A stretch of 64,000 nt of DNA from an uncultured Chloroflexia bacterium (GCA_963813535.1 CAWEZH010000003.1:160001-224000); one strand, 5' to 3'; positions 1 to 64,000 are shown, numbered from the stretch's first letter. Program-made: numbers and translations. The notes: generated by a model not told the origin, from the sequence alone.

Positions 1-1232
1 CCGTTGCCGATGTGGTACGGGATCGACAGCGAGGTGTACCGGATCCGCGCCGAGAAGAACTCCACGAGGAACGCGGCGATCGGTCCGTACACCATCGTCA
101 CGTAGAAGACCTGGATCCACACGAGCGCGGTCAGCAGCGGGACGTTGGGGTCGGCGCTGATATAGGTCGACGTGATGAGCGGGTCGGTCTTGGGGTTCAG
201 GACCGGGTTCGCGGCCGAGAACATCAGGTTGTAGATCGGGAAGTAGGTCAGCGCCGCCACCAGGCAGCCACCGAGGATGATCGGTTTGCGTCCGATCCGG
301 TCGGACAGGCGCCCGAAGATGATGAAGAACGGCGTGGCCAGCACGATGGCGGTCCCGACGATGACGTACGCCGTGCTGAACTTCACACCCAGGATGTTCT
401 GCATGAAGAACAGCGCCTGGAACTGACCCTGGTACCACACCACCGCCTGACCGGCGGTCATCCCGAAGAGCGCGAGCAGGATCAGCCTGCGGTTCTTCGG
501 ATCGCCGAAGCTCTCCCGCCACGGCGACGACGACGAGCGGCCCTCGGCCTTGAGCTGCGAGAACAGCGGCGTTTCCTGCAGCCGGAGCCGGATGATCAGC
601 GCCAGCACGACAAGGACAGCCGAGAGGATGAACGGGATGCGCCAGCCGTATTCGCGGAAGGCGACATCGCCCATCGTGAGCCGGAAGAACAGGATCACGA
701 CCAGCGCGAGCAGCAGGCCGACGGTCGCCGTCGTCTGGATCCAGCTCGTGTACTTGCCACGCTCGTGATCGGGCGCGTGCTCCGCGACGTAGATCGCCGC
801 GCCGCCGTATTCCCCACCGAGGGCCAGCCCCTGGAGCAGGCGCAGGAACACGAGGAGGATCGGCGCAAGGATGCCGATCTGCGCGTAGGTCGGCAGGAAA
901 CCGACGGCAGCGGTCGCGATGCCCATCAGGCTGATCGTCACGAGGAACGTGAACTTGCGACCGATGATGTCACCGACACGACCGAAGACCGCCGCGCCGA
1001 AGGGTCGGACGGCGAAGCCGGCACCGAACGTCGCGAGCGATGACAGCAGGGCAGCGACCTCGTTCCCGGGCGGGAAGAACTGCGTCGCGAAGAACGCGGC
1101 GAGGACGCCATACAGATAGAAGTCGTACCACTCGATCACGGTGCCGGCAGCGGATGCCGTGATCACGAATGGCAACTTGTAGCGGTAGGTCGCGGCCTCG
1201 GCCGCGGGGACCGGGGTGGCGGTCGTAGCCAA
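1..1232 (-). CDS. MFS transporter, metabolite:H+ symporter (MHS)-like; 3' end runs off the window
   Basis: Not in the ORF track. Manual translation from TTG at 1232 (GGAGG upstream) gives GTVIEWYDFYLYG, RPFGAAVFGRVGDIIGRK, LRLLQGLALGGEYGGA and GWRIPF, all MHS/MFS motifs. Confidence 0.92.
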   Translation of the reverse strand, partial: MATTATPVPAAEAATYRYKLPFVITASAAGTVIEWYDFYLYGVLAAFFATQFFPPGNEVAALLSSLATFGAGFAVRPFGAAVFGRVGDIIGRKFTFLVTISLMGIATAAVGFLPTYAQIGILAPILLVFLRLLQGLALGGEYGGAAIYVAEHAPDHERGKYTSWIQTTATVGLLLALVVILFFRLTMGDVAFREYGWRIPFILSAVLVVLALIIRLRLQETPLFSQLKAEGRSSSSPWRESFGDPKNRRLILLALFGMTAGQAVVWYQGQFQALFFMQNILGVKFSTAYVIVGTAIVLATPFFIIFGRLSDRIGRKPIILGGCLVAALTYFPIYNLMFSAANPVLNPKTDPLITSTYISADPNVPLLTALVWIQVFYVTMVYGPIAAFLVEFFSARIRYTSLSIPYHIGN

Positions 1233-1493
1233 GGGATCCCTCCTCCATGACGCCCGGAAGACCGGGCGAGGGCGTACACGGGGAGCGCGCTCGGTCAGGG
1301 CACGCGGGAGCGCATCAGGCTCGGACGACTCACCTCCCCTCGGGTTCGGGGACGCAAGGGCGGGGGACCCTTGGGGTCGAGCCGATGCAACGGCGTGCCA
1401 CCCAGCGGTGGCATGACATCAGACGCGTCGGACCCTTGCATTCATGTAGCAAACCGGTTAGGCCCGCCGGCCCTCACACGCCGCAGTGGTCGG

Positions 1494-1523
1494 TTGACAC
1501 CCGCCGTGCGGTCGCCGGACACT
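1494..1523 (+). promoter_or_regulatory. Putative sigma70-type promoter of the nucleoside ABC operon
   Basis: TTGACA (1494-1499), 18-nt spacer, GACACT (1518-1523); about 110-nt leader before ATG 1642. Confidence 0.5.
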
Positions 1524-1641
1524 GCCGCCACCGTTGCGTCCGGACACCGCGCCCTAGCCCGCCGAAGGACGACCCGTCCTGGACGCCTTCGCGCTGACCG
1601 TCCGAGGGACGTCATCGCGGCGCACGAGGCAGGAGGACGCC

Positions 1642-2760
1642 ATGCTCGGTCATCGTCGCCAACCGTCCATCGTCGGGCCGAAGAGCCACGCGCTCAACCT
1701 CGCGATGTTCGCCATCGTCGCCCTGCTGGTCGCCGCGTGCGGGACCACCACCGCACCCAGCGCCTCCCAGCCCGGCGCCAGCGCCTCAGCAGCCGCCCCG
1801 AGCGAGGCCGCCAGTCCGTCCGTCGCGGGCAAGCTGGCTGTCTTCGGCGCGTTCGCGACCGAGATCGAGGAGCCGTGGGACGGCGTCATCCACAGCGCGC
1901 TCGAAGACGAGAAGGCCGCAGGTCGCGTCGACTACCAGTTCACCGACGCGATCGGGTATTCGGGCGACATGGAGCGCGTCCTGCGCGAGGTCGCGGAACG
2001 CGATCAGCCGGCGGTCATCTTCGGCGACGCCTTCGGCAACGAGGAGGCCGTGCGCCGAGTGGCGGCTGAGTATCCGGAGATCGCCTTCGTATTCGGCTCG
2101 GGCGGCGGTCCGGCCGAACCGAACTTCTCGGTGTTCGACAACTGGATCCACGAGCCGGCGTACCTCGCCGGGATGCTGGCCGGCGGCCTGACGAAGTCGA
2201 ACACGCTCGGAGTCGTCGGAGGCTACCCGGTACCGGAGGTCAACCGTATCGTCAACGCCTTCATCGGGGGCGCGAAGGAAGTCAATCCCGACGTCGAGGT
2301 GAAGGTGACGTTCCTGAACAGCTGGTTCGATCCCGCGGCGGCCAAGGAGGCGGCGCTGGCCCAGGTCGGGGCCGGGGCGGACGTGCTCTTCGCCGAGCGG
2401 TTCGGGGTCATCGAGGCGGCCTCCGAGAACGATCTGCTCGCGATCGGCAACATGAGCGACCAGAAGGAGCTCGCGCCGCAGCACGTGGTGAGCAGCGTCA
2501 CCTGGAACATGACGCCCACCGTCGGATATGTGATCGACCAGGTCATGGCGGGGGCCTACACCGCTCAGGATCTGAAGGATTTCAGCATGGTGGCCAAGGG
2601 TGGCGCCGCCCTCGCGGCGGTCAACGACGCGGTGACCGGTGGCGTGCCGGCCGATCTATTGACGAAGGTCCAGGACAAGGAGGCCGCGATCAAATCCGGC
2701 ACGTTCCGCGTCGACATCAACGAAGCCACGCCCCCGGGAGCGACCGTCCCGGCCGGTTGA
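1642..2760 (+). CDS. BMP-family ABC substrate-binding lipoprotein (nucleoside/nucleobase)
   Basis: Lipobox LVAAC, Ala/Ser/Pro linker, EPAYLAGMLAG and FLNSWFDPAAAKEAA motifs; GGAGG RBS. Confidence 0.9.
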   Translation: MLGHRRQPSIVGPKSHALNLAMFAIVALLVAACGTTTAPSASQPGASASAAAPSEAASPSVAGKLAVFGAFATEIEEPWDGVIHSALEDEKAAGRVDYQFTDAIGYSGDMERVLREVAERDQPAVIFGDAFGNEEAVRRVAAEYPEIAFVFGSGGGPAEPNFSVFDNWIHEPAYLAGMLAGGLTKSNTLGVVGGYPVPEVNRIVNAFIGGAKEVNPDVEVKVTFLNSWFDPAAAKEAALAQVGAGADVLFAERFGVIEAASENDLLAIGNMSDQKELAPQHVVSSVTWNMTPTVGYVIDQVMAGAYTAQDLKDFSMVAKGGAALAAVNDAVTGGVPADLLTKVQDKEAAIKSGTFRVDINEATPPGATVPAG

Positions 2761-2787
2761 CCATCCGGCTGGCCCCCTGACCGGGAC

Positions 2788-4314
2788 GTGATGCCGGCTG
2801 CCCCGGCGCCGCCGCTCGTCGAGCTCCGGGGCATCACCAAGCGCTTTGGGCGCCTCGTCGCCAACGACCGCGTCGATCTGGTGATCCGACGCGGCGAGGT
2901 GCACGCCCTCCTCGGCGAGAACGGGGCGGGCAAGACGACCCTGATGCGGATCCTCTATGGCCTGACGACGGCCGATGCCGGTGACATCCTCGTCGATGGC
3001 CGACCCATCGCAATCCGGTCACCGCGGGACGCCATCGCGGCCGGCATCGGCATGGTGACCCAGCACTTCTCGCTGGTCCGACCGATGACCGTCGCCGAGA
3101 ATCTGGCCCTCGGGCGTGCGTCGTTCCGCTACGACGAGGGTGCGGCGCGGGCGCGGGTCAGCGAGGTCTCGGCGCGCTACGGCATCTCGGTGGATCCGGC
3201 GCGGCGGGTCGCGGACCTGTCGATCGGAGAGCAGCAGCGGGTCGAGATCCTGAAGGCACTGGCCCGTGACTGTCGTGTGCTCGTGCTCGACGAGCCCACC
3301 GCGGTGCTTGTGCCGCAGGAGGTCACGGCACTGTTCGCCACGCTGGAGCGGCTCGTCGCCGACGGCCTCGGTGTGGTCTTCATCAGCCACAAGCTGGGCG
3401 AGGTTCGGGCCATCAGCGACCGGGTGAGCGTGCTGCGCAAGGGATCGTTGGTGGGCACGGCATCCGGGACCGCCGACGAGCGCGAGCTGGCACGCATGAT
3501 GATCGGGCGTCCGATGACCGGCGTCCGGCGGAGCGGAGACGTTGCGGTCGAGGCGGAACGGCCGCTCCTGGTGGTGCGCGACCTCCAGGTCAGGGGATCG
3601 GGTGTCGACGCGCTGCGGTCGGTCTCGTTCGACGTCGCGCCGGGCGAGATCCTCGGGGTCGCGGGTGTGTCGGGCAACGGCCAGACCGAGCTGGTCGACG
3701 TGCTGGCGGGAATGCGCCGTCCAGATGGTGGTTCGGTCCTCGTCGACGACGTCGAGCTCGCTGGCGCCCAGCCCGGGAAGGTGGTCGCCGCCGGGGTGGG
3801 CCGGATCCCGGAGGATCGCCATGCCTCGCTGGTACCGGACCTGTCCGTTGCGCTCAATCTGGTCCTCGAGCGCATCGACGACTTCGGTGGCTGGGGTCGC
3901 CTCGACGAGCGCGGCATCCGGGAGCACGCCGCCGACCTCATCGAGCGGTATTCGATCAGGGCCCGGCCCGAGGACCGGCTTGGGACGCTGTCGGGCGGCA
4001 ACGTGCAGAAGGTGCTCCTCGCCCGCGTGCTGTCGCGGGATCCGCGCGTCCTGATCGTCTCCCAGCCCACGCGCGGACTGGATGTCGGTGCGACGGAGTA
4101 CGTGCGTTCCGAGCTGCTCGCCCGGCGGGCAGCGGGCAGTGCCGTCCTGCTCGTGTCGGAGGACCTCGACGAGCTCCTTGCCCTTGCCGACCGCCTGATC
4201 GTGCTGTACGAGGGCCGGATCGTCGGCGAGATGCGCGCCGAGGACGCGGTCCCGGAGCGTCTCGGCCTGCTGATGGCGGGCCGTGCAGACGATCCCGACG
4301 GACGGGCTGCATGA
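2788..4314 (+). CDS. Nucleoside ABC transporter ATPase (two ABC domains, CUT2 type)
   Basis: GENGAGKT, LSIGEQQRVEI, LDEPT; second domain LSGGNVQK and QPTRGLDVGA. Confidence 0.95.
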   Translation: MMPAAPAPPLVELRGITKRFGRLVANDRVDLVIRRGEVHALLGENGAGKTTLMRILYGLTTADAGDILVDGRPIAIRSPRDAIAAGIGMVTQHFSLVRPMTVAENLALGRASFRYDEGAARARVSEVSARYGISVDPARRVADLSIGEQQRVEILKALARDCRVLVLDEPTAVLVPQEVTALFATLERLVADGLGVVFISHKLGEVRAISDRVSVLRKGSLVGTASGTADERELARMMIGRPMTGVRRSGDVAVEAERPLLVVRDLQVRGSGVDALRSVSFDVAPGEILGVAGVSGNGQTELVDVLAGMRRPDGGSVLVDDVELAGAQPGKVVAAGVGRIPEDRHASLVPDLSVALNLVLERIDDFGGWGRLDERGIREHAADLIERYSIRARPEDRLGTLSGGNVQKVLLARVLSRDPRVLIVSQPTRGLDVGATEYVRSELLARRAAGSAVLLVSEDLDELLALADRLIVLYEGRIVGEMRAEDAVPERLGLLMAGRADDPDGRAA

Positions 4315-5498
4315 CCGTCGCCATCGGGGGCATGCGAAGCGTCCGCTGGCGCGCCCTGGTCTGGTCGACACCGGGGCTGGCGCTCATGGCTCTGGTCATC
4401 ACGTTCCTGCTGACGGCCGGAGCTATCGCTCTCGCCGGAGCCGACCCCCTCACCGCCTATGCCGAGTTCCTCATCGTGCCCCTGACCTCGCGGTTCTCGG
4501 TCCTCGAGGTCCTCGTCGCATCGACGCCGATCCTCCTCACGGGCGCGGCGGTCGCGCTCGCATTCCGCGGCGGCTACTGGAACATCGGTGCCGAGGGACA
4601 GCTGCTCGTCGGAGCGATCATGGCAGCGGCGGTCGGGCAGATCGCGGGACTGCCCCAGGTCGTGGCCGTGCCGCTCATGATCCTGGGCGGTGCGATAGGC
4701 GGGGCGTTGTGGGCGCTCGGTCCGGCGTTGTTGCGCGTGCGCTTCGGGATCGACGAGGTCGTGACCACGCTCCTCCTCAACCCGGTCGCGCTGCTGCTTG
4801 TCAACGCGCTGCTTCACGGCCCGTGGCGCGACCCGGTCTCGGGGTTCCCGGAATCGCCACGGATCGCCGAGGCGGCTGAGTTCCCCCAGCTGCTCGAGCG
4901 ATCGCGGCTCCATCTTGGGTTCCTCGTGGCCCTCATGGTCGTCACCATGGTCGGGTACATCGTGGGGCGGACACCGGCCGGACTCCGGCTGCGAGCCGTC
5001 GGCCTGAGCCCGCACGGCGCACGGTTCGCCGGGATCGATGTCGGTCGGACGCTGCTCCTGACGGCCCTCGCGAGCGGAGCCATCGCCGGGATCGCCGGCG
5101 TCGGCGAGGTGGCCGGGATCCAGTTCCGGCTGACTTCGGGGCTCTCGCCGGGCTACGGCTACACAGGGATCGTGGTGGCGACCCTCGGCGGTCTCACGAT
5201 GCCCGGCGTCACTGTGGCCGCACTCTTGCTCGGGGACCTATCGGTCGGAGCGAGCTCCGCGGGCCGAGCGCTCGGGATCCCGTCGCAGCTCGGGGCCGTC
5301 GTCCAGGGCACGCTCCTGCTCGTGACGATCGCCCTGCTCGCGATCCGGCGCAACCGTCTGGTCGGTTCGGCGCTCACCTCGGAGGGGGCCGGCGTCGCGG
5401 CTGACGCGGTCGCGGCAGACATGGCGGTGCCACCGCTCGAGCTCGACGAGATGGATGCCGCGCCTTCCGCCGTCGCCGGGGACGATCCCGTCCGATGA
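4311..5498 (+). CDS. Nucleoside ABC transporter permease
   Basis: Multi-TM; WNIGAEGQ, EVVTTLLLN, GYGYTGIVVA; ATGA overlap with the ATPase. Confidence 0.92.
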   Translation: MTVAIGGMRSVRWRALVWSTPGLALMALVITFLLTAGAIALAGADPLTAYAEFLIVPLTSRFSVLEVLVASTPILLTGAAVALAFRGGYWNIGAEGQLLVGAIMAAAVGQIAGLPQVVAVPLMILGGAIGGALWALGPALLRVRFGIDEVVTTLLLNPVALLLVNALLHGPWRDPVSGFPESPRIAEAAEFPQLLERSRLHLGFLVALMVVTMVGYIVGRTPAGLRLRAVGLSPHGARFAGIDVGRTLLLTALASGAIAGIAGVGEVAGIQFRLTSGLSPGYGYTGIVVATLGGLTMPGVTVAALLLGDLSVGASSAGRALGIPSQLGAVVQGTLLLVTIALLAIRRNRLVGSALTSEGAGVAADAVAADMAVPPLELDEMDAAPSAVAGDDPVR

Positions 5499-6409
5499 CG
5501 TTCTTCGTCGACCTCATCGCAGCCACCTTGCGCAACGCGACCCCGCTGGTTTACGGCGGAGTCGGCGAGACCTTCACGGAGCGTGCCGGGGTCCTCAATC
5601 TCGGAATCGAGGGGACGATGTACGCCGGGGCCTTCACCGGCTTCGCAGTCGCCTATGCGAGTGGCTCACTGCTCCTCGGGCTGACTGCCGCGATCGTCGT
5701 CGGCCTGCTCGCAGGTGGGCTGATGGCGCTGCTCACCGTGACGCTCGGGGCCAACCAGCACGTCTCGGGCATCGGCCTGACGATCGGGTTGATCGGCCTG
5801 TCAGAGTTCGCGAACCGGCTCATCTTCGGTGGCACCGAACTCGTGCGGATCGATCCGTTCCCCGCGCTCGAAGCCCCCGCCGCCCTCGGCCCGCTCGCAC
5901 CGGTATTCAGCCAGTACGGCCTGACATGGCTGGCGTTCCTGGTGGTGGTCCCGGCCGCGTGGTGGTTGCTGAATCGGTCCTCCTTCGGTCTCGATGTGCG
6001 CGCCGTCGGCGAGAATCCGGAGGCCGCGGACGCCGCAGGGATCCGCGTGGGGCTGACCCGGTACCTCGCGCTCATGCTCGGTGGTGCCTTGATGGCCATC
6101 GGTGGAGCATTCATCACCCTCGCGCTCCTCGGCAGCTTCACGCTCGACATCATCGCCGGGCGCGGGTGGGTCGCCGTCGCGCTCGTGATCTTCGGTCGCT
6201 GGCGCATCATGCGGGTGGTCGGCGGTGCGCTCCTGTTCGCGGCGGTCTATTCGCTCCAGCTCCGCCTCAGGATCCTCCCGGGCTTCGGAGAGATCCCCTT
6301 CGAGCTGCTGCTCGCTCTTCCGTATCTTGTGGTCATCGCCGCGCTGGCGATCTCGGGCCGCAACGTCGCCTACCCGGGTGCATATCTGAAGCCATACCGC
6401 CGAAGCTGA
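5495..6409 (+). CDS. Nucleoside ABC transporter permease
   Basis: ERAGVLNLGIEG, RAVGENPEAADAAGI, AGRGWVAVALVIFG, LPY motifs. Confidence 0.93.
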   Translation: MTFFVDLIAATLRNATPLVYGGVGETFTERAGVLNLGIEGTMYAGAFTGFAVAYASGSLLLGLTAAIVVGLLAGGLMALLTVTLGANQHVSGIGLTIGLIGLSEFANRLIFGGTELVRIDPFPALEAPAALGPLAPVFSQYGLTWLAFLVVVPAAWWLLNRSSFGLDVRAVGENPEAADAAGIRVGLTRYLALMLGGALMAIGGAFITLALLGSFTLDIIAGRGWVAVALVIFGRWRIMRVVGGALLFAAVYSLQLRLRILPGFGEIPFELLLALPYLVVIAALAISGRNVAYPGAYLKPYRRS

Positions 6410-6416
6410 GGACGCC

Positions 6417-6863
6417 ATGACCGACCAGGAGTACCTCGCCGTCGCGATCGAGCAGGCGCGTGCCGGCCGTGATGAAGGCGGCGTGCCGATCGGGGCGGCC
6501 CTCGTGGTCGATGGACAGGTCGTCGGCACCGGCCACAACCGACGCGTCCAAATGGGGAGCGCGATCCGGCACGGTGAGACCGACGCGCTGGAGGAGGCGG
6601 GCCGCCTGTCGGCGGCGGTCTACCGGCGCGCGACGATGTACACGACCCTCTCGCCCTGCGACATGTGCACGGGCGCGATCCTGCTGTACGGCATCCCGCG
6701 GGTCGTCATCGGCGAGAACCGCACGTTCCTCGGCGCCGAGGACCTGCTTCGATCCCGGGGCGTCGAGGTCGTGAACCTCGATTCCGCCGCGTGCAAGGCC
6801 TTGATGGACGAATTCATCGCGGCCCATCCCGACATCTGGAACGAGGATATCGGCGAGACGTAG
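6417..6863 (+). CDS. Cytosine/nucleoside deaminase, CDA-fold (yeast Fcy1-like)
   Basis: EGGVPIGA, Zn motif HGE...SPCDMC, C-terminal WNEDIGE resembling the fungal cytosine deaminase C-terminus. Confidence 0.88.
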   Translation: MTDQEYLAVAIEQARAGRDEGGVPIGAALVVDGQVVGTGHNRRVQMGSAIRHGETDALEEAGRLSAAVYRRATMYTTLSPCDMCTGAILLYGIPRVVIGENRTFLGAEDLLRSRGVEVVNLDSAACKALMDEFIAAHPDIWNEDIGET

Positions 6864-6914
6864 GCATGCTCGGCGCGTTCGGCGGCGAAGGACCGTCGGC
6901 TACACTCCCGCACG

Positions 6915-7934
6915 ATGACGACCGAGATCCTCCCAGCGCCGTCACCCGTGGAGGCGTCTGCCCCGCGGCCGCGGATCTTCTCGGGTATCCAGCCCTCGGG
7001 CGCGCCCCACATCGGCAACGACCTGGGCGCCATCCGCAACTACGTGAAGCTCCAGTGGGAGTACGAGGCGATCTACTGCATCGTCGACTACCACGCGCTG
7101 ACGAGCCTCCACGATCCGGATCGACTCCGGCGGCAGACGCGCGAGATGGCGGCCGGGCTGCTCGCGCTGGGTCTCGATCCCGAGCGCTGCACGCTCTTCG
7201 TCCAGAGCCATCGACCGGAGTGCACCGAGCTCGCCTGGCTGCTCGCCACCGTCACGCCGGTCAGCTGGCTGGAGCGCACGCCGACGTACAAGGAGAAGCG
7301 CGAGAACCAGCCCGACGACATCAATCACGGCCTGCTGACGTACCCGGTGCTCCAGGCTGCAGACATCATCCTGTACAAGGCCTCGCTGGTCCCCGTCGGC
7401 AAGGACCAGGCAGCCCATCTCGAGCTGTCGCGCGAGATCGTGCGGTCCTTCAACAACCGCTACGGCGAGGTCTTCCCTGAGCCCCAGGCGGTCTTCACCG
7501 AGGCACCGATCGTGCTCGGAACGGATGGCGTCCGAAAGATGAGCAAGTCCCTCGGCAACACCATCGACATCTTTGCCCCCGAAGATGTCATCAGGAAGCA
7601 GATCATGTCGATGGTCACCGACACCAAGCGGATCCTCCGGACCGACCCGGGTCGCCCAGAGGTCTGCAACGTGTGCCAGCTCCACCGCTCGTTCGGTGAC
7701 GACTACGAGGAGATCTGGGATGGCGAGCGGACGGCGCGCACCGGTTGCGTCGACACGAAGAAGCTCCTCGCCGACCGCGTCCTCGCGCGCTACGCAGACG
7801 CCCGCCAGCGCTACGGCGAGCTGATGGCCGACCCCGCCCGTATCGATCGCATCCTCGCGGATGGGGCCGAGCGCATCCGCCCGATCGCCCAGGCGACGAT
7901 GGACGAGGTCCATCACAAGATGGGGCTGCGCTGA
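6915..7934 (+). CDS. trpS: Tryptophan--tRNA ligase
   Basis: SGIQPSG, HIGN, YPVLQAADI, VPVGKDQ, KMSKS. Confidence 0.97.
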   Translation: MTTEILPAPSPVEASAPRPRIFSGIQPSGAPHIGNDLGAIRNYVKLQWEYEAIYCIVDYHALTSLHDPDRLRRQTREMAAGLLALGLDPERCTLFVQSHRPECTELAWLLATVTPVSWLERTPTYKEKRENQPDDINHGLLTYPVLQAADIILYKASLVPVGKDQAAHLELSREIVRSFNNRYGEVFPEPQAVFTEAPIVLGTDGVRKMSKSLGNTIDIFAPEDVIRKQIMSMVTDTKRILRTDPGRPEVCNVCQLHRSFGDDYEEIWDGERTARTGCVDTKKLLADRVLARYADARQRYGELMADPARIDRILADGAERIRPIAQATMDEVHHKMGLR

Positions 7935-7941
7935 GGCGGAC

Positions 7942-9132
7942 ATGGCCGACGCGATCGCACCCGGGGGTCGCGACCGCCGGCTCCTGAGCGCCATCCTCGT
8001 GCTCGGGACGATCGTCCTGTTCTTCGTGGCCGTCAACCTGGCCGCGTCGGCGATCGGGTACTTCGGCGATGTCCTGCTGGCGTTCTTCCTCGCGTGGCTG
8101 CTGGCATTCATCATCAGCCCGGTCGTCTCGCGCAGCGTCAACCTGATCCCACGCCTGCCGCGCGTCCTCGCGACCGTGCTCGTCTATACGCTGATCGTCG
8201 CGGTCCTCGTCTTCCTCGTCCTGGTCATCGCCCAGGCGCTGTCGAACTCGATCACGCAGTTCGCCGCGTCCCTGCCGGAGATCCGCGGCAACATCACGAT
8301 CATCGTCCTGCCGATGCAGACATGGCTCGACTCGATCGGGCTGGGCCAGGTCGATCTCTCGACGCAGGCACTGGCGGTGATCGACAACCTCGACGAGTTC
8401 GCGGGGCAGCTCATCGTCCCGCTCCAGTCGGTCGCCGTCGCCAGCCTCGGGGCCATCGGCACGATGCTGATCGTGTTCATCCTGTCGATCTACATGGTCA
8501 TCGACCGCGACCAGATCATGGCCTTCCTCTTCCGTCTCGTGCCGCCGGCATACGCCGAGGAGGCACGACTCCTGCAGACGTCCGTGGCGCGGTCCTTCGG
8601 CGGCTTCCTGCGCGGTCAGGCGTTCATGGGCATCGTGTACTTCGGCGTGGCGCTGCTGACCCACGCGATCCTCGGGCTCGAGCTGACGGCCCTCTCGGCG
8701 ACGTCGGCCGGTGTCCTGATGGCCATCCCGTTCTTCGGGCCGTTCTTCGCCTGGGCCCCACCGGTCCTCGTCGCACTGTTCACCAAGCCGGACGCGGTGC
8801 TGCCGGCGATCGTGCTGATGGGTGCTGGCTGGGTGGTCGTGATGAACGCGCTCCAGCCGCGGATCATGCAGGGCGCCGTGGGGATCCACCCCATCGTGGT
8901 CCTCGGCTCCGTGCTCATCGGGTCGAAGATCGCCGGCATCCCTGGGGCGATCTTCGGGATCCCCGTCGCGGCTGTCGTGTCGTCATTCTTCTTCCACTTC
9001 CTGCATCTGTCGGCCGGCGATCGGACCGTGGCCGGCCGGGCCGCGAAGCGCCTCAGCGAACGCGAGGGGCGATCGGTCCAGGTGCCCCGCGAGCCGGCGC
9101 CCGGCCAGGCAACCGACGTACCCGAACCATGA
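7942..9132 (+). CDS. AI-2E (PerM) family transporter
   Basis: Multi-TM; GGFLRGQ, IPFFGP, LQPRIMQGAVGIHP; start set at ATG 7942 just after trpS. Confidence 0.88.
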   Translation: MADAIAPGGRDRRLLSAILVLGTIVLFFVAVNLAASAIGYFGDVLLAFFLAWLLAFIISPVVSRSVNLIPRLPRVLATVLVYTLIVAVLVFLVLVIAQALSNSITQFAASLPEIRGNITIIVLPMQTWLDSIGLGQVDLSTQALAVIDNLDEFAGQLIVPLQSVAVASLGAIGTMLIVFILSIYMVIDRDQIMAFLFRLVPPAYAEEARLLQTSVARSFGGFLRGQAFMGIVYFGVALLTHAILGLELTALSATSAGVLMAIPFFGPFFAWAPPVLVALFTKPDAVLPAIVLMGAGWVVVMNALQPRIMQGAVGIHPIVVLGSVLIGSKIAGIPGAIFGIPVAAVVSSFFFHFLHLSAGDRTVAGRAAKRLSEREGRSVQVPREPAPGQATDVPEP

Positions 9133-10313
9133 GCGACGACCCGACCGCGCCACCCGACGTCTCGACACCCAAGGAGGCCGAGGCTGCGCGCGACGAAGTA
9201 CCCGACATGACGCGGGAACGCGCCCGGACCGAGCGGCGCGACCTCGACAAGGAGCGTGGCGAGCCGCTGGCCGGTGGGGCGGCCCGTGGTGGCCCACGCG
9301 CGCTGCGCACGCCGACCAGGCCCGTTCCTGAGTGGACCAGCAAGCCGCGCATCCTCGTCACCAACGACGACGGCGTCGAGTCGCGCGGCCTGCTCGCGCT
9401 CAAGCAGGCCATGGAGCCACTGGGCGAGGTCACGGTGGTGGCGCCGGACACGAACCAGAGCGCGGTCGGCCACCAGAAGACCCTGATGCGACCGCTGCGC
9501 GTCCGCGAGCGGACGCTCGCCGACGGCTCGCCTGCCTACTCGGTCGACGGCTCCCCCACCGACGCCGTCAGCCTCGCCTTCCTCGGCTATTTCAGCCACG
9601 GCTTCGATCTCGTGGCGTCGGGCATCAACTACGGCGCCAACCTCGGCGACGACATCACCTACTCGGGCACGGTCAGCGCGGCCATGGAGGCGGTCATCAA
9701 CTCGTGCCCCGCGTTCGCGATCTCGCAGGAGTACTACGAGCATCCCGACTTCACGCTCGCCGGGTACGCGGCGACCGTGGTGGCCCGCAACATCCTGACC
9801 GAGGGCCTGTCGCGCGGCGAGCTCGTCAATATCAACGTCCCGGCGGCAACGCTCGAGGAGACCGAGGGGTTCGAGGTGACCCGGCTGGGCCGGCGCGTGT
9901 ACTCCGACCAGCTCGTCGAGCGCCTCGATCCACGCGGCATCCCGTACTTCTGGATCGGCGGTCCGCCGCCGTCCGGTCTGGCGGTCCCCGGCACCGACTT
10001 CCATGCCGTGGTCAATCGACGGATCGCTGTGACACCCATCCACCTCGACCTCACGGGGCGGCGGCTGTTGCGTCGCCTGAAGACGTGGAGCTGGGACCTG
10101 CCGGCCAAGGGCGCGCGGGCGGAGGGGGCACCAGCCCGACGAGCCACCGGCCACGGCGTCGCCCGGCGAGGCGCCGGCCAACGCACGTCCATCGAAGCCG
10201 AGGAACCGCCGGCGTCGCTGACGCCGGGGCCCGTGGCGCGTACCATCGACCGCGTCCCCCAGCCGACACCGCGAACCCGGAGGCGCCGACCATGGACGAT
10301 CTCTCCAACCTGA
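9129..10313 (+). CDS. surE: 5'/3'-nucleotidase SurE with N- and C-terminal low-complexity extensions
   Basis: RILVTNDDG, VVAPDTNQSAVGH, SGINYGANLGDDITYSGTVSAAME; ATGA overlap at 9129. Confidence 0.93.
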   Translation: MSDDPTAPPDVSTPKEAEAARDEVPDMTRERARTERRDLDKERGEPLAGGAARGGPRALRTPTRPVPEWTSKPRILVTNDDGVESRGLLALKQAMEPLGEVTVVAPDTNQSAVGHQKTLMRPLRVRERTLADGSPAYSVDGSPTDAVSLAFLGYFSHGFDLVASGINYGANLGDDITYSGTVSAAMEAVINSCPAFAISQEYYEHPDFTLAGYAATVVARNILTEGLSRGELVNINVPAATLEETEGFEVTRLGRRVYSDQLVERLDPRGIPYFWIGGPPPSGLAVPGTDFHAVVNRRIAVTPIHLDLTGRRLLRRLKTWSWDLPAKGARAEGAPARRATGHGVARRGAGQRTSIEAEEPPASLTPGPVARTIDRVPQPTPRTRRRRPWTISPT

Positions 10314-10801
10314 GCCGCGGGCTCGGCAGCGCGGGCGGCGCCGACGTCGGAGCGACGATGGGCGACCTGGCCGGTGCGATCGACGACGCCGGTGGCGTCG
10401 ACGGGCTCGTGACGAAGCTGCGGCAGGGCGGTCTGGACCAGGAAGTCGATTCGTGGGTGTCGACCGGTCCGAACGCGTCCGTGGACCCGCAGCGCCTCGG
10501 CGACGCGCTCGGACCCGAGACGGTCCAGCGGCTGGCCAACGGTTCGGGCCTCGACATCCAGGCCCTGCTGCCCCTCCTTGCGGCGTTCCTGCCGCAGCTC
10601 ATCGACATGCTGACGCCGGACGGTCAGGCGCCGTCGGGCGGCCTGAACGACGCGTTGGGAAGCGGTGGTCTCGGCGACCTCGGCGGCCTGCTCGGGGGTC
10701 TGATGGGCGGTGCGACGACCGGCGGCGCCAGCGGCACGGGCAGTCTCGATGACCTGCTGGGTGGGCTCGGCGGCACGCTCGGCGGTGACAAGGGTCGCTG
10801 A
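10292..10801 (+). CDS. YidB/DUF937-like protein with Gly-rich tail
   Basis: GGVDGLVTKL...VDSWVSTGPN...LPQLIDMLTPDG; GGAGG RBS. Confidence 0.8.
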   Translation: MDDLSNLSRGLGSAGGADVGATMGDLAGAIDDAGGVDGLVTKLRQGGLDQEVDSWVSTGPNASVDPQRLGDALGPETVQRLANGSGLDIQALLPLLAAFLPQLIDMLTPDGQAPSGGLNDALGSGGLGDLGGLLGGLMGGATTGGASGTGSLDDLLGGLGGTLGGDKGR

Positions 10802-10880
10802 CCGCCCCTGACGGATGTCCATGCCGGATCGCTGACCGACGTCAGCGGCGGTCGGCTCCGCTCGGAGCGATGCTCCGGGC

Positions 10881-11372
10881 ATGGACACCACGAGCGCCGC
10901 TGCCCTCCGCGTCCACCGGTTCCTCGAGACGGAGCCGGTGATCTGGCTGTCGTCCATCCGTCCGGACGGGGCGCCCCACCTCGTTCCGACCTGGTTCATC
11001 TGGGACGGCGAGACCGTCGTCATCCGCTCGAAGCCGCACGCGCGCAAGGTCCGCAACCTCGCCCATGAGCCGCGGGCGATGCTGGCGCTCGGTGACGCCG
11101 ACGACGACTTCGACGTCGGGCTGCTGGAGGCACGCGCCGAGGTCATCGACGGCGACCGCCCGTTGCCGGAGGCGTTCGTGGCGAAATACCGCACGCGGAT
11201 GGCGGGCCTCGGTCTGACGCCGGCCGAATTCGCGGTGACCTATTCGGCGACGATCCGCCTCACGCCCGCGCGGGCGCTCGGCTGGCACGGGCGCTCGGCG
11301 CCGCGCTCCTGGTTCGACGCCGTGCGCCGCCTGGCCTTCGGCCGACCGGCACTCGCGCTCGGCGCAGCCTGA
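10881..11372 (+). CDS. Pyridoxamine 5'-phosphate oxidase-like (PPOX class, possibly F420-dependent) protein
   Basis: WLSSIRPDGAPHLVPTWF and KVRNL motifs. Confidence 0.82.
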   Translation: MDTTSAAALRVHRFLETEPVIWLSSIRPDGAPHLVPTWFIWDGETVVIRSKPHARKVRNLAHEPRAMLALGDADDDFDVGLLEARAEVIDGDRPLPEAFVAKYRTRMAGLGLTPAEFAVTYSATIRLTPARALGWHGRSAPRSWFDAVRRLAFGRPALALGAA

Positions 11373-11495
11373 CGTTCGGTAGGTCGGGGCACTCGACGCG
11401 GCTCCAGACGGCAGGGGTCCATACTCCCGCCGATCGTCGGCTCTGACGGACGCCGCACGGCGCCTGTCATCCAGCGGACACATCGTTCCCCGGGC

Positions 11496-11520
11496 GCAAC
11501 ATCGGGCGCGTCCAGGCGTT
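11496..11520 (+). promoter_or_regulatory. ECF-type promoter upstream of the ECF sigma gene (likely autoregulatory)
   Basis: GCAAC (11496-11500), 16 nt, CGTT (11517-11520); matches the general ECF -35 AAC / -10 CGT pattern. Confidence 0.6.
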
Positions 11521-11597
11521 CTCGCCTATCGCACGACGCCAAGCTCCTGCGACGCCCAAGGTCGCGGGACGGCGTTTCCAGCGAAAGATCTGGCGCG

Positions 11598-12260
11598 ATG
11601 GAACGTACCAGCGACGAGTCACCCGAAAGCGGCCCGGCCCCAGAGGCGGGCGGACCGCAACATCCCGACGGGCTCGACGTCTCAGCCGGCGTGAACGATG
11701 CGACGACGATGGTCGTGCACGACGGGGATGTGCTGACGACGCGACAGCCCATCGTCGATACGGGCGGCGTGGTCGCTGCGATCTACGACCGCCATCAGGC
11801 CGAACTCTTCTCGTTCGCGCTGCGGAGCTGCCGCGACCGGGAAGCCGCCGAAGATCTCCTGCACGAAGCCTTCGTCCGCCTCATCACCGAGGTCGAGGCG
11901 GGTCGGATGCCGGAGAACGTCCGTGCCTGGCTGTACCGGGTCACCGCCAATCTCGTCGCATCGCGGGGGCGACGCGCGACCGTCGCTAAGCGTTGGCTTG
12001 CCACTGTCGGATCGCCCGAGACCACTGTGCGCGGACCCGAGCCGAGCTTCCTGGATCAGGAACGCCGGGATGATCTCGATGACGCACTCGGTGAGCTTGG
12101 CGCGGACGCGCGGGCCGCCCTCCTCATGGCGGCCGACGGGTTCCGCGGCGATGAGATCGCGACCGCGATCGGCCGCAGCGCCCTCGCGACTCGCTCGTTG
12201 ATGTGCCGGGCGCGCCTCCAGCTCCGGGAGCGCCTCGGGAGCCGGGAGTCATGGGCATGA
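11598..12260 (+). CDS. ECF-family RNA polymerase sigma factor
   Basis: Region 2 AEDLLHEAF...AWLYRVTAN; region 4 EIATAIGRS...RSLMCRARLQLR. The true start may be later (e.g. GTG 11691). Confidence 0.92.
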   Translation: MERTSDESPESGPAPEAGGPQHPDGLDVSAGVNDATTMVVHDGDVLTTRQPIVDTGGVVAAIYDRHQAELFSFALRSCRDREAAEDLLHEAFVRLITEVEAGRMPENVRAWLYRVTANLVASRGRRATVAKRWLATVGSPETTVRGPEPSFLDQERRDDLDDALGELGADARAALLMAADGFRGDEIATAIGRSALATRSLMCRARLQLRERLGSRESWA

Positions 12261-15200
12261 TCGACCACGCACGCGCGCAGGAGCTCGCCGCGATCGCGCT
12301 CGATTTCGAGCTCGCGCCCGACGATCGCGCCGCGCTGGATCGTCACCTCGCCGATTGCGAGGCGTGTCGAGCGGTGGCGGCGGATCTGGATGCGATCCAA
12401 CACGCGATGGCGGAATTTCCGTCGGAGGACGCGCCCGACCGACTGCGACGGCGGATCCTCGACCCGGCCGGCGAGCGGGCCCGCGGGAACCAGGCGTCCC
12501 GGTGGAACCTCACACGGATCCCCCGCCTGCAGGCGTTCGGCATCGCTGCCGCTGCCGCCGTCGTGGCGATCGCCGTCGTCGCGTCACTGCTCCCATGGCA
12601 GGGACGGCCCACGCCAAGCGTGGCGATCGTCGGCCCGACCTCGACGCCCTCAGGCGAGAGCCCGACGCCCGGTACGACGGCCGCGCCGTCCGCCACCGAA
12701 CGACCACCGATCCTTGCCTACACCCCTCGGGCCGAGCTGACGCCTGCCTCCGGGGCCGGTCCCGTGGTGGCTCCCGATGCCGAGTTCCGACTCGTCAGCG
12801 TCGACGGCTCGCCGGCGGTCGACCTTGCCGCTCGGCTCACCGTCGAGCCGGCCCTCGACCTTGCCGTCGAACCCGAGCCGGACGGGACGGCTGCTCGGAT
12901 CCGACCGACGAAGCCCATGCAGCCGGGCACGGTGTACCGGTTCACGCTGGCCGGGGCCGACGGCCGTCCGGAGGACAGCTGGGCCTTCCAGACCGAGCAG
13001 GCCGTCCGGGTCGTCGCTACGACCCCTGCTGATACCGAGACCGACGTGCCTGTTGACACCGGGATCGAGATCACGTTCGACCAGGACGGTGTCGTCGACC
13101 CCGCGTCGCACGTGACGATCCAACCCCGGACACCCGGGCGGTTCGAGTGGCGCGATCGCACGCTGGCCTTCGTCCCGCAGCGCCTGAAGCCCGCCACGGT
13201 CTACACGGTCACGGTGACGCGCGGTGTGCAGGTCGAGGGCACGGATGAGGTCCTCGCAGAGGACTTCCGCTTCCGATTCGAGACTGCCGCGAAGCCCGGC
13301 CGGGCGACGACGTCGTTCGGGTTCCCCGATGACGTGCTCGAAGTGCCGACAGCCGGCCGCGCGACGCTGCCGCTATGGGCCTTCCGCGATGACGACACCG
13401 TCCCGAGCGCGGCCGCCATGGAGGTCTACCGGTTCCCGGATCGCGCTGCCGCGATCGATGGATTCCGACAGTTGCGCCGGTCGTCGCGATGGGCGCGCTG
13501 GTCGGTCGCGGACGCGGTCCCGACCGCGGGCCTGCGACGCGTCATGAGCTTCCGCGCCGCGCTGCAACGCGGGGCCGAATCGCTGTGGTTCCGATTGCCG
13601 GACACCCTCTCGGCCGGCTGGTACCTCGTCCAACAGCCATCCAAGACCCGTCCCACGCAGGTCATCCTCCAGGTCACGGACGTCGCCGGCTACCTGAGCC
13701 TGTCAGACAGCCGCATGCTGGTCTGGGCGAACGACCTCGCCGACGGCCGGCCGCTGTCCGGCGCTACGGTGACCACCGAGGGTGCCGACCTGGGGCGCAC
13801 CGGTGCGGACGGCCTGCTCCTCGTCGACACGCCAGCGCCGCTGCGCGCCGACGGGCAGACCGGCTGCGCCAACGGACCGTGCGATCGAGTCGTCATCGTC
13901 CGCACGCCGAACGGCCGATCGATGTTCATGCCGGCCGACAGCCCGTTCGGCGTGGGCGGCGGCGGATCTGGGTTGCCCCAGAACGCCCAGAGCCATTGGC
14001 TCGTCTACCACACGGACCGGCTCGTCTATCGACGAACCGACACGATCAACGTGTGGGGCATGGTCCGCGACCGCGCCAGCGGCGCGGTCCCCGAGACCGT
14101 CGATGTGGCGTTGACGGCGGGCTTCAGCGATCCGACGCCCCCGCCGATCGCCTCCATGCGTCTCCAACCCTCGCCGTCCGGAGCCTTCACCGGCTCGTTG
14201 CCGATCGCGAACCTGCCCGAAGGCTCCTACGACATCATCCTCCGGGCCGGTGCGGACGAGATCGGTTCGACCAGCGTGCAGGTCGCCCGCATCCTCAAGC
14301 CCGCTTACAAGCTCGACGTGGAGACCGGCCGTCGCGTCTACATCGAGGGCGACCGTATCCGTGTCACCTCGCACGCCACCTTCTACGAGGGGTCACCGGT
14401 ACCCGGTGTCCCGCTGCGCATCGATGGCCGCGTCCAGCGAAACGTGACGACGGATCGGACCGGCACGGCGACCTTCGGAACTGTCGCCCGGGCCGACCCG
14501 GACATCGACGGATCGAGTTGGGACTATCAGACTGTCGGGGTCAGCCCCGCGCGGGCGGAGGAAGGCGACATCGCCGGGTCGACCCAGGCTTTCCTCGTCT
14601 TCCCCAGCAGCCGCACGATCCGCGGCGAGGCGACCATCGGATCGGGCCGCGTGCGGACAACGGGCACGGTGCACGTCGTCGATCGCGACCGCCTCGAAGG
14701 GGAGATCGCGGCAGGCCGATCGCCGTGGGACCTCGATCCGCGGGGCAAACCGGTGGCCGGCGCGACCGTCACGATCAGTTTCATCGAAGAGATCCCGTCG
14801 CGGGTGGAGGTCGGGACCGAGTACGACTGGATCGAGAAGAAGGTCGTGCCGATCTACCAGTATGAGATCGAGACCAACTTGGTCAGGTCGGTCAAGGTCC
14901 GGACCTCCGCGAACGGATCGTTCTCGGCGTCGATCGCCGATCCAGGCAAGAGACACGACTTCCAGGTGCGGATGACCGTGGGCGATCCGGACGGCCATCC
15001 CGCAGGCATGGTCGCCTACGCGAGTGCGGGCCGGGCATCGACGGAAACCGTCGACTATGCCTCGCTGGCTCCCACGTCCTCGTCCGTCGCCCGTCCGAAC
15101 GGCTACGCCATCGGCGATCGCATCGATCTCACCGTCACCGACAACCGACGCACCCGAGGCGGTCGGTACCTGTTCGAATTCGCCCAGCGCGGGCTGCGCG

Positions 15201-17509
15201 AGGCGACCGTCCAGAGCTCGCCCCGCCTCGTGACGACGTTCGAGCGTTGGGCGGTGCCGAACGCCGTCATCGCCGCGGTCCATTTCACGGGGACGCGCTA
15301 CGTCCAGTCCGACGAGTACTACGCGTCGTTCCGCGCGAGCGACCGGGAAGTCGACGTCGCCTTGACGCCCGATCGCGCGCGGTACGCACCGGGCGATCCC
15401 GTCACGCTCGACGTCAGGACGCGCGATCGTGGTGGCGCGCCCTTGGCGGCGTCGGTCGTCCTCCAGGCCATCGATGCGAAGCTGTTCGACATCGGGGCGG
15501 CCGCGGACACCGATCCGCTGACTGAGCTCTACAGCTCCATCGCAAGCGGCGTTCGCACCCGTTTCGCGTCACATCGCCAGCGGCAACGACCGGGTGAGGG
15601 CGGGGACACGGGCGGTGGGGGCGCTGACCGGATCGACTTCCGGGACGCCCTTCTCTTCGAGCTCGTCGAGACCGGCGCCGACGGTCGCGCCCGGGCCACG
15701 TTCCGGCTGTCCGACGACCTGACCTCGTGGCGGGTGAGCGGCGCGGCCATCACCGACGATCTCGGGGCCGGCATCGGGTCCATCGAGATCCCGGTCGGCC
15801 TGCCCTTCTTCGTGGATGCGTCGATCGCGCCGGAGTACCTGGCCGGCGACCGACCGTCGATCCAGGTCCGCGCCTATGGCCAGGGGCTCGCGCCCGGTGC
15901 CGACGTGCGCATGACCGTCGCCTCCGACAGCCTCGGCCTGGTCGCTCAGACCATCCGGGCGAAAGCATTCGAGACGGTGACCGTCCCGATGCCGAAACTC
16001 AGCCCCGGCCGGCACAGCGTCACGATCACGGCCCGCTCCGGCAGCGGGACAGCCGTCATGCTCGACAAGCTCACCCGCACGTTCGACGTCATCGCGTCGC
16101 GGCTGGAGCGCACCAGGACGACGTATACCGATGGGATCGGTGCCCGCCCGATCGCCGGCGGGGCGGGTCTGACGAACCTCGTCATCTCGGATAGCAGCGC
16201 CGGACGCTATCTGCCGTTGCTCCTCGACGTCGCCGGTAACGAGGGCGCACGTCTCGAGCGCTCTCTTGGGGCGGCGATGGCATCGTCGTTGCTGGCTCGT
16301 CGGTATGGCGCAGCCGAAGGCGCCTGGCGACCCAGCGATCTCGACGGCGACCTGTACCAGGCTGCTGATGGCGGCATCGCTCCCCTGCCCTACGCGAGCA
16401 GCGACCTGGCACTCACGTCGCTCGTTGCGATCGTCTCCCCGGACGACTTCCGGGCCGCGGACCTTCGCTCGTACCTCGGCGACGTCAAGGACGACCCGAA
16501 GTCAACGCGCGAGCGACGGATGTATGCCCTCGCCGGTCTCGCCGGCGTGGGGACGCCCGTGCTCCCGCAGATCCGGGCGGCGGCGGCGGACCGAGGGCTC
16601 ACCGTCCGCGAGCGGCTGATGATCGGGCTGGGCGCCGCTGCCATCGGCGATGCCGCGACCGCCCGAACGATCGCCAGTGAGCTGTGGACGGCGGCTGGTG
16701 AACAGCTGGCCGCCCAGGCGCACCTTCGTGTCGGTGAGACCGTCGCCGATAGCACGGATGCGACCGCACGTATGGCTCTCCTGACCGCGGCGATCGGCGA
16801 TGGTCACGCGCCGGCACTGTGGGCATATGTCGAGGCGAACCCGAGCACGGAGGTGCCCTACGACCTGTTTGCGGTCTCCTTCGTGGAGCGGCTGATCGAC
16901 CGCCTACCCGTGGAGCCGGCCACCTTCGCCTACGTGATCGACGGCAAACGCACGGTGGTCGAGCTCGGCATGGGCGAGTCATTCCAGTTGACACTGACGG
17001 CGCCCCAGCGAGCGAACCTCCAGCTCGAGAGCATCGAGGGCTCCCTCGGGATGACGACGACCTGGGCGGAACCGGTCGCGGCATCGTCATTCGAACGCGA
17101 TCCGGACGTCACGATCCGCCGCTCGCGGACGCCCGCGACAGTGATCGGCACGGCAGATCTGGTCCGTGTCGACCTCACGGTCCGTTTCGGCCCGAAGGCC
17201 CCGGCGGGCTGCCATCTGGTCGCCGAGCAGGTCCCGTCCGGGCTGATCCCGCTCAACCCGATGTCGACCTCGCCGGACGGCGACGAGGCTTCGATCGCGG
17301 ATCCGCGGTTCGCGCAGCCGTTCGCCGTGGATGGCCAGCGCGTGCTGTTCTGCGCCGAGCCGACCAAGAAGCAGCGAACCGTCCGCCTTCGCTACTACGC
17401 GCGCGTCATCACCCCCGGGACATACGTGTGGGAGCCAGCGGTCGTCGAGTCCCGAACGAGGGCGGATCGAGCCGCGCTGACGGCCAGGGCCACAGTCAGG
17501 ATCCGCTGA
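12257..17509 (+). CDS. Zinc anti-sigma (ZAS/zf-HC2)-TM-Ig-like-alpha-2-macroglobulin fusion protein
   Basis: H4-x25-H30xxxC34xxC37, one TM, Pro/Thr linker and Big_5-like domains. These are followed by A2M motifs TDRLVYR, TPDRARYAPGD, GGGGADRIDF, TGADGRARATFRLSDDLTSWR, QAADGG and LRYYARVITPGTY. ATGA overlap with the sigma stop. Confidence 0.9.
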   Translation: MIDHARAQELAAIALDFELAPDDRAALDRHLADCEACRAVAADLDAIQHAMAEFPSEDAPDRLRRRILDPAGERARGNQASRWNLTRIPRLQAFGIAAAAAVVAIAVVASLLPWQGRPTPSVAIVGPTSTPSGESPTPGTTAAPSATERPPILAYTPRAELTPASGAGPVVAPDAEFRLVSVDGSPAVDLAARLTVEPALDLAVEPEPDGTAARIRPTKPMQPGTVYRFTLAGADGRPEDSWAFQTEQAVRVVATTPADTETDVPVDTGIEITFDQDGVVDPASHVTIQPRTPGRFEWRDRTLAFVPQRLKPATVYTVTVTRGVQVEGTDEVLAEDFRFRFETAAKPGRATTSFGFPDDVLEVPTAGRATLPLWAFRDDDTVPSAAAMEVYRFPDRAAAIDGFRQLRRSSRWARWSVADAVPTAGLRRVMSFRAALQRGAESLWFRLPDTLSAGWYLVQQPSKTRPTQVILQVTDVAGYLSLSDSRMLVWANDLADGRPLSGATVTTEGADLGRTGADGLLLVDTPAPLRADGQTGCANGPCDRVVIVRTPNGRSMFMPADSPFGVGGGGSGLPQNAQSHWLVYHTDRLVYRRTDTINVWGMVRDRASGAVPETVDVALTAGFSDPTPPPIASMRLQPSPSGAFTGSLPIANLPEGSYDIILRAGADEIGSTSVQVARILKPAYKLDVETGRRVYIEGDRIRVTSHATFYEGSPVPGVPLRIDGRVQRNVTTDRTGTATFGTVARADPDIDGSSWDYQTVGVSPARAEEGDIAGSTQAFLVFPSSRTIRGEATIGSGRVRTTGTVHVVDRDRLEGEIAAGRSPWDLDPRGKPVAGATVTISFIEEIPSRVEVGTEYDWIEKKVVPIYQYEIETNLVRSVKVRTSANGSFSASIADPGKRHDFQVRMTVGDPDGHPAGMVAYASAGRASTETVDYASLAPTSSSVARPNGYAIGDRIDLTVTDNRRTRGGRYLFEFAQRGLREATVQSSPRLVTTFERWAVPNAVIAAVHFTGTRYVQSDEYYASFRASDREVDVALTPDRARYAPGDPVTLDVRTRDRGGAPLAASVVLQAIDAKLFDIGAAADTDPLTELYSSIASGVRTRFASHRQRQRPGEGGDTGGGGADRIDFRDALLFELVETGADGRARATFRLSDDLTSWRVSGAAITDDLGAGIGSIEIPVGLPFFVDASIAPEYLAGDRPSIQVRAYGQGLAPGADVRMTVASDSLGLVAQTIRAKAFETVTVPMPKLSPGRHSVTITARSGSGTAVMLDKLTRTFDVIASRLERTRTTYTDGIGARPIAGGAGLTNLVISDSSAGRYLPLLLDVAGNEGARLERSLGAAMASSLLARRYGAAEGAWRPSDLDGDLYQAADGGIAPLPYASSDLALTSLVAIVSPDDFRAADLRSYLGDVKDDPKSTRERRMYALAGLAGVGTPVLPQIRAAAADRGLTVRERLMIGLGAAAIGDAATARTIASELWTAAGEQLAAQAHLRVGETVADSTDATARMALLTAAIGDGHAPALWAYVEANPSTEVPYDLFAVSFVERLIDRLPVEPATFAYVIDGKRTVVELGMGESFQLTLTAPQRANLQLESIEGSLGMTTTWAEPVAASSFERDPDVTIRRSRTPATVIGTADLVRVDLTVRFGPKAPAGCHLVAEQVPSGLIPLNPMSTSPDGDEASIADPRFAQPFAVDGQRVLFCAEPTKKQRTVRLRYYARVITPGTYVWEPAVVESRTRADRAALTARATVRIR

Positions 17510-17516
17510 CCGGACG

Positions 17517-18641
17517 TCAGCGCAAGGTCCGGCTGGCGTGAGCCTCCAGGCGGTCGAGCGCGACCGGCAGATCGGTCCGCCCGAAGCCGAGGCGGAAATG
17601 GTTGCCGCCGTAGCCGAATTGCGAACCGGGGAGCAACAGGACGCCTTCCGCCTCGACCAGGCTCGTCGCCCAGTCGTCGATGGACACGCCGGGCACGGTG
17701 AGCCGCGGAAAACCGACGGATCCCGCCCGCGGCCGGACCCACGCCAGCCGATCGGCCCATTCGTCGAAGAACCCGTCGAGGATCCGCAGATTCTCGGCGA
17801 CGATCTCGCGCGACCTCGCCAGCACGACGTCGCGGGCGCGCAAGCCGATCAGCGCAAGGACCTCGGAGGGTGCCGACGAACAGATCGTGGTGTAGTCCTT
17901 GAACGAGGCACACTTCGCGAGGAGCTCGCGATCGCGTGTCGCGAGCCAGCCGATGCGCAGACCGGCCATGGCGAACGATTTCGACATGACCCCGAGCGAG
18001 ATGCCCCGGTCCGACGCCTCCGCGCCCGCCGGCAGGCGATCCGCATCGGCGAGCTCGAGGTAGCGGTAGACCTCGTCGACCAGGAGATGCGCGCCGGCGC
18101 CGTCGGCGATCTCGACGAGCGCGTCGAACGTCCCGCGGTCGGGCAGCATCCCGGTCGGATTGTGCGGCGCGTTCACGACGATGAGCCGTGTCTCGGGGGT
18201 GACTTGGCGGCCCAGCAGCTCGACGTCGATCGCCCACGAGGCGTCCTCGCGGAGCTCGTGGAGGGTCACCTCGGCGCCCGTCGCGCGGGCAACCTCGTAC
18301 AGGCTCTGATAGCCCGGCCACGTCACGACGGCGTGGTCACCCGGTCCGAACATGACGTTGGCGAGGCAGAAGATCGCCTCCTCGGCACCGGCGAAGACCA
18401 GGACATCGTCGGCCTCGAGGCCCTCGTATAGGGCCGCGATCTCCGCGCGCAGGAGCGGATGACCCGTCGACTCCGTGTAGCCGAGGGTGAGCCCGTCCCA
18501 CATCGACCGCGTCTCCTCGTCGGCCAGGTCGAGCAGGTCGGCCATCGCGTAGCCCTGGACATCCGACGCGCACAGCAGGTGGTCGACGGCGAACTCCCAG
18601 CGGGCGAAATAGCGCTCGAGCGCGAAGTCGGCGATGCGCAT
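17517..18641 (-). CDS. PLP-dependent aminotransferase class I/II
   Basis: NAPHNPTG, LLVDEVY, SKSFAMAGLRIGW; start placed at MRIADF (18641). Confidence 0.92.
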   Translation of the reverse strand: MRIADFALERYFARWEFAVDHLLCASDVQGYAMADLLDLADEETRSMWDGLTLGYTESTGHPLLRAEIAALYEGLEADDVLVFAGAEEAIFCLANVMFGPGDHAVVTWPGYQSLYEVARATGAEVTLHELREDASWAIDVELLGRQVTPETRLIVVNAPHNPTGMLPDRGTFDALVEIADGAGAHLLVDEVYRYLELADADRLPAGAEASDRGISLGVMSKSFAMAGLRIGWLATRDRELLAKCASFKDYTTICSSAPSEVLALIGLRARDVVLARSREIVAENLRILDGFFDEWADRLAWVRPRAGSVGFPRLTVPGVSIDDWATSLVEAEGVLLLPGSQFGYGGNHFRLGFGRTDLPVALDRLEAHASRTLR

Positions 18642-18694
18642 GACCTGCATCATCGCCGACGGCGGGTCTCCCGCGCGTGGGTATGCTGGACATC

Positions 18695-19618
18695 GTGACC
18701 GAGCGGACCATCGTGATCGTCGGCTCCCCGACTGCCCTCGGCGGACACTTCGCGGGGATGGAGCGCAGTCCAGCGCTGCTGCGCGACGTCGGCGTGCGCG
18801 ACCGCCTCGCCGCCCGTCCCGGCCTGACCGGGACGACCTGGCTCGATCATGGCGATGCCGCCAACGATCCGGGCTGGGTCGCGGATCCCGACCGGCGTGC
18901 GAAGAACCGTGACCTGATCGCCGCCTATCTCGGTCGGCTCGCGAGCCACGTGCAGACGGGTCTCGTACAGGGCGACGGCGGCGCGATGCTGCTCACGCTG
19001 GGCGGCGACTGCACCACTCACGCCGGAGCGATGGCCGGCATCCGCCGCGCTCGACCCGGGATCCGGCTCGGGCTCGCGTGGTTCGACGCGCATGGCGACT
19101 TCAACACACCGGACACGACACCGTCGGGGAACGTCTGGGGCATGCCGTTCGCGCTCGCCTGCGGGCGTGGTGACGAGAAGCTCGTCGCCGCTGCGGAGGG
19201 TCCGAGCGTCCGCGAGATCGATGCCGGTCTGTTCGGCGGTCAGGTGCTCGACGAGACGGAGTCGCGCATGATCGCCGCCAGCGGCGTGGCGCAATTCGGC
19301 TCGGGGATGCTGGCGGACCCGGCCGGTCAGGCGGCCGTCGCGGCCTGGAGCGGGTCCGTCTCGGCCCGCGTCGATGCCTGGTACATCGCGTTCGACCTGG
19401 ACGCGCTCGACGCGTCGGGACGATGGGCGATCGCCACTCCGGAGCCGGACGGTCTGTCGCTCGAGACCGCGGTCGCGACCGTCCGGGCGATCGCCACGAG
19501 CGGTGCGCCGGTCATCGGCTTCGGCGCGACGGCGGTGATGGAGCGCGACGGTGCCGACCTGCACGGAACGGTCGATGCCATCGCGGCGCTGACAGAAGCG
19601 GCCCTCGCCGAGCCATAG
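18695..19618 (+). CDS. Arginase/ureohydrolase-family protein with atypical active site
   Basis: GGDC, WFDAHGDFNTP, FDLDALD; start GTG 18695 lies 7 nt after TATGCT. Confidence 0.85.
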   Translation: MTERTIVIVGSPTALGGHFAGMERSPALLRDVGVRDRLAARPGLTGTTWLDHGDAANDPGWVADPDRRAKNRDLIAAYLGRLASHVQTGLVQGDGGAMLLTLGGDCTTHAGAMAGIRRARPGIRLGLAWFDAHGDFNTPDTTPSGNVWGMPFALACGRGDEKLVAAAEGPSVREIDAGLFGGQVLDETESRMIAASGVAQFGSGMLADPAGQAAVAAWSGSVSARVDAWYIAFDLDALDASGRWAIATPEPDGLSLETAVATVRAIATSGAPVIGFGATAVMERDGADLHGTVDAIAALTEAALAEP

Positions 19619-19630
19619 GCTCGTGTGGGC

Positions 19631-20341
19631 TCAGTCGAGGCGGACGAAGCCCGCGGCGATATCCCGGAAGGTGGCCTCGTCGATGCCGGTCGCGACCGCC
19701 AGCCAGCTCGGCGTCTCGGCGCGACCAACGACGATCGCGTAGCCCCCGTCATCGAGCGTGATGAGCGTCCCCGGCTGGTCGCCGAACGACGCCGTGCCAG
19801 CGTCGGTCCCGGGTGGCACGCACCCGTCCGAGGTCTCGCAGAAGGCCCCTTGCTGCAGCGACAGGGTCGCCCCGGACGGTCCCTTGTACGAGATCGAGAG
19901 CTGCCCGACCCCGCGAACGCTGTACTTGCCGGTCGACACGACCCAGCGCGCCGGCAGGACCGGGCAGTACACCGGCCAGTCGAGATCGCCTGCCGCATCC
20001 GCGTAGAACGCCTTGTTGTCGTCAGTTGCCTGCGCAGGCTTCGACAGCCACCTCAGGAGGCACGTGACGACGGCGCCGCAGCTCGGGGACCCGCTCGCCG
20101 AGGCGGATGGGGATGCGATATCGCTCGAGGGCGATGGCTGCAGGGACGGAGCACTCGGCGCGGTCGAAGCGGACGGCGCAGAGGACGTCACGGCGGCTGG
20201 TGTGGCGGTCCCAGCATCGTCGGCGTTGTTGCCGATACAGCCACCGGCGATGGCGGCACACACGACGATCAGGAGGAGCGATGGGGACCGGGGCAGCGCC
20301 GCGACGGCACGGCCCGGATGGGCCGGTCGGGGACGGGTCAC
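19631..20341 (-). CDS. Hypothetical lipoprotein
   Basis: Signal ending IAGGC, Ser/Ala/Pro linker, Cys-containing globular domain (WPVYCPVLP, GAFCETSDGC); own TACCCT -10 box 7 nt before GTG 20341. Confidence 0.7.
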   Translation of the reverse strand: MTRPRPAHPGRAVAALPRSPSLLLIVVCAAIAGGCIGNNADDAGTATPAAVTSSAPSASTAPSAPSLQPSPSSDIASPSASASGSPSCGAVVTCLLRWLSKPAQATDDNKAFYADAAGDLDWPVYCPVLPARWVVSTGKYSVRGVGQLSISYKGPSGATLSLQQGAFCETSDGCVPPGTDAGTASFGDQPGTLITLDDGGYAIVVGRAETPSWLAVATGIDEATFRDIAAGFVRLD

Positions 20342-20929
20342 GCGGTCGAGGGTAGCACGGGAGGCCGTGACGGCCCCGCGGCGACCTCCAGGCGATGGGC
20401 CGCCGCCGGCGCGACGAGATCGTCCGGGGAGATCGGCCGGCGTCCGGCGATGCGCCCGGGCATGCATGAACGGTCCGGCATGGGTGACCACCACGGTCGG
20501 CCGCCCATCGGTGACAAGGGCGGCCCAGGCGGAGGCCACCCGGTCGGCCAGTGCGGCGTGGGTCTCGCCCGCTGGCCAGTCGATGGCCAGCTCACCGGCC
20601 GCCAGGGCCGCGGCCAGGTCCGGGGCGATAGCGGTCAGCTCGTCGAACGTTCGTCCTTCGGCGATGCCGAGGTCGGCCTCGCGCCAGCGGTCATCGATCG
20701 CGGCGGTCGAGAGCCCGGCCGCTTCGACGATCGCCGCTGCCGTCATGGTCGCCCGTCTCGACGGGCTGGACACGACCCGGGTGCCGGGCGGAAGGTCGCC
20801 CGCCAGCGACTCGGCGAGCCGCAGGGCCTCGTCTACCCCGATGCTGGACAGCGGTGGGTCACTTCGCCCGCAATACCGCACACCGGACCACGCCGTCGAA
20901 GCGTGCCTCACCAGGACGATCGTGACCAC
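20338..20929 (-). CDS. cobC: Histidine phosphatase, CobC-like alpha-ribazole phosphatase; +1 frameshift near 20452
   Basis: LVRHA, RWREADLG, VVVTHAG. Removing one base joins it to ...IAGRRPISPDDLVAP...STA* ending at 20338. Last gene of the cob operon. Confidence 0.72.
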
Positions 20930-20930
20930 G

Positions 20931-22055
20931 TCAGCGGACCTGTCGTGCTGGATCGGCCGTTCCCGTGACACCGGCGGCATCGAACGTCGCCATCCCATCG
21001 CGGATGGCGACGGCGGCATCGACGAGGCCCATCGCCAGGGCCGCTCCGCTGCCCTCGCCGAGCCGCAGGTCGAGCTCGAGCAGTGGATGCAGCCCCAGCC
21101 GCTCCAGCACGACCGCATGGCCCGGTTCGGTGCTCCGATGCGCCGCGATCAGACGGGTCTCGAGCCCGGGAGCGAGGCCGGCCGCGAGGAGTGCCGCGGC
21201 ACCCGTGATGAAGCCATCGAGGATGACCGGCACGCGTTGACCGGCGGCCTCGAGCATCGCACCGACCAGGACACCGATCTCGAAGCCCCCGACGGCCGCG
21301 AGCACGCCGATCGGGTCGCCCGGATCGGGCCGGTTCCGATCGAGTGCCAGCGCGACAGTCTCGACCTTGTGAGCGTGGGTGGCGTCGTCGATGCCGGTGC
21401 CGCGGCCGGTCACCCGCTCCGGAGGCAGGCCGGTCATCGCCGCCGTCAGCGCGCTCGCCGCGGTCGTGTTGCCGATGCCCATCTCGCCGACGCCGAGCAT
21501 CTCGACGCCATCCTCGATCAGACCGTGCGCGACGTCGAGTCCGAGCGCGATCGCGCCGAGCGCCTCGCCTCGAGACATCGCCGGTCCGGCCGTCATGTCG
21601 TCCGTCCCGGCGCGGATCGGGGCTCGGATGAGGCTGGCGTGCGGGCCGGTGCCGGTCGGCGGTGTCGCGTCGGGGATCGCGCCGGCGACCCCCGCGTCGA
21701 CGACGGAGACCGTCGCGCCCACCGAACCTGCCAGGACGTTGATCGCGGCGCCACCGCCCAGGAAGTTGGCGACCATCTGCGCCGTCACCTCGGCCGGGTA
21801 TGCCGACACGCCCTGGCGGACGACGCCGTGGTCAGCCGCCGCGACGACGATCGCCCTGCGACCGTAGGTGGCGGACGGATCGCCCGTGATGCCGGCGAGC
21901 TGGATGGCGAGCCACTCGAGGCGCCCGAGGCTCCCGGGCGGCTTCGTCAGGGCGTCGAGGCGGGCGGTCGACCCGGCGACCGCGTCGGCGTCGAGCGGGC
22001 CGAGCGACCGGACCCGGTCGACGGCCTGCTGCACGGCGGTCGCATGGCCGGTCAT
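20931..22055 (-). CDS. cobT: Nicotinate-nucleotide--dimethylbenzimidazole phosphoribosyltransferase
   Basis: LTKPPGSLGRLE, AADHGV, GEMGIGNTT, LRLGEGSGA. Confidence 0.96.
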   Translation of the reverse strand: MTGHATAVQQAVDRVRSLGPLDADAVAGSTARLDALTKPPGSLGRLEWLAIQLAGITGDPSATYGRRAIVVAAADHGVVRQGVSAYPAEVTAQMVANFLGGGAAINVLAGSVGATVSVVDAGVAGAIPDATPPTGTGPHASLIRAPIRAGTDDMTAGPAMSRGEALGAIALGLDVAHGLIEDGVEMLGVGEMGIGNTTAASALTAAMTGLPPERVTGRGTGIDDATHAHKVETVALALDRNRPDPGDPIGVLAAVGGFEIGVLVGAMLEAAGQRVPVILDGFITGAAALLAAGLAPGLETRLIAAHRSTEPGHAVVLERLGLHPLLELDLRLGEGSGAALAMGLVDAAVAIRDGMATFDAAGVTGTADPARQVR

Positions 22056-22594
22056 CGCTTCCCGTCCTTCAGTGTCACCGGCAGGCCCGCCACGAACAGG
22101 TATGCCTCGTCGGCCAGTGCCGCGAGTCGTTGATGGGCGATGCCGACGAGATCGCGGTATGCGCGAGCGTTCGGATGCATCGGCACGATGCCGAGACCGA
22201 CCTCGTCACTGACGACGATCGCCGGTCCCGGGCGCGCTTCGATCGCCGCGTACGCCGTGGCGACCGGTCCGTCGAGGATCGGGTCGATCGGTGGCGCGCC
22301 ATCGCCCAGCAACGTGCTGAGCCACAGCGTCAGCCCGTCGATGAGGATGGGCTCGGACGGCTCCGTGGCCGCGATGGCTGCGGCCAGATCGGCCCCGACG
22401 TCGATGGTCGGCCAGTCGGCCGGTCGTTCGGCACGGTGGCGCCGGATCCGGTCGTCGAGTTCCTCGTCGCCCGACCAGGCAGTGCCGAGGAACCACGCCC
22501 GACCGCCGTCGGCGAGTCGCCGCGTCGTGGCGAGGCCGAACCGGCTCTTGCCGCTCCGTGTGCCGCCGAGCGCGAGGATCAGGGGGGACGCCAT
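22052..22594 (-). CDS. cobU: Adenosylcobinamide kinase/adenosylcobinamide-phosphate guanylyltransferase
   Basis: GGTRSGKS, RIRRHRAERP, SDEVGLGIVP, VAGLP. Confidence 0.95.
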   Translation of the reverse strand: MASPLILALGGTRSGKSRFGLATTRRLADGGRAWFLGTAWSGDEELDDRIRRHRAERPADWPTIDVGADLAAAIAATEPSEPILIDGLTLWLSTLLGDGAPPIDPILDGPVATAYAAIEARPGPAIVVSDEVGLGIVPMHPNARAYRDLVGIAHQRLAALADEAYLFVAGLPVTLKDGKR

Positions 22595-22600
22595 CCTCGG

Positions 22601-23344
22601 TCAGGCTGCCACGACGGCGGCTGCGAGCAGCCCGGCCACCGCCGAGAGTTCCACGATCGCGCCCATCCCGTCGCCGTCGAGGCCACCCCGTCGCCCGACG
22701 ATGACGGCTGCGACGGCCAGGCCGAGGCCACCCGCACCGAGGCCGGCGACACCGACGATCCAGCCTGATGTGCTGGCCAGCCACGCCGCGGCGACCACGA
22801 CGAGCGCAGCCGTACCCGCGGAAACCACGACGGCGGCGATGGTCACGCGGTCCGCGAACCACGATCCGAGTCCTTCATCAGCGGTGGCGCGCGTTGCTCG
22901 CGCGGCGATGACCGGCACCACTCGGGATGTCGCTGCCACGGCGATGAGCGCAAGACCGCCCGTGACGGCGCCGCTCGAGCCGATAAGGCTGGTCAGCGCG
23001 GCGACCTCGGCCGCGATGACCAGGACGAGGGTGACCACCCCGGCGGACCCTAGGGCCGGGTCCTTCCTCGCCCGCTCGGCGGTCGTCGGGTCGGGGGCCG
23101 CAAGGGCATCGGCCGTGTCGGCCAACCCGTCCAGGTGCATCGCCCCGGTGACCAGCGCCATCGCCGCAACCGCTCCGATCGCCGCGAGCATCGGTTCCCC
23201 GAGCCACCGCCCGAGGAGCATCAGCGGCACAGCGCCGACCAACCCGACGATCGCGCCGACCAGGCCGAACGCCGCCGCCCCTGGTCCGTCCGTGGTCACC
23301 ACGCCGACCGGAAAACGGGTCAGGAGGGTCACAGCCCCGCGCAT
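22601..23344 (-). CDS. cobS: Adenosylcobinamide-GDP ribazoletransferase (cobalamin synthase)
   Basis: LLTRFP, TGAMHLDGLADTAD, KDPALGSAG, GGLDGDGMGA; membrane protein. Confidence 0.93.
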   Translation of the reverse strand: MRGAVTLLTRFPVGVVTTDGPGAAAFGLVGAIVGLVGAVPLMLLGRWLGEPMLAAIGAVAAMALVTGAMHLDGLADTADALAAPDPTTAERARKDPALGSAGVVTLVLVIAAEVAALTSLIGSSGAVTGGLALIAVAATSRVVPVIAARATRATADEGLGSWFADRVTIAAVVVSAGTAALVVVAAAWLASTSGWIVGVAGLGAGGLGLAVAAVIVGRRGGLDGDGMGAIVELSAVAGLLAAAVVAA

Positions 23345-23354
23345 GGTCGACACG

Positions 23355-24122
23355 TCACGCCGCTCCGACCGGCAGCCGAACGAGCATCGGATCGACGCCG
23401 AAGACGCTGCGGATCCGCTCCGCATCCAGCGTCGCCGCGGGCGTGCCGTCGGCCACGATCCGCGCATCGGCCAGGACCACGATCCGTGGGAAGAAGTGGG
23501 CGGCCAGCGCGAGGTCGTGGAGCACCGCGAGGATCGTCGTGCCGTCGCGCCGGTTCAACTCGAGCAGGAGTTCCATGACCTCGACCTGATGGCGGATGTC
23601 GAGGTGCGCCGTCGGCTCATCGAGGACCAGGATCGGCGCCGACTGGGCGACGGCAACGGCGATGAACACCAGCTGCCGCTCACCCATCGACAGCTCGCGC
23701 ACGTCGCGCTTGCGCAGGTGGCTGATGCCGACGCGGTCGATCGCCCCGTCGACTGCCGCGATGTCGCCCGGGCGGAGACCGGTCATCGGGGGCTCATGCG
23801 GCAGGCGCCCGAGCGCCACGACCTCGTCGACCGGCATCGCGAACGGCAGGTCGGCGACCTCGGGCACGACCGCGATGGTCCGGGCAAGGGTCTTCCGATC
23901 GACGCGCTCGATGGGGCCGCCGAGCAGGTCGACCGACCCCGCTCGGGGCGTCAGCACGCCGGTGAGGGCGCGGAGGAGCGACGACTTCCCGGCACCGTTC
24001 GGTCCGACGAGGGCGACGCGCTCTCCGGTAGCCACGGACAGGTTCGCCGCGTCGACGACCGTCCGTTCGCCGTACCCGATGGTGAGCCCACGCGCATCGA
24101 TGACCGGCGATGCGCCGCTCAT
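23355..24122 (-). CDS. btuD: Cobalamin/iron-chelate ABC transporter ATPase
   Basis: GPNGAGKS, LSMGERQ, LDEPTAHLD, VLHDL; lies in the riboswitch-led operon. Confidence 0.85.
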   Translation of the reverse strand: MSGASPVIDARGLTIGYGERTVVDAANLSVATGERVALVGPNGAGKSSLLRALTGVLTPRAGSVDLLGGPIERVDRKTLARTIAVVPEVADLPFAMPVDEVVALGRLPHEPPMTGLRPGDIAAVDGAIDRVGISHLRKRDVRELSMGERQLVFIAVAVAQSAPILVLDEPTAHLDIRHQVEVMELLLELNRRDGTTILAVLHDLALAAHFFPRIVVLADARIVADGTPAATLDAERIRSVFGVDPMLVRLPVGAA

Positions 24123-25195
24123 AGCTCGTAACCCGATCGCGAACGGCTCAAGAGGAACAGGAAGAAGGGCGCGCCGAGCAACGCCATCACCACGCCGACC
24201 GGCACATCGCCGGCCATGCGCGCGACGAGGTCGGCAGCCGACAGCAGTGCCGCCCCGCAGACCGCGGAGATCGGCAGCACGCGGTGCGCGGCGGGTCCGA
24301 CGAGCAGCCGAACGACGTGCGGCACGACGAGTCCGACGAACCCGATGAGGCCGCTGATCGCGACGGCGGCGGCGGTCGCCATCGACGCCAGGGCGAGCAG
24401 GATGGTGCGCTCGTGGGCGACGTCGATGCCCAGATGGCGCGCCGCAGCGTCGCCCAGGAGCATGCCGTCCAGCGACCGGCCCCGCGCCATGATCAGGAGC
24501 GAGGAGCCGATGATCAGAGGCGCTGCGGCAAGCAACCGGACCCACGATGCGCCGCCCAGGCCGCCGAGCAGGAACGAGAAGATCTGGCGGAGCTCGGCGC
24601 CGGAGACATACATCGCCATCGTGAGGACCGCCGCCAGCACGGAGCCCACCGCGTAGCCGGTCAGCAGCAGGCGGGTGAGCCCGCCCGCCCCACCGGTCCC
24701 ACCGAGCCGGAACACCAGCCAGGCCGAGCCGAGGGCGCCGATGAACGCGAGGCCGTGCAGCAGCCCGAACTCGATGAGCACGAGCTGGATCGGCAACAGC
24801 ACGGCGATCGCCGCGCCGACCGCAGCGCCGCTTGCAGTCCCGAGCACGTACGGGTCGGCGAGCGGGTTTCGAAGCAGTCCCTGGAACGTCGCGCCGGCCA
24901 CCGCCAGACCGCAGCCGATGAGCATCGCGGTCAGGACCCGTGGCAGCCGCAGCTCCCAGACGATCGCCTCCGTGGCCGCCGTCCAGGTGACGCCGATATC
25001 GACACCAAGCGTGCGCGACAGGATCACCCCGACGGTCTCCATCGGGCCGATACGTACCGAGCCGAGTCCGACGCCGAGGATGAGCGTGATGAGCAGGACG
25101 CCGCACGCGGCCAGGCCGACGACGAGCGGCCGGGCGCGGACCCACGCGGCGACACCCCCGGATCCAAGGTCGCGTGGGAGCGCGCCGGCCGCCAT
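24119..25195 (-). CDS. btuC: Cobalamin ABC transporter permease (FecCD family)
   Basis: LRLPRV, FQGLLRNPLADPYVLGTASGA, IGFVGLVVPH, GAPFFL. Confidence 0.88.
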   Translation of the reverse strand: MAAGALPRDLGSGGVAAWVRARPLVVGLAACGVLLITLILGVGLGSVRIGPMETVGVILSRTLGVDIGVTWTAATEAIVWELRLPRVLTAMLIGCGLAVAGATFQGLLRNPLADPYVLGTASGAAVGAAIAVLLPIQLVLIEFGLLHGLAFIGALGSAWLVFRLGGTGGAGGLTRLLLTGYAVGSVLAAVLTMAMYVSGAELRQIFSFLLGGLGGASWVRLLAAAPLIIGSSLLIMARGRSLDGMLLGDAAARHLGIDVAHERTILLALASMATAAAVAISGLIGFVGLVVPHVVRLLVGPAAHRVLPISAVCGAALLSAADLVARMAGDVPVGVVMALLGAPFFLFLLSRSRSGYEL

Positions 25196-25200
25196 GGTCG

Positions 25201-26214
25201 CTAGGACGCCGCCGGCAGCGTGACGTCGGGCCAGATCGCCGTCGTGAGGTTTCGCAGCCCGAGTGGCAGGCGCGGCCCCGGCCGGGTGATCTCGATATCC
25301 CGGACCGGTCGGACGTCGCCGTTCCGGACCGCCGTCAGCGCGTCCCAGCCGGGCCGCTCGGCGACGGACTCCGGCGTCGGCGAGTAGAACGGGTTGGTTC
25401 CGAGGACGATGAGCTCGGGATCCCGCTCGATGAGCTTCTCGAGGGAGATCTCGTACGTGTTCGGGTCCCCGGTGGTGATCGTGTCGGCACCGGCCATGGT
25501 CACCATCTCGGCGACGAACGAATCGTCCGCTGGTGCGTAGATGGCGCCGGTCGTCGCGTCGTAGCCCACCTCGTACAGGACACGCGGCTTGGGCGACTGG
25601 CTGGAGACCGCCGAGCTGATGGACTCGATCTCGGCCTTCATGTCGGCGCTCAGCGTCGCGGCCGAGTCGCTCGTGCCGGTCGCGCTGCCGATGAGCTCGA
25701 TGTCGTGATAGACACCCTCGACCGACGGCGCATACAGGACGACGACCGGCACGTCCAGGTCACGCAGGCGCGTGATGGCGTCGGCAGGCGTGAAACCGAG
25801 GCCGCCGGCAAGGACGAGGTCGGGTTCGAGCGCGACGACCTTCTCGACGTCCACGCTCGAGAACGTGGCGACATCGGGCAGGGCGACCGCCGCCTCCGGG
25901 AAGTCGCTGCCGTCATCGGTTGCGACGACACGCTCCCCGGCCCCGAGCGAGAACAGGATCTCCGTGTTCGCGGGCGTGAGGGACACGATCGTCTCGGGCT
26001 CGGCCGCGATATCGACGGCGGTGCCTTCGTCGTCGGTCACCGTGACGGGGAAGGCGGCGGGCGTCGGACTCGGCGCCGCGCTCGCGCTCGCGGTCGGAGG
26101 TGCCGTGGAGGGGGCAGCCGACGGCGACGCGCCAGCCGATGTGCAGGCGCTGACGATGGCGGCAAGGAACGTCAGGGTCAGGACGACGCCGCGGCGTCGA
26201 TCGGGAAGGGGCAT
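25201..26214 (-). CDS. btuF: Cobalamin ABC substrate-binding lipoprotein
   Basis: Lipobox VSAC, FPVTVTDDEG, IVSLTPANTEILFSLG, RPGPR; directly downstream of the cobalamin riboswitch. Confidence 0.88.
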   Translation of the reverse strand: MPLPDRRRGVVLTLTFLAAIVSACTSAGASPSAAPSTAPPTASASAAPSPTPAAFPVTVTDDEGTAVDIAAEPETIVSLTPANTEILFSLGAGERVVATDDGSDFPEAAVALPDVATFSSVDVEKVVALEPDLVLAGGLGFTPADAITRLRDLDVPVVVLYAPSVEGVYHDIELIGSATGTSDSAATLSADMKAEIESISSAVSSQSPKPRVLYEVGYDATTGAIYAPADDSFVAEMVTMAGADTITTGDPNTYEISLEKLIERDPELIVLGTNPFYSPTPESVAERPGWDALTAVRNGDVRPVRDIEITRPGPRLPLGLRNLTTAIWPDVTLPAAS

Positions 26215-26270
26215 CGAACGGGACTCCGGTAGCGGGATGGCCGGCCGGAGGGGTCGCGTGGGACACGCAC

Positions 26271-26302
26271 GACCCCTCGCTTCGAACGTCGAAGGAGGGG
26301 TC
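26271..26302 (-). promoter_or_regulatory. Hairpin in the riboswitch expression platform
   Basis: Inverted repeat GACCCCTC...GAGGGGTC between aptamer and btuF start; no U-tract. Confidence 0.5.
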
Positions 26303-26356
26303 AGGTGATGCGCTGCACGGAGCCTGCCTACCTTTCTCTCGAAGGTTCGAGCATGC

Positions 26357-26447
26357 ACCGCAGGGTCGGCGACCGGACTTCCGCCCGAGGGCGGTTCACC
26401 GTAGCGGGACTGTGCCGGATTCGCACCGGCTTCGCGACCACGCGGCG
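26357..26447 (-). ncRNA. Cobalamin riboswitch (compact)
   Basis: Minus strand reads GAAGCCGGTGCGAATCCGGCACAGTCCCGCTACGGTGA...GAAGTCCGGTCGCCGACC, the B12-element core, upstream of btuFCD-cobSUTC. Confidence 0.9.
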
Positions 26448-26581
26448 TTGACGAGACGTCGCCGGCGAGCGTAGCACACCGTCCGCATGGCCCAGATACG
26501 TGGCAGTGAAGCGGGTCTCCGTAGGATGCCGACCTCGCCTTTCCCGCCGGCGAACAGCCCGCCGGTGGGAGGCCACGCAGC

Positions 26582-27691
26582 ATGGAGACGAGATGGATCC
26601 ATCGAGCCGGTCCGGGCGTCGCGGTGATCGGCGCGCTGGCCGTCATCGCTTCGACCACGGCTGGTGCGCCATCGCCGATCTGGGACCCACCGGACTGCCC
26701 GGGTCCGGCGGCGGTCGGCACAGCGCCCATCGGCGCGTGGTTCCGGCTCGACCCGGTGATCGTGGACGGTGCCTTCTCCGGGCAGCGCATGACGCTGGGG
26801 CACGCGGACATGTCCGGGCCATGGCAGCTGGAGCTCGACGCCGAGTCGTTCGCCTCCGGGCCGGTCGGCGGCACGGTCCTCGTCGGGACGGACGCCGGAC
26901 GAGCCTCGGAGCTGTCACTCATCGACCTCGCCGGTGGCTGCCGCTGGCCGCTGGCCGCGGCGCGGGACATCATCCGGAACGCGATCGTCAGCCCGGACGG
27001 ACGATCGATCGTCGAGAGCCGAGTCGACCGGAGGTCGAGGGCCGATCTCGGCATCTGGCGACGTCCGTTGGCAGGTGGACCGGCGACCCGGCTCCTGCCG
27101 CCCATCGCCGCCGACGATCGGTTCGGGCCGACCTGGCGCACGGAGCTCGAATGGGCCGCGGACGGCGACACGCTCGTGGTCGGATCCTGCGGTGAGGCCG
27201 CGTGTCGGTACCGGCTGTTGCCCGCGTCCGGCGATGTCGTGACGACCATCGCGGATCCGACGCTCGGGACATCGGTCGGGCTGGCGGCGGGACACCTCGT
27301 GACGTATGCGGCCTGTCGGGGGATGCCCTGCCCATTGGTCTCGGTGGACATCGCCGACCGAACGCGCACCACGATCCATGACGCGGCCGGGCTCGCGGTG
27401 CTCAGCCGCGACGAGCACATGCGCAACGTCATCGTCCACGAGATCGGCGCGGACGGCGGGCCGCTTCGGTCGGTCGGGCCCGATGGTGGTGATGGACGGC
27501 TCCTGCCGAGCGCACCGCGAGGCCTCCGGCTCGTCGGCGATCTCGCGTGGGCCGGTGGCGCTGCCGAGCATCCGGGTGACCGGCTGATCTTCGGTCCCGA
27601 TGGGCGCCTGCCCGTGGATGGGACCCGACACGCCCTCCTCCGTGCCCCTTCGGACGAAGAGACCGTTCCCCTTGGCGAGGTGCTGCGATGA
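26582..27691 (+). CDS. Secreted hypothetical protein, probable beta-propeller (TolB-like repeats)
   Basis: Signal peptide; IVSPDGRSI and EWAADGDTLVV blade-like motifs; paired Cys (SCGEAAC, ACRGMPC); GGAGG RBS. Confidence 0.65.
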   Translation: METRWIHRAGPGVAVIGALAVIASTTAGAPSPIWDPPDCPGPAAVGTAPIGAWFRLDPVIVDGAFSGQRMTLGHADMSGPWQLELDAESFASGPVGGTVLVGTDAGRASELSLIDLAGGCRWPLAAARDIIRNAIVSPDGRSIVESRVDRRSRADLGIWRRPLAGGPATRLLPPIAADDRFGPTWRTELEWAADGDTLVVGSCGEAACRYRLLPASGDVVTTIADPTLGTSVGLAAGHLVTYAACRGMPCPLVSVDIADRTRTTIHDAAGLAVLSRDEHMRNVIVHEIGADGGPLRSVGPDGGDGRLLPSAPRGLRLVGDLAWAGGAAEHPGDRLIFGPDGRLPVDGTRHALLRAPSDEETVPLGEVLR

Positions 27692-28719
27692 GCCGCTCCG
27701 TCCGCGTCATGCTCCCCGTCGCCGCGATCGCGGTCGCCCTTGCCGGCGGTAGCCCGGTGGCTGCGCACGGTCCCGATCCCAGCCTCAGCGGTGGGCTCTT
27801 CGGCCAGAGCCAGGTCCTCGAGTTCCGCTGGCGGTCAGGCTCCGAGCCGCCCGGCGGCGTTCGGAACGCGGTCCTCGCGGCCGCCGCCGACAGCAACGCG
27901 AGCCGTTCATCGAAGGCGGCCACGTTCAGGTACGACAGTACGGGTCCGAACCTGATCGGCTACGGCACCGGATCGTGCGGCGTCAACGGGCTCGGCTGTT
28001 TCACCCGGACCGCTCCGACCGGCTTCACGATGTGGCTCCGCGAGCACGGCCGGGTCTTCGACTGGGGCACGCTGCGGTGGTGCCAGATGCAGGCATCGCC
28101 GACCAACGGCTGCTACGACGCCGAGACCATCGCGCTCGACGAGTTCGGGCACGTCGAGATCCTCAACCACCACGCGAACTACGCCGACGAACGTGACTAC
28201 ACGGATGCGGTCGTCCAGACGTTCTCCCGCACTCGCCCGAAGACCGGCTGGAACATGCACCGATACGGCATCTGCGACACCGCGACGCTGCAGGTCAGGT
28301 ACGACCTGCCCACGCTGTCGTCGCTCTACTCGCGGTGCCTCGACGTCGTCACGGTGCTCTCGCTCGCCGTGGATGACGCCTCGATCCCGTACGGCGGAGC
28401 CGTCGACTTCACATCGATCCTGAAGGTCGCGACCGACACCGACTATGGGCGGTTGAGCGCCAATCCGATCGGCGGCCGGACGATCCGGCTGCAGCGACGC
28501 GCCGTCGGATCCTCGACCTGGGCCAACCTGGCGACCCTCGCCGGGACCAGCCCGACGGGCACGTACGCCTCCACGCTCCGGTTGTTCGGCACGGCCGACT
28601 TCCGGACGGTGTTCTCGACCCCATCCAACGAAGGCGTCCGCGGCGACACGAGCCCGACGGTGCGCGTCACCGTCGCGCCGTGCACCGCGAACTGCCCGCA
28701 ACCGGTCGTTTCGGAGTGA
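27688..28719 (+). CDS. Secreted protein with matrixin/metzincin-like domain (DEFGHVEILNH) and C-terminal beta-sandwich
   Basis: Signal ending VAA/H; YDAETIALDEFGHVEILNH resembles the matrixin D.x.VAxHExGHxLGLxH motif; ATGA overlap. Confidence 0.65.
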   Translation: MSRSVRVMLPVAAIAVALAGGSPVAAHGPDPSLSGGLFGQSQVLEFRWRSGSEPPGGVRNAVLAAAADSNASRSSKAATFRYDSTGPNLIGYGTGSCGVNGLGCFTRTAPTGFTMWLREHGRVFDWGTLRWCQMQASPTNGCYDAETIALDEFGHVEILNHHANYADERDYTDAVVQTFSRTRPKTGWNMHRYGICDTATLQVRYDLPTLSSLYSRCLDVVTVLSLAVDDASIPYGGAVDFTSILKVATDTDYGRLSANPIGGRTIRLQRRAVGSSTWANLATLAGTSPTGTYASTLRLFGTADFRTVFSTPSNEGVRGDTSPTVRVTVAPCTANCPQPVVSE

Positions 28720-28724
28720 GCTCG

Positions 28725-29285
28725 ATGATCAGAGGCCTGAGATCCAAGCGTGTGCCGTCCGGCGTCGCCGTGCTCGTGCTGGTCGTGCTGGGCTGCTCGT
28801 CGACCACCGTGTCCACGGCCACGCCGGTCAGCATCGCCACGCCCTCCAGCGCATCCGTGGGACCGAGTCCAGGCGCGGCCACGCCCGCTCCGACTCGGGG
28901 CGTCACGGCGCCACCGGCCGACACCGCACCACCGGCAGCGACGCTCGTCGCGGAAGGCGGCGACCCCGTGGTGGGCCAGCTCGGGACGTACGCCTGGCGT
29001 GACGGTGGCTCCGACAGTCCCTGGCTGCCCGGCGCCCCGATCGCGGTCGGCGCCGGCGAGCCGCTGTCGCTCAGCCTCGAGCCAGCGACCGGGATCGCCT
29101 CATGGCGGGCGCGGTCGGTCCCGGCGTCGGCCGACGGCCCGGAGGGCGCGGCGTCACTCGGCGAAGGTTCGGGTTCCCCGGCATTCGCCGCGCCGGGTGC
29201 GGGCACGTGGACGATCGAGGTCCACGTCGTGTTCGACGACGGGCTGGGCGATGCGAGCTACTTCTGGCGCCTGGACGTCACCTAG
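28725..29285 (+). CDS. Hypothetical lipoprotein
   Basis: Lipobox VLGC, Pro/Ala/Thr linker, Trp-rich Ig-like domain ending ASYFWRLDV. Confidence 0.7.
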   Translation: MIRGLRSKRVPSGVAVLVLVVLGCSSTTVSTATPVSIATPSSASVGPSPGAATPAPTRGVTAPPADTAPPAATLVAEGGDPVVGQLGTYAWRDGGSDSPWLPGAPIAVGAGEPLSLSLEPATGIASWRARSVPASADGPEGAASLGEGSGSPAFAAPGAGTWTIEVHVVFDDGLGDASYFWRLDVT

Positions 29286-29351
29286 CCGCTGCGAAGCACA
29301 ACCCGGAGGCCCTGACCGAAGGTGAGGCTCGTACCGCCCGGGGGCGGCGGG

Positions 29352-29633
29352 TCACGCCTCGGTCGCGACGGGCTGTCCCGCGGAGAAGATCGAGACCTGG
29401 GCGTCCTCCGGCAGCATCACACCGAAGACCTTCTGGAGCGCCAGCGTATGGGCGCACGATCCCCAACTCTCGAAGTAGTGGCAGGTGCAGCGCCACTGAC
29501 CGGAATCGAGGGCGACATGGTGCGTGTCGTTGTCGCCGCGAAACGTGAGCGAAAGACGATCGATGGTCATCCGATCGAGCTCTCGCGCGTAGCGATTCGC
29601 CTTCTCGACCTTGCCGATCAGGGAGCTGTGCAT
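29352..29633 (-). CDS. Small SWIM-type zinc-finger protein
   Basis: WRCTC-x7-CAH SWIM motif; GGAGG RBS before MHSSLIGK. Confidence 0.8.
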   Translation of the reverse strand: MHSSLIGKVEKANRYARELDRMTIDRLSLTFRGDNDTHHVALDSGQWRCTCHYFESWGSCAHTLALQKVFGVMLPEDAQVSIFSAGQPVATEA

Positions 29634-29766
29634 CTCGAGCAACCTCCGTCGCCGCCTGGGCGCTCTCGGGGCCGCCGTCCGGTCTGCACCATCGACCGGT
29701 GGTGGCGGTCGCGTCACTGAAGCCTACACCTCGCGCCCTCCGAGGTCACCCCCAAATCGTCCCGCA

Positions 29767-30129
29767 TCAGGGCGCGTTGGTCCCCTCCCGGCCGAAATCG
29801 TCCTGCAGCCGGATGACGTCGTCGAGCTCCGGCGTGGACACCTCGATGAGTTCGCAGCGCTCGATCGCCTCGAAACGATGGATGCGGCCGGTCGGGATCT
29901 GCCGAGCTTCGCCGGCAGCCAGTTCGTGCTCCTGGACGACGCCCTCGTCGTCCTCCAGGTACAGCCGCAGCCGCCCGCTGTGGACGAGGATGCTCTCGTC
30001 CTTGATCTCATGGCGTTGCAGCGAAAGCCGCTTGCCGGCCTCGATCACCAGGACCTTTCCCACGTAGCGGTCCGTGTGCGCCCAGATCAGCTCGTGGCCC
30101 CACGGCTTGTCGACGCGCCGGCCGGTCAC
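29767..30129 (-). CDS. Cupin protein, type II mannose-6-phosphate isomerase-like
   Basis: KPWGHE, LSLQRH...KDE, HRF, EVSTPELDDVIRLQDDFGR; GTGA overlap with the PGM stop. Confidence 0.85.
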   Translation of the reverse strand: MTGRRVDKPWGHELIWAHTDRYVGKVLVIEAGKRLSLQRHEIKDESILVHSGRLRLYLEDDEGVVQEHELAAGEARQIPTGRIHRFEAIERCELIEVSTPELDDVIRLQDDFGREGTNAP

Positions 30130-31607
30130 GAGCCGCGTACCAGGCGCTCGCCGGCGACGAGCATCGCGTCCCGCGTCTCGGCCGAGGTCGCCTCCGTGTA
30201 GACCCGGACGAGCGGTTCGGTGCCGGACGCGCGGATCAGCAACCACGAGCCATCGTCGAGGAAGAACTTGAAGCCGTCGTTCGTGTCGAGGCCGACGGTC
30301 CGCGCCACCGGCTCGCCGGCCAGGTCGGTCGGACCGCCCTTGGCGAGATCGACCAGCAGCCGGCGCTTGACCTCCGGGTACTCGGCACGGTCGACGTGGA
30401 CGTCGACCCGGCGGTAGAACGATGGGCCGGCGATCTCGTGGAAATGCTCGATGACCGTCGAGACCGGCCAGCGGCCCGCGGCGCGCTCCCGGAGGAAGAG
30501 GTCGAGCAGCAGCAGGTCGGCATAGATCCCATCGCGCTCCGGGAGGTGCATCCCGAAGCCGAAGCCACCCAATTCCTCGGCGCCCATCATCGCGCCGGTC
30601 TCGATCATCTTCGGACCGATGAACTTGAAGCCGACCGGCGTCTCATGGACGGCGATGCCGTATCGCCCGCCCAGCCGTTCGGCCATGGACGTGTTGTTGA
30701 CGCTGACGACGACCGGGTCGCGCCAGCCCCGATGCTCGGCGAGGTAGTACATCAGGAGCCCGGTGACCTGGAGCTGGTGGATGAATGTCCCCCGCTCGTC
30801 GGCCGCACCGGCACGGTCGGCATCGCCGTCGAGCAGCAGCGCCAGGTCATATCCGCCGCCGACGACGATGCCCAGCGCCTCATCGACGTTCGGCGGGATC
30901 GGCTCGGGGTTGATGCCGCCGAAGAACGGGTTGCGCTCCTCGTGGATCTCGTGGATGCGGATCGTGCCGCCACCGAGCATTCGGCCGATCCAGCCGGCAC
31001 CTGCGCCGAACAGCGGATCGACGAGGACGGAGATATCGGCCGCGCGAAGCGCGTCGAGATCGACCGTCCGGCGCACGAAGCGCTCGTAGCCGTCGTAGGG
31101 ATCGAACGTTTCGACCATGCCGGCAGCGTCAGCGTCGGCCAGCGGTCGACGGTCGATCGGCACGCCACCGTTGACCGCCAGCCTGGACTCGATCGCGGAG
31201 AGGATCTCGGGACCGGCAGCCGCGCCGGTCGGGGCCTTGACCTTGAACCCGTTGTCGACCCACGGGTTGTGGCTTGCGGTGATCACGATGCCGGCCGCGG
31301 CGCCCCGTTCCACGACCTCGAACGAGCTCATCTGGGTCGGCACGGCCTGGCGCGCCAGCGCGACCGGGATGCCGCGGGCGAGGAGCACCTCGGCGGCGGC
31401 TGCCGCGAAATGCTCCGACGCGAACCGCCGGTCGAAGGCCACGACCACGCCCCGCTCGGTCGTTCCCTCCTGTTCCACGTAGTGGGCGACACCATCGGCG
31501 CACCGCCGCACGTTGTCGAACGTGAACTCGTCGGCGATCCGCGCACGCCAGCCGTCGGTGCCGAAGACGATCGTCGTGGGCTGGGTCACACCGGCAGTCG
31601 CGGACAC
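30126..31607 (-). CDS. Phosphoglucomutase/phosphomannomutase
   Basis: FGTDGWR, TASHNP, DGDADR, RASGTEP. Confidence 0.95.
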   Translation of the reverse strand: MSATAGVTQPTTIVFGTDGWRARIADEFTFDNVRRCADGVAHYVEQEGTTERGVVVAFDRRFASEHFAAAAAEVLLARGIPVALARQAVPTQMSSFEVVERGAAAGIVITASHNPWVDNGFKVKAPTGAAAGPEILSAIESRLAVNGGVPIDRRPLADADAAGMVETFDPYDGYERFVRRTVDLDALRAADISVLVDPLFGAGAGWIGRMLGGGTIRIHEIHEERNPFFGGINPEPIPPNVDEALGIVVGGGYDLALLLDGDADRAGAADERGTFIHQLQVTGLLMYYLAEHRGWRDPVVVSVNNTSMAERLGGRYGIAVHETPVGFKFIGPKMIETGAMMGAEELGGFGFGMHLPERDGIYADLLLLDLFLRERAAGRWPVSTVIEHFHEIAGPSFYRRVDVHVDRAEYPEVKRRLLVDLAKGGPTDLAGEPVARTVGLDTNDGFKFFLDDGSWLLIRASGTEPLVRVYTEATSAETRDAMLVAGERLVRGS

Positions 31608-32687
31608 TCAGCCTCCAACCTGCGCGCAGCGTTCGATGAGCGACTCGACGACGCCGATGTCCGGCGCTGACCCGCGCAGCAGCGCGATCGGCTGCGCGGC
31701 CGTGATGCTACCGCGCTCCGGCGGGACGATGACCCCCAATCGACCGTCGACGCGGCGGACGACGAGGTCGTCGCGCTCGACCGAGACGGTCTCGCCGGGC
31801 TGGATCACGGTCCCCTCGCCGCGGGCGCCGATCGCCGCCAGGAGGGCCGACCAGGAGCCGAGGTCCGACCAGCCGACGTCCATCGATGCCATCACGACCT
31901 GCCCATTGCGGGCTGCGCCCTCCATCACGGCGTGGTCGATCGAGAGCGGCTGCTGGATGGCCTCATATGCCCGCTCGAGCAGCTGTGGCGCGCCGGCCAT
32001 CGGCTCGAGCGACTGGACGAGGCCGGTGTAGCGCAGCAGGGCGGAACGGATGGCCTGACGCCGCCACAGGAACATGCCGGCGTTCCACGCCGCGCCGGCG
32101 ACGCGCTCGAACAGGTCCTCCGCGCGCGCGGGTTTCGGTTTCTCCTCGAACGCCTGGAGCGGATAGGCGCGGATCGGCGCTTCGGCCGGCCCGACGTCCT
32201 CACCGCGTCCGAGATCCGGCAGCAGGTAGCCGTACTCCGTGGCCGGCCGGGTCACCTGTGTCCCCAGTGTCACGAGCGGGTCCTCGACGCCGAATGCACC
32301 GGTCGCCAGGTCGGCGGCCGCGATCCGCAGGACGCCCTGGTACGTCCCCTCGCGATCTGGCGCGATATGGGCATCGGCCGGGATGACGAGCATGACCTCG
32401 TCCATGGGCCGGTCGATGGCCGCGGTCGCCAAGGCGATCGCCGCCGCCGTGTTGCGACCCATCGGCTCGAGCAGCAGCGCGACGTCCGGGAGTTGATCGC
32501 GGACGAGGCGCTCGTAGCGCCGGTCGGTGACGACGGTGATGTCGCCCGTCAGGGAACCCAACCGTCGCGCGGTCGCCTGGAGGAGCGTCTCGCCACCGAG
32601 CAGCGGCAGGAATGGCTTCGGACGTTCGGAGCGACTCAGTGGATGGAGACGCGTCCCCCCGCCGCCGGCCATGATGACGGCATACAT
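31608..32687 (-). CDS. manC: Mannose-1-phosphate guanylyltransferase (no fused cupin)
   Basis: MAGGGGTRLHPLSR...PKPF, EPMGRNTA, FEEKP, WNAGMF, WSDLGSW. Confidence 0.88.
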   Translation of the reverse strand: MYAVIMAGGGGTRLHPLSRSERPKPFLPLLGGETLLQATARRLGSLTGDITVVTDRRYERLVRDQLPDVALLLEPMGRNTAAAIALATAAIDRPMDEVMLVIPADAHIAPDREGTYQGVLRIAAADLATGAFGVEDPLVTLGTQVTRPATEYGYLLPDLGRGEDVGPAEAPIRAYPLQAFEEKPKPARAEDLFERVAGAAWNAGMFLWRRQAIRSALLRYTGLVQSLEPMAGAPQLLERAYEAIQQPLSIDHAVMEGAARNGQVVMASMDVGWSDLGSWSALLAAIGARGEGTVIQPGETVSVERDDLVVRRVDGRLGVIVPPERGSITAAQPIALLRGSAPDIGVVESLIERCAQVGG

Positions 32688-32733
32688 GCGCCGACCATCG
32701 TAGCGCCGCCCGGTGGCACCGAGCGGCCGCGCG

Positions 32734-33645
32734 TCACTGGGCGAGCACCACCCACTTGCCCTCCCAGGGGACGCTCCGCTGCCACTCGTGGTAGCGCGTG
32801 AAGACCTCGCGGAACTGGGAGACGGTCAGGTACTTCCACGGCCAGCGGTCGCGGCTCGTGCCGAGCGGTCCACTGACGTACAGGCCCAGCAGCGTCTTCT
32901 TCGACGGCTCGCTCCGGTCATACGTCTGCTTGTACCCGAGGACGACCCAGGCGTGCGTGCCGGAGAAGACGGTCACGCCGACCGGGTGACGGGTCTTCGC
33001 GATGGAGGCCGCGATGGAGGCGATCGCCTTGTCCTTGTTCGTGTAGGCGCGCGGGTAGTACGGCCGGCCGTTCGTGAAGTAGCGCAGCGACCAGCCCCAA
33101 CCCTGGGGATCGTTGCCGCGCGTCGCGTATCGGTACTTGTTGTGCTGGCGGGTCAACTTGTAGATGTAGCTCTGGCGCGAGTACGCCTTGTTGCTGGTCC
33201 CGAGCACGAGATTGGCCATCGTCTGCACCGTGGCCGGGACACACCAGTAGCCGGTGTACTGGCGGACCATCGCCGAGTAGCGGTAGAGGTTGCGGCTCTG
33301 GAGGACCGTGCCCGAGGTCGCCGCCGGCGTGGCGGTCGGCGACGGGCTGTCATCGTCGTCGTCGTTCGGCGTCGGCGGCTGGGTCGGGGGCTGGTAGGCG
33401 ACCTTGTTCGTCGGCTCCGGCGCTGACGTGGGTGCCGGTGTGGGCGACGCTGTCGGGGCCGCCGTCGGGGTCGGGCTCGGCGACGTGGTCGGCTCGGCCG
33501 CCGGCTCTGGTGTCGACTCGAGCGAGGGGGCCGGTGTTTCGTCGGCCGCGGCCGACCACGGCATCGCGCCGAGCGCCGTCAGGCCGAACGCGGCTGCGAG
33601 GATCACGCGGGGCAGGCGGGCACGCGCCGCCGGTCGTCGCTCCAT
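32734..33645 (-). CDS. Secreted C39-like (papain-fold) cysteine peptidase
   Basis: Signal peptide, Pro/Thr linker, Q-x4-WCVPA and GTHAWVVLGY motifs; Lys/Arg/Tyr-rich. Confidence 0.65.
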   Translation of the reverse strand: MERRPAARARLPRVILAAAFGLTALGAMPWSAAADETPAPSLESTPEPAAEPTTSPSPTPTAAPTASPTPAPTSAPEPTNKVAYQPPTQPPTPNDDDDDSPSPTATPAATSGTVLQSRNLYRYSAMVRQYTGYWCVPATVQTMANLVLGTSNKAYSRQSYIYKLTRQHNKYRYATRGNDPQGWGWSLRYFTNGRPYYPRAYTNKDKAIASIAASIAKTRHPVGVTVFSGTHAWVVLGYKQTYDRSEPSKKTLLGLYVSGPLGTSRDRWPWKYLTVSQFREVFTRYHEWQRSVPWEGKWVVLAQ

Positions 33646-33737
33646 GACCACAGCCTACCGCCCGGGGGCCAGCCCCTGCGCCCTCCCCGATGGTCCCAAC
33701 CCGTTGCGAGCCGGCACCGGACCGCGACGTTCGCAGC

Positions 33738-34292
33738 TCAGTAGCTTGGCGGCGTGATGCAGAACAGCACGATCGCGCGGCCGGACCCGTGATTGACGTT
33801 CCAATGCGGGACGCGGGACGGATACGTGATCGCATCCCCCTCCCGCAGGACGTAGTGCTCGTCGGCGACCCACAGGTCGAGAACCCCCTCGAGGATGACC
33901 ACCACCTCCTCATCGGAGTCGTGCGTGTAGGGGTCCGCACCCGTGCCGCCACCCGGCTCGATCGTCGAAAGGATCACCTGGAGGCGTCCGGCGGCGTTCG
34001 ATGTGAGGAACTCGTCGACGGCCTTGAGGCCGGGATACGCGACCCGACGTCGCGCCTCCCGGCGGACGACCCGACCCGTGTCCGCATCCTCCGCGAACAG
34101 CTGGGCGATGGACAGGTCCAGCGCGCGGGCGATCCGATGGACGGTGGCGATCGACGGGCTGGTCACGTCCCGCTCGACCTGCGAAAGGAAGCTCTCGGTG
34201 ACCCCGGCGCGCTCCGCCACGTCGCGCAACGTCAGGCGACGCGCCTGGCGCAGCGAGCGGATGCGCGACCCCAGTTGGAGCTCCGTGACCAC
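33738..34292 (-). CDS. XRE-family HTH-cupin transcriptional regulator (PuuR-like)
   Basis: LGSRIRSLRQARRLTLRDVAERAGVTESFLSQVER plus cupin (HDSDEE...PH); divergent from the pot operon. Confidence 0.92.
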   Translation of the reverse strand: MVTELQLGSRIRSLRQARRLTLRDVAERAGVTESFLSQVERDVTSPSIATVHRIARALDLSIAQLFAEDADTGRVVRREARRRVAYPGLKAVDEFLTSNAAGRLQVILSTIEPGGGTGADPYTHDSDEEVVVILEGVLDLWVADEHYVLREGDAITYPSRVPHWNVNHGSGRAIVLFCITPPSY

Positions 34293-34333
34293 GGTCCGGG
34301 CGTCCTCCGCTGCACGGGCGACCTGCGGTTCCG

Positions 34334-34350
34334 CTGAAGTATAGGTTCAG
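34334..34350. promoter_or_regulatory. Palindromic operator candidate CTGAA-N7-TTCAG
   Basis: AT-rich inverted repeat enclosing a minus-strand TATACT -10 box in the regulator/potA intergenic region. Confidence 0.55.
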
Positions 34351-34411
34351 GATGCCACGAGGACGCCGATTGGCAAGGGGCGGAGCCTGCGAGATTCGCA
34401 CGTCCTGCGCG

Positions 34412-34440
34412 TTGACGGTTGACGGCATCGCCCCTAGGAT
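34412..34440 (+). promoter_or_regulatory. Sigma70-type promoter of the pot operon
   Basis: TTGACG, 17 nt, TAGGAT. Confidence 0.75.
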
Positions 34441-34506
34441 GCGGAGGCCTGTACCCCAGCTACAGGACCGCTGCTCGATGTCCGCACCATCGCGCGAGGA
34501 CCGCCG

Positions 34507-35685
34507 TTGACCGCTTCCCCGACGATCGACGCCCGGCCTGACCATCCGTCGACTCCTGCCCCCCAGCGGGCCGGCGCACCGGATGTCCAGATCCAGCGTG
34601 TCACCAAGCGCTTCGGATCGGTCACGGCCGTCGACGGCATGGACCTGTCGATCGAGCATGGCGAGTTCTACTCGCTGCTCGGGCCGTCGGGCTGCGGCAA
34701 GACCACCACCCTGCGCATGATCGCCGGCTTCGAGCAGCCGACCGAGGGCGAGATCTTCCTCGCCGGCAAGCCGATCGCTGGAGTGCCGCCCTATCAGCGC
34801 AACGTCAACACGGTCTTCCAGCACTACGCGCTATTCCCCCACATGGACGTCGCACAGAACGTCGGCTACGGCCTCCGCCAGCGCAAAGTGGACAAGAAGG
34901 AGGAGGAGCGCCGCGTCACCGAGGCGCTCGGGCTGGTGCGCCTGTCCGGCTACGACAAGCGCCGGACCTGGGAGATGTCCGGCGGCCAGCAGCAGCGAGT
35001 CGCCCTGGCTCGCGCGCTGGTGAACCGCCCGACCGTCCTGCTCCTCGACGAGCCGCTCGGCGCGCTCGACCTCAAGCTCCGCAAGGAGATGCAGCTCGAG
35101 CTGAAGGCGCTCCAGCGCGAGGTCGGGATCACCTTCGTGTACGTGACCCACGACCAGGAAGAGGCATTGACGATGAGCGACGTCATCGTCGTGATGCGTG
35201 ACGGCCTGGTCCAGCAGAAGGGCGATCCGACCACGCTGTACGAGCGGCCGGTCAACCGCTTCGTCGCCGATTTCATCGGGACGTCGAACTTCATGGAAGC
35301 CACGGTCGTCGAGGATCTCGGCGATGGCCGGGTCGCGGTGCGGAGCGGCGGCGGAGTGACGCTCCGCGGCGGCCTGACCGACCCGGGTCACACGGCGAGC
35401 GCCGGCGATGCCGTCGTCGTGGCGACCCGACCGGAACGCCTCGAAGTGGTGCCTGCCGACGCCGCATCGCCCGCGGGTGCCGGTATCACGCAGATCCGGG
35501 GCAGGGTCCAGCAAGGGACCTACCTGGGCGACCAGACGGAATACCGCGTCGACACGGAGGAGGCGGGCGAGCTGATCGTGCGCCATCAGAATGCCGCGGG
35601 CGCCGGGGGCGCCCCCGGGGTCGGTCCGGGTGACCCGGTGGTCGTCCGGTGGCAAGAGGAGGCGAACCTCATCCTCGCTGGATGA
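34507..35685 (+). CDS. potA: Polyamine ABC transporter ATPase
   Basis: GPSGCGKTT, VFQHYALFPH, SGGQQQRVALARALVNRP, VTHDQEEAL; TOBE tail. Confidence 0.92.
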   Translation: MTASPTIDARPDHPSTPAPQRAGAPDVQIQRVTKRFGSVTAVDGMDLSIEHGEFYSLLGPSGCGKTTTLRMIAGFEQPTEGEIFLAGKPIAGVPPYQRNVNTVFQHYALFPHMDVAQNVGYGLRQRKVDKKEEERRVTEALGLVRLSGYDKRRTWEMSGGQQQRVALARALVNRPTVLLLDEPLGALDLKLRKEMQLELKALQREVGITFVYVTHDQEEALTMSDVIVVMRDGLVQQKGDPTTLYERPVNRFVADFIGTSNFMEATVVEDLGDGRVAVRSGGGVTLRGGLTDPGHTASAGDAVVVATRPERLEVVPADAASPAGAGITQIRGRVQQGTYLGDQTEYRVDTEEAGELIVRHQNAAGAGGAPGVGPGDPVVVRWQEEANLILAG

Positions 35686-35726
35686 GGCGGCCAGGGCCCG
35701 GGTCGACCGGGAGGAGGAGATCGATC

Positions 35727-36959
35727 GTGGCAGACCAGGAGATCGAACGGGTCATCCGGCGCATCCAGAGTCTCGAGCGCGTGCCGCTCAGTCGCCGGGG
35801 CTTCATGTGGGCGAGCGCCATGTCGGCGAGCGTTGCGTTCCTCGCGGCCTGCGGTGGCGGGACGACCGCGTCGTCGGCCCCCTCGGCCGCCCCGAGCGCG
35901 GCGCCGCCGGCCAGCGGCGCGTCCGGCGCGCCTGCGGCCGAGGCGTCCTTCGCGACCGAGGGCGCCCTGTTCATGTACAACTGGGCGGAGTACATCGACC
36001 TCGAGAACATCGAGGAGTACAAGGCGCGCTACAACATCGGCGAGTTCACCTACGACATCTACGACTCGAACGAGGCGCTCCTGACGAAGCTCGATGGCGG
36101 AGCCACCGGGCTGTACGACATCGCTTCGCCGACGGCCGAATTCGTCAAGGTCATGGCGGACAAGGGCTACATCGTCGAGCTGCCATTCGACCGCCTGCCG
36201 AATGCCGCCAAGGTCAGGCCCGACTTCCAGAACTTCTACGACCCCAATGGTCCCGACGCCAAGTACAACGGCTACCACATCCCGAAGGACTGGGGCACGA
36301 CCGGGATCGCGATGCGCAAGAAGGTCGTGACCGAGGACATCAAGACCTGGAAGCAGTTCTTCGAGGTGGCCCCGAAGTACTCGGGCCGGATCGTGATGGT
36401 GGAGTCCGCCGGCGACGTGTTCACCGCGCCGCTCAAGGCACTCGGCTTCTCGCTCAACTCTACCGACCCGGCCGAGCTCGGGGAGGCACGCAAGCTCCTG
36501 CAGGGGATCGCCCCGCACGTCCTTGCCCTCGACTCGAACGACTATGGCGACAAGCTCGCCACCGAGGAGGCGGTCCTTGGCCTCGTCTGGACCGGGGGTG
36601 TCGTGAGCCTCCGCGATGAGCCCGAGACCGCCGATATCGAGTACATCATCCCCGAGGATGGGACGCTCTTCTGGCTGGATACGTGGGTGCAGCTCACGGA
36701 CGCTCCGCATCCTGAAGCCGGCCTCGCCTGGCTGAATTTCATCCACGAGCCGGCGATCCAGGCCAAGGAGACCGAGACCAACCGCTACGCCACTGCCAAC
36801 GACGAGGCAAAGGCTCTCGTCGCTCCTGAGATCCTGAACGACCCGACGGTCTTCGTCCCGGACGAGCTCCTCCCCAGCCTCGAGGGAGCCCAGGACGTCT
36901 CGACCGACCCGCTTCGTGTCGAGATCTGGGAGGAGTTCAGCTCCAGCATCGGCGGCTAG
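35727..36959 (+). CDS. potD: Polyamine ABC substrate-binding lipoprotein with Tat signal
   Basis: SRRGFM...LAAC; YNWAEYID, YDSNE, WGTTGI; GGAGGAG RBS. Confidence 0.88.
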   Translation: MADQEIERVIRRIQSLERVPLSRRGFMWASAMSASVAFLAACGGGTTASSAPSAAPSAAPPASGASGAPAAEASFATEGALFMYNWAEYIDLENIEEYKARYNIGEFTYDIYDSNEALLTKLDGGATGLYDIASPTAEFVKVMADKGYIVELPFDRLPNAAKVRPDFQNFYDPNGPDAKYNGYHIPKDWGTTGIAMRKKVVTEDIKTWKQFFEVAPKYSGRIVMVESAGDVFTAPLKALGFSLNSTDPAELGEARKLLQGIAPHVLALDSNDYGDKLATEEAVLGLVWTGGVVSLRDEPETADIEYIIPEDGTLFWLDTWVQLTDAPHPEAGLAWLNFIHEPAIQAKETETNRYATANDEAKALVAPEILNDPTVFVPDELLPSLEGAQDVSTDPLRVEIWEEFSSSIGG

Positions 36960-36979
36960 GCGGGAGCGGACCTGATCCG

Positions 36980-37885
36980 ATGACGACGGCAGCGCCCGCC
37001 GCACCGCTACCGGCGCGCGAACCGGCACCCGCGAAAGGGGGCGGTCGTCTGCTGACGGCCGCCCTCATGCTGCCGGCTTCGCTCTGGTATCTGATCCTGC
37101 TGGTCCTGCCGATCGCGATCGTCATCCTGTTCAGCTTCGGTGACCGCAGCCCGACCGGTGGGTACGCCGGCGGCTTCACCCTCCAGAACTACGCCACGAT
37201 CATCCGGAGCCCGGACCCGTTCATCACCAGCATCATGCTGGCGGTCCTCGGCACCGTCCTCTGCCTCGCGGTCGGTCTGCCGCTCGCCTACTACATCGCG
37301 ACGCGTGGCGGGGATCGGAAAGCGCTGTTCATCATCCTGCTCGTCATCCCCTTCTGGACGAGCTTCCTCATCCGGACGTACGCCTGGATCGTGATCCTCG
37401 GACCAGACGGGATCGCCGGATACATCGCAGACGCGACCGGCAACCGGACGTTCCGCATCCTCGGCACCGAGGCGGGTGTGCTCATCGGCCTCGTGTACGG
37501 CTATCTGCCGCTGATGGTGTTCCCGCTCTACGTGACGCTCGAGAGGATCGACCGCACGCTGATCGAGGCCTCCAAGGACCTCGGTGCCGGACGGTTCGCG
37601 TCCTTCCGCCAGATCACCCTACCGATGGCCCTCCCGGGTCTGATCACCGGCAGCATCCTCGTGTTCATCCCGATGATGGGTGAGTACGTGATCCCGGAGA
37701 TCCTCGGCTACGGCCGCGTCTTCACGATCGGGAACTCGCTGGTCCTGCGCTTCTTCGACGCGCGCAATTGGCCGGCCGGGTCAGCGCAGGCAGTCGGGCT
37801 GATCCTCGTCATGTTCATCAGCGTGACGTTCTACGTGTGGTTCACGAACCGCGGTCGGCACGGTCGTGACGTGAGCGTCCTGTGA
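36980..37885 (+). CDS. potB: Polyamine ABC permease
   Basis: IPFWTSFLIRTYAW, EASKDLGA, RNWPAGSA. Confidence 0.9.
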   Translation: MTTAAPAAPLPAREPAPAKGGGRLLTAALMLPASLWYLILLVLPIAIVILFSFGDRSPTGGYAGGFTLQNYATIIRSPDPFITSIMLAVLGTVLCLAVGLPLAYYIATRGGDRKALFIILLVIPFWTSFLIRTYAWIVILGPDGIAGYIADATGNRTFRILGTEAGVLIGLVYGYLPLMVFPLYVTLERIDRTLIEASKDLGAGRFASFRQITLPMALPGLITGSILVFIPMMGEYVIPEILGYGRVFTIGNSLVLRFFDARNWPAGSAQAVGLILVMFISVTFYVWFTNRGRHGRDVSVL

Positions 37886-38835
37886 CGGCTCCATCGGTCT
37901 CCATCCCCGCCCCGCGCACGCTCGGTGGACGGGCTCGCGCGGGCACCGACCGATTCGGCGGGCTCGTCGAGGCGTGGCTCCGTGGCCATACCGCGCTCGT
38001 CTACCTGTTCCTGTACATCCCGATCGTCATCGTCGTGGTGTTCAGCTTCAACGCCACCGAGCGACGGCTGACCGACTGGGACGGGTTCAGCCTGCGCTGG
38101 TACGAGTACGTGCTCAACAACCGCGAGGTCCAGCGCTACCTCGGGAACAGCCTCATCGTGGGCTTCGGGACGGCCGTGGTCGCGACGATCGTCGGGACGA
38201 TGGCGGCGCTGGGCCTCCAGCGAACGCCCAAGTGGTTCCGCTTGCCGTTCGATGCGCTGACCTACGTGAGCGTCATCGTCCCCGAGCTCGTCATCGCCGT
38301 CGCCACGCTCGTCTTCTTCGCCAGCACCATCGGCCGGGACGGCATCCTGACCAATGCCACGGGCGTCGAGATCGGGTTCGGCTTCCACACGATGATCGGG
38401 GCGCTCTCCCTGTTCAACATCAGCCTCGTCCTGTTGCTCGTACGGGCGCGGCTGTCGGGCATGGATCGCACCCACGTCGAGGCGAGCTACGACCTGTACG
38501 GCACGCCCTGGCGCACGTTCTGGCAGATCACGTTCCCGCAGCTGCTGCCGGCCATCGTGGCGGGCTTCCTGCTGTCGTTCACCTTCGCCTTCGACGACTA
38601 CCTGATCTCGACCTTCGTGAACGGTCGGGGCACCTCGACATTGCCGCTCTACGTCTTCGGCCAGATCCGGGTGGGGGTCACACCGTCGACGAACGCCATC
38701 GCCGCCGTGATGCTGCTGATCACGCTCGGCGTCCTCCTGATCGGCCAGTTCTTCCTGTCGCGCAACGCCCGCCGAGCCGGCGCGAAGGGCGGCGGGGTGG
38801 CCGGGATCGTCGCCGAGAACGCCGGCGGCGGTTGA
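37882..38835 (+). CDS. potC: Polyamine ABC permease
   Basis: FLYIPI...FSFN, EASYDL, FDD...TLPLY. Confidence 0.9.
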   Translation: MTAPSVSIPAPRTLGGRARAGTDRFGGLVEAWLRGHTALVYLFLYIPIVIVVVFSFNATERRLTDWDGFSLRWYEYVLNNREVQRYLGNSLIVGFGTAVVATIVGTMAALGLQRTPKWFRLPFDALTYVSVIVPELVIAVATLVFFASTIGRDGILTNATGVEIGFGFHTMIGALSLFNISLVLLLVRARLSGMDRTHVEASYDLYGTPWRTFWQITFPQLLPAIVAGFLLSFTFAFDDYLISTFVNGRGTSTLPLYVFGQIRVGVTPSTNAIAAVMLLITLGVLLIGQFFLSRNARRAGAKGGGVAGIVAENAGGG

Positions 38836-38863
38836 GGGCGGTCTGCCGTGGCGAGCGCCGGGC

Positions 38864-39595
38864 CTAGTCGAGCAGGGTCAGGGCGAACGCCACGCCGAAG
38901 CCCAGCGTCGTCAGCAGTCCGGCCGCGCTGCCGGCGTGCTCGTACGCCTCGGGGACGAGGGTGTCTGCGAGCATCGTGAGGATCGCTCCGCCCGCGAAGC
39001 CCAGGATGAACGCGCGCAGCTCGCCCTGACCGCCGCCCAGGAGCGCCGAGCCGACGAAGGCCGCAGCGGCCGACGCCGCCACCACGACCAGCCACAGCCG
39101 GATGATCCGGCCCGGCGCCCAGCCCCCCGCTCGCAGCCCGACCGTGCCGGCGATCCCCTCAGGCAGGTTCGACAGATAGACGGCGACCAGGAACGCGAAA
39201 CCACCGCCACCCGCCCCGATCGTGAGCCCGAGCACGAGCAATTCGGGGATCCCGTCGAGGGCTGCGCCGAGGACGATCGCCAACCCGGACTCGGGCGATG
39301 CGGGGCCATGCACGCTGCCCATGCCCTTGGCACCCATCCGGTCGATCAGCTCGTTGCCGACGAAGAACGTCGTGGCGCCCAGTGCGAGTCCGGCCGCCAT
39401 CGGCAGCTGGCCGCCGACGGCGACGGCCTCCTCCACCAGCTCGTACGCCACCGAGCTGAAGAGCACGCCCGAGCCGAATGCCATGATCAGACCGAGCGTG
39501 CGACTCGAGACCGGCCGGACGAGGGCGACCACCGCCCCGACGACGAGCGACGAAGCGGCGACGGCGCCCCAGCCGGCCGCGAGCAGGGCGTCCAC
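38864..39595 (-). CDS. ZIP-family metal transporter
   Basis: MAFGSGVL, LDGIPE, SNLPEG, FAGGAILTMLADTLVPEA. Confidence 0.85.
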   Translation of the reverse strand: MDALLAAGWGAVAASSLVVGAVVALVRPVSSRTLGLIMAFGSGVLFSSVAYELVEEAVAVGGQLPMAAGLALGATTFFVGNELIDRMGAKGMGSVHGPASPESGLAIVLGAALDGIPELLVLGLTIGAGGGGFAFLVAVYLSNLPEGIAGTVGLRAGGWAPGRIIRLWLVVVAASAAAAFVGSALLGGGQGELRAFILGFAGGAILTMLADTLVPEAYEHAGSAAGLLTTLGFGVAFALTLLD

Positions 39596-40825
39596 TCAGC
39601 CCGCGGGGATCGCCTCCAGCTCCGGCTCGGGGAGGCCGGCGTCGGCCGCGAGCAGGGCGGCCTTGTCGGTGCGCTCCCAGGGAAGGTCGAGGTCCGGCCG
39701 GCCGAAGTGGCCGTACGCGGCCGTCTGCCGGTACAGCGGCCGGCGCAGGTCCAGCGCGGCGATGATGGACGCCGGGCGCAGGTCGAAATGCCGCTCGACC
39801 AATGCCTGGATGGCGGCGTCGTCGATGCGGCCGGTCCCGAACGAGTCGACGCTGAAGCTGATCGGCCGCGCGATGCCGATGCCATAGGCGACCTCGACCT
39901 CGAACCGATCCGCGAGGCCAGCCGCGACGACGTTCTTGGCCACCCAGCGGGCCGCGTACGCGGCGGACCGGTCGACCTTGGTCGGATCCTTGCCCGAGAA
40001 CGCGCCCCCGCCGTGGCGTGCCATCCCGCCATACGTGTCCACGATGATCTTGCGACCCGTCAGACCTGCGTCACCCATCGGCCCACCGGTGACGAAGCGG
40101 CCGGTCGGGTTGACGTGCATGACCGGGTCCACGTCGCGCAGCTCCCGCGGGATCGACGGCAGGATCACCGACTCGACGATGTCGGAGCGGAGCCGCTCGG
40201 GCCGCGCGTCGGGATCGTGCTGCGCGGACACGACCACGGTCTTGACCCGCACCGGGACGCCGTGCGCGTACTCGACGGTGACCTGGGTCTTGCCATCGGG
40301 GCGCAGGTAGGGCAGCTGCCCCGAGCGGCGGGCCTCGGACAGCCGGCGGGCCATGCGGTGGGCGAGGGCGATCGGCAGCGGCATCAGCTCGGGCGTCTCG
40401 CGACAGGCGAACCCGAACATCATCCCCTGGTCGCCGGCCCCGAGCTCGAACGCCGGCGCGGCGTCATCGCGGACCTCCAGCGCGGCATCGACACCCTGGG
40501 CGATGTCCGGTGACTGGCCCTTGACCGACACGAGCGTCCCGCAGGTCTGGTAGTCGAAGCCGTAGTCGGCCCGGGTGTAGCCGATGTCGCGGACGGTGTC
40601 GCGGACGATCTCCTGGAAGTCGATGTAGGTGTGCGTCGAGATCTCGCCAAGCACGAGGACGAGGCCGGTCGTCGTCGCCGTCTCGCACGCGACACGGGCT
40701 TCCGGATCCTCGCGGATGATGGCGTCCAGGATGGCGTCCGAGATCTGGTCGCACATCTTGTCGGGATGACCCTCGGTCACGGATTCCGAGGTGAACAGGT
40801 ACTGCGCGGCGTCGACGATGCTCAT
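39596..40825 (-). CDS. metK: S-adenosylmethionine synthetase
   Basis: [35 protein letters not shown]. Confidence 0.98.
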
Positions 40826-40877
40826 CGCGCCGAAGGGTAGCACTCCACCCGGGCCCGTTACCGCGGCGGGGTCGGCG

Positions 40878-42465
40878 TCAGGCCCCGGTGCGCACGGCCT
40901 CGAGGTCCAGCTCCACCTCGATGCGACGGAGCGTCTCGTCATTGATGACGCCGTCGTCGCGGAGCTGGATCACCGCCTCACGTTGGACGAGCAGGACCGC
41001 GGTCCGGATCGCCCGATGATCCAGCGCCTCCTGCGCGGCTTCGTCGATGGTCACATGCTCGCCCGGCGAGACGTGGGTCACCTCATGCTCGAGCTCGTCG
41101 CGGATCTGGTCGATGAGCGGCAGGTGATCGGGGTATTCGGCGCGCAGCTCCTCGAGACGGGCCAACCCTGCATCGGCCGCGGCGAGCCGAGCATGGGTCT
41201 CCTCGGACTCGAGGCCATCGTCGGACGACCGTACGCCGAGCGCGCGGATCAGCCACGGCAGCGTGAGACCCTGGCCGACCAGTGTCGCGACGATCACGCA
41301 GAACGTGAGATACAGGATCAACGGTCGCTGCGGGAAGTCCGCCGCCAGGGCGAGGGCCGCCGCGAGCGACACGACCCCGCGCATCCCTGCCCAGGACACG
41401 ATGAAGACCGCGCGCGCCGGCGGATACGGGTCGCGGGCCCGCAGCTTGGCGCTGAGGAATCGCGGGACATAACTCGCCGGGAAGACCCAGACGATCCGGG
41501 TGACGATGACGACCAGGCTGACCACCACGCCGTACCAGACCAGGACCTCGGGCGGCGTCTCCGACAGGCCGTCGAGGATGGATGGCGAGCTGCAGGCCGA
41601 TGAACAGGAACACGAACGCATTGATCGCCCAGATGACGATCTGCCACGCGCCGCTCCCCAGCAAGCGGGCATCGGGCGACAGGACCCTGGCGGCTCGCCG
41701 TCCGGTGATCAGGCCGGCGACGACCGTGGCCAGCACACCGGACAGCCCGAACCGCTCGGCGGCGAGGTAGGCAGTCGCGGGCGCGATGAGCGTCACGACG
41801 ATCTCCAGCCGTGGATCGCCCGTCCGCTGGAGCAGGGCGGTGATGACCAAGCCGATGACGGCGCCCACCAGGACGCCGCCGATGCCGATGACGGCAAAGT
41901 CGAGCGTCGAGCCGATCAGCGAGAACGTCATGAGCCCCAGCGCAACGGACGACGCCGCGCGGTAGGCGGTGAGCGACGTGGCGTCGTTGACCAGGCTCTC
42001 GCCCTCGAGGATGGTGACGATCCGGCGCGGCACGCCCAGGCGCTGGAAGATCGCGGTCGCGGCGACCGCGTCCGGCGGGGCGACGATGGCGCCCAGCGTC
42101 AAGGCCGCTGCGAGCCCCATGCCCGGGACCATGGCGTTGACCACGACGCCGACGGCGAGCGTCGTGAACAGCACCAGGCCGACGGCCAGGAGCAGGATGG
42201 GCCGCGCATTCGCCTTGAAATCACGGATCGGCGTGAAATAGGCCGCCGCGAACAGGATCGGCGGCAGGAACAACACGAACACGACGTCCGGTGCGAGCTC
42301 GACGCTGGGGAGGTCCGCGACCAGCCCCAGCACCACGCCCGCCGCCAGGAGCAGGATCGGCTCGATGACACGGATGCGTCGGGCGACGTACGACATCGCG
42401 ACGGCCACGGCGAGCATGGCGAGCACGAGTTCGATGGTTTCGAGGGCGTGATCGGTGGGCGGCAC
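40878..42465 (-). CDS. CPA1 Na+/H+ antiporter (NhaP/YjcE-like); +1 frameshift near 41587
   Basis: [20 protein letters not shown] in one frame; [14 protein letters not shown] and TLVGQGLTL in the next. Removing one base gives ...IGLQLPSIL... Confidence 0.85.
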
Positions 42466-42501
42466 GGTCAGATGGGCTCGGAGCGGCCGGGGATCAGGCC
42501 G

Positions 42502-44517
42502 TCAATGGACCGCCACGCCGCGACGACCCTGCCAGGCCTCGATGCCGTGGAGGTCGAGTGGCGGGAGCTCGTCGGCCGGCGTGAACCCGAAGACGGCGCC
42601 GAGGAAGCTGAGCCTCGCCTCGAGCGTCCGTCGTTGGGCGGTCTCGCCCCGGAAGCCATGACCCTCACCCTCGAATGCGAGATAGGCGTAGGGGATCCCG
42701 CGCACGGCGAGCGCCTCGGCAAGGACGTCGGCCTGGGCCGGCGGGACGACCTTGTCATCGAGGCCCTGGAGGATCAACAGCGGGCACGAGATGGCGTCGA
42801 GGTGATGGATCGGCGAACGCTCCCGATAGCGGTCGGCCATGGCGGGATACGGCCCGACCAGTCGCTCCGTGTAATGCGATTCGAACTTGTGGGTGTCCCG
42901 TGCGAGCGACTCGAGATCTCCGACACCGAAGAGGCTGATGCCCGCCGCGAACACGTCGCGGAAGGCCAGCGCGGCCAGCGTCGTGTAGCCGCCGGCGCTG
43001 CCACCTTCTATGGCCGACCGATCACCGTCGACGTCGCCACGATCGACAAGGTAGCGGGCCGCCCCGACGCAATCGTCGACATCCACGACGCCCCATTCGC
43101 CCTCCAGCGCCTGCCGGTACGCACGACCGTAGCCCGTGCTGCCGCCGTAGTCGACGTCCACCACCGCGATGCCCCGTGAGGTCAGGTACTGGACCGTCAG
43201 ATCGAGCGCGTTGGTGCTGTTCGCCGTCGGTCCGCCATGTGACCGGACGAGGAGCGGCGGCAGCTCCCCGTCGGGTGCCACGGCATCGGGATGGACCGGC
43301 CGATAGAAGAGGGCGTGGGCCACCCGACCCCCGGCGGTCGGGAACGTGATGGCCTCCGGGATCGAGACGACCGCCGAGTCGACCGCGACCGATGTCGAGT
43401 GGCGAAGGACGCCGGACGGCGCGAGCGTCGCCGGGTCGAGCACGACGATGGACGGCGGTTCCGTCGAGGTGCCGACGTGGGCGACGATCCCGGGCGGACC
43501 GACCCGGATCGTGCCGATCTCGGTGTAGGGCGACTCGACCTCGCCGATCACCTCGTCCGGCGCGATGTGGAACAGCCGGTCCCGACCGCGCGCCCGGCCG
43601 ACCGCCACGATCGAGCCGTCGGGCAGGAAGCCGTACGAGGAGCGGTCGAACAGCCAGGCCGGATCGGCGAACTCGGCCTCGAGCGGCGATAAGGGCTCGA
43701 GGCGCGGTCCCGGGGCGAGACGGTAGATGTTCCACCAGCCCGTCCGATCGCTGACGAAGTGGAGGATCCCGTCGGGCGACCACTCCGGCTGGGCGATCGA
43801 TTCGTCCAGGCCGCCCGCGGCCAGATCGCTCGGACCGAGGCCGCCATCGTCGGTGAAGGTGGCGACCCGCAGGCGCGTTGCGTCCCACGGCATGTCGGGG
43901 TGATCCCATTCGAGCCAGGCGAGCCGGCGCCCGTCGGGCGATGGCCGCGGAGCGGCGAGGAAATCGGGGCCCTCGTACAGGACTCGCGGCGGACGATCGC
44001 CGTCGAGGGCGATGTCGACGATCGCCGAGCGCGGTTCGCCGCCGTCCGTATGGTCCTCCCGGATGGCCAGGAACCGACGCCGAACCTGGTCGAACCGGAG
44101 GTCGGCGTAGCGAGAGGCGCCCAGCGGGGTGATCGGCTGCGGCGTGTCGTCGCCCGGGTCGAGCCGGTACAGTCGGCCGTCCGCCACGTGCGAGAAGAGC
44201 ACCGTGCCGCCGGCCACCGTGAAGGCGCCACCACCGTACTCGTGTACCCGCGTCCGGACGTCGAATGGCGGCGGGGTGACGTCACGGGTCGTCCCGTCGG
44301 GCGAGTGGTCGAGCAACACGCTCCGGCCGGCCTCGGCGGGCCGACCCTCGATCCAGTAGATCTCGTCCCCGTCGATCCATGGATCGGTCAGCCGGACGGA
44401 ACCGCCGACGATGTCGTCGATCCGGATCGACGATGGCCAGCTGCCGTACGGCAACGTGGCGGGTCCCTCCGCGCGCGGCTCGGGGCCGACCTCCTCGGTG
44501 CCGACCTCCTCGTCCAT
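42502..44517 (-). CDS. S9-family (prolyl oligopeptidase/acyl-peptide hydrolase) peptidase
   Basis: PYGSWPS, HGGPT, GGSAGGY, QGLDDKVV, GEGHGFR. Confidence 0.93.
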   Translation of the reverse strand: MDEEVGTEEVGPEPRAEGPATLPYGSWPSSIRIDDIVGGSVRLTDPWIDGDEIYWIEGRPAEAGRSVLLDHSPDGTTRDVTPPPFDVRTRVHEYGGGAFTVAGGTVLFSHVADGRLYRLDPGDDTPQPITPLGASRYADLRFDQVRRRFLAIREDHTDGGEPRSAIVDIALDGDRPPRVLYEGPDFLAAPRPSPDGRRLAWLEWDHPDMPWDATRLRVATFTDDGGLGPSDLAAGGLDESIAQPEWSPDGILHFVSDRTGWWNIYRLAPGPRLEPLSPLEAEFADPAWLFDRSSYGFLPDGSIVAVGRARGRDRLFHIAPDEVIGEVESPYTEIGTIRVGPPGIVAHVGTSTEPPSIVVLDPATLAPSGVLRHSTSVAVDSAVVSIPEAITFPTAGGRVAHALFYRPVHPDAVAPDGELPPLLVRSHGGPTANSTNALDLTVQYLTSRGIAVVDVDYGGSTGYGRAYRQALEGEWGVVDVDDCVGAARYLVDRGDVDGDRSAIEGGSAGGYTTLAALAFRDVFAAGISLFGVGDLESLARDTHKFESHYTERLVGPYPAMADRYRERSPIHHLDAISCPLLILQGLDDKVVPPAQADVLAEALAVRGIPYAYLAFEGEGHGFRGETAQRRTLEARLSFLGAVFGFTPADELPPLDLHGIEAWQGRRGVAVH

Positions 44518-44559
44518 CGTCGGAACCCTATCGCGTCCGGTCCCGACGCGAGCGAACGT

Positions 44560-45837
44560 TCATGTGCCGTGCTGCCAGGACGAGACGTAGGCCGCCTGCT
44601 CGGGCGTCATCGGCTCGAGCTCGATGCCGAGCGCAGCCAGCTTGAGCCGGGCGACCTCGGCATCGATCGCCTCGGGCACGACGTAGACCATCGGCTCGAG
44701 CTCGGCATGATGCTTCGCGACGTACTCGGCGCACAGCGCCTGGTTGGCGAAGCTCATGTCCATCACGGCCGCCGGATGGCCCTCGGCCGCTCCGAGATTG
44801 ACCAGCCGACCCTCGGCGATGAGGTGCAGCTTCTTGCCACCGAGGTCGAACTCCTGGACGTTGTCGCGGACCTCGCGGACGTGCCCTTCGGCGAGCTCGC
44901 GCAGCGCCGCCAGGTCGAGCTCCGCGTCGAAATGACCCGAGTTGGCCATGACCGCTCCATCCCGCATCGCCTCGAAGTGTTCGCGCCGGAAGACGTTGAG
45001 GTTGCCGGTCGCCGTCACGAACAGCTCACCCCAGCGGGCAGCGTCGGCGTGGGTCATCACCGCGTACCCGTCCATCAGCGCCTCGAGCGCCCGCACCGGG
45101 TCGACCTCGACCACCGCGACGTGCGCTCCATGCCCGGACATCCGGGCGGCGATGCCCTTGCCGACCCAGCCATAGCCGGCGATGACGACCTTCCGACCGG
45201 CGATGAGCATGTTGGTGGCACGGATGATGCCGTCGACCGTCGATTGGCCCGTGCCGTAGCGGTTATCGAAGAGGTGCTTGGTCAGGGCCTCGTTGACGGC
45301 CACGACCGGGAAACCGAGGGCGCCGTCGGCGGCCATCGCCTTGAGGCGGATGACGCCCGTCGTCGTCTCCTCCGTCCCTGCGAGCACCTCCTTGACCTGA
45401 TCCGGCCGGTCGCTGTGCAGCAGCGAAACGAGGTCGCAACCGTCATCCATCGTGATCAGCGGATGTGTGTCCGCGACGGACTTGAGGTGGTCGTAGTAGG
45501 TGTCGCGATCCTCGCCGCGTCGGGCGAACGTGGCGATGCCGTACTCGGCGACCAGCGCGGCGGCCACGTCGTCCTTGGTCGACAAGGGGTTCGATGCAGC
45601 GAGGACGACATCGGCACCGCCGGCCTTGAGTGTTCGCATCAGGTTGGCCGTCTCGGTCGTGACATGCAGGCAGGCCCCGATGCGCAGTCCGTCCAGCGGG
45701 CGGTCGCGCTCGAACCGCTCGCGGATGAGCCGCAGGACCGGCATCTCGCGCTCCGCCCATTCGATGCGACGGACGCCCTCGCCGGCGAGGCCGAGGTCGG
45801 TGACGTCGTGGGCAGGCAGCATCGTCGAGGCGGTCAT
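44560..45837 (-). CDS. ahcY: Adenosylhomocysteinase
   Basis: [48 protein letters not shown]. Confidence 0.97.
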
Positions 45838-46700
45838 CGGCGGTCGGTCTCCTTGCGGGCGAACAGGCGGCGCAGCGGCGCCGTGATGTCGGCCCAGGGC
45901 GGGCCGAGACGGTGGATCAGGCGCTCCTCGAAGCGGGCATGCTCGCTGTACCCGAGGTGGCGGTAGGCGTTGATGGCCGGCGGGTTGTCGGCGCGGACGT
46001 TGAGCACGACCTGGTCGCAGGTGCGCAGCAACTCGGCGGTCACGGCGCCGGTCACGGCGGTGGCGAAGCCGCGTCCGCGATAGTCCATGTGGGTCAACAC
46101 GTTGCCCACCACCGCCAGGCGTGCGGTCGGGCTGACGACGTGCGTGCCGGCAGCAGCCACGAGGCGTCCGTTGACCCGCATCCCGAAGTAGACGCCGTCG
46201 GCGATCGCCGTCGATGGCAGCCACGACGCGAACCCGAGCTGGTACAGCCGGTTGAGCTCCCCGATCTCGACCGGGAGCAATCGCTGGACGGTCGCTGGAT
46301 ACGGCTTGAAGCGTGCACGGTCGACCCACATGCGGACCATCTGTGGCCCCGGATCGACGCGGTACTGCGTCTCGATCGCGGGCAGCATCTCTTGGCGGGC
46401 GGCGATGTACGCCGCTCGAGGTCGGATCACGTCGCGTAACACGGCGGCGATGCCGTCGGTGCTGCCCATCACGAACACCGGCTGTGGCGTCGGGCCCGTG
46501 TACTCGAGGCCGACCGCGACCAACGCATCGCCGTCGTACGCAGCGGCCCAGCGCGTGCGGGCGAACTCGCGATCCTCCAGATCGCAGAGCGCGTAGGCAG
46601 CGTACAGGCGGTCCTGGCCGAGGAAGGCACGGAGGAGGTCGCGCTCGGTCGTCTGCCGGGCGACCGTCACCGAGCGACGGCCGATGGCCACCGTGGCCAT
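45834..46700 (-). CDS. GNAT-family N-acetyltransferase (FR47-like C-domain)
   Basis: [35 protein letters not shown]; overlaps both neighbours. Confidence 0.88.
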
Positions 46701-48067
46701 CAGTCGGGCCGTCCGGCCAGGGCGGCGAACCCGGGAGCTGCGGAGCGACGGAGCTGGCGTGCTGCCACGGCCTCTGCTAACGACGTCTCGTATGGCGGGC
46801 GGAGCACGCCCTCGTCCGTGACGATCCCCGAGATCAGCTCGGCGGGCGTCACGTCGAAGGCGGGGTTGCGCACGTCGGTGTCCGGCGGTGCCAGGCGCAC
46901 GCCGCGGATCATGAGCACCTCGTCGGCCGAGCGTTCCTCGATCGGGATGTCGGCGCCCGTGGCTGTCCCGAGGTCGATCGAACTGACCGGCGCAGCGACG
47001 AGGAAGGGGATCCCGTGACGTGCGGCGAGCACGGCCAGCGGATAGGTCCCGATCTTGTTGGCGGTGTCGCCATCGGCGGCGATCCGGTCCGCACCGACGA
47101 TCACGGCGTCGACCTCGCCGCGGGCCATCAGGTGGCCGGCCGCCACGTCGGGGATGAGGGTGTGCGGCACGCCCGCCTGGGCGAGCTCCCATGCCGTCAG
47201 CCGGGCGCCCTGCAAGTAGGGCCGCGTCTCGTCGACCCAGACGTGGATCGGGCGACCGGCATGGTAGGCAGCCTGGACGACACCAAGCGCCGTGCCGAAC
47301 TGGCCGCACGCGAGCGGACCGGTGTTGCAGTGGGTCAGGATGCGGAGCGGGCCGTCCTCCGGGAAGTCGAGCGCCTCCAGCCCGAACGACGCGAGCCGGC
47401 CGTGATCCTCGGTCGCCTCGAAGACGATCGCGTCGGCCTCGGCACGCACCGCCGCGGCGATCGCATCACCGTCCTCCGACAGCTCCCCGACCGCCTCGTA
47501 GGCGGCCATCACCCGATCGACCGCCCAGCCCAGATTGACCGCGGTGGGCCGCGAGCTGCGCAGGACGTTGGCGGCGCCACGGAACGTGGCGCGGCGGGCG
47601 TAGGGTCGGGTGCCGGCGTTGGCCTTGGCTGTCAGGGCCATGCCCAGGGCCGCGACCTGGCCGATGGCCGGTGCGCCGCGGACGATCATCTCGCGGATCG
47701 CATAGCCGACCTGGGCCGCGGACTTCGCCTCGAACTCCTCGAGGACGTCCGGCAGCTTGCGCTGGTCGACGATATAGAGGACGCCCGGACCCTCGCGGAA
47801 GGGCGTGCGGAAGCCGCTCGGCGCCGCGGGCGGAACGACGCGGTCGGCCTGGGTGTACGACGACGGGTCGAGGATCGCACTGGCCGCATCGGCGGAGGCT
47901 CGCTGGATCGCCTGGGCCGCCCCGACGACCGTGGCGGCGCTGTGGACGACGTCCCCCGCGAACTGACGGAAAAATCGTCGACGCCCAAGGTCGGCACCAC
48001 CGTCCGTGGCCGATGGGGTCGGGTCGGTGGCGGGGGTGTCGGGGTCGGTGTGCGGCGTGTCAGTCAA
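46700..48067 (-). CDS. mtnA: Methylthioribose-1-phosphate isomerase with N-terminal extension
   Basis: [47 protein letters not shown]...[14 protein letters not shown]. Confidence 0.95.
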
Positions 48068-48092
48068 TGGCGCGACGGGCCGATGCGCCCGC

Positions 48093-48614
48093 TCAGTACT
48101 TGATGACGCTGGTCACGCGCCGACCATCGAGCCGCTCGCGACCCTTGAGGAACTCCAGCTCGACGAGGAAGGCCAACCCGATGACCTCGCCCTTGAGCCG
48201 CTCGATGAGCTCGATCGTGCCCTTCACGGTCCCACCGGTAGCCAGCAGGTCGTCGACGATGAGGACCTTCTGGCCGGGCTGGATCGCGTCGCGGTGGATC
48301 TCGAGGGTGTTGGAGCCGTACTCGAGCGCGTACTCGACGGTGATCGTCTCGGCGGGCAGCTTTCCGAGCTTGCGGACCGGGACCAGGCCGGCATCCAGCT
48401 GGTATGCCATCGGGGCACTGAAGATGAACCCACGCGACTCCATGCCGACCACCGCGTCGACCTGCTCGTCCTGGTAGGGCTCGAGCATGAGGTCGATCGC
48501 CTCCTTGTAGGCGGCCGGGTCCTTGAGCAGGGTCGTGATGTCATAGAAGAGGATGCCCGGCTTGGGGAAGTCCGGGATCTCGCGGATCTTCTCGCGCAAT
48601 GCCTCAGCGGACAT
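48093..48614 (-). CDS. apt: Adenine phosphoribosyltransferase
   Basis: IPDFPKPGILFYDIT, ESRGF, LEYG, VDDLLATGGT. Confidence 0.97.
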   Translation of the reverse strand: MSAEALREKIREIPDFPKPGILFYDITTLLKDPAAYKEAIDLMLEPYQDEQVDAVVGMESRGFIFSAPMAYQLDAGLVPVRKLGKLPAETITVEYALEYGSNTLEIHRDAIQPGQKVLIVDDLLATGGTVKGTIELIERLKGEVIGLAFLVELEFLKGRERLDGRRVTSVIKY

Positions 48615-48770
48615 CGGGATTCGGGCCCTCCATCGGGTGGCTGGACTGATCGGCGGACGTGCCGTCACCGGGCGGGCGCGGGGCCGGCCGAAAGTCTACC
48701 GCAGGCGCGACTCCGCTCCAGGGGGCGTGCATCCGAGACGTCGGCGGTCCGCTCCTGGGCGGGCTCGTGG

Positions 48771-50636
48771 TCAGGAGGTCTTGGTGCGGAAGGACCAGCT
48801 GGTCGAGGTGAGTCGGTTGCCGCTCGGGTCCCTGATGGTGCTGCTCACGTACACGCCGTAGCGCTCGTTGCGGAACATCGACAGCGTCGGGTCGAGGGTC
48901 GCCGTCCGCGAGCCGGCGGCATAGGTCACCTTGGCTCGGACCCAGAACCCGGTGCGAAGATTCTTCAATCGCACCGTCGACGATGACACGCCCTTGACGG
49001 GCTCCGAGAACGTGACTCTTATCGATGCGCTGCGTACGACGCCCGTGGCATTCGCCTTCGGGCTGCGTGACTTGATGGTCGGCTTGATCCGGTCGACGAC
49101 CTTCACGGCCGCGCTCGAGGTGATCGCGAGCTGACCCTCCTCGTCGATGCCCAGGACGGTCCAGCGGTAGCAGGCGCCCGCGGACAGGCCGGTGTCGAGC
49201 GTCGGCGTCACGAAATCGAGCACGACCTGATCGTCAGGGAACTCGAATTCATCCGGACACGATCCGCTGATGAGGTTCCACTGCGTGCGCACGAGTTGCC
49301 CGGCGATGACCTCGTGGCTCGCGGTCCACGCGACGGTGTATGTCGAACCGGACTGGGTCACCGTGCTCGTCGGCGAGGTGAAGGTGAACGTGAGTGGATC
49401 CGTGATGCCCGGAGCCGGCTCCAGGTCGGGGAGCGGATCCGGCACGGGCTCCGTCAACGCCGCGAGGACGTCGAGCCGGCCAGAGCCGTAGCTGTTGTCG
49501 CGTCCGGGCTCGCCGAGATCGACACTGCTCGTGCGGATGACCGCTTCGAGCTCGGCGACCTCGAGTCCGGGCCGGGCCGACCAGACGAGCGCCGCGCCGC
49601 CGGCGACGTGGGGTGTCGCCATGCTGGTGCCGCTCGCCCGCTCGTAATCGCCGAAGGCCGTCGACAACGTCTCGACACCGGGAGCCGCGATGTCGACGCC
49701 GCGGTTGAAGGTCGAGAAGTCGGCGAGGACATCGGAGCCGTCGACCGCACCGACCGACACGACCCCGTGGAGCGCCGCCGGGTATTCGATGAGTGGCGTC
49801 CCGGTGTTGCCGGAAGCGGCAACGGTGAGGATGCCCGCCGAGCGGGCGGCGCTGAACGTCGGCTGGACGAGCGCGACCTGCTCAGGGTCCAGGTCGCCGC
49901 CCAGCGACATGTTGATGATGTCGGCGCCGTGCGTCCGTGCCCAATCGACCGCATCGAGCAGGTCCGAGAAGCTCCCGAAGCCGAACTCGTCGAGGACCTT
50001 GATGGGCATCAGGGAGCTCGTCGGTGCGATCCCCGCGATCCCCTCGCCGTTGTCGGTCTGGGCGAAGATCGTGCCGGCGACGTGGGTGCCGTGCCCGGCA
50101 TCGTCCGTGACGTCCGTGTTGTTCCAGATCTCGTTGCGTGGATCGACGACGTCGACACCCACCAGGTCGGGATGGGTGAGATCGACGCCGCTGTCGATGA
50201 CCGCGACGACGACGTTGGGATCACCCGTCGTAATCGGCCAGCTTTCGGGAACGTTGATCTGGTCGAGGTCGTCCTGGTCGCCGAAGCGAGGGTCGTCCGG
50301 CGGGTCGGCGGGCCAGTCGGACGCCTTGATCTTCGCGTCCGGGACCACCGCCAGGACACGCGGGTCGTTGCGCAGGGCTCGACCCACCGCGCCGGCCTTG
50401 CCCGAGTCCGCCGTCACGACCATGCGCTGGTCGGACGCCGTGCGAGCCGCACGGCGGACACCGGCGATCCCGAGCTTCGCGGGCGCATGGTCCCGCCAGA
50501 TGACGATGAACCGCCCGCCGGGCGCGGCGACGTCGCTGGCGCGCACGGGCGCGGCCGCCACGGCCGGCACGAACGCGGCAAGGGCGAAGACGGTCGCAAG
50601 GACGACCGACATCGGGCGGCGGAAGCGTGATGTCAC
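48771..50636 (-). CDS. Secreted S8 subtilase with C-terminal Big_5-like domain
   Basis: Triad VAVIDSG / GHGTHVAG / SGTSMATPHVAG; signal peptide; C-terminal PTIKSRSP...VTFSEPV...WSFRT. Confidence 0.93.
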   Translation of the reverse strand: MTSRFRRPMSVVLATVFALAAFVPAVAAAPVRASDVAAPGGRFIVIWRDHAPAKLGIAGVRRAARTASDQRMVVTADSGKAGAVGRALRNDPRVLAVVPDAKIKASDWPADPPDDPRFGDQDDLDQINVPESWPITTGDPNVVVAVIDSGVDLTHPDLVGVDVVDPRNEIWNNTDVTDDAGHGTHVAGTIFAQTDNGEGIAGIAPTSSLMPIKVLDEFGFGSFSDLLDAVDWARTHGADIINMSLGGDLDPEQVALVQPTFSAARSAGILTVAASGNTGTPLIEYPAALHGVVSVGAVDGSDVLADFSTFNRGVDIAAPGVETLSTAFGDYERASGTSMATPHVAGGAALVWSARPGLEVAELEAVIRTSSVDLGEPGRDNSYGSGRLDVLAALTEPVPDPLPDLEPAPGITDPLTFTFTSPTSTVTQSGSTYTVAWTASHEVIAGQLVRTQWNLISGSCPDEFEFPDDQVVLDFVTPTLDTGLSAGACYRWTVLGIDEEGQLAITSSAAVKVVDRIKPTIKSRSPKANATGVVRSASIRVTFSEPVKGVSSSTVRLKNLRTGFWVRAKVTYAAGSRTATLDPTLSMFRNERYGVYVSSTIRDPSGNRLTSTSWSFRTKTS

Positions 50637-50808
50637 GAGGCAGCTCCAGACGACATCGAAGTCCGGAGGCACACCCCCATGCATGCCCTTGGTCGTCCGT
50701 CGTCGATGGCGAGTCGAGCGGACGATAATGGCACGGACCGGTCGAGGCAATGACCATCCCCATGCTGGGGCCGAGTCGGTGGTGCCGGGAGGCTACGGCT
50801 CTCGGACG

Positions 50809-52236
50809 TCAGGCTTGCGTCGGCGCGAGCGCGCTCGCGCGATCCTCGCTCCGGGCGGGATGGAGCCGACCGCCGATCGCGACGCCGAGGAGCGCGACCC
50901 CGACCGCGACGCCGAAACCGATCGCCAGACCCACGACCGGGTCGCCGACGCTCCGGACGGATGCGGCGACGAGCGCGCCGGTGATGCCGGTCCCGAGCGC
51001 CGTGCCGAGCGAATTGGTCAGGGAGATGGCGGAGGATGCGCGGCCCTGCTCGGCCGTCGGTGCCTCCCGGAGCACGATCAGGGCGAGCGGCGAGTACGCC
51101 AGACCCATGGCGTAGCCGGCCACGGCCAGCGTCGGGATGGCCAGCCACGGTGAGACCTGGGGCAACAGCACCACACCGAAGCTCGCCAGACCGACGACCA
51201 GGACCAGCAGGCCGGCGCGGACGAACCGCTCCGGTGCCCAGCGCGACGAGTAGTGGGCCTGTGTCCATGATCCGGCCGTCCAGCTGATGGTGGCCGCGGT
51301 GAGGGCGATGCCCGCTTCCACCGGGCGAAGGCCGCGCCAGTCGACGAGCGCCAGCGCCACGTACGCATCGACGGCGAAGAAGGCGAACGTGATGATCCCG
51401 CGCATCAGGACGGCGGCAGGCAGCCCACGGGCGGCGCGGAGCGTGCCCGCGGGGGTGAGCCGTCGGAGCGCGAAGACCGCGAGCGTGATGCCGACCGTCG
51501 CGAGGATCGCCAGCGGGATGGCCTGACCGCTGGTCAGGCCTGCGAGGAGCAGCCCCGTGCCGAGCGCGACGACGAATGCGAGCGGTGCCCGCTCTCGGAG
51601 CGTGGCGGCGTTGGCGGCATCGGTCGGATCGGGCCCGATCTTGCGCACCGCCCGGAACGCCATGGCCGACGAGAGGACGATTAGCGGCAGCAGCCCCAGG
51701 AACACCCAGCGCCAGCCGAACGCCTCACCGACGATGCCCGCCAGCGCCGGACCGAGGACGCCGGGGATGACCCACGCCGTCGACAGTGTGGCGAACATCC
51801 GGGGCCGAAGGTGCTCGGGCAGGCTGCGTCCGATGGCCACGTACGCGATCGGCGGCACGGTGCCTGCTCCGAGACCCTGGAGGAACCGGGCGGCCACGAG
51901 GATCTCCATGGATGGCGCGAGACCGCCGATGATCAGGCCGGCGGCGAACAGGCCGATCCCGACCGCGAACGGGCCGCCCAGCCCCCGGCGATCGATCAGC
52001 CCACCGACCAGCACGATGCCGATCAGCGAGCCCAGCATGAACGCCGTGAAGACCCAGCCGTAGAGCTCGATGCCGTTCAGCTCCTCGGCGACGATCGGCA
52101 TGATCGTCGAGACCGCGAGGGCCTCGAACGCCACGAGCGTGATGGTGAGGACGAGCCCGACCGTGAGGCTGCGCCGACCCGGCGACCACAGACCGCCGCC
52201 ATCGGCCCGCGCGGTCCCGGGTTGGCTCACTGACAT
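50809..52236 (-). CDS. MFS drug-efflux-like transporter
   Basis: AFEALAV...P, ARFLQGLG, GPALAG...GWRWVF; many TMs. Confidence 0.88.
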   Translation of the reverse strand: MSVSQPGTARADGGGLWSPGRRSLTVGLVLTITLVAFEALAVSTIMPIVAEELNGIELYGWVFTAFMLGSLIGIVLVGGLIDRRGLGGPFAVGIGLFAAGLIIGGLAPSMEILVAARFLQGLGAGTVPPIAYVAIGRSLPEHLRPRMFATLSTAWVIPGVLGPALAGIVGEAFGWRWVFLGLLPLIVLSSAMAFRAVRKIGPDPTDAANAATLRERAPLAFVVALGTGLLLAGLTSGQAIPLAILATVGITLAVFALRRLTPAGTLRAARGLPAAVLMRGIITFAFFAVDAYVALALVDWRGLRPVEAGIALTAATISWTAGSWTQAHYSSRWAPERFVRAGLLVLVVGLASFGVVLLPQVSPWLAIPTLAVAGYAMGLAYSPLALIVLREAPTAEQGRASSAISLTNSLGTALGTGITGALVAASVRSVGDPVVGLAIGFGVAVGVALLGVAIGGRLHPARSEDRASALAPTQA

Positions 52237-52295
52237 GGTCCAAGTGTGCCGCGGTTCTCCGGTCCGTGCCTCGGCGGTCCGTCGCTACGGCGCTG

Positions 52296-56121
<3,826 letters not shown>

Positions 56122-56129
<8 letters not shown>

Positions 56130-56817
56130 CGGGCGTCCCATCCCGCGGCGGGAGGGCCCGCCGCCAGCCAGTGCGCGTCCGTCGGATGCCCTGATCGTCG
56201 GGCGGCCCGTCGATCTCACCGGGCGCCGCGAGACGCGACACGTCGGCCTCGCGCAGCTGGAACGTGTTGAAGCGATTCGCGGCCTTGCTCGTGCCGTCAC
56301 GAGCCCAGGCCTCGACGCCGTCCGTCGCAGCATCGAGCAGCTCATCGAGGCGCTGGACCTCGTCGGGCTCGAAGCGCGACAGGACGTGGTCGCGCGCATC
56401 CCTGACCGGATCGCCGATACCGATGCGGAACCGGCTGAATTTCTCGGTGCCGAGCTCGTCGACGATCGATCGCAGGCCGTTGTGGCCCCCATGACTGCCC
56501 GATTCGCGGAACCGCAGCTTGCCGAACGGCAGGGCGAAGTCATCGGCGACGACCAGGAGATCCCCAAGGGGGGCGTGCTCCCGCGCCAGCACCTTGCGGA
56601 CCGCGAGACCCGAGTCGTTCATCCAGGTCAGTGGCTTGACGAGGGTCAGGTCAAGCCCCTCGTACCGGCCCATCACGACATTGGAGGCGTCACGCTGCCG
56701 GCCACGGCCCGACCAACCGGCGCGCTCCGCGAGCCGGTCGAGCACGAGCCAACCGATGTTGTGACGCGTCCCGGCGTACCGCTCACCCGGATTGCCGAGC
56801 CCGACGACGACCTTCAC
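56122..56817 (-). CDS. pth: Peptidyl-tRNA hydrolase
   Basis: GLGNPG...TRHNIG, KPLTWMNDSG, GGHNGLRS. Confidence 0.96.
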
Positions 56818-56949
56818 GTTCCCTGCCTGACGATCCTGCGGACAGCACGATGTGGCCCGAATCCCGTCCGACGGGCGACGTCATGACATCGCTCGACACC
56901 GCGGGAGGGCCGAGCGTCGATGGTACCTGCCGACGGGTTCGACCGCCGG

Positions 56950-57499
56950 TCAGCGGCGGGAACGGCGCGACGGCCGGGGCGTGACGGCCAGTAGTCGACG
57001 CTCCAGGGCTCGCATCTCACGTTCGTCCGACGGGGTCGCATGGTCCCGGCCGCAGATGTGGAGCGCCCCGTGGGTCACGAGGAGTCGCATCTCGTCGGCC
57101 GGGCGACCAGCGGACATCGCCGGTCTGGCCGCCGCGACCTTGAGCGGCCTGCTCGATCGCGCGCTCGACCGACACGACGATGTCGCCGAGATAGATACGA
57201 CGTCCGGGTGGCCGCGGGACGGCGGGCACGGCGGCTCCCGAGGTGAACGACGAGGGTGGCAGCAACGGGAAGGACAGGACGTCCGTCGGTCCCACGTGAC
57301 CCATGTGCTTGAGGTTCAGCGTGGCCAGCTCCGCATCGTCAGCGAGGATCAGGCCTATCGACGCTGGCGACGGAGCATCGATCGCATCGAGCGCCATCGC
57401 GATGGTGCGCGCCAGACTGGCCGTCGATGCCGGGGGGCGGACGCCATCGCGCACGTCGATGTCGATCCGCCACGGTCGGTGGTAGATCGACCGGGTCAC
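56950..57499 (-). CDS. ybeY: rRNA maturation endonuclease YbeY; +1 frameshift near 57101
   Basis: PTDVLSFP and LGDIVVS in one frame; HGALHICGRDH...EMRALE in the next frame (manual translation), stop at 56950. Confidence 0.88.
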
Positions 57500-59682
57500 G
57501 AGACGGGTCGATCGCCTCCGGCGCCCGCCGATCCGCCCGCCGCCTTGGCCCGCCGTGACTCGAGCTCGACGACCGTGTTCTGGGGATAGGCGATGCGCGT
57601 GTGGTACATGCCGAGGAGCTGCGCCACGAAGGCGTCCTTGATCCGCTCCAGGTCCCGGAAGGTCAGGTCGCACTCGTCGAACTGGCCGTCGGCGATGCGC
57701 TCGTCGATGATGCGCGACACCATCGCCCGGATCGAGGGCTCATCGCGGGAGACCAGCGAGCGGACCGACGCCTCGACGCTGTCGGCGAGCATGATCAGCG
57801 CCGCTTCCCGTGTCTGGGGCTTCGGGCCCGCGTGCCGGAATCTGCGCTCGTCGACCGCGGCGGCCGCCTTGGTCCCCTCGGACGTACCGAGGCCGCCGAA
57901 TGCCTCCGCAGCGCGCTCCCGAGCGCGGGCCAGGAAGTAGCTCATGACCGCCGTCCCGTGGTGCTGCGGGATGTACGCGATGAGGGCCTTGGGGAGGCGC
58001 GCCGCGTAGGCGATGTCGATGCCATCGGCGACGTGCTGCTTGACGATCTGCGCGCTCACCTCGGGCTCGAGCTCATCGTGGATGTTCTCGCCGCCCGCCT
58101 GGTTCTCGATGAACGCCAGCGGGTTCGAGAGCTTGCCGACGTCGTGGTAGTAGGCAGCGACCCGAGTGACGAGCGAGTCGGCCCCGATCGCTTCGGCCGC
58201 CCGCTCCGCGAGATTGCCGACCATCAACGAGTGGTGGTACGTGCCGGGCGTCTCGACCAACAGGCGGCGGAGCAACGGCTGCGACGGGTTCGCCAGCTCG
58301 AGCAATTGGAAGACGGTGAGGATGCCGAAGGCCGATCCGAGCACCGCGAAGGTGCCGACTGCCGCCACAGCGGAGCCGGCCGCGGACGCGCCTGAGGCGA
58401 ACCACAGCTCGAGGACCCCGCGGATATCTCGGGTGCCGAGCAGCGAGAAGACCGAGACCACGAGCGCATTGACGATGAACACGGCGATCGCGGCCTGCAC
58501 GAAGACCTGGAGCCGATCGCCCTTGCGGACGGTCAGGATGCCGGCAAGACCACCGAGGAAGATGTAGGTCGCGAACTCGAGCGACGAGCCTGCGAGTGCC
58601 CCGCCGACGATGGCGATGATGGCCATCACGATGGTCGCGACGGAGGCATCGAGCAGGATCACGAGGACCATTCCGATCGCGGCGGTCGGCAGGAAGTACC
58701 CGAGGAGCTCGCGACCGGCGGTCACCTTCAGGGCCACCGCCGTACCGACGAGCAGCAGTCCGATCAGCAGCAGCACGTTGCCGCGGTGCCAAAGGACCGG
58801 TCGGAACCGCCAGATCCAGGTCAACAGCATGGCGACCGTGAGGACCGCGAGCAGGAACCAGCCCCCGAACGTCGCGACGTCGAGTGGCGCGTCCACGCCG
58901 AGCCCGAGGGCCTCGATGACCTCGAGATCGGCGGCGGTCAGCGGCGTGCCGTTGCGCACGACCACCTCGCCCTGCGCGATCTCGACGCGGACCGGCTGGA
59001 CCTCCTCGGCCGCGCGGTCGCGGGCCTGATCGGTCAGGGTCTGATCGAACGACGAGTTCGGCACGAGCAGCGGCCGGATCAGCTCCCCGGCCAGCATCCG
59101 CTCCGCCTCGTCCAGGTCGCCACCCATGCGGCCGCTGATGGTCGCCCTGGCATCGGCGACCTGCGTGTCGCGGAGCTCGGTGCGCAGTGTCCCGTCGAGG
59201 ACCCGTGCGGCCTCGGTGCGGACGGCCGCCCAGCGGGGAGCGTCGATCGCCTGCAGCGTGGCCTGGGTTGTGTCGGTCAGACCGGGAATCGCCGTCTCGA
59301 GGAGTGCTGTCCGCTCTTCCGCGGTGAGATCCGTCGCGAAGGCGGTATCGACACGTCCCACTCGCTCGGTGAACGCCGTTGCCTGCTCGTTGGCGATGGC
59401 GATGGCATTCTCGGCGGTGAAGTCGAACTGGAACGGGACCGCCGCACGCGCCGTCGTCCGGGCCTCCTCGGTCAGGGTCTGGCTTTCGAACGAGAGCGCA
59501 CGCGGGGCGGTCAGGTCCTCGCGGACGACCTCGCCCAGTTCGTAGCGCACCGGATCCGATGGCAGCAGGTCGACCGACAGGATCGCCGTGATCACGATGA
59601 TCAGCGCCGAGGCGGCCACCGCCAGGCGGACGGCGTCGTTGCGGGTGAACCGCGCCAGGACGGGGGCGCGCTGGGTCAGCAT
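57496..59682 (-). CDS. pgpH: 7TM-HD phosphohydrolase, PgpH-like c-di-AMP phosphodiesterase
   Basis: Extracellular domain, multi-TM, PGTYHHS, YYHDVGK, HHGT, GPKP, LADSVEA; conserved position before ybeY. Confidence 0.85.
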   Translation of the reverse strand: MLTQRAPVLARFTRNDAVRLAVAASALIIVITAILSVDLLPSDPVRYELGEVVREDLTAPRALSFESQTLTEEARTTARAAVPFQFDFTAENAIAIANEQATAFTERVGRVDTAFATDLTAEERTALLETAIPGLTDTTQATLQAIDAPRWAAVRTEAARVLDGTLRTELRDTQVADARATISGRMGGDLDEAERMLAGELIRPLLVPNSSFDQTLTDQARDRAAEEVQPVRVEIAQGEVVVRNGTPLTAADLEVIEALGLGVDAPLDVATFGGWFLLAVLTVAMLLTWIWRFRPVLWHRGNVLLLIGLLLVGTAVALKVTAGRELLGYFLPTAAIGMVLVILLDASVATIVMAIIAIVGGALAGSSLEFATYIFLGGLAGILTVRKGDRLQVFVQAAIAVFIVNALVVSVFSLLGTRDIRGVLELWFASGASAAGSAVAAVGTFAVLGSAFGILTVFQLLELANPSQPLLRRLLVETPGTYHHSLMVGNLAERAAEAIGADSLVTRVAAYYHDVGKLSNPLAFIENQAGGENIHDELEPEVSAQIVKQHVADGIDIAYAARLPKALIAYIPQHHGTAVMSYFLARARERAAEAFGGLGTSEGTKAAAAVDERRFRHAGPKPQTREAALIMLADSVEASVRSLVSRDEPSIRAMVSRIIDERIADGQFDECDLTFRDLERIKDAFVAQLLGMYHTRIAYPQNTVVELESRRAKAAGGSAGAGGDRPVS

Positions 59683-60161
59683 CAGTGGTCGCTCACGTCA
59701 TGAGCCGCGAGGTCGGCCTGGGCGAGCGCGCTCGCGACCCGCCCGCTGACGACCTTGCCGTCAGCCCGGCCGCGTGTCTTCGGGGCGAGCCAGCCCATGA
59801 CCTTGCCGAGGTCGCGTGCGCTCGTGGCACCCGTCGCGGCGACGGCCTCAGCGACCAGGCGGTCGATCTCGGCCTCGGACAGGGCCTGCGGCAGGTACTC
59901 GGCCAGGATGTCGATCTCGGACTGCTCCTTCGCGGCAAGGTCGGCCCGGCCACCCTTGGTGTACGCCTCGACCGACTCGCGGCGCGTCTTGACCTCCCGG
60001 GTCAGCACACCGAGGTACTCGTCGTCCGTCACCGGACGCTGCTCGCGCTTTTCGATCGCGTAGGCGGCATTGGCGGCCATGCGCAGGACATCGCGACGCA
60101 GGGCGTCACCGCCGCGCATCGCGGCGGTGATGTCGGACTGGATGCGTTCCTGAAGGGACAC
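59682..60161 (-). CDS. yqeY: GatB/YqeY domain protein
   Basis: REVKTRRES, YLPQALS, DLGKVMG, GRADGK; follows rpsU. Confidence 0.92.
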   Translation of the reverse strand: MSLQERIQSDITAAMRGGDALRRDVLRMAANAAYAIEKREQRPVTDDEYLGVLTREVKTRRESVEAYTKGGRADLAAKEQSEIDILAEYLPQALSEAEIDRLVAEAVAATGATSARDLGKVMGWLAPKTRGRADGKVVSGRVASALAQADLAAHDVSDH

Positions 60162-60235
60162 CGGTCTGGCTTACCTCGGGCGGTCGTGCGAGACGCCCGT
60201 GGGGTCGCAGGCTGTCGGCGGCGGTGCGGTCCCGC

Positions 60236-60421
60236 TCAGCCGGCCTGCGTTCGGGCGTTCTTCTTGCGCTTTGCTTCCTTGCGCTTGCGCTTCACGGAGG
60301 GCTTCTCGTAGTGCTCGCGTCGGCGAGCCTCGGCGAGGATGCCGCTCTGCTGGATCTTCTTGTTGAAGCGACGCAGGGCGCTCTCGAACGTCTCGTTCTC
60401 CCCTACTCGGACTTCAGCCAA
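60236..60421 (-). CDS. rpsU: 30S ribosomal protein S21
   Basis: ESALRRF...[18 protein letters not shown]; TTG start after AGGAGG. Confidence 0.97.
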
Positions 60422-60524
60422 TCGGTGTTCACCTCCTTCGACCAGGGTCTCGTGTGCGGCGTCCTGATGCGCGGCCGACCGATCGGAACGCGGGCTCGAG
60501 CGGCCAGGGCCGCAGAGCCGCCGG

Positions 60525-60553
60525 AGTCTACCCGAGGGGTCCGGGGTGGTCAA
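60525..60553 (-). promoter_or_regulatory. Sigma70-type promoter of rpsU
   Basis: Minus strand TTGACC, 17 nt, TAGACT. Confidence 0.75.
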
Positions 60554-60631
60554 ACGGTCCAGAACGCCCTCGACGGAGCGTCGTACGATGCGGCGACCCG
60601 TCACGTCGCAGCACCCCAACGGAAGTCGGCG

Positions 60632-62239
60632 ATGCCCGGAACGCTGCTCGATCTGCTCGATTCCGCCGTGACCCGCTATGGCGAGCGGCCGGCACTGGGC
60701 GTGCGCCACGACGACGGGTCGACGACGACCTGGAGCTACCGCGATCTCGACCGTCGGGCCCGCATCGCGGCATGGCGGCTACGGGCGCTGGACCTCGAAC
60801 CGGGCGACCGGGTCTTGACGTGGAGCCCGTCGACGCCCGAGTTGCCGGCGGCTTACTACGGCGCGATGCACGCTCGACTTGTGCTGGTCCCCCTGGACCT
60901 GCGGATGTCACCGGACGCGGTCGAGATGATCGTGCGAGCGTCGGGAGCCCGGCACCTGATCCTGGGCACTGGCCGAGATGCACCCGATCCGCGCGAGGCC
61001 GGCCTCGCGGACTTCCCGACCACGAGCGTCGACGCGCTGGCCGCCGAGCCCGCCGACGGCGACCCAGCGTTCCCGCCCGACTGGGAGGCTCGCCAGGCGT
61101 CATGGGGTCGACCGGCCGCCGACGAGGTCTTCGAGCTGGTCTTCACCAGCGGGACCACCGGCACGCCGAAGGGCGTGATGCTGGCCCACGACAACGTCGT
61201 CGCGTCGATCGAGTCATTCCACCGGATCATCCCGCCGATGGACCATCGCATCGTGTCGCTGCTGCCGCTGTCCCACCTGCTCGAGCAGGCCGTCGGGCTG
61301 TACTACGCGCTCGACGTCGGGGCAGACGTGCTGTACGTCCGGAGTCGGAACCCGCGGGTGATCTTCGACGCGCTCCGCGACCACCGGGTGACGAGCATGA
61401 TCGTCGTCCCCCAGGTGCTGGACCTGTTCTGGAGCGCCATCGAGCGCGAGGTGGCGAAGCGTGGTCGGACCGGATCGTTCGAACGGCTCCGAGGCATCGC
61501 ACGACGGCTCCCGGTCTCGATCCGTCGTCTGCTGTTCCGCAGCGTCCACGCGCAACTCGGCGGGCACTTCCGGTTGTTCCTGTCGTCCGGGGCGTTCCTG
61601 CCGCCGGCGCTCCAACAGGCGTGGGAGGACATCGGCGTCACGGTGCTGCAGGGCTACGGGGCGACGGAGACCGGGACCGGCTCGTGCACCACGCTGGACG
61701 ACCACGGACTCGGGACGGTCGGGCGCGTCCCCGCGGGCATCGAGATGCGCCTCGCCCCCGACGGGGAGATCCAGTTCCGCGGTCGGACCGTCTTCAAGGG
61801 CTACTGGAACGCACCCGATCTGACGTCGCAGGCGTTCACCGATGACGGCTGGTATCGGACCGGCGACCTCGGGCGGTTCGATGCGGACGGACGTCTCATC
61901 CTGAGCGGTCGACTGAAGGACATGATCGTCCTGCCGAATGGATTCAACGTCTATCCGGAGGACATCGAGAACGCCTTGCGTATCGCCGGCGTCCGTGACG
62001 CGGTCGTCGTCGAGACCGATCCGGGGCGGATCGAGGCGGTCGTGCTGGCGCTCCAGGACGAAGAGCCGGCCGCGACCAAGACCCGCATCGACACGGCTGT
62101 CAAGGCCGCGAACACGACGCTCGGCTCGAACCAGCGGATCGCCGGCTGGCGGCTGTGGCCGGGCGAGGACTACCCGCGGACGCACACCCTCAAGATCAAG
62201 CGCGATCCGATCCGGCAGTGGGCCAAGGCGGGCGGCTGA
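60632..62239 (+). CDS. AMP-dependent long-chain acyl-CoA synthetase-like enzyme
   Basis: [39 protein letters not shown]. Confidence 0.9.
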
Positions 62240-62273
62240 CGGTCGGGCGCCCCCGGCAACGCCTAACGCGACC

Positions 62274-62813
62274 TCAGGACGGGACCGGCACCCCCGTGCC
62301 GAGCGTCTCGAGGGCCGTCTGGATGTCCGGCTGGAGCGGGTCCTCGGCCCCTTCGGGCACCCATGAGTACATGACGACGGTCGGCCCGACGAGACGGATG
62401 ATGTGGCGCGCTCCGAGCGCGGACTGGACCTTGGCCGGGCCGGTCGCGAGGTAGGCCGCCTGTGCGCTGGCGGCATCCGAGGCCGTCGTCGGATCGGGAA
62501 ACTCGTAGACGACGATGAAACCCTCCTGCGGCGCCTGCGGGAGGATCACTTGGTAGAGCGCCCGGGGCGTGGTCGTGAAGCGTGCGTCCTCGGGCGGGCG
62601 GAACGGCGCCTGCGAGTCCTGGAGGACGAGGTTCTTGGTGCCGAGGGCGCGGACGAGGTCGGCACGGGTCTGGGCGACCACCGGACCGGCAGTCCGAGTC
62701 GGGCCCAGGCTCGGTTGGAGCGGGCCGGGCGTGGGGACGGCGGCAGGATCACCCGGGGCGCACGCCGCGAGCAGGAGCGCCACGGCGACCGCCAGGATCA
62801 GCCGGGCGGCCAT
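62274..62813 (-). CDS. Hypothetical lipoprotein
   Basis: Lipobox LLAAC; overlaps the end of the HIT gene. Confidence 0.75.
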   Translation of the reverse strand: MAARLILAVAVALLLAACAPGDPAAVPTPGPLQPSLGPTRTAGPVVAQTRADLVRALGTKNLVLQDSQAPFRPPEDARFTTTPRALYQVILPQAPQEGFIVVYEFPDPTTASDAASAQAAYLATGPAKVQSALGARHIIRLVGPTVVMYSWVPEGAEDPLQPDIQTALETLGTGVPVPS

Positions 62814-63145
62814 TCGAACGCGCGGCCTCCCATGAGGTGGACATGCAGGTGGTCGACGGACTGGCCACCCCATCGCCCGACGTTCGACACGAGCCGATAG
62901 CCCGACTCGGCGATCCCCTCGGAGCGGGCGAGGTCCGCGGCGACGGCGAAGATGTGGCCGACCATCGAGCTGTCCTCGTCGGTGAGGTCGAGCGCCGACG
63001 CGACGTGGCGCTTCGGCATCAGCAGGATGTGCGTCGGGGCGCGCGGGGCGATGTCGCGGATACCGAGGACGAGGTCGTCCTCGTGCACCTTGGCCGATGG
63101 GAGCTCACCCGCGACGATCCGGCAGAACAGGCAGTCGGTGGCCAT
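62798..63145 (-). CDS. HIT-family nucleotide-binding protein
   Basis: DCLFCRI, DIAPRAPTH, QSVDHLHVH, WPPG. Confidence 0.95.
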   Translation of the reverse strand: MATDCLFCRIVAGELPSAKVHEDDLVLGIRDIAPRAPTHILLMPKRHVASALDLTDEDSSMVGHIFAVAADLARSEGIAESGYRLVSNVGRWGGQSVDHLHVHLMGGRAFEWPPG

Positions 63146-63603
63146 CAGAGGCTCGGCTTGGTGCTCATCAGGAACCCGATGACACCGACGAGGCCGGCCA
63201 TCAGGTACGACATGTAGCGCTGGCGCTTCGCGCGCTCGAGCCAGACCTGGTCATCGGGGGCGGCCTTGATCCCGATGAGCCGGCGCAGGTTCGGACGCTG
63301 GATGAAGAACGCCAGCCCGAGGTTCACGGCGTAGATCGCCAACGCGACGAGCAGCCACGGCTGCTGCAGGAGCGACGGTCCCAGTGCCAGCACCAGGCCG
63401 ATGCCGGTGATCGCCAGGCCCGCGCCGATGATCATCGTGCCGTGCGACTGGCCCCACAGCAGCGTCCGGACGACCCCACTCTCGGAGTCGACCGCCGCTC
63501 TCCGCGTCCGCAGGGCGAACGGCAGCAGGATCGACGGCAGGAACAGCCCGATCGCCAGCGCGATGTGCGTCACGAGCAGCACCGGGACGAGGGTGGTCGG
63601 CAT
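63145..63603 (-). CDS. Small four-TM membrane protein (DUF2269-like)
   Basis: Four hydrophobic segments, His in TM1, C-terminal LMSTKP. Confidence 0.7.
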   Translation of the reverse strand: MPTTLVPVLLVTHIALAIGLFLPSILLPFALRTRRAAVDSESGVVRTLLWGQSHGTMIIGAGLAITGIGLVLALGPSLLQQPWLLVALAIYAVNLGLAFFIQRPNLRRLIGIKAAPDDQVWLERAKRQRYMSYLMAGLVGVIGFLMSTKPSL

Positions 63604-63630
63604 CCGGCCGATCGTACCAGCGGCCATCGT

Positions 63631-64000
63631 TCAGGGCCGCCTCAGCTCCAGCGCCACCCAGTCACCCTCGTCAGAGCGGCCGGCCGCCTGCAGACCAGCG
63701 GCCAGGAACGCCGTCGACACCTCGGTCTCGCGGTCCGCGAAGATGCCGGACGCCAGGAGCGTCCCGCCCGACCGGAGCTCGTCGTAGAGGAGGGGCGCAA
63801 GCGGGATCAGGACACCGGCGACGAGGTTGGCCAGGACCACGTCGAACGACCCGGGATCCGCCGGCAGCGACCCCTCGCGTGCGTGGAGGCGCCGGACAAG
63901 CCGGTTCCGCCGGGCGTTCGCCGTCGTCGATGCGACGGCGATCGGGTCGGTATCCACGCCGACGGCCGACCCCGCACCCAGCTTGAGCGCAGCGATCGAC
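63631..64000 (-). CDS. prmA: Ribosomal protein L11 methyltransferase, 3' part
   Basis: SIAALKLGA...GVDTDPIAV...NA, FDVVLANL, LLASGI, EGDW. Confidence 0.85.
   Translation of the reverse strand, partial: SIAALKLGAGSAVGVDTDPIAVASTTANARRNRLVRRLHAREGSLPADPGSFDVVLANLVAGVLIPLAPLLYDELRSGGTLLASGIFADRETEVSTAFLAAGLQAAGRSDEGDWVALELRRP

Follow-up and report, generated by a model that had tools for sequence, protein, structure and literature searches.

In the genome of a soil Chloroflexota (3.28 Mb), a gene for an extracytoplasmic function (ECF) sigma factor overlaps a 1750-aa open reading frame that joins, on one chain, a cytoplasmic zinc-type (ZAS) anti-sigma domain, a single transmembrane (TM) helix and a whole alpha-2-macroglobulin (A2M). 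This architecture, which a first-pass annotation of the window (the whole stretch of 64,000 nucleotides analysed) had proposed, is present as described and conserved across many genomes. Sigma/ZAS anti-sigma pairs and bacterial A2Ms are each of known kinds, and their fusion appears to be an undescribed pairing: the annotation knew of no characterised system with this architecture, and a search confined to the full texts of articles likewise gave no description of the fusion. The pairing could allow gene induction when proteases attack the cell, and we tentatively propose, as the likeliest function, a self-induced, protease-responsive loop that would replenish a membrane-anchored protease trap.

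The sigma gene (11598..12260, + strand, as are all features below) encodes a protein of 220 aa if translation starts at ATG 11598, or of 189 aa if it starts at GTG 11691. Its product matches Sigma70_r2 at residues 62-127 (E 1.2e-11) and Sigma70_r4_2 at 158-209 (2.1e-06), both above the Pfam cut-offs, and the Pfam scan gives no other family, with regions 1.1 and 3 absent; it thus consists of sigma-2 and sigma-4 domains only, as is typical of ECF (group 4) factors. It scores 62.1 bits against NCBIfam TIGR02937 (sigma70-ECF, cut-off 42.9), and a profile search places it nearest to SigH, SigE and SigL of M. tuberculosis and SigW of B. subtilis among PDB entries (SigW E 2.3e-11). In its own genome it scores 297 bits, while the other ECF sigmas reach 171 bits at most. 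The stop codon TGA (12258-12260) overlaps the ATG at 12257 of the large reading frame (ATGA), which stays open to the stop codon at its end (12257-17509). Judging from this overlap and from two predicted promoters of the autoregulatory AAC...CGT type, the sigma factor is cotranscribed with its cognate anti-sigma factor, and the two form a translationally coupled two-gene module.

The anti-sigma domain (12257..12535, residues 1-93) is supported by its motif, by Pfam and NCBIfam matches and by conservation. The translation shows H4 (12266-12268) and, with the spacing H4-x25-H30, H30xxxC34xxC37 (12344-12367), i. e. the HxxxCxxC motif with an upstream His ligand in an N-terminal helical domain that characterises class I ZAS proteins. 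H4, H30 and C37 are invariant in all 64 aligned full-length homologues, with C34 conserved to 90% or more. Matches to zf-HC2 (residues 18-38, 21.0 bits, slightly below the Pfam cut-off of 22.2) and to the NCBIfam anti-sigma family NF052375 (residues 14-115, E 3.5e-10, under its cut-off) point the same way. Structure prediction supports binding of the sigma factor by this domain: the predicted complex scores 0.79 (best control 0.32), its runs have no less than 64% of their contacts in common, and the pLDDT of the partner is at least 80. Of 80 solved complexes, 58 reach the mark used for such scores, as do 2 of 110 mismatched pairs; these counts hold roughly here because the alignments were our own. 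As sigma and anti-sigma factor make a textbook pair, the score may also mirror likeness to solved complexes. From the translation, a single TM helix follows at residues about 94-113 (12536..12595) with Arg residues on its N-terminal (inside) flank, and relatives show a hydrophobic peak at the same position. It leads into an extracytoplasmic tether rich in Pro, Thr and Ser (12596..12766, residues 114-170) of roughly 55 residues, whose sequence varies and contains many indels, with alignment insertions at residues 125, 139, 142 and 150.

The remainder of the chain is assigned to an A2M by Pfam, AF2 models and Foldseek. Its N-terminal body of Ig/MG domains (12767..15562) includes Big_5 (12998-13285, residues 248-343, 51.5 bits), MG2 (14009-14284, residues 585-676, 32.8 bits, exactly at the cut-off) and A2M_BRD (15101-15487, residues 949-1077, 19.0 bits, under the cut-off of 22.7). 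The A2M family domain PF00207 (15650..15865, residues 1132-1203, 27.6 bits, cut-off 21) is the single match to this family in the whole genome. Downstream lies a TED-like all-helical domain (16193..16897, residues 1313-1547; model residues 763-997) with CUB-like beta segments on both sides, whose modelled fold matches ECAM, SaA2M, C3/C4/C5, TEP1 and CD109. A C-terminal MG domain (17150..17509 including the stop codon) resembles bMG10 (residues 1632-1732, 19.4 bits, under the cut-off of 26.2) and forms beta strands of high pLDDT at residues 1068-1199 of the model of residues 551-1750. The Pfam matches follow the order MG2, A2M_BRD, A2M and bMG10, and those below cut-off are supported by the modelled structures. 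The model of residues 551-1750 reaches pLDDT 84.0 and pTM 0.75, that of residues 160-760 pLDDT 86.4, and the top PDB match of both is ECAM (5a42; E 1.5e-46 and 7.8e-17, respectively), with Salmonella A2M (SaA2M, 4u48) also among the best matches of both. The former additionally matches trypsin-activated ECAM (4ziq, TMq 0.49) and the latter the MG0-NIE-MG1 fragment of ECAM (4zjg). Sequence identity to solved A2Ms is 11-16%. The models thus comprise the MG chain, bait region, CUB-TED-CUB insert and C-terminal MG domain of the bacterial A2M fold. The translated 1750-aa protein contains no CxEQ thioester motif, and among the 64 homologues the motif occurs once, at residue 935 of P0008 and not within the TED-like domain. 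As modelled, the ectodomain is a complete thioester-less bacterial A2M that is type II-like in its lack of CxEQ. The first-pass annotation had read the ATGA overlap, an H-x25-HxxxCxxC motif at the start of the frame, one TM helix with a Pro/Thr linker, and Big_5 followed by ordered A2M motifs without intervening stop or frameshift from the DNA alone; all are borne out, and the Pfam scan for zf-HC2, Big_5, MG2, A2M_BRD, A2M and bMG10 that it had suggested places all six on one chain, several below cut-off.

Comparison with 79 related loci from other Limnocylindria-type MAGs places the fusion in an evolutionary context. The full form, whose A2M is in register with an anti-sigma domain and a TM helix, occurs in 23 of these loci, and in 21 of the 23 an orthologous sigma gene lies immediately 5'. 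The exceptions are L019 and L026; in the genome of the latter (93% complete) no orthologous sigma gene was found, the best match scoring 188 bits as compared with 297 in the genome of the window. At least 120 homologues share 45-87% identity with the query, and many of those among the matches listed span its whole length. In about 50 of the 79 loci the A2M is unfused and has a plain TM or lipobox anchor. Fused forms are confined to one clade, within which relics of lost anti-sigma domains are nested. The anti-sigma domain and the sigma gene were lost repeatedly with retention of the TM-anchored A2M. From this, and from the presence of the fusion in only 4 of 150 representative clusters, it follows that signalling is dispensable for the A2M's own function. 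On this comparative evidence the fusion is genuine and under selection. Its neighbours in the window encode SurE, a YidB-like protein, an aminotransferase and a histidine phosphatase; the Pfam-scanned neighbouring reading frames include no pbpC, and no flanking gene cluster is common to more than 6 of 22 fused loci. The module hence has no conserved partner gene beyond sigma and anti-sigma-A2M.

Two candidate ECF-type promoters of the operon, arranged in tandem, match a shared consensus, G(C/A)AACA-N15-GCGTC. P1 (11477..11528) comprises a conserved upstream GACAC box (11477-11481), a -35 element GCAACA (11496-11501) and a -10 element CGTT (11517-11520), while P2 (11655..11693), with GCAACA at 11657-11662 and CGTC at 11678-11681, lies inside the 5' end of the sigma reading frame, where its -35 box encodes the 'GPQHP' of the sigma N-terminus. 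Directly after P2 follows an in-frame GTG (11691-11693, codon 32), which is possibly a leaderless start. The dyad is enriched in 22 sigma-upstream regions as compared with 0-1 controls, and in an anchored alignment a P2-type site precedes the sigma core by 39-57 nt in most loci, followed by [GA]TG AAC. A position weight matrix (PWM) built from 28 sites of other loci, with the window and L013 left out, gave 21 matches on both strands of the 3.28 Mb genome, among which P2 ranks first (24.6 bits) and P1 third (23.3 bits); the remaining matches compose no coherent regulon. Nine of 57 loci that lack an upstream sigma gene have a similar promoter just 5' of the A2M gene, in each case as the sole match of the locus, and none of the 57 has a match on the opposite strand or elsewhere in the locus. 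As the operon's own sites are top-ranked in the genome, what the sigma factor chiefly produces appears to be the A2M, a point that speaks for a protease or consumption alarm.

In the proposed loop, each sigma molecule would at rest be bound by the anti-sigma factor co-produced with it. Extracytoplasmic proteases would attack the A2M and its tether. They might cleave the bait and become trapped before the tether is cut, or might simply clip the exposed tether. By either route, removal of the bulky ectodomain would leave a stub that a site-2 protease could cut, upon which the anti-sigma domain would be degraded and the sigma factor freed to start transcription of its operon at P1 and P2. This would chiefly yield more sigma factor and more membrane-anchored A2M, i. 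e. a consumed protease shield would be rebuilt. Two M50 (site-2 protease) loci in the genome make intramembrane proteolysis feasible. The neighbouring reading frames and the flanks of the fused loci include no linked candidate for a site-1 protease.

A more demanding version, in which the A2M is a true protease receptor whose bait cleavage or protease capture is relayed via the tether cut and the site-2 protease, again with the own operon as chief target, is conceivable but rather doubtful. If it held, the cell would gauge the consumption of its surface protease trap and restore it, and a bacterial circuit would tie a protein of the A2M/complement fold to gene expression. The first-pass annotation had likewise proposed that a bait cut by a foreign protease leads to loss of the anti-sigma factor and release of the ECF factor, a putative mechanism that needs amendment in two respects, the nature of the loop and the cuts required. 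The bait-position loop (15563..15637, residues 1103-1127, SHRQRQRPGEGGDTGGGGADRI) lies between the A2M_BRD and A2M matches and is predicted to be disordered (pLDDT <50 at model residues 553-577). Half of its roughly 25 residues belong to a conserved Gly-rich motif, GGDTxGGGG, that is the same in alignments of fused and unfused relatives. Being short, half-conserved and shared with unfused forms, the loop is no hypervariable bait of broad spectrum and shows no specialisation for signalling. Site-2 proteases are expected to require a short extracytoplasmic stub. A bait cut near residue 1110 would not by itself provide one, and the tether of 55 residues would have to be cut as well. In MagD, both halves of the protein remain together after bait cleavage (PMC5764988).

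The identity of this loop in fused and unfused proteins would also suit a sigma factor that does not report on proteases at all. The sigma/anti-sigma pair could provide feedback on the dosage or assembly of a very large exported protein, with the sigma factor freed when the anti-sigma-A2M misfolds, fails to be exported or undergoes turnover through housekeeping quality control (general envelope or secretion stress), and the A2M acting as effector only. Such feedback, which we regard as unlikely, would also agree with the finding that the genome's strongest promoter sites are those of the operon, with no coherent set of other targets found, and with the repeated loss of the anti-sigma domain and sigma gene from loci that keep the A2M. 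Yet a stoichiometric, co-translated pair with positive autoregulation needs a trigger, and this model names none. The ZAS-TM anti-sigma factors studied so far respond to defined extracytoplasmic insults. The feedback model also leaves unexplained why an A2M and not another domain is found in 23 fused loci that span 45-87% identity.

Rather improbable is an ectodomain that is folded like an A2M without being a trap and binds another ligand or surface (cell wall, polysaccharide or another cell) on which the sigma factor reports. Thioester-less relatives of the C3/TEP/CD109 fold can bind other ligands, and the thioester is absent here; the half-conserved loop, the low identity to solved A2Ms, the N-terminal Big_5 Ig domain and the lack of pbpC and mag-operon contexts at the locus would fit as well. 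However, MagD is likewise thioester-less and still traps a protease with a bait of about 7 residues (PMC5764988). Moreover, the best full-length fold matches are the two bacterial protease-trapping A2Ms, and the position of the disordered loop is exactly that of the bait.

Very unlikely, in our view, is that the zinc-Cys site acts as a cytoplasmic thiol/redox switch, as in RsrA and RshA, so that oxidative stress would free the sigma factor and the A2M would be a mere anchor or passenger. The near-invariant HxxxCxxC and a weak match to the RsrA family of NCBIfam (TIGR03988, E 6e-06) could be taken in its favour, but the 26.3 bits of this match are far under the cut-off of 62.5, the top anti-sigma PDB match is the membrane protein RsiW (5wuq_C), itself weak (E 0.034), known redox-sensing ZAS proteins are soluble, and a 1590-residue ectodomain is implausible as a passenger. 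Mis-assembly or read-through of a separate small anti-sigma gene and an A2M gene can be rejected almost outright: frameshifts interrupt this gene in many related loci from long-read MAGs, but the frame is open in relatives too, five genome matches spanning residues 1-1750 show no stops, the fusion recurs in register in 23 of 79 loci, and, of the interval 12257-13100 that had been singled out for a check of reads, an independent short-read contig (run X1; 12027-12843, 62 substitutions, 0 gaps) bridges the junction and continues to 12843.

The proposed protease-responsive loop shares features with several known systems. RsiW of Bacillus subtilis is a single-pass ZAS anti-sigma factor that is destroyed by regulated intramembrane proteolysis; its ectodomain is small, and its known site-1 protease is PrsW. 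Common to SigW-RsiW and the present module are an ECF factor co-transcribed with an N-in, single-TM HxxxCxxC anti-sigma factor and, given the site-2 protease genes in this genome, a plausible fate by intramembrane proteolysis, whereas here an A2M of 1590 residues forms the ectodomain, and the locus has no linked site-1 protease. Large functional extracellular domains on anti-sigma factors are known from SigI-RsgI of cellulolytic clostridia, where the sigma factor induces proteins acting on the sensed substrate. This feature is shared, but RsgI uses another anti-sigma domain family (RsgI_N), and its sensor domains are carbohydrate-binding and have no protease-trap fold.

With regard to A2Ms, both ectodomain halves find their best structural match in type I proteins (E. 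coli ECAM/YfhM, Salmonella SaA2M), with the same order of MG domains, bait region, MG, CUB-TED-CUB and C-terminal MG domain at a structure-based identity of about 15%. Type I proteins carry CxEQ in the TED and are lipoproteins adjoining pbpC; here, CxEQ and a scanned pbpC neighbour are missing, and the anti-sigma domain and TM helix replace the lipoprotein signal at the N-terminus. The absent thioester and the retained short bait, here the disordered loop 1103-1127, are shared with type II A2Ms (Pseudomonas MagD, E. coli YfaS). MagD is associated with the inner membrane and traps a protease non-covalently after bait cleavage (PMC5764988). It belongs to a six-gene mag operon and binds the products MagA, MagB and MagF. 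Partner proteins, instead of a TM helix of its own, hold it at the membrane, and it has no known link to a sigma factor; the mag/yfa context is absent from the window neighbours and the flanks of 22 fused loci, which instead present a two-gene module.

The closest likeness in logic is to SigV-RsiV, whose anti-sigma factor is reported to be a direct receptor for the hostile enzyme lysozyme (PMC4183432, PMC5014341). In that system, an ectodomain meets the attacking enzyme, which licenses proteolysis of the anti-sigma factor, and the sigma factor induces a countermeasure. RsiV is neither a ZAS protein nor an A2M, and lysozyme is bound by RsiV but does not cut it. In the system proposed here, the sensor protein would double as the countermeasure.

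The predicted product of the open reading frame at 11598–12260 (forward strand, 220 aa) is an ECF sigma factor. It contains Sigma70_r2 and Sigma70_r4_2 and nothing else according to Pfam, passes the NCBIfam sigma70-ECF superfamily model and, in a profile search with the window sigma and 19 orthologues, finds its nearest solved relatives in SigH, SigE and SigL of M. tuberculosis and SigW of B. subtilis. Its TGA stop codon overlaps the ATG (12257) of a 1750-aa open reading frame on the same strand (12257–17509), whose translation opens with the zinc anti-sigma (ZAS) signature H4 ... H30-L-A-D-C34-E-A-C37. The corresponding profiles match weakly, zf-HC2 with 21.0 bits (slightly under the cut-off of 22.2) and the NCBIfam anti-sigma model NF052375 with an E-value of 3.5e-10, also below its own cut-off. 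This domain is followed by Arg-rich residues and a single hydrophobic transmembrane (TM) helix (residues about 94–113), and then by a Pro/Thr/Ser tether of 55 residues that leads into the ectodomain. The first-pass annotation had read the two genes as a sigma factor and its cognate anti-sigma factor with an alpha-2-macroglobulin (A2M) as sensor, and modelling agrees with the first half of this reading: the complex predicted for the sigma factor and residues 1–92 scores 0.79 against 0.32 for the best control, although the two form a textbook pair and the score may in part reflect likeness to solved complexes. At least 64% of the contacts agree between runs, with a partner pLDDT of at least 80. 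Among reference pairs, 58 of 80 solved complexes and 2 of 110 mismatched pairs attain this mark; since our own alignments served as input, these counts apply only roughly.

The second half of the reading likewise holds on a single chain, where zf-HC2, Big_5, MG2, A2M_BRD, A2M and bMG10 all match, several of the ectodomain families at or below their cut-offs. Within the final 1590 residues, the latter five follow the order expected of a bacterial A2M. Since a PDB sequence search with the whole protein gave one marginal match only (7s62, E 0.0059), the fold was modelled in two pieces with AF2 from alignments of 60 homologues, yielding a pLDDT of 84.0 and a pTM of 0.75 for residues 551–1750 and a pLDDT of 86.4 for residues 160–760. 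The best PDB matches of both models in Foldseek are native E. coli ECAM (5a42; E 1.5e-46 and 7.8e-17, respectively) and Salmonella A2M (4u48), after which complement C3/C4/C5, TEP1, CD109 and A2ML1 are ranked; the 160–760 model also matches the MG0-NIE-MG1 fragment of ECAM (4zjg). In the model, beta segments enclose an all-helical TED-like domain (residues 1313–1547), and the ectodomain ends in a C-terminal MG domain. TM-scores of 0.49 against activated and 0.35 against native ECAM were not adopted as a reading of the conformational state of the model. The A2M of the window is the only PF00207 match in its 3.28-Mb genome, and searches of the ESM Atlas return only clusters of the protein's own kind (Big_5 + A2M + A2M_BRD).

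The CxEQ thioester motif is absent from the window protein and occurs in one of 64 full-length homologues, where it lies outside the TED-like domain. At the position of the bait, residues 1103–1127 form the sole long segment with pLDDT <50 inside the body and fall exactly between the A2M_BRD and A2M matches. In its sequence, the ectodomain thus matches the type II A2Ms, which by their published definition lack the thioester and keep the bait (PMC5764988). The loop follows the pattern SH-x-x-P-x(3–6)-G-E-GGDTxGGGG with few variable residues and does not differ between fused and unfused members of the family, which argues against a loop specialized for signaling as well as against a broad-spectrum bait.

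A different arrangement is found outside the window in distant A2M relatives of 1740–1865 aa, which harbor a Hint/PT-HINT/intein-like domain of about 135 residues. In the three proteins scanned out of 19 (P0232, P0253, P0264), Pfam places it between A2M_BRD and A2M, i.e. at the bait position. All 19 aligned rows (alignment A5) share an invariant initial Cys after GAEGGG and an invariant terminal HN (consensus YVHN), and the residue after HN is D, E, A or Q in 18 of them and Ile in P0192, hence never C, S or T. Judged by these residues, the domain resembles a self-cleaving module of the BIL type more than an intein that splices. It would be unusual for an A2M to process itself or to form a backbone thioester. 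The cytoplasmic N-termini (70–120 residues) of the distant relatives P0232, P0244, P0253, P0260 and P0264, considered as candidates for anti-sigma domains of another type, have no Pfam match, and a metagenome scan with P0232 returned no locus.

The fusion of anti-sigma domain and A2M is real. An independent short-read contig of 817 nt (sequencing run X1) spans 12027–12843 with 62 substitutions and no gaps, and so runs from the end of the sigma gene through the anti-sigma domain and TM helix into the tether. A run guessed to be RNA (X20) contributes two contigs, at 13771–14257 only; none of the listed runs contains over 27% of the sampled words, and no RNA run is among those listed as containing them. 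A protein search in which 8000 candidates were scored retrieved 263 relatives at E ≤ 1e-5; of the best 120, many align over 100% of the query at 45–87% identity, and the named ones among the matches listed are annotated as 'Ig-like domain-containing protein' from Candidatus Limnocylindrales or Chloroflexota MAGs. Six-frame ORFs of 79 loci from species-representative genomes were scored with three HMMs (sigma factor, anti-sigma domain, ectodomain), and 23 loci proved to carry a full anti-sigma domain joined to the A2M, four a shortened or frameshift-split one (L037, L048, L051, L078) and about 50 an unfused A2M, while two run off their contigs (L018, L070). Of the 23 full fusions, 21 are immediately preceded by the sigma gene in the same orientation. 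Both the unbroken junction and the company of an ECF gene, named in the first-pass annotation as points to check, are seen beyond the window.

The two exceptions, L019 and L026, may encode orphan anti-sigma-A2M proteins; in the genome of L026, which is 93% complete, the best sigma-profile match is a paralogue (188 bits versus 297 for the window sigma). In many loci from long-read MAGs (L016, L038, L039, L044, L051, L056, L071, L078, L080, L085, L090 and others), the A2M gene is broken into 2–13 frame pieces, which probably represent frameshifts due to sequencing errors rather than pseudogenes.

Two conserved ECF-type promoter motifs precede the sigma genes. P1, GCCGACAC-N14-G(C/A)AACA-N15-GCGT(C/T), is situated 130–210 nt ahead of the sigma core (in the window, forward strand, −35 at 11496–11501 and −10 at 11517–11520). 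P2, G(C/A)AACA-N15-GCGTCxCA, lies 39–57 nt upstream of the core and is followed about 10 nt later by [GA]TG AAC (−35 at 11657–11662, −10 at 11678–11681, forward strand). P2 thus falls within the first 31 codons of the long sigma ORF (11598–11693), and its −35 box encodes GPQHP, a peptide motif conserved in the closest relatives. Hence, the in-frame GTG at 11691 (codon 32), which is followed by AAC and corresponds to MN[DT]A in relatives, may be the real or an alternative, leaderless start of the sigma factor.

A position weight matrix built from 28 sites, excluding the window and its near twin L013, gave 21 matches above the threshold of 17 bits on both strands of the 3.28-Mb genome, with P2 of the window ranking first (24.6 bits) and P1 third (23.3 bits). 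By its promoters, the operon of the fused form looks self-induced. The other matches in this genome do not form a coherent regulon, and none is claimed: they include sites inside the 3' end of a glycosyltransferase gene (followed by a GNAT gene) and inside an FAD/Fe-S oxidoreductase gene, as well as sites ahead of a YecM-like gene (22.2 bits; G000:C3:254072, L094) and of a TadE-like pilus gene cluster (21.4 bits; G000:C2:1843102, L095). Of the 57 related loci that have no sigma gene upstream, nine contain a match (L040, L041, L048, L064, L072, L073, L076, L079, L091), in each case the only one in the locus, on the strand of the gene and just upstream of the A2M start; there were none elsewhere or on the other strand. 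As L040 and L079 are near-duplicates, this amounts to about eight independent cases. Consequently, such an ECF promoter appears to drive the A2M gene even where it is unfused, which points to a sigma factor of this type acting in trans.

In the unfused relatives, a cytoplasmic tail that is short and variable precedes a single TM helix and a Pro/Ser/Thr/Ala linker; in a few, a lipobox-like signal takes the place of the TM anchor (L042, L065, L073, L075, L077). Several start with MFDxERA..., resembling the MIDHERA start of the anti-sigma domain, and in L041 MIDNDRARA runs directly into the TM helix. Such N-termini (L023, L025, L028, L030, L057 and L041) look like relics of deleted anti-sigma domains, and in nine loci all that is left of the anti-sigma HMM match is its TM-proximal part. 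In an unrooted FastTree phylogeny of 42 intact ectodomains (38 of 80 rows were omitted as frameshifted or partial), all ZAS forms fall in one clade of 22 rows with support 100, in which they are basal and TM-only or relic forms are nested, requiring at least four state changes. Together with the relic N-termini, this would most simply be read as one gain of the fusion followed by several losses, which remains an inference because the tree is unrooted. Repeated loss also shows that the A2M can do its work when both the sigma factor and the anti-sigma domain are gone. The single fusion clade, these losses and the ECF-type promoters at unfused A2M genes suggest that sigma control of the A2M predates the fusion. 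A search with the first 1200 residues over 1.84 billion representative proteins (E ≤ 0.001) matched 4855 proteins, and only four of the best 150 carry the anti-sigma domain; by this measure, the fusion arose locally within a far larger family of membrane-anchored A2Ms. In some genomes, the A2M gene adjoins a paralogous ECF sigma gene (HMM E about 1e-71 to 1e-74) that is paired with a separate 600–630-aa anti-sigma factor and lies either divergently upstream (L037:264–2773 and L048:312–2821, both reverse strand) or downstream (L066:7898–10308, forward strand, with an SH3_3 domain in the anti-sigma factor). Such a pair is a possible donor of the A2M's anti-sigma domain.

Flank-ORF clustering over 22 fused loci revealed no conserved third gene: apart from the sigma and A2M genes and antisense shadows of the A2M gene, no cluster occurs in more than six loci. 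Two reverse-strand ORFs without Pfam match flank the region in the window, one of 213 aa (10842–11483) and, beyond an aminotransferase gene, one of 304 aa (18650–19564); the other neighbors are housekeeping genes for SurE, a YidB-like protein, an AI-2E transporter, the aminotransferase and a histidine phosphatase. The mag operon and pbpC context is lacking.

How might such a protein signal? Our tentative reading, which we consider quite conceivable, is a protease-responsive loop that replenishes the A2M. The anti-sigma domain would hold the sigma factor until extracytoplasmic proteolysis strips the bulky ectodomain, whereupon a site-2 protease would cut the remaining stub. The freed sigma factor could then raise transcription of its own operon, so that the A2M is replaced. 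Two M50 site-2 protease loci are present in the genome. The first-pass annotation had regarded bait cleavage as the trigger, which on structural grounds is not sufficient alone: a cut near residue 1110 leaves more than 1000 residues on the TM helix, and the halves of MagD stay together after the bait is cut (PMC5764988). A cut in the tether would still be required, delivered by the captured protease, by another protease after a conformational change or by direct attack on the exposed tether. Alternatively, the module may serve general assembly or stress feedback, for which we see some, if limited, room; that the ectodomain senses a non-protease ligand seems rather unlikely, and a redox switch in the ZAS domain would come as a surprise. 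An artefact we regard as practically negligible.

In full-text searches of the main text of papers, none was found that links anti-sigma factors with alpha-2-macroglobulin, macroglobulin or A2M. Judged from its genes, the module would be an ECF/anti-sigma system of uncultured soil Chloroflexota whose sensor and effector domain is new and biologically sensible. The physiological role of bacterial A2Ms has been argued mostly from gene neighborhood (PBP1c, mag operon); in this module, an A2M is directly connected with a transcription factor. Should this link be functional, a P1/P2 reporter would provide a genetic read-out of A2M engagement, and the protein would be a natural anti-sigma factor whose sensor doubles as the induced effector. 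The comparative data offer natural controls in the single fusion clade, the several anti-sigma losses and the promoters at some unfused A2M genes.

Among known systems, the ectodomain is by its fold a bacterial A2M, type II-like in lacking CxEQ, but it has neither the type I nor the type II gene context. The module shows that A2Ms of Chloroflexota can carry a TM anchor of their own, and it adds to the extracytoplasmic domains known from ECF anti-sigma factors. With its ZAS domain and presumed regulated intramembrane proteolysis (RIP), it would work like SigW-RsiW. Its logic would likewise resemble that of SigV-RsiV, in which the anti-sigma factor itself is reported to be the receptor for a hostile enzyme.
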